DNA of 64,000 nt from Lingula anatina (lineage: Eukaryota > Animalia > Brachiopoda). Below are positions 1 through 64,000 of the stretch, one piece after another. Both the position numbers and the translations under genes were made by a program. The stretch spans positions 66,318,788 through 66,382,787 of the forward strand of contig CM120640.1 of NCBI GenBank assembly GCA_051362555.1. Reading direction: 5' to 3'. The notes under the pieces are model-generated. The model had not been told where the DNA came from, searched no databases, and saw nothing but the letters and a program-made list of their open reading frames with translations. The first letter of the stretch is position 1. Each line of letters begins with the position of its first letter.

Positions 1-41
1 TGTACATGTAACTGCCCTGATCAAGCTAAAAGTTCACTCAC

Positions 42-3000
42 TCAGGCCATGATGGTGGTACAACATGGATGTGACGCCATCAAAGCGGAAGCCATCAAAA
101 CCATACTCATCAATCCACCACCTCAGGTTGGAAAGAAGGAACTTCAGGGTTTCCCACCTAGAGCACAGAAATCAAAATAGTGTACATTAAATAAAACTTT
201 GGTCCCAAATAAAAATGGAATGTAATGAAATCATTCTGAGGTTAATGTTCCACTTTTGTTGCCATCTAATACATTTATACGTTTCCTCGCAACAATACTG
301 AAATTACTGCAATGGCTATTTTAAACAATGTTTCATGGACAATTTAAACAAACTACGCGAAACTTCATCCTCGCAACATTGTTTACATGGACATTTTACT
401 GCCTCAGAATTAAACATAATGTCCAAGTTATTTAGGCTTACTGTGCATAGTTAAAGAGCCTACTGTCCCAGAGTTCATGTCTCCCTCTGGGACCTGAGTG
501 GAAATATCCAGCCTCAGAGCCATCAAAGCTGTTCAAACCATCCACTATATTGTTAGAAGCGTGGCTGTGGACCACATCCAATAGTACTACTATGCCATAG
601 GAGTGAGCAACATCAACAAGCTCTTTCAGCTCTTCTGGAGTCCCATAACGACTGAAAGAAATATATTAGAAGGAGTCAACTTGAAGTGGGAATATTGATC
701 CGATGTACTCCCTGTACATCATAAGTTCAGGTTGAGCTAAGTAATATTCCTTTAAGTTTCAAACAGCTTTTGCCAAAAAAGATAAAACACATCTGCCCTG
801 TTTATTTGTAGGATATGAAAACTAACCTTGAAGCAGCAAAAAAGCTTGTCACTTGGTACCCAAAACTTGCATAATAAGCATGCTCCATTACTGCCATCAA
901 CTGGATAGAGTTGTAACCTATAATCAGAACAATAAATTATACTTGTGATCGAACTCAGAAAAATGCTTTTAATAAAAGCATCATAATATTTAAACTAATC
1001 TACAATTACCCTTACATTTTAATTCCTAAGCTGCCGCTCGTTCTTTCAAAAATTGAGCCCAACAAATCAGTGGCTCAGCCACAATACCATGTTAAACAAT
1101 CATCATGTCCACTCACCTAAATCTGCTATTCTTGGAATTACATTGTAGGCAAAATGCTTGTAGCTGGCAACTTTTCCCTCCCAGGATGAAATGCCAACAT
1201 GAGATTCATAGATCCTCAGTCTGTCTGGTTTTGGTGGATGTGGATGCTTGAATTTGTACTTCTGAAAGAATGTATATAAATATTTGAAGTAAAAAAAAAA
1301 AGGGTTCAAAAATTGCCAGTCTACAATGTTACAGCATAACATAGGTATACATGAAAGTAATAAGTGAGACAGTTATCATTTTCAGACATGATCAAATTAA
1401 CAAATTACCAATAGGAATTTTTGAGCATTTTAATTCTGTTAGCAAGATCATGATGAAATTTTTAAAAATAATTTTGAAGACTATTCATCCTACATGCAAA
1501 CAATTTTATTATTTCTCATTGTTCAGAATTACAATTTGTACCACTGATATTCAATCTAATCAAATAATTTGAAGAAGCGATTTTAAAAAAATTCTTAACC
1601 CCTTAAGAAACAATATAAAACTGATTCAGAAATCACAGGAAACAATGAAGAAAACGAAAAGTTAAGGTTGTTAGGGATATGGATCCATACATGTACAATT
1701 GAGATTTGGTTCACAACAACCTATGGAGATACAGGTAACATCCCAACTACTACAGACGAGCAAACAACAGCCCAACAACAGCTCTGAATGTCGAGTGTCT
1801 CTCACCTGTTCTTCAGGGGGGTCCCAGTGTATCATATCATATATGGTACTATCTGAGGGGGGTTTGACCCACCTCGCCCAGGGACACAACCTGTCGGCTA
1901 GCTCTCCACTGGGAGTTTGCACCAATAACTGACAATGAAAATCCAACATGCAACAATAATGGAAAACAAAAGAAAGAACAATTAAACTCTTTCCCACTCC
2001 TGCTGTCCAAGTGCTGCTTGCCATCTGGAGTTCCTTGTAGACCTCTGGTACAGGCATGAGTGGTTTGGAGTAAACATGCTGTTAAAGTGTTATTGTTAAG
2101 AGAAATAATACCTTGAAAATGCTCAAACAAAAAGAAAGAGGTTATAGTTATTAGCAAAATAAGACACTGCATCATTAGTAGATATCCCTTGTTACAACAA
2201 CTGATATCTAGCAATAATACAGCATTTTTTTGCATATTTCTTAAAAGAAATGTCAGTTGAAACAAAAATCAGTTATTAGTGTTGCTCCATGTAATATCAA
2301 CCTAAAAATGATACCAAAACAAAAACATGTTAATGGTTATATTTTAAATCACAAGTCTCATGCAGTAAAAAGTGGCACCTGTTCAGGAGATGGATTCCAG
2401 AACACCTGGTTGTAGGCAGTGCTGTTATTGGGTGGAACAACATATGAAGCCCAGGGACTGATTCTGTCCTCCAGCGTGTCCCCGCTGGTCACCATAACTA
2501 TCTGTTCAAGTAACCTCATCATTACTCAATAATAAACATATTATATATTGTGAAATAAAAAAATTGAAACACTGTTGACATACCTTTGTGTGTTTATGTA
2601 TTAGGCAACAGTAGTTTTTACTTATGACTATACATGTACCTAACTAATTCAACTTCATAACATGCATTAATTTGTACTCATAACCATGTTTAAAATGAAT
2701 TCTACAGAACATTTTACTATGACACTAATATACATTTTACTTTTGCTTAGCTTGTACACTCTATATTCATTTATAAAAGGATGCTTTAAACTGTATCCTC
2801 ACAGGTATGATAAAAAGGGGGAAATTGTATATGTCAACACTGCAAACTATGAACCTAATGGCCAAAATAAAAAATCCTGAAAAAAATCTGTTAACAAAAA
2901 ATTGGATAGCTAAAATTTGCAACTGTACCACAGCCACATCTTTTTTTAACAATTAGTACATATATATATATATTATACAATCATACATGTAGTCACCAAA

Positions 3001-3152
3001 TGATTATTCTGTTTAATAAAAAAATGATACTGTAAACAAAATTTGAGAGAAATCTATTCACTAGTTGACCAACACTTATAAAATAACTGGTATGTTTTTT
3101 AAACTAATATTAAACTTGTTGGATTCTAATACAACTACCTGAACCAAAATAA

Positions 3153-3233
<81 letters not shown>

Positions 3234-4568
3234 TTGTGGTACCTTGATACTACTGCCATGTGCAATTGGACTGGTGCCATCTGGCCTGGGTGGTATTTTG
3301 AGTTCCCACTTTCCATGTTCTAGTCTGGTGAATTTGTGCTCTAGCTTTTCCCAGTTATCTAAAAATCAGTGGTAGAAAATTGCTCTAAATATGACATGGT
3401 TGAGAGCCACTTATTATGTAGTTTTCTAAACTAAACTGCTCTTCTACTGGTCATCATTTTGGATAAGAGGCTCGTTGTATTTTTTGCTATACATTTTGAA
3501 ATTCAAAACATCATTAAATGTTCTTTTATTGAGGTGATAAAATATTCTCCAAAAGCAAAACATAAATGAAAAACAAATAAAACTATATCATACATGTAAC
3601 AAACAACTGAAAGTCTTACTAAAGTCTCCTCTTAGATACATGGCTTGAGCAGCTGGAGCCCATTCTCTCATCACTATTCCCCCATCCTGGGTGGGGTGGA
3701 TACCATACCACTCATAGCCTTTGCTGAAATTGCCTATACTCCCTTCAGTGCGTTCTATATTTTCCAAAGTCTTCTGAAAACAGCCATACCTAATGAAAAA
3801 GAAAACACTCTCATCAAATATAATATATTTACATAAAATATAAATCATAAAATATAAAATATTAACATACCTCAAACCATGAATTTTGCTTTACTGGTAT
3901 TAACTTAAACTTAAGCAATCAATTAAAAAAAGTTTGTTATCTTAATGCTTCATACACGACACGCAGCAGAAGATGGACACGACCAATGTAAAAGAAGACT
4001 TATGCAAATTGAGTAACTTGTTCGATAGTTAAACTCCTGGTGGTTTTTGTGGTTTCTTGGTGCATCATACTTGTATGTGGTTGACCAGGCCAACGGAACT
4101 CTTATCACTCTAACATATCTTTGGACAAAAGCATGTACATGAAAGCAAATTCTTGTGTAAAAATTTCAAGTCAAGGTATAAATATATTTTAGTTTAGTTT
4201 AAAAGCTTTGCTTATTAAAATCTCAGTTTAATTTAATTTCAGTTTAATTTAAGTGGCAATCACGTTGTGCTACTCATTTTTTTTATTATTAAACTTGATT
4301 GTCCTTATGTTCTGTCTAGAAAATGTCAGGTCACGCCAAGGCCAAGTAATCTTGGTAGTAGTATAGTACGTACAGGCAACTGGGCATGTGCATGTGCTTT
4401 GCGTGATACAATTCAAAATAAAGCAGCTTCAACTTTAATATTGAAGAGTGACATGTAATACCTTCGTCTTATCTCTCTTTCTTGTGGCTTTAGATAGCCG
4501 TCGAGCTCGAATAAAGTGTCGATTTTAGGCACTTGAATCTTCTCCGGCTCGTCTACGGTGGTCAACAT
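42..4568 (-). CDS. GBE1: 1,4-alpha-glucan (glycogen) branching enzyme, 5' part; gene continues beyond the window start
   Basis: Exons in transcript order: 4568-4462, 3789-3620, 3358-3243, [2501-2379 or 1928-1806], 1261-1117, 917-827, 651-442, 157-42; all GT-AG and phase-compatible. The translation [15 protein letters not shown]...[19 protein letters not shown]...[20 protein letters not shown]...[35 protein letters not shown]...LDVVHSH...[15 protein letters not shown] carries hallmark GH13 branching-enzyme motifs, including the catalytic Asp in FRFDG. Confidence 0.97.
1806..1928 (-). CDS. GBE1: GBE1 exon 4b (candidate mutually exclusive exon)
   Basis: 123 nt, phase 0/0, acceptor ttttcattgtcAG, donor CAG|GTGAG. 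Encodes [41 protein letters not shown], which aligns to exon 4a without gaps. Confidence 0.85.
2379..2501 (-). CDS. GBE1: GBE1 exon 4a (candidate mutually exclusive exon)
   Basis: 123 nt, phase 0/0, acceptor ttgaacAG, donor CAG|GTgcca. Encodes [41 protein letters not shown], containing the GBE-typical RISPWA motif. Confidence 0.85.
3154..3230. repeat. (TA)n microsatellite
   Basis: Pure TA run 12 nt from the GBE1 exon 3 donor, in the intron upstream of exons 4a/4b. Confidence 0.95.
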
Positions 4569-4816
4569 GTTGGTTGCCCTTCTTGAATGTCAAGAGCATC
4601 TGTAAAACTGTGTCAATAATACAGAGCCATAAGATCATTTTGTCAAAATTCTCGTGCAATATGAAAAAGATAACTGTTTCAATTCCGCTTAAAATTTTTT
4701 AACTGAATGGCGTATTTGTTTTTTTATAGATTTATTAATTTATATGCTCTCATGACACATTAGATTTATTCGAAACCTTGGCTACGCTGAAGGTGACACC
4801 GACTCAGAAATGCAAT
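4569..4816. promoter_or_regulatory. Putative bidirectional promoter shared by GBE1 and the sorting nexin
   Basis: Divergent ATGs at 4568 (-) and 4817 (+), only 248 bp apart. CpG dinucleotides are locally more frequent than in the flanking introns. Confidence 0.75.
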
Positions 4817-16891
<12,075 letters not shown>

Positions 16892-19096
16892 ACAATCAAG
16901 ATGAACGACTGAGTAGTAAATAGTGGCTCATATTTGAGAAATGTAGGAATATGCTACAGTCAGTGCTTTGTATGCCTTTCACAAAGCTGGAAGACTTGCA
17001 TAGTCTCCAGGGCTCTCTGACAGAACATATAACAACAGGATACAGACATGTATATATGAATACTATGAAAAAATGCCCATTAATCAGGATTTTAAAATGG
17101 GAGTTTAAAAAACAATGGTATTCTGTTGATTTTCAAATTCATTATTGTAAAAAAATAATTTTATTTTATGAAGACAGATGGTGAATTATTCCAGGAAATT
17201 ATTTCAGTATCAGGAAAGTGCATGCATGCCATGTCTCAGAACTACAGTGCCTCCATGCCCTTCAAAATTTTGACAAGAATTCACTTGTTCTAATTTTTAC
17301 AAAAAAATAATTTTTTTAAACATAAAGGTGTTTTCTAGTCATGGCAGTGATCTATTGTGAGACAAACATTATAGTAGATATGTACTTTATGCTCAAAATT
17401 TGACAAGTTTCATGTTTATTAGGTGATTGATGCAAAAGGTGCACTATTTCTGGGTATCCTCTGATACAAAAAAATGATCTAGATACATAGATGATGTTCA
17501 CTGGGAGCAGCACACACCTTTATTAATACCAGTATGATTGACATTTTTACACTTTACATAATAAATTTATTGTTATGTATATTGGAATATTTATGATGTA
17601 CTAATCCATTTGTCACTGACATTTATTATAACCAATTTTCTGGCTTTTAGCAGCACTGATAAACACTTGAGAGCTTCTCCCACTTTAGGAAGATTATGCA
17701 AAAGTTCTCATTGTTGTCACCATTGGTATACAACCGTATTAGTGGGTCCTTCTAAAGGCCTGGCCTATTGAATTGGTACATATTTATACTTTTCTTACAT
17801 GCTTGATGTGGATAGTTGTGCTTGTATTATATGATGTGACTTGTGTAAGTGCCAGCACCACATTGCTATTTTATCATATCCGTGGTCAGAAACAAAATGC
17901 AGATCATTTTGCTTTAAAAAGATCATTATGACATGCTAGTGAAATGCCATATCTTGCTGCAAATGTGGTAAACAGCATAAAAATCTTAGGTTAATTGACC
18001 ATGGTGATTCCAGAATGTGCATTGATTAAACAGTTTTTGTCCTGGATGATTTGACTGCCACAATAGACAGATCTGTGATATCTTACCAATTAGTGTGTAA
18101 TGTGCCTGATTCCAGGAATCTCCATCCTGCCTTTTCAGTTCATCAACCTTGAAGCAGATCAAATCTTGAGGAGTTAATCTTAGATAACGGTTTCTATTCA
18201 AATAAACATTATTTTATTTTAGTACAGAGGCTTAAATTCAAGAATAACCAGATGGTTTTGATTAAATTTTGTTCCACCTGACAAAAATATCCCCAACATG
18301 AGTTAAATCCAATCCTCATTAATGTTCCTTTGGGTAAATAAGGAGACATTGTTTATAATGACTCGTGTTTAAGAAAAGTATAGAAACAATATGATAACCG
18401 AAAAAACGATATTATTTAAAGTGGTGTTTTTTGCAGTATGGTACTTGGGGGTTATAGATTTGCTATAAACGAATAGCTTATACCAGTGAAACCTGAAATA
18501 TTTTTGATAAATTGATTATATATCTAAGAATTAAGTTCAGTTAAACTGTATGATACAACAGTGGGTACTTTTCCAGTGGTTTTGCTGTATTCAGTAAGAG
18601 AACATTTAAGCTGAAAACAAAAGAAAGTAATGTAATCTAGAGCTGGTCTCTTTCTTAGCAAATTAATTTTCAGTGGGAAGGTGCTTGACAAAAAAAGAAA
18701 TGGTTAGTAATTATGCATGCATTCATTCGTATAACTTGCTGTATGAGCAAATGATCCAAGCGCTCTTTATACATATGTAGAATTATATTTTCTTTTTAAG
18801 TCGATCTGATGGAAATAAAATTATTTTAAAAAGCTTTTTATGGTTGAAGTGAACTTGTAGCTGGCATAATTATTAACTGACAAAATTAGTGTGTATGTTG
18901 GTGGCTGTCATTCCTGAGATGTAAGCAACCTGAGCCTTACATCATTGCAGGGTGGTCTGTTGATAAAGCCTCTTTATGACACCATATTTGTCTACCATAA
19001 TACAAAATAATTAGGATAATAATAAATTCCATATGTATGTCGTGATGGGTGTGATACAGTTACTAAGCTTATTCTATTAAGACATGGTAGGATGTT

Positions 19097-19375
19097 CAGT
19101 GGCCAATTTAATGGGGGTTAGGGGCCTCCTGACCCTCCCCCCTTCGGTTTCTGAAAAAAAAATCACACCAATATTTTTTTTCATAAAATTAGAATTTTGA
19201 CTAGCTGAATCATACTTTTAGTTCTAAACTGTCCCTTTTGCCCTCCGAAACACCAAAAACTTTCGGGACCCACGAGCGAACCCTGAGCCCTACCCCAAGG
19301 GAGCGAGGGTTGGCTTTGCATCCGAGAACTGTCATTCCTAAAAAAAACTGGATCCTTCTTCAAATCCTGTATGTT
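19097..19375. mobile_element. Possible degenerate non-autonomous DNA transposon remnant
   Basis: GC/CpG-richer island between genes, starting CAGTGGCC...GGGGG and ending near GGATCC..AAATCCTG. No intact TIR pair or TSD found. Confidence 0.3.
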
Positions 19376-19912
19376 GTAGCAAGCAGGTTCACTACTATAG
19401 TACTTCTTAGCAAACGGAGTGTTGCAGTAAAATGCGCGAATATCCGTTAAAGCACACCAAAATGTTCTTTTGGTTAATTAAAAGACAGTTTAACAGTTTT
19501 TATATATTTGATAATAAAACACTCTCACTGTTTTCGTCCTTTTTATTTACATTGGCCTCGATATCAAGCGAACGGAAGGGAAATCCCATGCGCACTTGTA
19601 TATGCGCAAACAAAAAGGACACATGTTTGGGGGTCCAGTATTTTCTTGTTGAAGAACCAGACGGGGCCCATCTTTATAACAAGTTTCGTGTTTCAACAGT
19701 AGTATTATAAGGTAAGATTAAGTTTGAAGGCCATGACACCAAAGATGTACGTTATTATGAATATAATATAGCATTCCGGAACAAGTGTACGTGCAACACG
19801 ACTGTGTTGCAGTTACTGTAGCACTTTTGCAAATAGAAGTGTAAGGCATTCTGCTTCATTTGCTCTCTCTCTCAGTTTATTTCTTTGTATTATTTTTAGA
19901 ATCCAAGACAAG

Positions 19913-22900
19913 ATGGTTAGAAAGAAAATTGATAATCGCATTCGGATTATGATAGAAAATGGAGTAGCAGAACGACATCGCAGTTTGTTTGTCATAGTTG
20001 GAGACCATGGGAGAGACCAAGTAAGCATTAAGTGCATTGTTCATGTTTGTGAAATTGTTTTTTATGTACAGACACAGATGTGTCTGTACATATAGCCATC
20101 ATCTGCGTCTGTCGTCGCCGTCGCCGTCGCCGTCGCCGTGCACTTTTACCGATAACACGATAAATGGAAAACTGTTTTTTCTTTTGGTATGAAACTTACA
20201 GAACTGATGAATATTCATAATACGCAGGTCAAGTTCGAAAATCAGCATGATCGGGTCACTTTTAGGGAATTTATGCTGTTTTTTCACTTTTTTCAGCATA
20301 TATGCAGCACTGATAACACGATAAGTGGAAAACCATTTTACCTTTTGACTTGAAACTTACAAAACTGATGAATATTCATAATACGCAGGTCAAGTTCGAA
20401 AATCAGCATGATCGGGTCACTTTTAGGGAATTTATGCTGTTTTTTCACTTTTTTCAGCATATATGCAGCACCGATAACACGATAAGTGAAAAACCATTTA
20501 ACCTTTTGGCTTGAAAGTTACAGAACTGATGAATATTCATAATATGCAGGTCAAGTTCGAAAATCAGCATGATCGGGTCATTTTTAGGGAATTTATGCTG
20601 TTTTTTCACTTTTTTCAGCATATATGCAACCCCGATAACACGATAAGTGGAAAACCATCCTACCTTTTGGCTTGAAACTTACAAAACTGATTAATATTCA
20701 TAATACACAGGTCAAGTTCGAAAATCAGCATGATTGGGTCATTTTTAGGGAATTTATGCTGTTTTTTCACTATTTTTCAGCATATATGCAGCACCGATAA
20801 CACCATAAGTGGAAAACCAATTTACCTTTTGGCTTGAAACTTGTAGAACTGATAAATATTCATAATACCCAAGTCAAGTTCGAAAATCAGCATGATTCGA
20901 TTATTGTTAGGGAATTTATGCTGTTTTTTCACTTTTTTCAGCATATATGCAGCACTGATAACACAATAAGTGGAAAACTGTTTTTTCATTTGGCTTGAAA
21001 CTTACAGAACTAATGAATATTCATAATACGCAGGTCAAGTTTGAAAATCAGCAAGATCGGGCAATTTTTATGGAAGTTATCCTGTTTTTTTTTTTTTTTT
21101 CAATTTTTTCAGCACTTTTATAACACCGATAACATGATAAGTGTAAAAATGTTTTTCCTTTCCTTGGATTGAAATTTACAGAACTGGTGAATATTTATTA
21201 TACGCAGGTCAAGTTTGAAAATTGGCATGATTGGACTATTTTACAAAAGTAATGCTGTTTTTTTCCCTTTATTCAGCATACATGCAACACTGATAACGCA
21301 TTTTAAGGAAAACCAATCAGCCTTTTGTCTTGCAACTCACAGGAGTGATCAATCTGACCAGTATACAGATCAAGTTTGAAAATAAGCTTGATCAGTTAAG
21401 TTTTGATGAAGTTATTAGCCTTTTTGTATATAAGTGGTTTTTCTTCAGATTTAATTCTTAAGCATGTTAACAGTCTCATAACGGTACTAATTGGATATGT
21501 TAAAGTGTTGTTTTAACATTTTCTGCTTCTTAACAATATTGTTAGTTGATTATATAAAAATGACGGTAAACCTATTATCCTGCATTGTGTAATAAAGTAT
21601 CAAAAATGGAAAGGAACTCATCATTGCAGTTCGTCAGATTCAATCATTCACTATGTTTAGAATCTCCAAATGGAGCTAATTGGACATTATAAATTGTTCT
21701 ATTGATATTTTTCCTATGTCAACAATTTTCCTAGTTGATCATTTAAAAATGACAGTTAATTGATGATGGTTTTATGTAAAAAAAGGTGTTGAAAATGGAA
21801 AGAAAATCATTTCAGTACAGTTATCTCTTGTTAACATTTTGGCATTTTGAAAGTGTGACCCTAACTTCCATGTCCTTGGAGACCTTTCCATATCACATTT
21901 TCTGAATATCCATGATACTTTTATTTTTTTATAAAAAATTTGATGGTCATTATGCTGTTAAGTATTATGTTATATTGCATGAAAGTTAAAGAAAACCCTA
22001 TTTTGGACACTGCTGCCAGGATAGCGATTAAGGGAAAACCATGTTACTTATGATAATCAACCTTACTGAAAAGAGTGAAGTGCAGCTTGTGTTGGAAAAC
22101 CATCGTAATTGTTTTCTGTTTTGAAAGCAATGCAGTACAGTGCTATTTGGTGCAATAAATGTATATGGATAGTAGGCAGTTAATTCAGGGTTATAAAATA
22201 ATTTGCTTAATTGATTTTCAAGTTATTTCAGGGTTATAAAATAATTTGCTTAATTAATTTTCAAGTGGGTATTAAATGAGATTGCATAAACACACATTGA
22301 GATTTCATTGTAAAGTCCCATCGGTTTAGCTTTCTTAACTGTGTCACATAATTAGGAATCGATGATTATTATGCAGGTAAATGTTATTTAATATGGAAAA
22401 TAAGTTTACAAAAAAAAATTTGTGTAACGCTTACATTAATGCTAAAGATGAATAACAGTGCCTTATTATTCTCAAACTCAATAGGGTTATTCATATCATG
22501 TTAGTAATTGTACAGCTAGATTAAAAGTTTGAATAGCAGCTTTATTGGTATTTTTTGTTATGTTTTATTTTACATTTTCTTTTAATTTTTTTATGCTGTT
22601 TTTTCACTTTTTTCAACATATATGCAACATTAATAACACAATATAAGAAAAACAGCTTAGCCAATTGTCATTATACTCACAGGAGTGGTCAATCTTACAA
22701 AAATGCAGGTTGAGTTCGAAAATCAGTGTTATCGGGCCATTATTTTAGAAGTTGTACTGTTTTTTCAAATTTCCTCAGATTCAATTCTTAGGCATGTTAA
22801 CAGTCTCATTATTGAACTAATAAGATACGTAAAAGTGTGTGTTTGATATTTCCTGCATCTTTACAACATTGTTAGTTGATTATGTAAAAATGATGGTAAA

Positions 22901-23894
22901 CTTGTTATCATGTATTGTGTAATCAAGTGTCCAAAACGGAAATAAACTCATATCATTGCAGTTTGTCAGATTCAATCATCCACATCTGCCATGATGACCA
23001 TGATGGGAAAACCGTGTTCGTTATGATTGTCAAACTTTCAAAAAAGAAACACAGGACTAAAATGCAGCGCAAGTTGGAAAAGCAGTCTAATGGGCTTCTT
23101 TTTCTGGAAGTTATTCATTTTAGTGAAATATTCATTATCTTTTTGGCATATTCATTGTGGGACTCGGAGCTCCCATGGACATGAAGCTGGATGGTAATCA
23201 AATTTTCTACATGTTCATGCTATTTATAGTCAATAATCAAAAATTGGTGATAATTATTCTATAATTTATTATGTAATGTTACATCAAAATTGACAATAAT
23301 CTTTTTGCACTGCTACTGCAAACATTATGAAAAGAAAACTGTGTTATTTATTATTATATTTAACTTAAGAGTATGATTTTTAGAATTGGCATGCAGTTCA
23401 AATTAGAAAGCCAGGTCAATTGGGTTATCATTTATTATTGAATTTAATGCAATTTTGTGTGAAATTTCATTTTTCTCATTCTGGCACTTTCTAAGTATAA
23501 ACTTGAACTCTGATGGGCCTGAAGCCTTATGCTTTTACTCTCATCGGTGTTACCTGTTGTGCAAAATTAAAATTTGATGTTGACTGTGCAGTTAAACATA
23601 ATGTATTATTGCATCAGAAGTGGTAGTCTCCTATTTTGTGCATTATTGTTTTGTGCTCTTCTTAAGTTGTGACTTATGGGCCTGAAAGACCTTTGAGAGG
23701 GTCAGTCTATAAATTTCCCTTGGGTATCACTTCGCTAATTTCAGTTATAAAGTAATTTGCCTAATTGATAGGCTACATAAAGCACACTTGTTGATATTTC
23801 CCTGTAAACTCCCATAGGTTAAGCTCTCTGCTAGATTAATAATAAGGAAGCAGTGATAATTATGCAGGTAAATTTTGTTTAATATTGCAAATAA

Positions 23895-23973
<79 letters not shown>

Positions 23974-25055
23974 AACTGAAAGATTAAAAGTTTGAATAGC
24001 AGCTTCATTGGAATTATATTTACCTCTGCCAAGGAGGTTATATTTTCACCCCTGTTTGTCATCAACATAACTCAAAAAGTTATGGACCGATTTTGCTGAT
24101 ATTTTCAGGAACTGTCAGAAGTGGGCCAAAGAGGACAAAAATCAATAATAATCAACAATTGCTACCTTGGCAGAGGTCTGCACTCTCGGAGTGCTTTTCT
24201 AGTTTTGTTGTTTTCCTTTATAATTTTTTCTCAAACACTTGCATTTGTGACTTTAAACTCTCATCCGCCTGAGACTCTGACATTTCTGTTTTTCCACATA
24301 AGCAGTTGTATTGTTTTTTATGTCTTTAAACATTATGTTACTTATGTAATATTATTTTATGCACTGTCATCATTTTTCAAATATTGAGACTTTCATAATG
24401 TGAATTTGAACTCTCATGGTCCTGAAACTGTAATCTTATTGAAAGGGTAGATTGAGACCATCTTCTGGGACTTCTGGAAGAAAGTCAGGTTATTAAGTTT
24501 ATATTGCCTGGTATCTATTTTTTCTTCTGTTGGAAGACCATCAAAATGGAGGATGGATCAAAATAGATACTTTGGAATACTGTCAGAAAATATCTCTGGG
24601 TCCGCTCATGTTATTGACCATTTTACCTGTTGTGCATGATTAAAATTCAGTGTTGACTGACAGTGCTATTATAAGCATTATTTATTATTGCATCAAAATT
24701 GACAAAATGACCTATTTTGCATCTTTATTTTCTGTTTTTTGTCTGTACATTTGACAGCTTTGCTGCCTTGTTTATTGCTTATTATTTGGTAAGATTAAAA
24801 TAAAATGAACAATCGCATCAGGGATATCTCTTTATTGTTAAAAAAAAAAACACTTCTGATGAATCTGAAAATTGAAGAAAAGTGGGACAGAGTTAGGTCT
24901 CGCTATCTCAGCATTTGTATTTGGCAAGCTCAAATATAATCACTGAATGATAATTTCAAGTATTGTGAGAAAGTAAAAGAAGTAATCTGCAACTGTTTAT
25001 CATTATATATGCATGTATATTTTAGGTATGTATGCATGAGTGCATATATTTGTAG

Positions 25056-25126
<71 letters not shown>

Positions 25127-28100
25127 CTTAAATTAACACTGCATGTGTACATGTAGGTTGTTATTCTGCACCACATGTTGTCCAAAGCAGCCATCAAGGC
25201 CAGACCATCTGTGTTATGGTGCTACAAAAAGGAGCTGGGATTCAGTAGGTAAGACATTTAAATTGTTGTAATGGTTATCCATCACATAATGCCATTTCAA
25301 CATACTTGTACTAAACAATCACCTAGTCACACCAACATTAGAACCTGAAAAATTTTTAATGCAAAACTCATCATTTATTCCATGTGGTCAGAGTGCATTG
25401 CCAAATAAATATTTATTTTTTTCATTTCAAATGTACAATAGATTTTTATTTATTTATTTTTAAAAATTTATATTTAGAATGAAAGTTTTTGTTTTTGATT
25501 GGTTAAATGGGGGAAAACAGAAATATAGTATAAAATACATAAAAAATTTCATTTGTATTGTAGCCATAGGAAGAAAAGAATGCGTCAGTTGCAGAAGAAG
25601 ATCAAAAGTGGTAAGCTGGATGTGAAAGAGGATGACCCATTTGAGCTCTTTGTGGCAGCAACAAATATAAGATATACTTATTATTCTGAGACACACAAGA
25701 TTCTTGGGAATACATTTGGGATGTGTGTGTTACAGGTAATTTATTTAGTAATACTGTTTAAATAATGTTATATAATGATTCTAGTGTCCAGTGTAAAGTT
25801 TTCAAAGTTTTGTAATAACCTGTTTAAATGAAAATTATTTAAGGAAGATAGATAGGAAGATTGATGATTATTATTGTTTTGTATTGTTTATGAAGTTATT
25901 TATTAATTGAATTTGGAAATTAGTCACTGCTATGGGTACTTACAAAAGATTATTTACATGATTTTTTTTCTGTTCCCCCCCTCCAAAAAAAATAATAATA
26001 ATGATAATAATAAAAATTAAATGCATTTATTTGAAGCAATTTATATTTCTTAATAGTATGATCTATATATGCAGGACTTTGAGGCTTTGACTCCTAACCT
26101 CCTAGCCAGGACTGTGGAGACAGTGGAGGGAGGAGGTCTGGTAGTTCTGCTCCTCAGGACAATGACATCCCTCAGGCAGCTGTATACCATGACTATGGTA
26201 GGTGACATCAAATAACAGCTGTTTACCATAACTATGGTAGGTGACATCAAATAACAGCTGTATACCATGACTATGGTAGGTGACATTAAATAACAGCTGT
26301 ATACCATGACTATGGTGGGTGACATTAAATAACAGCTGTATACCATGACTATGGTAGGTGACATCAAATAACAGCTGTATACCATGACTATGGTAGGTGA
26401 CATCAAATAACAGCTGTATACCATGACTATGGTAGGTGACATCAAATAACAGCTGTATACCATGACTATGGTAGGTGACATCAAATAACAGCTGTATACC
26501 ATGACTATGGTAGGTGACATCAAATAACAGCTGTATACCATGACTGTGGTAGGTGACATCAAATAACAGCTGTATACCATGACTATGGTAGGTGACATCA
26601 AATAGTAGCATTTACCACTGGAGTCTGTAACACATAATGTAATGAACCTTTTCATATACATATGGAATGAATGTCCTAAACTTACATAATTTTGAATGCT
26701 TAATTTAAAGCGTGGGCTCAGAATAAGACATGTTTTTCATCTAACTTAGTGGATAATGCAATCCAAAGATTCCACGGTTCGTGTCAGATTTACGTAAGGT
26801 CGCGCAAAGAAAACCCAAGTCCACATAATGACCACTTAAAGATTTATTCATTGTCGCTCGGTAGCTACATATTCTAAGTGAAGTCTCCAACTCTTAACTC
26901 GTCTGCGCCGTACTCCGTCACTTCCAATCTCCTCCTTTGATGCCTCCTCTCGCTGTCCTCCTCTATGTCTCCCCTCTGTTCAATTCCCATTGCTTAAATA
27001 CTAATTTGTTATCTTACATGGATCCAATGCTGCACTATTGTGCGATGTACGTCAAACCTAATTACTTTTAATTGCATAGTTAATTTCTTTACTTCGGCGT
27101 TATACACAGAGACCGCAGCATTACTCAAAAACTATTGGACTACATCACATTACATCATATGAGTTAAAAAGATACATGTATCTATGTCGGACACAACATA
27201 ATCCATTTTCTAAATTATTTTAAAGCTTGTTGATTAGTAAGGTTTTAAAAATTGTAGCTGATTGGTCATTTATGTCAGATTTAAAACTCTTCAATACAAA
27301 TAAAACTGACTAAAACTAATCACATTTTTTATGTTGTATTATTGCAGGATGTCCATGCTAGGTTCAGGACAGAGTCTCATCAGGATGTGGTTGGAAGGTT
27401 CAATGAAAGGTGAATTTATATTGCATGCAATAACCATTTAAAAGTGAATTATAACTCGTGTACTACAGCAAGACATCCTTTAAATAATATGAGAGCAGTT
27501 TAGAAATAATTTTATGTTATTAAAGGTCTGTTGAAGATGACTACTTATTCTTGGTCATGGTCTTAATATTGAAATGAATTTAATCAGTCTGTCTAGTTTG
27601 CTTTTAAACAAAAATATTAATGTGAAAATATTTTGTGTTATGGGACATACCCCATCCAAGCTAAGTAAAAAGATTTATTACTTTCATACATATTTATACA
27701 ACTTGCCTGCACTTCAGATATGAAATTATAATTGTAACATAACTCATTATTTCAGGTTCTTGCTGTCTTTGGCATCCTGTAAAAGATGTATGGTAATTGA
27801 TGACCAGCTCAATGTGCTCCCAGTATCTTCACATACGCTGCAAATTCAGCCTGTGCCACCTAAAACTTCAGTAAGTAATTGAGTCAGTTGACACAAAGTA
27901 TCCTGTTGTTCTTCATATCAAACATGTACTCTGGTAGCAAAATCAGATTTCAACTGCAGAAATAGATCAGAAGCAGTTTTATGTATTATTAAGGTGTTGT
28001 ATTTGTAATTTTCACGGTTGCTTTCTGTACAGGATTATTGGAATATATTCATATATTTTGAAAGGGATTTTTTTTTGCTAAAAATTACTATTGATGTCTT

Positions 28101-28255
28101 TATGAAAAAATTGTAGTATACTTCACTTTTTGTTTTAAAAAGGATGACCCCCTGCCTCCGTCAGAGCAGGAACTAAAGGAACTGAAGGAGTCTCTACAAG
28201 ACACTCAACCAGTGGGGGTGCTAGTGGACAGCTGCAAAACTCTGGATCAGGTCAG

Positions 28256-28326
<71 letters not shown>

Positions 28327-31102
28327 TTTTAATTTTTTTTACTGTTGATATCATTTGTGAAAATATATTCGGAATAATGAAAGAACACAAGATTCTAAAT
28401 GTTTTTCTTGAAGCAAATATTTAATTTTTTTATTGCACAATTTTTTATTATCAAGAGAAAGCTTATGACGATTAAAATGATTTTGTATGAAATCATTGTG
28501 TCCAAAAACCATACACCGTAAAAGAAGCAGTGTTAAATACAAGTGTTAATTGTTTTATACTTAAGATTTAAAGTACAAAAAAGAAATATTGATGTTGTTG
28601 TTAAGTAATTTCTTTTGATTCTGAAGTTATAACTCTTTTATAACAGTAAAAACTGTTACTGTAATGCAATTCATTTTGATTTTGAAGCCTATTCAAATAG
28701 ATCATCAATAACATACTTTAATAAACAAAATATTAAAAGCACAGCCCATCAGAAGGTATTAATGATAAGTACTTCAGCATGTAGTTAAGAATGCGTATTT
28801 TGCTGTTATCTGGTAAGGCCACCAAGATCATTCAAAATCACATAGTATTTTAGAACTTTAGGCAGAGGTAACATAGCTACCTTTGGCAATATAGGAATCT
28901 TTAACTTAGTTCTTATTGCCAGTCTACATATCTGCTGTAGAGAAGGCACACTAAGCAACAGGTCATCCAGCAAAGAGGCTGTCTGTGAACCCAAGATGGC
29001 AGTGGATAGCATCTCTCTGTCATGTTTGTCAATCTGTGCCCCGGCCAAGAGCAGCATTATTAGTGCTCTTTCATCTGCATGGGGGGCAGCTAAAATGGCG
29101 TAATGAAAAGCATTCTTACCAAGACCATTCTGCAGATTAGGGTTACAGCCAAACTGCAGGAGGTACTGCATAGATTTCAGACACCTAGCTTTGGTGGCCA
29201 GTATGAGGGGCGTGTTGCCATTACAGTCCTGAACATTAAATTCTGCTCCATTCTTCAGCAGTTGGAGAACTGCCTGTGGAAATCCATCTAGAGCAGCAAG
29301 ATGGAGGTATGTCTGCCCAGAGAGAGCCTGATGGTGCACATTAGCTCCACCTGCTATAAGCTTGTTCAACACTGCTAGATTTCTGTGAGTCAGAGCCAGA
29401 TAGATTGGCGTGTGATTTTGTGAGTTGAAGATGTTAGCATCAGCTCCTGCTTTGAGCAGCAGTTCAGTGATGTCGTCATCGCCAGTGGAAGCCATGAGGT
29501 GTAACACCGTATTTCCTCCATTATTGACTGCATTCACGTCACATCCTGCCTGTACAAGTCTCTGTACTATGTGAATGTGCCCACGTTTAGCTGCTAAGGA
29601 CAAGGCAGTGTTATGTCCTTTATCATATCCATTGAGATTTATACCAGCATCAATGAAGAGATCCACCACATGCTGATGGCCATAGTAAGCTGCTTCATGC
29701 AAAGGTTGGGACAACCAGTTATTGCTCCATTTTCTTGAAGATCGGATACTGAGGTGGTGAATTCCCCTTACGAAACTTATAGAGGCACTGTGGATGTCAC
29801 TGAACAAATGTTCTGTTGGTGTGTTTGGAGAGACTCTTTCTCCATCATCACCATCAATCTCATCATTTTCATTACTGCCACCGTCATTATGAGTGTAGCA
29901 GCCGTTCTTCAGTACATGCGACTCTGGTCCAGATCTCCTCTTTGGAAAAAGTGGTTTTGAAACAAAACCTCTTGAATTGTCTAAAACAAGTGCTGCCTCT
30001 CCTTTGCTTGACAACTGGAGGAAGATAGCAGAGTCCTGATTTGAAGAATTTGAGCTCACGCAATTCCCCATGTGAAATTTAAGATATGTCAACAAATGTT
30101 GATTCTTGAACGCATATTTCATTTCCACATTTTACCTCCATGGTGGTGCAGTTTTTTACATAAAAAATTCTGGAAAAATTCCAATCAAAACACAAATGTT
30201 ATGTTACATGTGCTATTTTCAATACATATGAGGAATACTTCCGTCATACTGCCACAATAAGAACGTTTTACATGTTGCCAGATTTTAGCATAACTACTTA
30301 CTGCAGGTTTCTCTAATTGTACATGTATTTAAAGTTATTTAATGAGCTCATGTTGAGGATTTAAAGTTCCATGTGGGTTTATATAGTACTCTTATCATGT
30401 CCCAGTTTAATGTGTGTTCAATGCACTATCTCCGTCAGCTCATTCTGTAAGGACAGGTATCTTCTCTGATGTAGTATTGCATAACTGCTGGCATACATAC
30501 CACAGGAACCCTGGGCTCTGTGTGTTCTCAGATAAGATGCATGCCTTAGCTGGCTTACACTGTGTTACTGCTCAGTGTACAGATTCACAGCTATAGTCAA
30601 TAATACTCTTATGCCTAGTCACATTCTGAATACTGTTGATTGTCTGCAAAGTCCTTAATGAAGCCTAAAGGTTAATTCCCTGGTTGAACTATGAATACCA
30701 CTTTGAATAACTTGTTTAAGTTGTGAAAGACATTTCTCTAAGTGAATCACCAGAAGTCTTCCTGGGTGACATTTTCTGACCTACAGCTATGTGCCACAGG
30801 TGACATCTTGTCCGTTGTGTAGATCATAAAAAGGGTTTTTTAATAGTTTTTGATACTTGATCTTGTTATGTGCCTGACTGGATGTAGTGCCTGGATAACT
30901 AACTGGGTCTGTACATTCATGTTCAGGGGACCGCAGAGAGATAGGTGTATTGTGTATTGTCCTCACCTATCAAATAACTATGGCAAGTTTTCTATGTTAC
31001 AACTCATTTAGATGTGCCACTGATGCACTTAAATTGTCTGACTTGTGTATTGAAGGCAGGATAATCCACTGGTTTTTTACAACTTAATATTTATATCTGT
31101 AT

Positions 31103-31156
<54 letters not shown>

Positions 31157-34100
31157 ATACTATGGATAACAAAAGGTCCCACATATTTGATGATTGCAGC
31201 CACACATGACAGCTTTCTTGCTGTTCACATTTTAATTTGATGGAGGCAAAAAGTTGGATTGGGCCACAATTAAATAAGTGCACAGGCAGAACTTTAATAT
31301 TGGTTTTATATTGAAAAGTAGGGCAAATTGAACAATAACTGTTATCAAAACCCGCATAAGGAGTTACACAATTTTGTATCGCAATTTGAACAGTGAAAAG
31401 TTTTTACTCTTGGCCTAATTATGGCTTTATGTCGATAATCAGATTTTTTGCCATCTTTGAACACATGCACACTAACGTGTGTGTGGGAAAATCATCAAAT
31501 AATGTGAAATTACAGTTTTATTTGGTTTTAGTATTGAAAAAAAAATGTCACCATCCCATAAAATGCAGGACTTTATTTTAATAAATAATTCTAACTTAAA
31601 TTTAGCATATTTGACTATGGGTTGAATTATCCACATGGATATTAATAAAATTTGTTTTTGTATCCTCTTTTTTTTCCTTAGGCAAAAGCAGTGCTCAAAT
31701 TTGTTGAAGCAATATCTGAGAAGACTCTGCGCAGCACAGTGTCACTTACAGCTGCTCGTGGTCGAGGGAAGTCTGCCGCACTGGGCCTAGCCATTGCTGC
31801 TGCAGTGGGCTTTGGGTACGTACCATTTTTTCAGAGTTGATTTTCAAACTATGGATTTCAATATTAGGCTAAAAGTATATGTAAGAATTGTAAAATACTG
31901 GTTTAAAAATATATTATTAGTATATACAATTTGGCAGTTAGTTTACAATTTGGCAGTTATTAATAAATGTGTTATGCTTTCTAAAGATGTATTCTTTCCT
32001 ATTTTTCTTACATTTTTAAAAAATTTATATCCATTTCAATTTCAGATTTAAATTAGATAGATATTAGATGGAAATAATTTTTATCATATTATTAAGGTAC
32101 TCCAATATTTTTGTCACCTCCCCCTCACCAGAGAACTTGAAAACAGTATTTGAGTTTGTATTTAAAGGATTTGACAGTTTAGAATATCAGGTAATCAATG
32201 AATGTAAATTGTCTTCTTTTCACTTTGCTGAATTAAGCTAGTCTACCAATAACCTTCTGTGTAGACACATTTCAAATGTAACATATTAAAAATAAAGATT
32301 TTGTATTGCAATTTTAATAGTTCAAAAATTATTTTTATTTTTAGTGCATTGAAATCTGTTTGATTAACTTGTGAAAAATATGTTTCTGTTTGTATATATA
32401 GGAGCATCTAGACTATGAGTTGGTGCAGTCCACCAATCCAGAGTTCAACAATGCTATAGTTAGAGTGAACATTTTCAGAGAGCACAGGCAGACCATACAG
32501 GTTGGTGACCACAACTCACTAATAGAGCTTTACTTCGATGACCAACTTTATTTTAACAACATCAACATTTTTAATACTTCTGTTTGCCAGCAATATAGCT
32601 TGTAACAAGCTCGACTAGATGTCTAAACAGCATGTGTAAATCAACTCAGTTGTAGTTGAAAGGTATCCTCTTGTTTTCAGTATATTCACCCTGGAGATGC
32701 ACACAAGCTGGGTCAAGCAGAACTGGTCTGTATAGATGAGGCAGCAGCCATTCCATTACCTCTGGTGAAAAATCTTCTTGGTCCATATCTTGTCTTCATG
32801 GCTTCAACAGTAAATGGGTAAGGATAATTTCTAATGTTTCAATGCATCAAAGAACTCATTTCTTTACTCAGAAAATAGAAAGTGCATTGAAACTATTGTA
32901 CTAGGTAAAATGCCCCCTCTTCTTTCCAACATACCCATATAATCACCAGCTTTACTTTATTCTACTCAGTGCCAGGAGGAGGCATGTCTTAAAATCTGTT
33001 AATCTGATTTCATTCAGCGAGAGTCCCTGCAGAGTTGCTTTGAACTCCCTAGTTAATTGTGAACACACCCTTTGATTTGAAATATGTATAATTCTGATAT
33101 GCGTGATAAGATAAAGTATGACGTAACCATTGAAATTTTCTTTTGAAAAGTTATGAAGGCACTGGAAGGTCTTTGTCCCTGAAGCTATTGCAGCAATTAA
33201 GGCAACAAAATGTGACATTTGGGAAGCAGGCAACGGATCAACAGAAAGGGGCACCTGGCGGGCTGGCTTCTGCCACAGGTAGTTCACCTGTTTACAGTAA
33301 TAGTTTTCAAATAATCAAAACATCCATATATGTACACAATCAGTGAACATTAGAAACCATAAGTGTCTTACGTCTGATTTCTGTCATATTGAACACATTG
33401 AGTGGAAAAGATATTTCCAGTTTTGAAGCATGTGAAGAGGTATAAATATCCTGTATACACAACCTTAGATTATTTTATTCTTTTCTTAAGTTTCAAACAT
33501 ATTATGCTTTTTTTAAATGAAATATTTGTCATTTGTAGGTCGCATACTGCATGAGATATCGCTGACGGAGTCTATACGCTATGGAGATGGGGATGCTGTA
33601 GAGCAGTGGTTGAATGAAGTTCTCTGTCTGGATGCTTCCAATGTTCAGAGGATCTCGTCTGGGTGCCCTGTCCCTGAGAATTGTGATTTGTACTATGTGA
33701 ACAGGGACACTTTGTTTTCCTATCACAAAGCCTCTGAGGCTTTCTTACAGAGAATCATGGGGCTGTATGTTGCTTCTCACTACAAGGTACACAATACGGC
33801 ATTACTTGTAAAGTTTGATGAAAGATATATATATATTTTATAGGTAATAATTTTAATGGAGCATTGCTATCATGGTATGTTCTGTAAGATTCTGTAAGAA
33901 ATGCCCACTGTTAAGTGGGTTTACTGTCAGATTGTATTGAAAATATCACTAAATGCTAAAACAGTATTTTATCTGGTTCAATTACTGATGAAATACAGTT
34001 GTTTATCCCGTTTTTATTTTTATCATCAGAATACTCCCAATGACCTTCAGATGTTGTCAGATGCTCCAGCACACCACATCTTTGTTCTCCTGGGACCAGT

Positions 34101-37100
34101 AGACCCCACACAGAACACACTGCCTGAAGTGCTCTGTGTCCTACAGGTTAGAGTGTTAGAGAATTTTGTATTTGATGGGACCTGGAGAAAAAGTTAGAAG
34201 GTTTTATATGAGGTTCATTGTAAATAAATTTTTCTTTTTACAGTAAATCTGTTTATTATTGTCTGAATAGTGATTTGTCCAATAAAAATATTTCTTAAGG
34301 AAAGCAAATTGCTTTTTGGACAAAAGGTTGATATTGAGTGTGGAATTGTATTTTGTCTTTATTTATGTGCAATGACTTTGCTAAGTTTCATCTAAGTGTT
34401 ATTGATTCAGGTGTGCCTGGAAGGTGAGATCTCTAAATCTAACATAATGAACAGTCTCTCCAGAGGCAAGAGAGCATCAGGGGATCTTATTCCATGGACT
34501 ATCTCTCAGCAGGCAAGTAGTGAAAGTTGCTGCATAAACTTGCTGCATAAACGGTGAATGTAAAAAGATCCATGGTTTAGGGAATTTTATTATTAAAGGA
34601 CAATCATTCTACAGACCATCTGTCTATCACTGTTGACAGGTTTTGAATGTTTTTGAATTTTTAATGGCTGTTCCACAACAAATATGTATGAGCATTTCTA
34701 TAAAAAAATTTGATTCTTCCTCCATCAGTGAAAGTGGCTCACAACCTCCATTTGATTTTAACTGTACTATTATTATGTGTATCATCATTTCAGTTTCAAG
34801 ATCATGACTTCCCCCAGCTGTCAGGAGGCAGAGTGGTGAGGATAGCCACCCATCCAGATTATCAGGGGGTGAGACTCAAGTCTTCACTGTTCAAACTTTG
34901 TATAGATTCTGTGAAGTTGTCAATGAAATGTTTGGCAATCAAATATGATATAGCACATGTTTGTAAGAATGCAATTAAGATATGGCTGTTAGTTTATTTT
35001 TTTATATTTATACACGGAGTAAAAATATATGATGTTTTGTTCTAGATGGGATATGGGACACGTGCCTTGGAAATTCTGCAACATTATTATGAAGGCAAGA
35101 TACCCAGCTTAGTGGAAGATGCTGTTGTGGAAGAAGCTGTTCCTACTGTTAGCAAAGACGTAAGTGTTTTCTTAATATTTAGTCAGTGATTGAGTCATAC
35201 AAATCTCTAAATTTATAATTTTCATACACATGATGATGATATTAAAAGACCTGTCCCTTTTGCCCCAATAGGCTGTGGGTCTTCTTGAGGAGAGGATTGC
35301 ACCCCGAAAGAACCTCCCACCATTGTTACTAAAGCTCAGTGAGAGACCTGCAGAAAAGTTGGACTATCTTGGAGTGTCGTATGGGTTGACTGCAGGACTC
35401 CTGAAGTAAGTTAGTACAAATACAGTGAATAATTTTAAAAGTTTATAAGCTTATTGTACTAAGGTTTAGTAAAGTTTACACCATTTAGGGGCAAGCGGTG
35501 TTGAGGGAAACAGTATTGTTGAAAAAAATCCTAGGAAAGCAGTGAGAAAAAGATGATGAAGATACATTCCTGTATATTTTCAGGTTCTGGAAGCGTTCTG
35601 GTTTTATCCCTGTTTACCTTAGGCAAACACCAGTAAGTGATACTGTTTGGCTGTCATCTTTCTCATCTCACTTTATTTTTTTGACTGTGATTCTTCATGC
35701 ATCTGTGTTCTCAGAAAAAATAAAATTAGATGAATTTGTCTAGCAGTATATTTGATGTGTCTGTTACTGATTATTTCTCTTCACAAAATATTACTATGTG
35801 GGATTTAATTGGTTTATCAAAATTAATTTTTTTCCCTTCCTCTTCCAGAATGATTTAACAGGGGAGCACTCGTGTATTATGTTGAAGGTTTTAAATGAAG
35901 GAGAGAAGACAGAACAGGAAGAGGAGTCCTGGTTGATGGCATTCTGGAAAGGTTGGTTTAACTCTCAGTAATCAATTACAGGATATTTTAAAATATCTTT
36001 AAACTCTTAAAAGACTTCCTTTCTTGTTGTCAAGCATATTTTAATAGATGTTTAAAAGATGTTTCTAAAGCCTTTTCACTGAAGCCTGATTAATTGTACC
36101 ACCAGCGTTAGCGCTGGCGGTACACATGGTTTCGGTCCCGTCCAGATCGTTCCGCCGGCTCCGTTGGCTCCGCCGGCTCCGCCGGACGGCTACCGTTACC
36201 GCTTCTCCTCCTAGACGGTAAGGGCCCCCGTACCCATCTCATGGATTTAGGTCACCTATAATCTCAACTCGTTCCACGTAAAATTTGGGCTTTGTCGGTA
36301 TTGGGGTCTGGGTGTGGCACTCATTGCAATGCACCCTTGTCTAAAAATGGCAAAATTAAATGCTAATTATCTACCCTACGGAAGGAGTTATGGGAAAAAT
36401 TTCTATAGACGGCTTTCCAAAAGTCATATGTGTAGATTTCAAATATACCCTTGGATTTGACCTTTGACCTCTACTTCAAGGTCAAATGGGCCAAAATTTC
36501 AAAAAAATGAAATTTTTTACGAAAAAAAATTTTTTTGCCCTGTTATTCAGCCACCACACAGACTTAACCAATAATATTATTGGAAAGTGTTACACTTCAG
36601 GTCATCTTTCATCTCCATGAATTTGGGGTCAATCGGTGCATTTTCACGGGAGTAGCGGCCATAAGATACCGAAACTGAAAACTGTCTCTAATTTGGGAAC
36701 CGTTAATGCTAGAGACCCATTCTTTTTTTCATTTTGTAGAGCATGTAAAGCCCAACACTGGAGGTGGTCTCGGTTTTTTTGTATTCCATACGGTTTTCGA
36801 GTTACGCTGTATCAAAAAGTACATATTGGTGGTAAAAGCAAAATGTGCAGTACGGTAATGGATAATAAATTTTGAACTCTGGAAAAATAAAACATAAGGC
36901 TTGGCAAAGCAGACAACTTGTGTTCAAAAATGACATTATTTCATCAAATTTGAACTTCTGAAACTTCAGAGCACCTCCTATTTCAAGAATTTTGACCAAA
37001 ATGACATTTTCTTTATTTTAATTAATTTTTTCTGTACGAAATTTAAGGCACATTATGGTAACTCCAAAATTATAACATCTAGTCCCTTATATCTCCAAAA

Positions 37101-40100
37101 CTGGCAGAGATAGGTCCATAGTTACTATTGAAGTTGAATAGGAAGTCATATACTGGCAATCTTACTATGACCTTGAAATTGACCTTTGACCTACTTTTCA
37201 CCATGAACTGAACTTTGCAAATTTTTCTTCCCTTTTATCTCCAAAACTGGCAGAGATAGGTCCATAGTTACTATTGAACTTGAATAGGAAGTCATATACT
37301 GGCAATGTAAATGTGACCTTAAAATTGACCTTTGACCTACTTTACACCATGAACTGAATTTTGCAAATTTTGCTTTCCTTTTATCTCCAAAACTGGCAGA
37401 GATAGGTCTGTAGTTACTATTGAACTTGAATAGGAAGTCATATACTGGGAATCTATATGTGACATTAAAATTGACCTTTGACCTACTTTTCACCATGAAC
37501 TGAATTTTGCAAATTTTGCTTTCCTTTTATCTCCAAAACTGGCTGAGATAAGTCCGTAGTTACTATTGAATTGAATAGAAAGTCATATACTGGCAATCTA
37601 AATGTGACCTTAAAATTGACCTTTGACCTACTTTTCACCATAAACTGAACTTTGCAAAATTTGCTTCCCTTTTATCTCCAAAACTGGCAGAGATAGGTCC
37701 ATAGTTACTATTGAACTTGAATAGGAAGTCATATACTGGCAATCTAAATGTGACCTTAAAATTGACCTTTGACCTACTTTTCACCATGAACTGAATTTTG
37801 CAAATTTTGCTTTCCTTTTATCTCCAAAACTGGCTGAGATAGGTCCGTAGTTACTATTGAACTTGAATAGGAAGTCATATACTGGCAATCTAAATGTGAC
37901 CTTGAAATTGACCCTTGACCTACTTTTCACCATGAACTGAACTTTGCAAACTTTTCTGCCCTTTTATCTCCAAAACTGGCAGAGATAGGTCCATAGTTAC
38001 TATTGAACTTGAAAAGGAAGTCATATACTGGCAATCTAAATGTGACCTTAAAATTGACCTTTGACCTACTTTACACCATGAACTGAATTTTGCAAATTTT
38101 GCTTCCCTTTTATCTCCAAAACTGGCTGAGATAGGTCCATAGTTACTATTGAAGTTGAATAGGAAGTCATATACTGGCAATCTAAATGTGACCTTGAAAT
38201 TGACCTTTGACCTACTTTTCACCATGAACTGAACTTTGCAAACTTTTCTGCCCTTTTATCTCCAAAGCTGGCAGACATAGGTCCATAGTTACTATTGAAC
38301 TTGAAAAGGAAGTCATATACTGGCAATCTAAATGTGACCTTAAAATTGACCTTTGACCTACTTTACACCATGAACTGAATTTTGCAAATTTTGCTTCCCT
38401 TTTATCTCCAAAACTGGCTGAGATAGGTCTATAGTTACTATTGAACTTGAAAAGGAAGTCATATACTGGCAATCTAAATGTGACCTTAAAATTGACCTTT
38501 GACCTACTTTACACCATGAACTGAATTTTGCAAATTTTGCTTTCTTTTTGTCTCCAAAACTGGCTGAGATAGGTCCGTAGTTACTATTGAACTTGAATAG
38601 GAAGTCATAAACTGGCATTATAAATGTGACATTAAAATTGACCTTTGTCCTACTTTTCACCATAAACTGAACTTTGCAAATTTTGCTTCCCTTTTATCTC
38701 CAAAACTGGCAGAGATAGGTCCATAGTTACTATTGAACTTGAATAGAAAGTCATATACTGGCAATCTAAATGTGACCTTGAAATTGACCTTTGACCTACT
38801 TTTCACCATGAACTGAATTTTGCAAATTTTGCTTCCCTTTTATCTCCAAAACTGGCTGAGATAGGTCCATAGTTACTATTGAAGTTGAATAGGAAGTCCT
38901 ATACTGGCAATCTAAGTGTGACCTTGAAATTGACCTTTGACCTACTTTTTATCATGAACTGAACTCTGCTAATTTCTTTCTCTTTTAACTTCAAACTTGA
39001 CAGAGATAGGTCCATAGTTACTCTTGAACTTGAATAGGAAGTCATATACTGGCAATTTTCTGTGACCTTGAAATTGACCCTTGACCTACCTTACGAAGAA
39101 CTTAAATTTGATTGTACCATATATATTTTTTGCAATAGTTAAAAAATTCTTGTTGATTGCATTTTTACAGCTTGTCAAGCACAAAACTGGTGGCTGTGTC
39201 CCTTATTTTGTGTATGTGGGGGTCTATACGAATGCGTTTGCTCCAGCTGGTGGTGCAATATTTGGAGGCGGTATCGCCTCTCTGATCCTCTAGTTCTATC
39301 TTTGCCATCAGTGTGTATCATTAACTGAGGTATATTTAACAATTTCTTTCATCAAAGATTGGGTCCTATCTATATCAGTAAAGGAATATTTATTTTGTTA
39401 TAATGATTTTATTTCAGATTTCCGCAGAAGATTTTTGTCTTTGTTATCGTACCAGTTCCGCACTTTCCACCCATCTCTCTCCTTAAGTATTCTTCAACAG
39501 AAACAATGCAAAGAAAAGGAATCAGGTAGGTATTAGTCAGGATTGGGACTGATGATGGGGAAAAGGGGAGCAATGATTATATCCACCTTTTTTTTAAAGG
39601 GTGACCTTGTGCTTAATTTGTGGAATAGCTATGTATTTTTATGTGAAAGAAGGCATTGAAATGCTTCTCGGTATATATAATGAAAATCAGTATTTATTTC
39701 ATGTTGTTTTGACATTAAAAAATTTCCTATTTTAAGTAATCAGTGCAGAAGAGTTGGACAACTACTTCACTAAATATGACCTGAAGAGGCTAGAGCTGTA
39801 TTCCCAGAACATGGTAGACTATCATCTCATCATGGATTTACTGCCATCTATAGCCAGGCTGCACTTCCTAAACAAGACAGGGGTTCACATCAGTGCAGTA
39901 CAAGCTGTGAGTAGAACCTGAAGCCAAGAAATAAATCAAGGCTTGATTTTCTGACTACAGTCCATTGTTCAATATAACTGTAGTTAACAGAGATCTGCCT
40001 TACACTTAACAGGTTAAAAGTTTGATGGTCAGAACATTTGATTGCTTTTAGACTGTACCTCTACTAACTCCTGCTACATCCCCCTGTATTTGCAGGCTAT

Positions 40101-40266
40101 CTTGGTGTCCATGGGTCTCCAGCACAAGAGTGTGGAAGATGTGGAGAAGGACATGGAGGTGCCGTCCAGTCAGTTACTGGGCTTGTTCAACAGAGTCATA
40201 CGGAAAATGGTGCAGGTGAGTAGACATAGGTAAAATGGACTGATCTATGGGGCAATATTTGTCTTA

Positions 40267-40363
<97 letters not shown>

Positions 40364-43156
40364 AGTAAAAAGGGCAACAATGAATATGAAGAAGAAAGTG
40401 TAGAAATGCCCTGTAAATATGATTAATGTAAGAATTTTGTTTTAGTTTATTAGATTATATAGTGTTATCTGTATGACGATATGTGTAATGAAATATTAAT
40501 GCATGTAAAATAAATCATGCATCAAAGGCTACCTGGGTTAAAAAAAATCTGATTGCAGCAATTCAACCAGATTGCTGAAGAGGCAGTGGAAAAAGATATG
40601 GTTGCAAGAAAAGAGGTTATCATGGAACCAGTGAAGAATTCTCTAGATCAGGAATTGGTAAGAATGAGAATAATATAACTTGTTTTATTAGAAACCAAAG
40701 CAGTGGTAAATTGAAACAAACTCTGAAAAGAAAACTGACATATCAGGTATTTCAGTGATGAGCTACACAACTAATGCACTAATACTGTAAATTAATAATC
40801 TATTACTGAAACTTACCCGCCCACCTTTTATGATAATATTTTACTATTTCTGCATATTTAAGATTAAAATAATCCCTCTATTTTACAGGGTGAAGCTGCA
40901 GCAGAGGTCGCAAAGAAGCAGAAAAAGGATCTTGAGTTACTAAAAGATGCAGATTTGAGCCAGTATACAATTAAAGGCAGTGAAGGAGACTGGGAAAATG
41001 CCCTTACGAAAGGAACAAAGGGACTTCTCAGTGTAAAGAGGTGGGAAACTTAAAATTGTTAGGTCTTTACAAACATGTCCATTTGTTGACCCTTTATTTC
41101 TGTTTAGGTGTAGGGCATCCAAATCTATTTGAATTTTTCATCTTTATAACAAATTTTGAATGTTCCTGCGATTCCATTGTCTTAATTGTGGCTTCTGGCA
41201 GGAGTTGCAGGTTCCCAGGCACGTATCTTAGTAATAATGTAATTGTACCACCAGCGTTAGCGCTGGCGGTACACATGGTTTTAGTCCCGTCCGGTCCGTT
41301 CCGCCGGCTCCTGCGGCTCCGCCGCCATGTTACCGTTACCGCTTCTCCTCCTAGACGGTAAGGGCCCCCATACCCATCTCTTGGATTTAGGTCACCTATA
41401 ATCTCAACTCGTTCCACGTAAAATTTGGGCTTTGTCGGTATTGGGGTCTAGGTGTGGCATTCATTGCAATGCACCCTTGTCCAAAAATGGCAAAATTAAA
41501 TGCTAATTATCTACCCTACGGAAGGAATTATGGGAAAAATTTCTACAGACGGCTTTCCAAAAGTCATATGTGTAGATTTCAAATATGCCCTTGGATTTGA
41601 CCTTTGACCTTTATTTCAAGGTCAAACAGGCCAAATTTTTCAAAAAAATGAATTTTTTTACGAAAAAAAAATTATTTGCGCTGTTATTCAGACACCACAC
41701 AGACTTAACCAATAATATTATTGGAAAATGATACCCTTCAGGTCATCTTTCATCTCCGTGAATTTGGGGTCAATCGGTGCATTTTAACGGGAGTAGCGGC
41801 CATAAGATACCGAAACTGAAAACTGTCTCTAATTCGGGGACCGTTAATGCTAGAGACCCATTCTTTTTTGCATTTTGTAGAGCATGTAAAGCCCAACACT
41901 GGTAGTGGTCTCCGTTTTTTTGTATTCCATACGGTTTTCGAGCTACGCTGTATCAAAAAGTACATATTGGTGGTAAAAGCAAAATGTGCAGTACGGTAAT
42001 GGATAATAAATTTTGAACTCTGGAAAAATAAAACATAAGGCTTGGCAAAGCAGACAACTTGTGGTCAAAAATGACATTATTTCATCAAATTTGAACATCT
42101 GGAACTTCAGAGCACCTCTTATTTCAAGAATTTTGACCAAAATGACCTTTTCTTTATTTTAATTAATTTTTTCTGTAGGAAATTTATGGCACATTATGGT
42201 AACTCCAAAATTAAAACATATAGTCCCTTATATCTCCAAAACTGGCAGAGATAGGTCCATAGTTACTATTGAAGTTGAATAGGAAGTCATATACTGGCAA
42301 TCTAAATGTGACCTTGAAATTGACCTTTGACCTACTTTTCACCATGAACTGAACTTTGCATATTTTTTTTCCCTTTTATCTACAAAACTGGCAGAGATAG
42401 GTCCATAGTTACTATTGAACTTGAATAGGAAGTCAGAGATAGGTCCATAGTTTCTATTGAACTTGCATGGAAAGTCATATACTGGCAATCTAAGTGTGAC
42501 CTTGAAATTGACCTTTGACCTACTTTTTATCATGAATTGAATTTTGCAAATTTTGGTTCCCTTTTATCTCCAAAACTGGCAGAGATAGGTCCATAGTTTC
42601 TATTGAACTTGCATGGAAAGTCATATACTGGCAATCTAAATGTGACCTTGAAATTGACCTTTGACCTACTTTTCACTATGAACTGAACTTTGCAAATTTC
42701 TTTCTCTTTTAACTCCAAACCTGGCAGAGATAGGTCCATAGTTACCATTAAAGTTGAATATGAAGTCATATACTGGCAATTTACTGTGACCTTGAAATTG
42801 ACCTTTGACCTACCTTACGATGAACTTAACTTTGATTGTACCATTTTAAGTTATATTTATTTTTTTGCATATTTTGAAAATTCTTGTTGATTGCATTTTT
42901 ACAGCTTGTCAAGCATAAGACTGGTGGCTGTGTCCCTTCTTTTGTGTATGTGGGGGTCTATACGAATGCACTTGCTCCAGCTGGTGGTACAATATTCGGA
43001 GGCGGTATCGCCTCTCTGATCCTCTAGTTACCTCTGCTTCTGTTTATTTTTAGTGGAGTTCAGGAGAAGAGAAAGAGTGTGGACAGCACTAGCTTTGAAC
43101 AGCAAACACCAGGGAAACACAAAAAACACAAGAAACAAAAACACCATAAACATTAA
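19913..43156 (+). CDS. NAT10: RNA cytidine acetyltransferase NAT10 (Kre33)
   Basis: 26 coding exons (approximate): 19913-20020, 25157-25248, 25564-25735, 26075-26197, 27348-27409, 27756-27870, 28143-28250, 31682-31815, 32097-32190, 32402-32500, 32681-32817, 33151-33278, 33539-33786, 34030-34146, 34411-34512, 34794-34868, 35046-35159, 35272-35405, 35584-35633, 35849-35951, 39418-39525, 39737-39906, 40096-40215, 40559-40657, 40889-41040, 43054-43156(TAA). Motifs: MVRKKIDNRIRIMIENG, LQDFEALTPNLLARTVETVEGGG, Walker A TAARGRGKSAALG, IDEAAAIP, SHYKNTPNDLQ, GNAT RIATHPDYQGMGYG, and a Lys-rich C-terminus. Confidence 0.98.
20149..21430 (+). repeat. ~161-bp satellite-like tandem array (~8 copies)
   Basis: Unit begins CCGATAACACGATAAGTGGAAAACC and contains GCAGGTCAAGTTCGAAAATCAGCATGATCGGGTCA. 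Starts at ~20149, 20310, 20472, 20633, 20794, 20955, 21126, 21290. Confidence 0.95.
23899..23971. repeat. (TA)n microsatellite
   Basis: Direct reading. Confidence 0.95.
24019..24203 (+). mobile_element. Short Helentron-type element (family B) nested inside family A
   Basis: Perfect 13-bp sub-terminal IR ACCTCTGCCAAGG / CCTTGGCAGAGGT; 3' hairpin GCACTC-TCG-GAGTGC; terminal TTTTCTAGT; T-rich insertion site. The paralogous segment at ~22520-22560 lacks the insert. Confidence 0.85.
25058..25122. repeat. (TG)n microsatellite
   Basis: Direct reading; ends ~35 nt upstream of the NAT10 exon 2 acceptor. Confidence 0.95.
26177..26605 (+). repeat. 39-bp minisatellite x11 spanning the NAT10 exon 4 / intron 4 boundary
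   Basis: Unit CAGCTGTATACCATGACTATG|GTAGGTGACATCAAATAA. The first copy supplies the real exon end (QLYTMTM) and donor at 26198. Confidence 0.97.
26757..27198 (-). mobile_element. Solo-LTR-like insertion
   Basis: CpG-richer ~440-bp island. On the minus strand it starts TGTTGTG and ends TGCA, with TATTTAAG, a purine-rich tract and AATAAA in LTR-like order. Only a 3-bp flanking duplication (TAA) is seen, so the boundaries are uncertain. Confidence 0.5.
28256..28330. repeat. (TTTA)n microsatellite
   Basis: Direct reading; starts right after the NAT10 exon 7 donor and reads as tandem AATAAA on the ASB strand. Confidence 0.95.
28806..30071 (-). CDS. Ankyrin repeat and SOCS box (ASB) protein, nested antisense in NAT10 intron 7
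   Basis: Uninterrupted 421-aa ORF from MGNCVSS (an alternative in-frame ATG lies at 30122). About 7 ankyrin repeats (QPLHEAAYYGH, TALSLAAKRGH, TVLHLMA, TPIYLA, TYLHLAALDGF, TPLILA, NAFHYA). C-terminal SOCS box VPSLQQICRLAIR...LPLPKVLKYYV (BC-box plus Cul5-box). Confidence 0.93.
   Translation of the reverse strand: MGNCVSSNSSNQDSAIFLQLSSKGEAALVLDNSRGFVSKPLFPKRRSGPESHVLKNGCYTHNDGGSNENDEIDGDDGERVSPNTPTEHLFSDIHSASISFVRGIHHLSIRSSRKWSNNWLSQPLHEAAYYGHQHVVDLFIDAGINLNGYDKGHNTALSLAAKRGHIHIVQRLVQAGCDVNAVNNGGNTVLHLMASTGDDDITELLLKAGADANIFNSQNHTPIYLALTHRNLAVLNKLIAGGANVHHQALSGQTYLHLAALDGFPQAVLQLLKNGAEFNVQDCNGNTPLILATKARCLKSMQYLLQFGCNPNLQNGLGKNAFHYAILAAPHADERALIMLLLAGAQIDKHDREMLSTAILGSQTASLLDDLLLSVPSLQQICRLAIRTKLKIPILPKVAMLPLPKVLKYYVILNDLGGLTR
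31104..31155. repeat. poly(T) tract
   Basis: Direct reading. Confidence 0.95.
34513..34793 (+). other. NAT10: Non-canonical GC-AG intron in NAT10
   Basis: CAG|GCAAGT donor. This junction gives the conserved GDLIPWTISQQ|FQDHDF; the nearest GT (+4) would shift the frame. Confidence 0.85.
36091..39294 (+). mobile_element. Non-autonomous Helentron-type element, family C, copy 1 (long 146-bp array)
   Basis: 5' TAATTGTACCACCAGCG-TTA-GCGCTGGCGGTAC hairpin/subTIR; CCGCCGGCT micro-repeats; ~14 tandem 146-bp units (~37090-39090); 3' subTIR GCTGGTGGTGCAA; hairpin GAGGCG-GTAT-CGCCTC; terminal CTAGT; T|T insertion with no TSD. Confidence 0.9.
37090..39090 (+). repeat. 146-bp satellite-like tandem array (~14 copies)
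   Basis: Unit ATCTCCAAAACTGGCAGAGATAGGTCCATAGTTACTATTGAACTTGAATAGGAAGTCATATACTGGCAATCTAAATGTGACCTTGAAATTGACCTTTGACCTACTTTTCACCATGAACTGAA... The period shows in the ORF track offsets (37920, 38212, 38358). Confidence 0.97.
40276..40360. repeat. (TA)n microsatellite
   Basis: Direct reading. Confidence 0.95.
41240..43028 (+). mobile_element. Helentron-type element family C, copy 2 (short array)
   Basis: Same termini and ~1-kb 5' module as copy 1; only ~4 units of the 146-bp repeat, with an internal rearrangement near 42430. Ends 25 bp before the acceptor of the last NAT10 exon. Confidence 0.9.
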
Positions 43157-46100
43157 CAGGACTACAAAGAAAGTCTAAATTTATTTTGTGAGGATGGCGT
43201 AGAATTATCTAAGCAGTAGTTAAAACAGTTAAATAAATAGAAAAGCCTTTGTCACGCATTAATGACATGACAATTTGGATACACGGATATAGGTTTCCAC
43301 TGACGATAAATTTTGTCAGAGACCAGAACTTTAAGGATGGATTAAGATCTGGATCCAGTGAGTGGAGAGCCAGCCTTGTATTTTGATGTTATTTGTCAGC
43401 AGCACTGATGTGAAATACTATTTCCAGAATAAATAAATGATCATGCTTTTATTTCTTTCTTTTCATGAATGTAACATACATCAAACCAGGTTAAACCTGT
43501 CAATAATTCTTGAATATATTAATAAAATTTCATTTCTTATTTAAATAAGAAGTAAGAAATTGTAAATACACATAAAAAGTAAAAATTCTGTTTGAATTTG
43601 TTATGTTGTTTGTTTCGCTCTATTTTTTTAAGTGAATAGATTAACATGTAAATGTGAGTTTTTTGTTTTAAACCAACCATCAAAAATAGCCTGTGCTTCT
43701 GTTTTGAAGGAATTGTGGACCTGCATCCTATAATTGCTACCCATTGCTAAAAATTTGCATCATTAATGAAAATTAAATGAAAACAAAGGTGTTTATATAA
43801 TTTTTACGTACATCACTGTCAGTATCCAACACATTTGTTCTTCACACTGTATTTATATTTCAATTTACCAAATTCATTTTTTGGTCAAAAAGATTTAATT
43901 TCAAAATGTTTTTGACCATTTTTTTTTTTGCATGTTATTTGGCATGTTCACCATATTAGTGCCTAGCTGTCCTTAAATTTACTATAAATTTTTAGTTGGA
44001 CAAGTTTATTTCAACATTTACTGCAATGATTATTCATGTTATAAGTACACAATGGTTTTTACTACTTTGCCTCTGTATATTTGCCAGCTTTGCTGTCAGT
44101 CGATTAGCACTAAATTAACTGCAGACATGCCACAAAAAATTACTTTCTGCAAAAGATTTATGAACAATCCCATTAAGTAAACATCCTTTTGAAAATGCCT
44201 GTCAATGAGAAAAATAACACAACTTTGTATGTTTCATTTATTTATCTTACAAAACATTTTTACAGGTGTACTGCAGCATTTCACTGCATGATTTTTAAAA
44301 ATGTACACATTTGGTTTTCCCTTGAAATTGTCAAGAGGAAAAGTCATCTACAGGTTACTCCTGAACAGATTAACCCAAAGTACAAAGGGTCACCATTAAT
44401 GCATGAAAAATCCAGAGATTACACTGCTAGGAGAGCTGTACTTTGAATCCAACAGATCCTTCATTTGCGGATAGGCAATTAATCAAATATTTTTAATGAT
44501 AAATCAACTTTTTCACCACTGTTAACTCTGATCCAGCCAGAGATGAAAAGAAAACGTCTTCAGTCCAAGTTTCATCTGTATTGTTTTAATATATATTGCT
44601 GAAATTTAATGTTGAGTAAAAGGAAAAATCTCAAATTCATATTCATCAAAAATGTCATTAAATGAGCAGTTTTGTGGTCTTGTTTTAAAATAGATCACTG
44701 CTGTCGTCAGTTATCTCATTTCATATTCCAGAAACCAAAAGTTTTAAAAACTGAGATACCTTTTTAATGCACCTGTCAAGGAACACAAACCAATTGGTGA
44801 CTGATAACAGTATTTACGTGTATTAAAAAATGACAAAAAATACTTTACAGGTACTGACTATGGTATTTATGGCAGTGTATTTACTTGGTGCCTTTGAGAT
44901 CAAAAGGAATTCCTAACAGTCACCCCACTGCATTGCCACGGCGTCTTATACATAACTACATTCTGCCACTGGCAAGGTGCTTGCTTATACAATGGCTTAG
45001 GAACAAATATATTTATACTTAATACAAATGTAGGAAAAAACTTCCTTCAGAGTCCAAAGTTCGACAAAGGGAAGCTTAATTACAACCAGTAAGATTCATT
45101 TTGTGCTGCAAGCATCCCTCCGGAATGTTTGTGTACTGCACTAAAATTATTAGTGATAGGGATTGCACAAATGCAGTCTAATGTATTCAATTTTGACCTT
45201 TAAAAATCTCCCATATATAATATTTGATCTTTCTCAATAATTATTTTTAAAAATTTAGTCATTTGATTTCGCTGACCATTACATTAAATTAAGTGATTTT
45301 TATATCCAGGTTCAAGACCATAATTACTGTATCACAACAATGCAGAGACATCTGATGACTGATTTGATTCATTTGGGGACTCAGCAGTCACACAATTCAA
45401 TAGTAATTGCAAATTTGGATTATAAACAATACACATCAATAATCCAAATTCATCGAGATCTGTATAAAATCTGTAGAATCCTTACAACAGTTACATCTGC
45501 CCTAAAACAAGAATGATACTACTTATAGTACAAACCAGCTAGCTTGTTTAGCTCCAGGCTGACGTTCATGCAACAAGTCTCTGTATTGATTTCTGAGCAC
45601 ATCGGATCTTAACCCTGCACCGATCAAAAACAACAGCTACAAGCTGCAACAAATCACCATAATTAACACTTGCCATTACTTTGTGCAGATAAAAAAACAC
45701 GGTTTAAGGCTGTGACAGCTGACCTCGAAGGACAGTTTCCCTATCACATCTTAAATGCATGCCCTTTCTTCATGTGTCACCCTTTAAAATGAATAATTTT
45801 TCCCTTAGGCCCCTTATCACGATGGTGGGTCTTACTGTAACACTAAATGGCTCCCAGGCAAGTTAATACTTTCACCTCATCAAATGCACCAGTAAAAATT
45901 TAAACACTATAAAAAGAATAAAACAGATCCCTAACCATGCTAACTGTCACAATGTATATGGCAGTCAAAGAACTTGGTGTCAAATAACTTAATAAACAAC
46001 ATTCAGCCTTAAAACAGTATCCCACATGACTATTTAATACCACTGATATTTCTACATGGGACTACAAGATGTGAATCAGAGAATAGGGTAACCATTAATT

Positions 46101-46830
46101 GTGAACGTATGTCATGTATGTACATATTTTGTTGAAAAGATCTAGGTTTAAACAACAAATATAAGGCCAGGTTTATGTGGTAAAATGTATCAGGTAAGTT
46201 ATGCCTCCCATTTCTCACACAGTTATCAAAGGTATTTATCAAAATGAAAATTAAAAAAAAATGTCATATGGATTTATACCAAAGGCATTTTCAAAGAAAA
46301 AAAAACAAAAAAAAAAAAAAACGAGATAATTCTATCCCTGAAAATTACTTTGAATTCATGGCAAAGTCAATCAGCACCATGGCATCTTGCTCCTTGAATG
46401 GTGGGAACACCAACTTGCATAGCAGGTCAAATCTTTCAATTGAACACGTGATCTGCTTCACCGGTCTCCCCTACTTCAATACGGCAAGTAAATCCAAGAT
46501 TACTTACACACATTCTACACAGCAGCTTCTGCTTGCAGTTGAACTGTTTGTTGAACAAAACTTGTACACCAAACACAACCCGTGTCCACTTTTATACAGG
46601 ACTGTCAACAGCGCCTTCCTCAGCACTGGGTAACCTCTCTATGCATGGGGGAAAGCTCTATACTGGCTATTCACCCAAAGTGTGCTTGGTCACCAATGTG
46701 ATCTGAACTTGTGTAATTCAAAATATATATTATATACATTTTATGTACAAAAAGCTTCTTGTGAATAAGCATATGGAAGTGACATTGTTTACTCTCCTTG
46801 CATTCCAAGGACACAACCAGAAAACTGCAC

Positions 46831-49800
46831 CTATTCACTCAAATACTTTTTCTCACTCCGTGCTCGTTTTGATTTCCTCTTTGTCATCTTGGAGTCTTTA
46901 CACTGCTGACATACAAAGTCATCAGGGATGTTACTCTTGCGAATTTTAGCACAGGACAGATGAATCCACGTGTTACACTCTGAACACTCTATCATTGGTC
47001 GGCCAGCGTAAGGTTTCATGCAAAAACATGTGATTAAGTCCTGATCCTCGTCATCTGAAATGTACACAAAACAGACAAGATTAAGAAAAGTGCCTAACAC
47101 TTTGATCTCTTTTCAGTAGGGCATTCATGTTTTAATGTAACATGACCTTTTATCATTTTGATCTACTGAAGCGGTGCCCAAGGTTACCACTTAGTTGAGA
47201 AAAGAAAATTCCCTGACTTTTCACTGACCAACACCATCCTATTTTTTGGCTTCCATATCCCCTACAGCCATCTAATCCACCCACATTTTTTCATCAAACC
47301 AATTTTTACTATAATTTACAAGATAACAAACATTCACATATCAGAATTAAGATAATGCTGAAAGACTGTCATCCCCACAAAGAATTTCTTTCTAGAATTT
47401 TATTTTTCCTGACTGCAAACACCCATCAATGACACCTTACAATAAGAAGAAGTATAAAACTATTGTCCACTCCTTACCCATAGCCACTAGTCTGTCTGGG
47501 TCCTGTCCTCCTAACATACTGAAGGAACTTGAGGTGGATTCTGAGGTGTAGCTGTCAGCAGTGCTGCCCCCACTGTCTAATGGACTGGTATTGTGAGCTG
47601 CTCGCAGCTCCTGAAGGATAACAAATCATTTGTTATAAGTCCACATGATTGAAAATAATATTATTTATCTTTTCCTAACAATTGAGAATAATCATATATT
47701 TTTCTTCATTAAAAACAAAATAATCCACCATAAGAAATTTTCTGGTGTATTTTATTACATAGTTGTTTAACATTTATCTAAACGCCCAAATAGTATCTCT
47801 CTGTTCCACAATTAAATCCCAGTGGATTAAGTGACAGTTACTGTGGGCTGTATATCATGCAATCTTTTAAATGGGTCAAGGTCATATGAATGGAAGGTTA
47901 GCTCAGCTGATCGAGAGAAACACGTTTATAGTGCTACAAACATTAACTTTATGGTGATCAAAGTATGGACTAAGGTAAGGTGAAAATCTACACAAATATC
48001 TTTTTATTTTTTGAAAATATGTCAGTTCAATATTCAGAAAACTAGAATTAAAATTTAAAACTAACCAGAATTGTAACATAGGCATTTTGAGATAAAAATA
48101 AGAAAATGTCATGAGAACAATTTCACTAACCTCTTGTTTGTATGACTCATACTGTGTGTAAGCTAGGACTATGTTGCAAAATGTGAAGAAATCCTCTTTG
48201 GTTCTGTGTCTTTTGGGACTAGGGGAACCATACCAATGCTGTAAATCAAAATGAAGAAAATACACTTTATATCTTTTCCATAGACTTATATCCCAAATAC
48301 ACACTTTATACCCAAACTCATACACATTCTATATACAAACTTATCAAAAACTATCATTAGACATTTCTTAAAAATACAACTTTTCTTCCATACCTCAGAA
48401 CTGACATTTGACAAAATCTCCATGTCTGATCTTTTTTGATTGTTATTTTCAGGTTTTGATCAAGAGATGCTAAGCTTTACACTACAAGGTCTAGATACAT
48501 GAATAGTCTTCCCACACATCCAGCCAGTATACTAGATCCAAGTTTAATGAATGTCCCCTCCAATCAGGTAAATGTCAATCCAAGTAAGCACTTGTCCTTT
48601 GCTGACACGCTCCTTGCATGACGTGACTGATGTCCTGGGTGACACTATATCATTGGTATACATATACATAGTGGATATAATAGTGTCTGACCTCCTGAGG
48701 CCTCTTAACTAACAAAAACTCCTGCTCTATTTCCAGCAAGAAATAACCTAGTATTCAAGGTGAGATGTTGAAAAGACACTCCATCCCTGAAGTAAACAAG
48801 GACCTCAGTTTAAGGACGGGTAAACAAGCGTGCAGGTAACAGAGACATCTACAGTGCACAGCCAGCATGTACCCGATTACAGACTTGTTTTCAACTACAG
48901 CATTGTGATCAATACAGAGCTTCTATACACACTGTTTAAACCACTTGAAAATACTGAATAAACAGTGTGCTGTTCAGGCCTTTGACAAGGAAACAATAGG
49001 ACAAATGTCACTAGATTTATGGTTCTACGGCAAGTAAGAACAGATTAACTAATACAGATGAGAAATTAAGAAAGTGGATATGATTGGATAATATGTGAAT
49101 CAGTCAACCAAGGACAAGGCCATTAACAGTCTAGCACTAAGTCAGTGATATCATATTATGCTGGCAAAACTTGAATTCATTTAATATATGCATTGTATAC
49201 ATTGTCCCATATCCATATATGCTCTGAATACATAAACAGCAAATGTCTAACATGAAATCAGTGCTTAAGTTGATATTTTGCAGCCCTAGATACACGACAC
49301 ATTTATTTTTTAACTCTTAAACCTATTTGAATGTTACATTCACATAAAACCTTAAGTATATACATTGAGTTGTAGCCGTAGGAATATGTCCATATAGAGT
49401 CCAATGTAAATGACAGCTGGGAACATTACCGTCTAAAACAATACCCAAGGTACAGACTACCTGACCCAGATAGGGTAAAAGCTCTGCTGCAGATTTGACA
49501 TTGGCAGGCAAGTTACAGTGTTGCAGGAGTTTCCATGCACATGCTTCTAAATCTAATAAGAGTTCAGGATTTTAACTTGATATTTACATTAAATGCACTG
49601 TTAAGGCATCTTTACTTAAAAGTATTTTGTGCAAAATTTTAATAAAGGTAAATATGCAAAACTGTATAGAGGTAGTAAATTGATTTACGTGCTGCGCATA
49701 CTATTATCAGCTTGGTCGGCATTTTAAGTAGACTAGTCCAAATGGAATAAAAAGCCCTGGTTTTTCCTCCTCCCTCTCCCATTTTTTTTTTTTTTTTTTT

Positions 49801-51370
49801 TTTTTTGTCATGATGGTATTATTGTTTTTCAGTTACTTAGTAAGTTTACATAGTCTCTATATATACTTCCTTGTACAATAAAGATATGAGAGACTCCCAG
49901 AGACGGTTTCTGTAAAAAACAAGACTTGTTAACTGTGCAAATGTGTGTATCAAGGGCAGGGAAAATGAAATACTTGGAATCTCTTCACTTCTCTCTATTC
50001 AATCAAATTCTTTATTTGTATAGAAGTTTTATAGCAAAAACATAAATGAACAAAGGGCAGAAGTGGATAAACCCCATATAAAAGCAACCTAACACAACTT
50101 TATGCGATGTTCACCTTTGAGATCATTTCTGCCATCATAAAATATGCAATTTTTTAGTTTAAAGTCAATTACTGGTAAAGTCTCCCACCTTATTTTTCCA
50201 GTCATTTCACTGGAAAATTCCACAACCTGAGAAACTGTTGTCAACCTAGATGCAGTCAATACTTCTACAATAATCTGCCCATGTCCAAAAAGGTATAACA
50301 ATTTTTTGACTATCCACACCACTGTCTACATTACAGTATAGACACATCTGGCTGACAAAGACAGAAATTTACCCAAGCAAAGTATAGCCCTATCAGTATA
50401 ATAATATTTGGAGCAATCTAACCAGCGTTTACATATAGATAAAAATAAGTGAGGGCAGCCATTTTGTGTAAAATTGCTGCTTCATGAAAAATGAGCAGAT
50501 TTATCAATCCTCCTATTTCAAAGTGTGAGAGATGTGCTCAGTGAATAATTATAGTAACACCATAAAGTCAACCTCACAAATGCGTTTAAATAGATTCATT
50601 CCCTTTTGGTATTGCACCACTTTGTGATAGCCATGAAAACAACACTATTTATCCACAAGCAAGATTCCCTTTACTCCCGAGGACTACAAGATGGCATATA
50701 ATGCGACTTAATGAGACAACCTATGGATCTTTTTAATTTTTCTTGCAATTCCAATATTACCACCACACCTTACCAACAGTTTAACCCTGGTGAACGAATG
50801 AATGTCAACAAATAACTACGTCTTTCTTTGATATCGTGGCGGCCATTGCCAGAGAACAGTCATCGTCGACAATGTAATATGGTCTCAACTTACCTGTGAC
50901 TCGCGCTTTGACTTCTTGACCCTCGGAGCTGAAATTCCAAAAAAATAAGAAAGTAAGACATGGATTTGTAAAAAAAATGACTTGTTCACAAAATCTATGA
51001 CTATAGGCCGTTTGTTAATAAGAAACAATGACTGCAAATAATGTCCGCCATTATGCATTTCGGCACTGCCCCCCACTCCACATTTTTTGTGCAAACACAT
51101 TAGTTTTAACAAATTTATTGACAAAATCTCGGAATTACGCTCCCATCTCTACACTGAACACGATTTTCGATAAAGTACCAACATGTTTGCACGAACTGTG
51201 TCAAATACTTAACTTCAATGCGGCTTCTTCAAAGCCAAATCATCCCCGTTCAAATGTGCAGGTGCCCGAATACCGTCAACTTCCATCACTGTTCTCCGTT
51301 AAAGTACGTACGACGAACGGATGCCACCACAAAAATTTGATTTCTTACCTTTGAATGTATCTTCGTCCAT
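46831..51370 (-). CDS. PHD finger protein, PHF13/PHF23-like
   Basis: Exons 51370-51349, 50928-50894, 48238-48131, 47610-47478, 47054-46831(TAG), phase-compatible. N-terminal motif [20 protein letters not shown] resembles the PHF13/23 KRRRTIEDFNKFCSFVLAY motif. C-terminal [49 protein letters not shown]. Confidence 0.92.
47180..47430. mobile_element. Possible decayed DNA-transposon remnant in the last PHF intron
   Basis: AGGTTACCAC...AAATTCCCTGACTTTTCACTGACC...TTTTTCCTGACTG...CACCC: TTCCCTGAC-type subterminal motifs; no TSD identified. Confidence 0.3.
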
Positions 51371-51474
51371 CCTATCACCGGTTTTGGAACATCAGATTTT
51401 TCGAAAACAGTAAAAATATAAATCGCAACAACAGGATAAATGGCCCCGATGGAAACTCGATACTAACGCGTATA

Positions 51475-51570
51475 TCCCATAATGCAGCAACAGGTCACGA
51501 CCTTTACTCATTAGCATGTCAATTTAGCTGACGTCACTTCCCGGCAAAATGAATCTTCCGGGTGATGTAA
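51475..51570 (-). promoter_or_regulatory. PHF13/23-like proximal promoter with ZNF143/Staf-like, CRE and ETS motifs
   Basis: TCCCATAATGCA at 51475-51486; palindromic TGACGTCA at 51529-51536 fused to CTTCCCG (ETS-CRE-like composite); a second CTTCCGG at ~51555. CpG-rich, 100-200 bp upstream of the ATG. Confidence 0.65.
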
Positions 51571-51760
51571 AGTGTGCTAGTGCGTACTAATCGGTGTTTA
51601 AATCCAGGAGCTTTTTGGTAGAAATAAAAATAATTTAGCTTAAGTAAAACACCCTCTGAAATTATTTCGATAAATTGCGTTATTGGTATGTTTGATATTA
51701 CGTATATCTCATTCCGCCTGAAAAAAAAAAAAAAAAAAAAAAAAAAACACTGGAGAAAAC

Positions 51761-51902
51761 GGGGCCGTAGCGATAGTCCGAAGGTTCAATGGTCCGAATG
51801 TTCACTATAGAACCTTCGGACCAATGAACCCTTGATTAAAAAATCGAGAAAAACGTTACCACTTTTCGGACCAATGAACCTTCGGACTATCGAGACGCCC
51901 CC
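51761..51902. mobile_element. MITE, probably Mutator/MULE-derived
   Basis: 38-bp imperfect TIRs (GGGGCCGTAGCGATAGTCCGAAGGTTCAATGGTCCGAA, 34/38 match), built from internal GTCCGAA/TTCGGAC sub-repeats. Perfect 9-bp TSD GGAGAAAAC (51752-51760 and 51903-51911). Confidence 0.85.
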
Positions 51903-52107
51903 GGAGAAAACACGTACTGGAGAAAAAAAAACACTAGGCTGGAGAATCTAGCTGGCTGCATCTAATCTTTTGTTTATATTCCATTTGCTATCCAAAATTG
52001 CTTACTGCAACTTCTAGAAAAAATAAGTAATTTATCAACATTTACCAAATTTACATTCCCTTGGAAAAATTGGTTTTATTTTGTTTCCCCCCATTTAATT
52101 GCTCATG

Positions 52108-52126
52108 AAAAAAAAAAAAAAAAAAA

Positions 52127-52160
<34 letters not shown>
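52108..52160. repeat. poly(A) followed by (TAA)n
   Basis: Direct reading. Confidence 0.9.
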
Positions 52161-52161
<1 letters not shown>

Positions 52162-52299
52162 AAGTGTCTAGATAGAGTGTATATATCAGAAGAGACCTAA
52201 TATAATTATTTTGAAAGCTACTAGAACATGTACAAAATATTGAAACAATTTAGCATTCGATCCTTCAAAAAAGTTTTTTTTTTATTTATACAACAAAAT

Positions 52300-53235
52300 C
52301 ACGCTCGGCTGTCACCTTGATTGGATAGTAAACGGTTGTCGTAAAATCGCTAAATGATATTAAAACCCGGTGCATAAAGTTGAAAACCACCTAGGACAAC
52401 CTCAGACTGCCACATTAATCCAATACAATGCAAAAATAAACTATAACAAGTGGTTAAAGCCTTCAAACCGAATGTCGTAAAGTCCCCATATACCTCCATA
52501 GAGACAATAAAATAGAAGAAGCTTGTGAAACAAGAAAAATCCAGTTCCAACATAATAATCGAAATAAAATACTGCCGGGCATCGGAGCGGCCTAAAACTT
52601 GGCACGCTTACCGCTAATACTGCAGGCTACATCATCCCGTCGCTCGTTTGTAAATTCCGTGCATGGCATACGCACAATCAAACCGTATATCCAAATTCCA
52701 CCTCTGATGTTTGAATTGGTCCTCTCTAACCTACCATTACGAAAAAGAAGCCATGCCATTGGACAATGCGACCTCTGCGGTTACGTCATTTCCTGAATTG
52801 GATTGTAGAGAGGACCAATTCAAACATCAGAGGTGGAATTTGGATATACGGTTTGATTGTGCGTATGCCATGCACGGAATTTACAAACGAGCGACGGGAT
52901 GATGTAGCCTGCAGTATTAGCGGTAAGCGTGCCAAGTTTTAGGCCGCTCCGATGCCCGGCAGTATTTTTATTTCGATTATTATGTTGGAACTGGATTTTT
53001 CTTGTTTCACAAGCTTCTTCTATTTTATTGTCTCTATGGAGGTATATGGGGACTTTACGACATTCGGTTTGAAGGCTTAAACCACTTGTTATAGTTTATT
53101 TTTGCATTGTATTGAATTAATGTGGCAGTCTAAGGTTGTCCTAGGAGGTTTTCAACTTTATGCACCGGGTTTTAATATCATTTAGCGATTTTACGACAAC
53201 CGTTTACAATCCAATCAAGGTGACAGCCGAGCGTG
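52300..53235. mobile_element. Foldback-type element: ~430-bp near-perfect inverted repeats with a 77-bp spacer
   Basis: Arms 52300-52728 and 52806-53235 are reverse complements, with about five mismatches and one 1-bp indel by eye. Termini CACGCTCGG...CCGAGCGTG; 8-bp TSD AACAAAAT (52292-52299 and 53236-53243). Confidence 0.92.
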
Positions 53236-55723
53236 AACAAAATCAAATATCGCACTTTTAAATACTTCAAGCTGATAGTTATTACAGTATATGCTCCAAT
53301 TAAAAAATGTTACCATACTTTGCGTTAATTATAACAAGAGGAATATGTAATAAGAGCTAATGAAAAATCGTATCTCTGATGATAAAGTTTATTTGGATCA
53401 TCATTTCAATATGGATTTGATTGCAAACTACCACTACTACTACTAGGGGAAACTAAGGCAGTTTAAGCTGGGCCTTAACATGGATCCAAGAGAGCACTGC
53501 ACTGAATGCATACTATACTTAGTGGTTTAGAGGGTGAGAGAGATGGCCCAATGCTTTATGCAATGTAGAATAGAATTTGCAAAGAAAGAAATTTTTATTT
53601 TATTTTAAAAGATTATTTATTAATGGCATAACATGGCACATAACATCTAAAAACACACCACTTCAGCAGCTTCATTCATATAATCAAAGTAAAAGCTCCA
53701 GAAGGCATGTTTTTCACTCTTGTTGACACTGCTTTTTTTCCATTTCACAAAACAGATTCCCACCCACAATGAGAAAATAATCAGCAAAACTGTAAAACCC
53801 TGGCTAAAACTATATATTTTTTTCTGATTAAAATTCTGTAGCTCAATTATTTTAGATATTTGAAATATCTCTACAGCGATGAGGGAAATTGAAAGAAATA
53901 AAATTTAAAAAGAACAATTATATTGCTAATTTTTTTATATTTCAGTATTATTATTACATTTTAAATATATGCTGGTCCCATTTTTAGTGGTTCCTTGGTA
54001 TATATATATATATATTATTACATATATGAGCAATATAAATTGAAAAAGCTATTTAAAACATCTTATCAATTATTCATCTTATCAAAAATTCACATTTAAT
54101 GAACCTATGACTTATTGTTAAACACAAAGCCCTGTGTATTCAGCATTAATAAAGGCAACAAAAGTTATAAAACTATAAATGAGGGTAAAATATGACAGAT
54201 TATGATTAAAATGGTCGTTAAAAATGTCCAAAGTCATATTAACTGTCTACATACTTTGCAAATCTATTTATCTTTCACAGTTCAGGTGTAAAAATTCAAT
54301 CAAAACCCTCAATTAAAAGCACTTGCTGTTGAAATTTTTTACTGAAATGTAAAGTTAGAATTAAAATTATTTAATGAGAAATAAATTAAAATATTGATTA
54401 ACCAAGTGCATGGAAATGGGTCTAGCAATGATTTGCAAGTAGGAAAAATTTGATTTTCTGGGAAAAATCCTGGACAACTTTGAGACAAAATGAACATATG
54501 AAAACTATTAATTAATTAATTAGCTTTAACAACATTTAAGGAATATTTAACCAATACATTTACAGCATGTACAATGGCACCATATGTTGAAAATACATAA
54601 TATTCACAAGAGCTACTTGTAACATAATATCTTAAAACCTTTTCTTTATCACAAGCAATACTGGTACTGGTACCATCTGGGCAAAACTTAGCTGTTAATG
54701 TACATTTTAATTTTACCCTTCCATCACAATTTGCCTCAACCTATTACATTATTATTTTGATAGGATTTCATGGGTTTTTGCTCCTTTTACATTATATATA
54801 CTGATATAAATTCAGATCATATATAGCTGTAGGGGAATTTGGGGGGGTAGGGGGCACCCCACTGATACAAATCTACACAGTCAATTCAGCCACTTTCTCT
54901 TCTAAACAGGAAGAAAAGTCAAAGATTCCCACAGGAGCAGATGAAGTGATCAAAAAAAAAAAAAAAAAAAAAACAACTTTTTTTTCCTTTAATATTAATA
55001 TCTACAATGGAATTGGAGGGACCTTCATGATTTCCTGGACTTTCCAGTGTGCCAGTTAAGTTTTTTTTTTTTTTTTTTTTTTGCATTCACATTCTTTATG
55101 TAGATTACAGCTTTTTGCATTCACATTCTTTAAGTAGATTGCAGCTTATAATACAGGAATAATTTCAAAAATAGGATTTGAATGTTAAAATACCTCAATA
55201 GTGAAAAAAAATTGCATCAATTTTACATACGATGCTCTTGACAATTCAAGCAATACATCAGTGTCTTCATGACTAAATGTAGATCACAATTCACATGCAG
55301 CCCATACTACTACTATGTTGACTGAACCATCAGTGATGTTAACCAGCGAACCAAAACTTCACAAAAAAAAAAGAAAAAAAAAATCAACTTCATTTGATGA
55401 ATATTATAAACAAGACTCAGTGTTAATCACATCAAGATGTCTTCACATTGACTGAAACTGTAACTGATCCTTTTCATATGGAGCGTTTCATTTTCAATGA
55501 AATCTTTTTCCAACTAAAACTGTCATAGAGATTCAACTATTGCTTTTTTTCCAGAATAAAAATATCTGGAGCCTTAATGGCTGAAATGGCATGTTTATTT
55601 GTAATCTCTTCACCTTTTCCTTCTAAATTACATTATTCTTGGAGATTCAATTGCTGCTTTTATCCTTCTGGGGGAAACGAAAAATAACTCCATGGGTATA
55701 AGACAAGCACTGGTCTTTGTATA

Positions 55724-57624
55724 TCAAAGGACACCTCCATCTGTTTGGCTGTCACTCATCCTCTGGTATGTCACCCTCTGCTGTAGAACCATATTGCCTT
55801 TGCAACACGGGCACTTTCTGCAGTTCAACATCAGCCGGTTGACTGGAGAACTGAAAGACAAAATACTGCACTGTATTTCCATATGCAAGAGTAATACTCT
55901 ATGTTTTTTTTTAAACCATTGTCTAAACACTATCCGATTTTAATCATCTAATACCTACATTGAATACAAAAATAAGGATAACTGTATTTTTAATCACCGT
56001 ATAATCATTCACACACAAATAGTTAGGACTGTAACTGAAAACAATGAAATTAGCTTTTATGATACATGACAACAATTAAAATACCAAAACTCGACCCCTT
56101 AAAGCCAGGACCATACTCCAATAATTTCCATAAATCACACTAGCTCCCATCACCTTTGATTCAATGAAGAAAACTGTCATTGCTTTTCTCTCTTTTTATC
56201 ATTCAATTTTACATAGCCAATGAAATAAATCACAGCAGATAGATACAGTTTCAATCACTTCTACTTGCAGGTCAGTTTTAAAATAACTACTTGCTTAGTT
56301 TCCATGCCTTAGAACAAACTTTCAAAGATTATACAGGATCAGATATTTCAAGTAGAAATGATGGATCTTGCAGGCAAGTTGTAAGTTGGTCTTCTGCCAA
56401 CACGCCATCATTTCTGCCCAAACCCCAACACCAAAAAATATTAATAAATTTAACTCCACCAAAATCCCAAACTAGACTTTACCATCAAACTTTGGCAGCA
56501 TACAGTAAATGTACAGTTATTTTCACCTCTGCAAAGCAACAAAAGCTTTAAAATATAAATATGCAAATTTAAGGTAAACAAGCAGTGAAAGCCATATAAC
56601 TTGTAAATGATAAAACTAGTGAAAAGATGCACCCCGATGTATTCTTAAAACAGATTCCCATATCTTACTTGAATTGAAGATGTAATAAAATCCTGGCCTC
56701 TGGGCAAATTAAAGTATATTTTGATTTTCTATTTTAGGGATTTAATTTGAGACCCAAAAATTTTGAATGTTATAATTGACTTGTTATAAGAAGTCTTAAA
56801 AGATAAAAGAATTTATAAGAGATTTCACAAATTAAAATCAAAGCAAAATTCTATAAAGGTAATAAAATAATGATAATTATAGACAATAATTTCAATCAGA
56901 CCAGTCAGGTTGAATTTCTATCATGAACTCCTATTGATAACACCATACACTTAAAATCTTATTGACACATTCATATCAATTCATGTTTTTATTTCAATGA
57001 CAAACAGAAATGAAGTTTGGTAGTCACAGCATTTTAATTGATATCCAAATCAATATGATCAGATGCTGACAAGGAAATTTCTGGACAAACAAACACCAAA
57101 TTGAATAATTTTTCACTTACATCCCAATATTAAACAAACATTTATAAAATAACTATCTTTCTTTTAAATGCTATAAGGAATACTCTACTCAGAGTTAACT
57201 TCAATCCTTTTCCACTTACGTATTTTCCTTGCTAACAGCATAGATGAGTACACAGATGCCAGGATTAGGTACTGAAGGCACCATTGTAAGGAAAGCTCTG
57301 ACAGATAGTATTCTATTACACTAGTTAGCATTATTAGATGCTTGCTTATGATGTTATAAGGTGATGTTATATGATGTTTAACTTAGTACATAAGTCTTTC
57401 ATCCTTATTCTAAGGGATTGGTCTTATTTATAAGCAGTGTTATCAATACCCACTTCAATTCTTTCCTATGCTGACTTTCTGTGTTGATTTTTTTATATAA
57501 ATGTGCAACAAGCATACCATAGCTATTTCAGTCTTCAAAAATGTAACAAGTTTTATATTCACATGCAAAAAATTTAACCATTAAAACTAATGTTCCCAAG
57601 TAAATAAATAAATTAATTAAGTAA

Positions 57625-57664
<40 letters not shown>

Positions 57665-60600
57665 CCCCTTAGGTTGACATCATCTGTAATATAAAATAAA
57701 TGAACCCCAGTATAATGAAAATATTGGTCTATGTAGCTTGATCCAGCCCCTTGGGGACTTCATTGAATGTCATCAGTTTAACATATTAACATGCCTCTTC
57801 TTGTTTCCAACATATGTGTATTATCACCAGCTTTTCTGTATACTAATCAATGCCAGGAGGTGTGTTAAGCTGATTGCATTCAGTGAAAGTCCCCACGGAG
57901 TTAAATTGACCTACGTTCACAGGTAGTTATATTGGGAATGAGCCCTAATATGGCATACAGGTACCTGTCTCTCAGTTCTTCTGAGATGATTTCCAGGCTC
58001 CTGTTCTTAGTCTCTGGGACAAAGGCAAAAATAAAGGCCACTGACATGGCACATATGATACCGTACATGATAAAGGTCCAGGAAGCACCGAGCCCGTCTG
58101 AAATATAAAAATCTTAATGACCTTGTTGATTAAATCATAACATTAAGAACATTTTACAAAGAATTTGATCTTCATTTTTTTCTTTATGAAATCCAAAGGG
58201 CACTACATGTAATGTGCTTAGATACCCATTACTGCATCGAAAGAGTATTCTAATGTTCCAATAAATAATTAATTGATTAATATGTTTTCCATCAGGAGTG
58301 CTTCCCTACAGAGGCTCTCACCAGTTCACCTCTATCTGGGTCACAGAGAGACTGTTCTCTATATATATTCAGATATATATATATTTTTTCTCTGGCTATT
58401 TGCTAGGTGCATGTTTACTATCTACCTCTAATATGTTAGCTGTTACTAATTTATATATTATGTTTTTTATACAATTTTGTAACAGCTTGAACACCTGTGG
58501 GAGAGAATATACTAGTTGTTTACATTTTTGTACTGTGAGAGCAAGGGAAACATGGTTAGTAACTGAAGAAAATGTATGTTAGACTTTCTCATGACCAACA
58601 TACTCCTAATTTGTGAGCAAAGAGTGCAGCTTGTGAAGCTGAGACATACATGTAAGACTGTGTATATATGGAAGGTACCTTAAAAATAACTAAATTGCTG
58701 AAGAAGTTTCTTAAATGATGAGGCATGGCTCTAAGAGAGCATGCCTCCACACTCCACTCAGAAATTTCACTCCACCTCAACTGAGTCCATTAAAATAACC
58801 ACTGGCCTGGTAGTCAAGGCCATGTAACATATTTATTTCACAATAAGGGAAAGCGCTATCTTGTTCTAAATTGGTCCCAGGTGAATAAAGTATATTTTCA
58901 TACAGTAACTGTAAGAGGTGCCTTCAACATGATTTATTTGACAATGACATGTTCAAATGACCAATTGCTATCTTGTGCTACCTGTACCTGTGAATGACAA
59001 ATTCAAAAGATTCATGGTCTACAGGAATTAAGTGACATTATCATTCATGAGTGCTGACAGGGTAAAGAGGAGTCTTAGTGATATTAACATATGAAGAGGA
59101 AACTTCTCCTTAAGTCTGCTGCGCACAGACCTCATTTTAGTAATGAAAATGTTCCAGTGTGTACAGCCATGAACCCAGAATCCTAGGCATCAAAGGTAAA
59201 CCAATCACCTTTTCAAATGCTTGATATATCATTCATTAATACAACAGCATGTACTCTTATACCTCAATTAATTATGTACTAACATATTCCGCAGTCTGAA
59301 ACCTAATCTTTTCAGGAAATCATTTCCATCATAAAAATTTTAACTCTCATTAAACAGGACAAGACTAATCACGACAAGTTTCTATACTTTTTCAAGAGTG
59401 TACTCCCGTTATTTTTTTTTATACATAATTAGATGTATGCTTTTTACAGACTGTAGTTAAAATTACCAAAGCCCAGAGAAAACTGCTGACAACACATGCC
59501 TCAAGACTTCAGTAAGAAGACATATGGGTGTGGATTTGATATGTACAGTAAAGAGATGGGTTAACAACATGTACAATACTATTTTTTATCTTCTTTCAAG
59601 ATCAACAAGATGTCACTCAACTTGTCTGAATATGGGGGACACGGTGACACATTCACTGGTGACAACATCACTAATGACAGCAGCCTGAGCCCAGTCCGTG
59701 CTTGGGACATTCCATGGGACAGTCCTGCAGGGATAGCCTTGATAGTGGCACTCTCCATATCAGTTTGGTGCCTCATAGTGCGCATCATTTTCCAACCATT
59801 TGTTAAAGTGTATCACACTCTTCCTGGGAAAATTCACTTTTGTTTGGTGGTTGCTCAATGTTTAGTGAAGGTTACATTTAGCATGAGGCCTCTTTTTCTA
59901 GGAAATCCTGTTCACTGCATGATATTTGGTAATGTGGTTATGTGGGAGTTCCTATCCACCTTTTTCTGGATGAATGGACTTGCTCTGCATACTTTCAAAA
60001 CATTTGGGCCCAATGCACCTACGAGTAAGGCTACCAAAAGACAGGAATGCAGACGTCTGGGATTTATCTTCGCTTACGCCACACTGTCACCAACAGTAAT
60101 AATGTCCCTGGTCATTCTGATGGAAAACTTAGATATTGATGAAAAATTCAAACCTGGATTTCACAATACAAACTGTTGGTTTCCCCAACCTTTAAACTTT
60201 GTTATTTACACCATGACACCAGGAGGGATTCTCATTTTAATTAATCTTTTCCTTTTCCTCATTACAACCAAACGCATCAGCAAAACAATGAAGTTATCCA
60301 ACTACATAAAAACATCAAAGGAGAAAAGTGAACGTGCAATTTTTATGAAACTTTTCATCATGATTGGACTTAACTGGATATTGTGGTTCATTCATGGACT
60401 GGTTAGTTTTCTTACTGGAATAGAGGTTCTTTTCTATATATTCATTATCATGGCTGGTTTAGATGGAATATGGGTGTTCATAGTTACAGTCTGTACAAAA
60501 AGAGTGTGGAATGAATTGCGACATTCTATAACAACGAGAAAAACTGGTGAGCAAAATCGTGCAACAAACACCCCAAAGGCACCAACTGGGCATAACAATT

Positions 60601-60743
60601 CCAACAGTAGTGATAAGATTGACAAAACTACTTTAACAGACACAGACATTAGCTGTACTCATCTTTAACTTTTTCCGATTTACTTCAATGATGGAAACCA
60701 TCACCTAATTAAGCTCAATTGTTATTCTGATATCTAAAAACTT

Positions 60744-60788
<45 letters not shown>

Positions 60789-62846
60789 CCTAGTATGTCA
60801 CTCTGTGCAAAATTTCATATTTGTTATCTCTGAAAGAAAATGTAATAGAGATCATTTCTCTTTTTCACAAAAAGCAACCAATGATTCATTTTACCATTTA
60901 GTATGTACATGTAAATTTATGTTGGGGAAGTTTTCTATTTTTTCCTTACTTCATTCCTCTAATATATAACCAACATAATTTCAATAAATCTGAATCTTTT
61001 TTCTTTAACTACTTTATCACTTCATCTTCTTTTATTAATGGTCTGTATTAAGACATTGAAAAGGTGTAGGTCAATTGTTCATCTGTAGCAAAACTTATCC
61101 AGTTTTCATACTGATAGCGTATAACTTAAATTCGCCCTGCTTTAAATGCACCATTTGTAAAAAATAACATATTAATTAACATCATGTACTAGGGCACATA
61201 ATGGCAAGCGATGGCCAAATTTGATCTTCCGAATATTTTTGAGTTTCATCATCTCAAAAATAGCTAAAATGGCAGATAACTTTGCTAACCATCACTGATA
61301 AGGGTCCATAACATTGAGCTCAGTTATATCCATAAGACCTCACAATGAATTTTAGAGGTCTGAAAACCCCTGGGTCATGATGGTCACAAGTTGTGTAAAT
61401 TTTTGCAGCTTAATTTTGCATTTATTGAACAGGAAATATCAATAAGGAAATATCAGTAGAAGCAGTCAATTGTATTCACCTGCTTTTAAGAAAATATTCA
61501 ACACAATCACATTGCAATTTATTATCAAATGTGTTCAAAATGATTTTAATTTGCTTGAATATGGTTTAACATATAGCTTTAATATTGAAGTGTGATAAAT
61601 ACATGTCCCAAATTCATACATATAACATACTTACTCATGATGTCTAGGAAAGTGAGAGAAATGATCACATTGCTTCCCCAGTTCATGACTGTGGCAAATG
61701 CTATTGCACGCCCCTTTATAGAAGAAGGGAATATCTCACTCAGGACTAGCCAAGTCACTAAAACAACAACAACAACAATGATAATATTGGTAATACCGAT
61801 ACAAATCAAATAAGAGTCATGTGAATTTTGCAGGCTTTATAGAAATACTGCACTATGAAACAATTCTACTCACAGTAGATAATCTTAAATATGCCATCAC
61901 TGCTACTCAACTGCTTGAATTATACATTTTGAACAACTGCTAAAATCTTATTTTGTTTATGTTTTATTCCAAGATTTGCTTAATCTATAAAATTATTCAA
62001 ACAGATATCTTTTGTAATATAATTATGCTTCTTTCTTTCCTTATTAATTCAATTCTGCTAATTTTGCTATGGTAAAAAAATCTAGTCACAGAAATGATAA
62101 ATAACCCACAGCATATTCCCTGACTGTCTAGTGTAACTTAAGTTGATCACTCTACCTGGTCCAAATCCCACTGCAAATGCTGCTACATATACCATCAATG
62201 CTACCATAGACAGCCATTTGGTCCAAGGGGAAACATTCCACTCTGGAGCATCCACTGTCCTGTTTTTCTCTACACTCAATGTGTCAGCTGAGTTAAACAG
62301 TACTGTAGAATTAGTCTTACCACTTGTGTTATTGTCATCATATATCACATCAACCCCCATGACTAAAGGTGGGTAATTACTTCCTGATGAGTTCATGTCC
62401 CGTCTCTCTCGCTGTGCTGGTATATGTGTTGTTGAGACTGGAAAAATGTCAAAACCAGCTGCAAAAGCTGGAGATTGGCTGGAGAGATTCCCTATCTCAG
62501 GTCCAGCTCCACTGGTCACTGGTTCACAGCCCTGGTACCTGGACACCCCTGGACTGGTCAGGTTTTGATTTTGGCACGGACGGACATCTCTATGAGGCAA
62601 GGAGAGAGTGCCTACACCCAGCAGAAATATGCTAATTCCCATACAGCAGCCACCAAACATGAGGAAGGTCCTCCTTCCTGTCCTGTCAACAGAGAGCAGG
62701 GCACACACAGTGGCCAGGACCTGGAAGGGGACATCACTAATAGTAGTAGTAGTAGTAGTAGTTTAGTACACCAAGGCAACATAACATTTAAAGGTAAAAA
62801 GTAAAATAGCACAATTTTTAAGTACAAAGAACCAATTCACTTTCTA

Positions 62847-62890
<44 letters not shown>

Positions 62891-63969
62891 TTCTTAATGT
62901 AATAGAAGGCCTGCTGACTACACTCAATAATAGAAACTTGACATGGAGGAGAAAAAGCACTTTTGCTGAAAACTCAACTGTACTGTGATCATAAGTAAAA
63001 ACAGTTATTGCAATGTAGCATTACACCAGAATAATAAAAATCACACACAATATCAAAGGTTCTTTAAGGCAAGCACAATGATGTGATCAAATGGTAAAAT
63101 TATCCAATTTCCATTTTTCTTTTTCATTTGAATACTACAGCTGGTTGAATCAAAATATTTTAACTAAACATTTTTAACTATATCACAGATGTGTGTGTGT
63201 GTGCTAGTGTATGTCCACATGAAAATAAACTGACATACCTTGATAACACCTAGTCCAACAGTGGCCAAAGTAGCTGATGTGTCACTTTCAAAGCCAATGG
63301 ACAGAAATATAGTTGGTGCATAGTATAACACATTGGGTTGACCAGTGAACTAGAAAAAATATTCTTATAACTTTACAAAACATAAATGAAACAAATAAGG
63401 ACCATATAATCACCAAATTATTTTAGTCATGTCATTTTAGGTGGGTTTAAATTATAAACTGTTATTATTTTGTCACCCTATGTAACAATCACCATATATA
63501 TACTACAGTGTACAAGTGATAATGACAGACTCAGTCAACATGTTGAATTGTGTTGTACCTGTTGAAAAAGAACCAATCCACAGCCAATAAGGAGCCTGCC
63601 TCTCATGTTGTCTGCTCCTCGGAATAGGTCAAAGAAACTTTGCTGCTAATTAAGGACATTAAAAAATTTTAATCATAAGAATTCAGTTGTATTTCACATA
63701 CAACAGCAATTTCTATAGCATCAAAATTAAAAAGGTGAGAACACTGTATAAAAGATGTCTGGAAATAATAATTCTTCCTAAAAAATGTAATGGATACTTA
63801 AGCAAAAAAAGACATCCAAGTAACATCATTAAATGCAATAAGTTTCTTAATCATTATGTCAATGACAGACTGCTGAACTAACCCCATCTTTGTTAACAGA
63901 TGCCTTGATGGCATTCCACTCAACAGCTACATTGGAGTAACCTCTAAGCTTTTGTAAAACGTCCTGAGC
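55724..63969 (-). CDS. SLC2A10: Class III facilitative sugar transporter (GLUT10/GLUT12; SLC2A10-like), 3' part; gene begins beyond the window end
   Basis: Exons 63969-63883, 63645-63559, 63349-63239, 62720-62156, 61757-61635, 58097-57965, [optional 57297-57220], 55850-55724(TGA). Motifs [75 protein letters not shown], plus a large glycosylated TM9-TM10 loop typical of class III GLUTs. The symbol is tentative (could be co-orthologous to SLC2A10 and SLC2A12). Confidence 0.9.
57601..57664. repeat. (TAAA)n microsatellite
   Basis: Direct reading. Confidence 0.9.
59610..60668 (+). CDS. Class B (7tm_2; Methuselah/adhesion-like) G protein-coupled receptor, nested antisense in a GLUT intron
   Basis: 352-aa uninterrupted ORF with 7 hydrophobic segments: TM3 C..FG....[12 protein letters not shown]2 [13 protein letters not shown]5 [15 protein letters not shown]6 [13 protein letters not shown]7 LDGIWVFIV. 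The short N-terminus has three N-glycosylation sequons (NLS, NIT, NDS). A polypyrimidine-AG acceptor sits at 59600, just upstream of the ATG. Confidence 0.9.
   Translation: MSLNLSEYGGHGDTFTGDNITNDSSLSPVRAWDIPWDSPAGIALIVALSISVWCLIVRIIFQPFVKVYHTLPGKIHFCLVVAQCLVKVTFSMRPLFLGNPVHCMIFGNVVMWEFLSTFFWMNGLALHTFKTFGPNAPTSKATKRQECRRLGFIFAYATLSPTVIMSLVILMENLDIDEKFKPGFHNTNCWFPQPLNFVIYTMTPGGILILINLFLFLITTKRISKTMKLSNYIKTSKEKSERAIFMKLFIMIGLNWILWFIHGLVSFLTGIEVLFYIFIIMAGLDGIWVFIVTVCTKRVWNELRHSITTRKTGEQNRATNTPKAPTGHNNSNSSDKIDKTTLTDTDISCTHL
60747..60785. repeat. (TA)n microsatellite
   Basis: Direct reading; in the GPCR 3' UTR. Confidence 0.9.
62847..62887. repeat. (CTAT)n microsatellite
   Basis: Direct reading. 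Confidence 0.9.
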
Positions 63970-64000
63970 CTGAAATGAAGACATCTTTATCAATCAAAAT

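Follow-up and report, generated by a model that had tools for sequence, protein, structure and literature searches.

The window analysed here, a stretch of 64,000 nucleotides from contig CM120640.1 of the brachiopod Lingula anatina (assembly GCA_051362555.1, positions 66,318,788 to 66,382,787), opens within a minus-strand gene whose product carries the Pfam domains CBM_48, Alpha-amylase and Alpha-amylase_C and is matched by Foldseek to human GBE1, the glycogen branching enzyme (4BZY, E 1e-98). The protein possesses the CBM48 module, GH13 barrel, C-terminal beta domain and high identity to human GBE1 that mark branching enzymes of GH13 subfamily 8, and its domain order and fold are those of the human (4BZY, 5CLT) and rice BEI (3AMK, 7ML5) enzymes. 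Exon 1 (coding part 4462..4568, from M1 to the split codon of R36) was read against proteins P0001 and P0002, and exon 2 (3620..3789) against P0001. Exon 3 (3243..3358) ends in phase 0 after the residues SSIK, with the donor AAG/GTACCA, and exon 5 lies at 1117..1261. RNA-seq junctions and loose ends place exons 6 (828-917), 7 (443-651) and 8 (about 41-157) within 41..917, also on the minus strand, from where the gene extends past the start of the window. Starting 12 nt past the donor of exon 3, a (TA)n run extends over some 78 nt (3154-3231). Farther along the window are a 441-codon open frame encoding ankyrin repeats and a SOCS box (28806-30131, minus strand), an open frame matching a secretin-family seven-transmembrane receptor (59565-60668, plus strand) and another matching a sugar transporter (62082-62762, minus strand).

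Between exons 3 and 5 lie two versions of exon 4, namely 4a (2379..2501) and 4b (1806..1928), separated by an intron of 450 nt (1929-2378). Each is 123 nt long, in phase 0, free of stop codons, and bounded by AG upstream and GT downstream, and the coordinates, splice sites and translations agree with those first described from the sequence alone. The two copies align without gaps, with identity at 17 of 41 amino acids (BLASTP E 1e-13) and 63 of 123 nucleotides, distributed over the three codon positions as 20, 28 and 15 of 41. When used as a query, the 4a peptide matches one protein at 100%, the L. anatina branching enzyme isoform X2, and no homolog was found with the 4b peptide alone. The corresponding RefSeq cluster has two members of 689 residues each, isoform X1 with 4b and isoform X2 with 4a (residues 132-172 in both), which differ at 24 residues inside exon 4 and at none of the 648 outside it. 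Thus the event is already annotated there, as an automatic prediction.

Use of the two exons was followed in eight of the nine RNA-seq runs under the species label, with 6-30% of each run read and mapped to positions 1-3140 of the window at a likeness of 95 for four runs and 90 for the other four. A junction was listed when a run held 3 reads from 2 starts, and the read counts include possible duplicates. Over all eight runs, exon 5 is joined to 4a (junction 1261-2379) by 33 reads and to 4b (junction 1261-1806) by 109. The counts for 4a and 4b are, respectively, 5 and 8 in run X1, 7 and 4 in run X2, 11 and 11 in run X4, and 10 and 3 in run X5, where the three 4b reads have one common start; they are 0 and 12 in run X6, 0 and 25 in run X7, 0 and 21 in run X8, and 0 and 25 in run X9. 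Exon 4b is therefore used in 8/8 runs, and 4a in 4/8, where it makes up about half of the junction reads. Depth on 4a is a trace in run X8 and nil in runs X6, X7 and X9.

Exon 3 lies outside the mapped stretch, and its joining was read from the letters of loose ends, which carry the 3' end of exon 3 on both copies: on 4a in runs X1 (5), X2 (4), X4 (9) and X5 (6), and on 4b in runs X4 (8), X5 (12), X6 (5), X7 (18), X8 (22) and X9 (27), with none listed on 4b in X1 or X2. At the threshold of 3 reads, none of the eight runs lists a junction of 4a to 4b, and none lists the exon-3 loose end on exon 5 that would mark a form lacking both. Because the threshold applies to each run, double inclusion could reach about 8 reads, as compared to 33 reads joining 4a to 5, in the four runs that use 4a. 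The use of 4a is heterogeneous between runs (chi-square p 7e-12) and differs within a single study, P2 (runs X4 and X5 against X6, Fisher p 4e-4). The junction count that the sequence-only reading had proposed thus upholds its suggestion of mutually exclusive splicing, and adds that the choice depends on the sample. The exon pair in GBE1 of this brachiopod is real, mutually exclusive and dependent on the sample, and it is very probably a regulated one.

Two passive ways of enforcing exclusivity were considered. Steric block is unlikely because some 395 nt separate the 4a donor from the likely branch point, the last upstream AG being about 58 nt before 4b with UUUAAU just after it. Nonsense-mediated decay is an unlikely enforcer, as double inclusion and double skipping both stay in frame. 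Together these points argue for an active choice between the exons, as had been reasoned earlier from the in-frame double inclusion.

The splice sites of the two copies are of unequal strength. Pyrimidine content of the acceptor is 44% for 4a, the lowest of eight, and 62% for 4b, the seven acceptors other than that of 4a spanning 62-75%, and the donors score 5/9 for 4a and 7/9 for 4b; the donor of exon 3 is as weak as that of 4a. The stronger sites of 4b fit with its use in all runs. The introns after exon 3 and 4a start alike, with the weak donors GTACCAC and GTGCCAC, and the donor of 4b reads GTGAGAG.

The introns flanking the pair also hold four copies of the RBFOX-type motif UGCAUG, all read on the minus strand. 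One starts 15 nt after the 4a donor (2359..2364) and is a predicted activator of 4a, and a second, 24 nt before the 4b acceptor and within its pyrimidine tract (1947..1952), is a predicted repressor of 4b; these are the positions expected from the reported rule that downstream binding of RBFOX leads to inclusion of an exon and upstream binding to skipping (PMC5840707). The two distal copies, 165 nt before 4a (2661..2666) and 308 nt after 4b (1493..1498), are at positions that predict the opposite effect and do not suit a simple switch. Four copies in the three flanking introns compare with 0.66 expected (p 0.005), and the motif is absent from five other introns, two of which were bounded 11-20 nt short, with the omitted bases motif-free. 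UGCAUG ranks 12th of 1078 hexamers, and p is 0.03 when the middle intron is compared with its dinucleotide shuffles.

A second candidate element is a predicted stem that would enclose 4b, with its 5' arm at 1999..2027 and a UG-rich 3' arm at 1753..1782, from 24 nt after the 4b donor (minus strand). Its predicted energy is -28.0 kcal/mol, and two sets of 100 shuffles average -20.2 (p 0.01) and -21.1 (p 0.02); among six exons tested, only 4b has a stem that exceeds shuffles. The whole fold of the region has a z of -3.1, with 3 of 200 shuffles as good, and about a third of the core pairs are G-U. No convincing competing selector was found for the stem, the next best partner by raw energy lying in exon 4a (-26.4 versus -36.2 kcal/mol). 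Pairings of intron 3 against shuffles give 0.12 with the middle intron and 0.04 with the downstream intron (25 shuffles, run at a coarser step), a hairpin at the 4a acceptor does not exceed shuffles (z 0.01), and there is no Rfam match in positions 1-5000 of the window. The motif and stem statistics are post hoc, were picked among several tried, and come from one species.

These features suggest an explanation, to which a probability of roughly 0.75 is assigned, in which each mRNA contains 4a or 4b and the choice is made by a cell-type-specific factor, probably RBFOX, aided by the predicted stem around 4b. Exon 4b would be the default owing to its stronger splice sites. Wherever a cell contains the factor, its binding immediately downstream of 4a would favour that exon, and 4b would be masked by binding in its pyrimidine tract together with stem closure, a single event thus achieving both ends. 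Homologous exon pairs with UGCAUG in their flanking introns have been described in Mef2D (alpha1/alpha2) and in the C. elegans genes egl-15 (5B/5A) and unc-32 (7a/7b) (PMC5840707, PMC4165533); the Lingula pair differs from these RBFOX-controlled cases in that a single 450-nt intron contains the predicted activator site and the predicted repressor site alike, and in that its regulation is a prediction. Similarly, a stem between the middle and downstream introns that loops out the second exon, as predicted for Lingula, is reported for 14-3-3zeta, Mhc and MRP1 (PMC6071210). Unlike in those docker-selector clusters, a second selector that is conserved or plainly in competition was not found at the Lingula locus, and the stem there is a single-species prediction.

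That the switch itself consists of RBFOX, the stem, or both falls a little short of an even bet. Exclusivity could equally be reached by another route, through other factors, motifs of the QKI or CELF type being present, or according to stage or sex rather than tissue, with the UGCAUG copies and the stem present by chance, and this has close to an even prospect of being correct. The middle intron has two copies of the motif ACUAAY, the 3' arm of the stem is UG-rich, exon clusters of C. elegans are reported to rely on varied factors (PMC4165533), and the modest, post hoc statistics also leave room for chance. Against such a route, both proximal UGCAUG copies are placed so that, by the positional rule, 4a would be switched on and 4b off at once, and the stem has the downstream-docker geometry of 14-3-3zeta, Mhc and MRP1.

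What the exchange of exons does to the enzyme is a separate question. By alignment, exon 4 corresponds to residues 144-182 of human GBE1, the end of the CBM48 module (residues 76-183; PMC4581599). The residues reported for the human sugar-binding cleft, the acarbose site (N62, E63, W91, P93, Y119, G120, K121, W332, E333 and R336; PMC4581599), all lie outside exon 4. Of the two isoform differences suggested by the sequence-only reading, altered glycogen binding therefore lacks support as far as that site is concerned, and chain transfer is the stronger lead. In rice BEI, the modelled groove for the donor chain is lined by loop 146-156, whose replacement alone left 31% of activity; when loop 525-553 was replaced as well, the preferred chain length changed from 11-12 units to 6-7, and the point mutants G152W and D147A retained 6% and 52% of activity, respectively (PMC8695356). 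The rice loop 146-156 aligns to Lingula residues 154-162, PPNNSTAYN in 4a and PPSDSTIYD in 4b, which are identical at five of nine positions. The partner loop, equivalent to rice 525-553, is constitutive in Lingula and is not swapped; the plant BEI and BEII isoforms, by comparison, are separate and differ in two loops (PMC8695356), one of which is exchanged in Lingula.

AlphaFold2 models of the two isoforms have mean pLDDT values of 87 and 86, with 90-94 over residues 131-150 and 161-170 and 78-79 in the loop in both, and share the strands 129-135, 141-144 and 162-164; the 4a model matches the human GBE1 and rice BEI structures with TM scores of 0.89-0.93. The copies differ most in the hairpin at 132-143, where three of twelve residues are identical. 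The exchange would thus alter the last hairpin of CBM48 as well as the loop flanking the donor-chain groove, and may thereby tune activity, stability or branch length to a modest extent. Such modest tuning is likelier than a transformation of glycogen handling, and a switch of branch length by the exon swap is possible. The chance that the two predicted isoforms differ measurably as enzymes is put at even.

It may also be that the exons are exclusive and regulated, as proposed above, and the two enzymes are functionally equivalent, a partition of expression without new function, in which both copies persist because each is the sole copy used in some cells. This reading is a serious one, though it stands somewhat below even. 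The 41% identity between 4a and 4b is unexceptional beside that of similarly distant exon 4 orthologs (mean 45%, sd 9%), 39% of 5533 ortholog pairs being at or below 41.5% exon 4 identity, and the positions that match rice G152 and D147 are the same in both copies; the position of the acarbose-site residues outside the exon is also as equivalence would have it. Equivalence is less easily reconciled with W151 in 4b and N162 in 4a, each found in 0 of 117 homologs and lying at or in the loop region, or with the duplicated-exon swaps of human KHK, PKM and PFKP, which are reported at or adjoining ligand sites (PMC9741552). Those swaps, and that of ACOX1, resemble the Lingula pair in that equal-length homologous exons are exchanged near a functional site with the core kept (PMC9741552); their effects are known or predicted, whereas the Lingula pair is known from sequence and reads in one species.

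The most far-reaching version of the preferred explanation, in which RBFOX and the stem switch a donor-chain-loop exon, giving two branch-length specificities from one gene and a glycogen architecture that differs between tissues, is improbable when all its parts are taken together. If the branch-length switch were true, splicing would do in an animal what the BEI/BEII split does in plants. The determinants of donor-chain length in animal branching enzymes have been described as poorly understood (PMC4581599), and a natural enzyme pair that differs by 24 residues, at the end of CBM48 and in the donor-groove loop, offers a ready experiment on them, just as the locus offers a compact candidate splicing switch for testing in a brachiopod.

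Both copies bear marks of selection. Of nine variants listed in the two exons, eight are synonymous, including four of five within 4a, and the exception, S169P in 4a, yields the residue carried by 93 of 117 homologs. Between the copies pN is 0.41 and pS is 0.78, which is saturated and therefore indicates that the duplication is old. R144, P147, W148, W166 and P168, present in 116-117 of 117 homologs, are kept in 4a and 4b alike. Purifying selection on both exons is thus supported, as had been surmised from their conserved length and frame. The three P3 runs (X7-X9) show many more exonic variants over window positions 1-3140 than the P1 and P2 runs, some of them fixed, which suggests that the species label also covers a divergent population. 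That 4a use merely reflects a genetic or population difference, or that 4a is an artefact of assembly or a copy in decay, is very unlikely. In favour of such readings, these variant-rich runs lack a listed 4a junction, and 4a departs from the family consensus at several sites (D139, N162 and S169). Against them, 4a is absent from the junctions of run X6 but used in X4 and X5, which belong to one study with it; mapping at a likeness of 90 gave only trace 4a depth in run X8 and nothing in X6 or X9; single runs express several alleles of 4a; the listed 4a variants are mostly synonymous; and reads connect both copies alike to exons 3 and 5.

The pair is probably restricted to its lineage. Exons 4a and 4b share residues that are rare elsewhere (P154 in about 5% and T159 in about 3% of 117 homologs), which is compatible with the duplication having arisen within the lineage; a tree built from the exon alone (53 rows), which has no power, places them apart without support, and their joint grouping is not rejected (AU p 0.51). 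The homolog search covered the best 120 of 7991 hits, among which no other named brachiopod or phoronid appeared, and no second species with the pair was found there. Twenty other animal clusters were opened, from molluscs, amphioxus, decapods, horseshoe crabs and further assemblies, with at least 110 members listed, of which three under 150 residues were dropped and two lacked the region. At the protein level, none of the listed members forms a pair with differences confined to exon 4. Unlike Lingula, the other animal GBE1 proteins examined, those of vertebrates included, each have a single version of the segment. A search of literature listings, drawn mainly from outside the subscription journals, turned up no account of mutually exclusive exons in a glycogen branching enzyme. 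The supposition that the event was undescribed for GBE1 therefore holds for the literature searched and fails for RefSeq, where both isoforms were already present: the Lingula GBE1 case is new, the splicing class is well known (PMC9741552, PMC4165533), duplicated exclusive exons being common as a class, and both products are in automatic annotation.

A different arrangement is seen in decapods, where GBE1 of Cherax, three Penaeus species and Panulirus comes in two isoforms, with 699 and 690 residues (P0089/P0196, P0195/P0191, P0197/P0199, P0202/P0198 and P0205/P0121) that differ by an insert of nine residues. The insert falls where exons 3 and 4 meet in Lingula and resembles the nine residues that follow it, which suggests an independent partial duplication, probably with alternative splicing, at the same spot.
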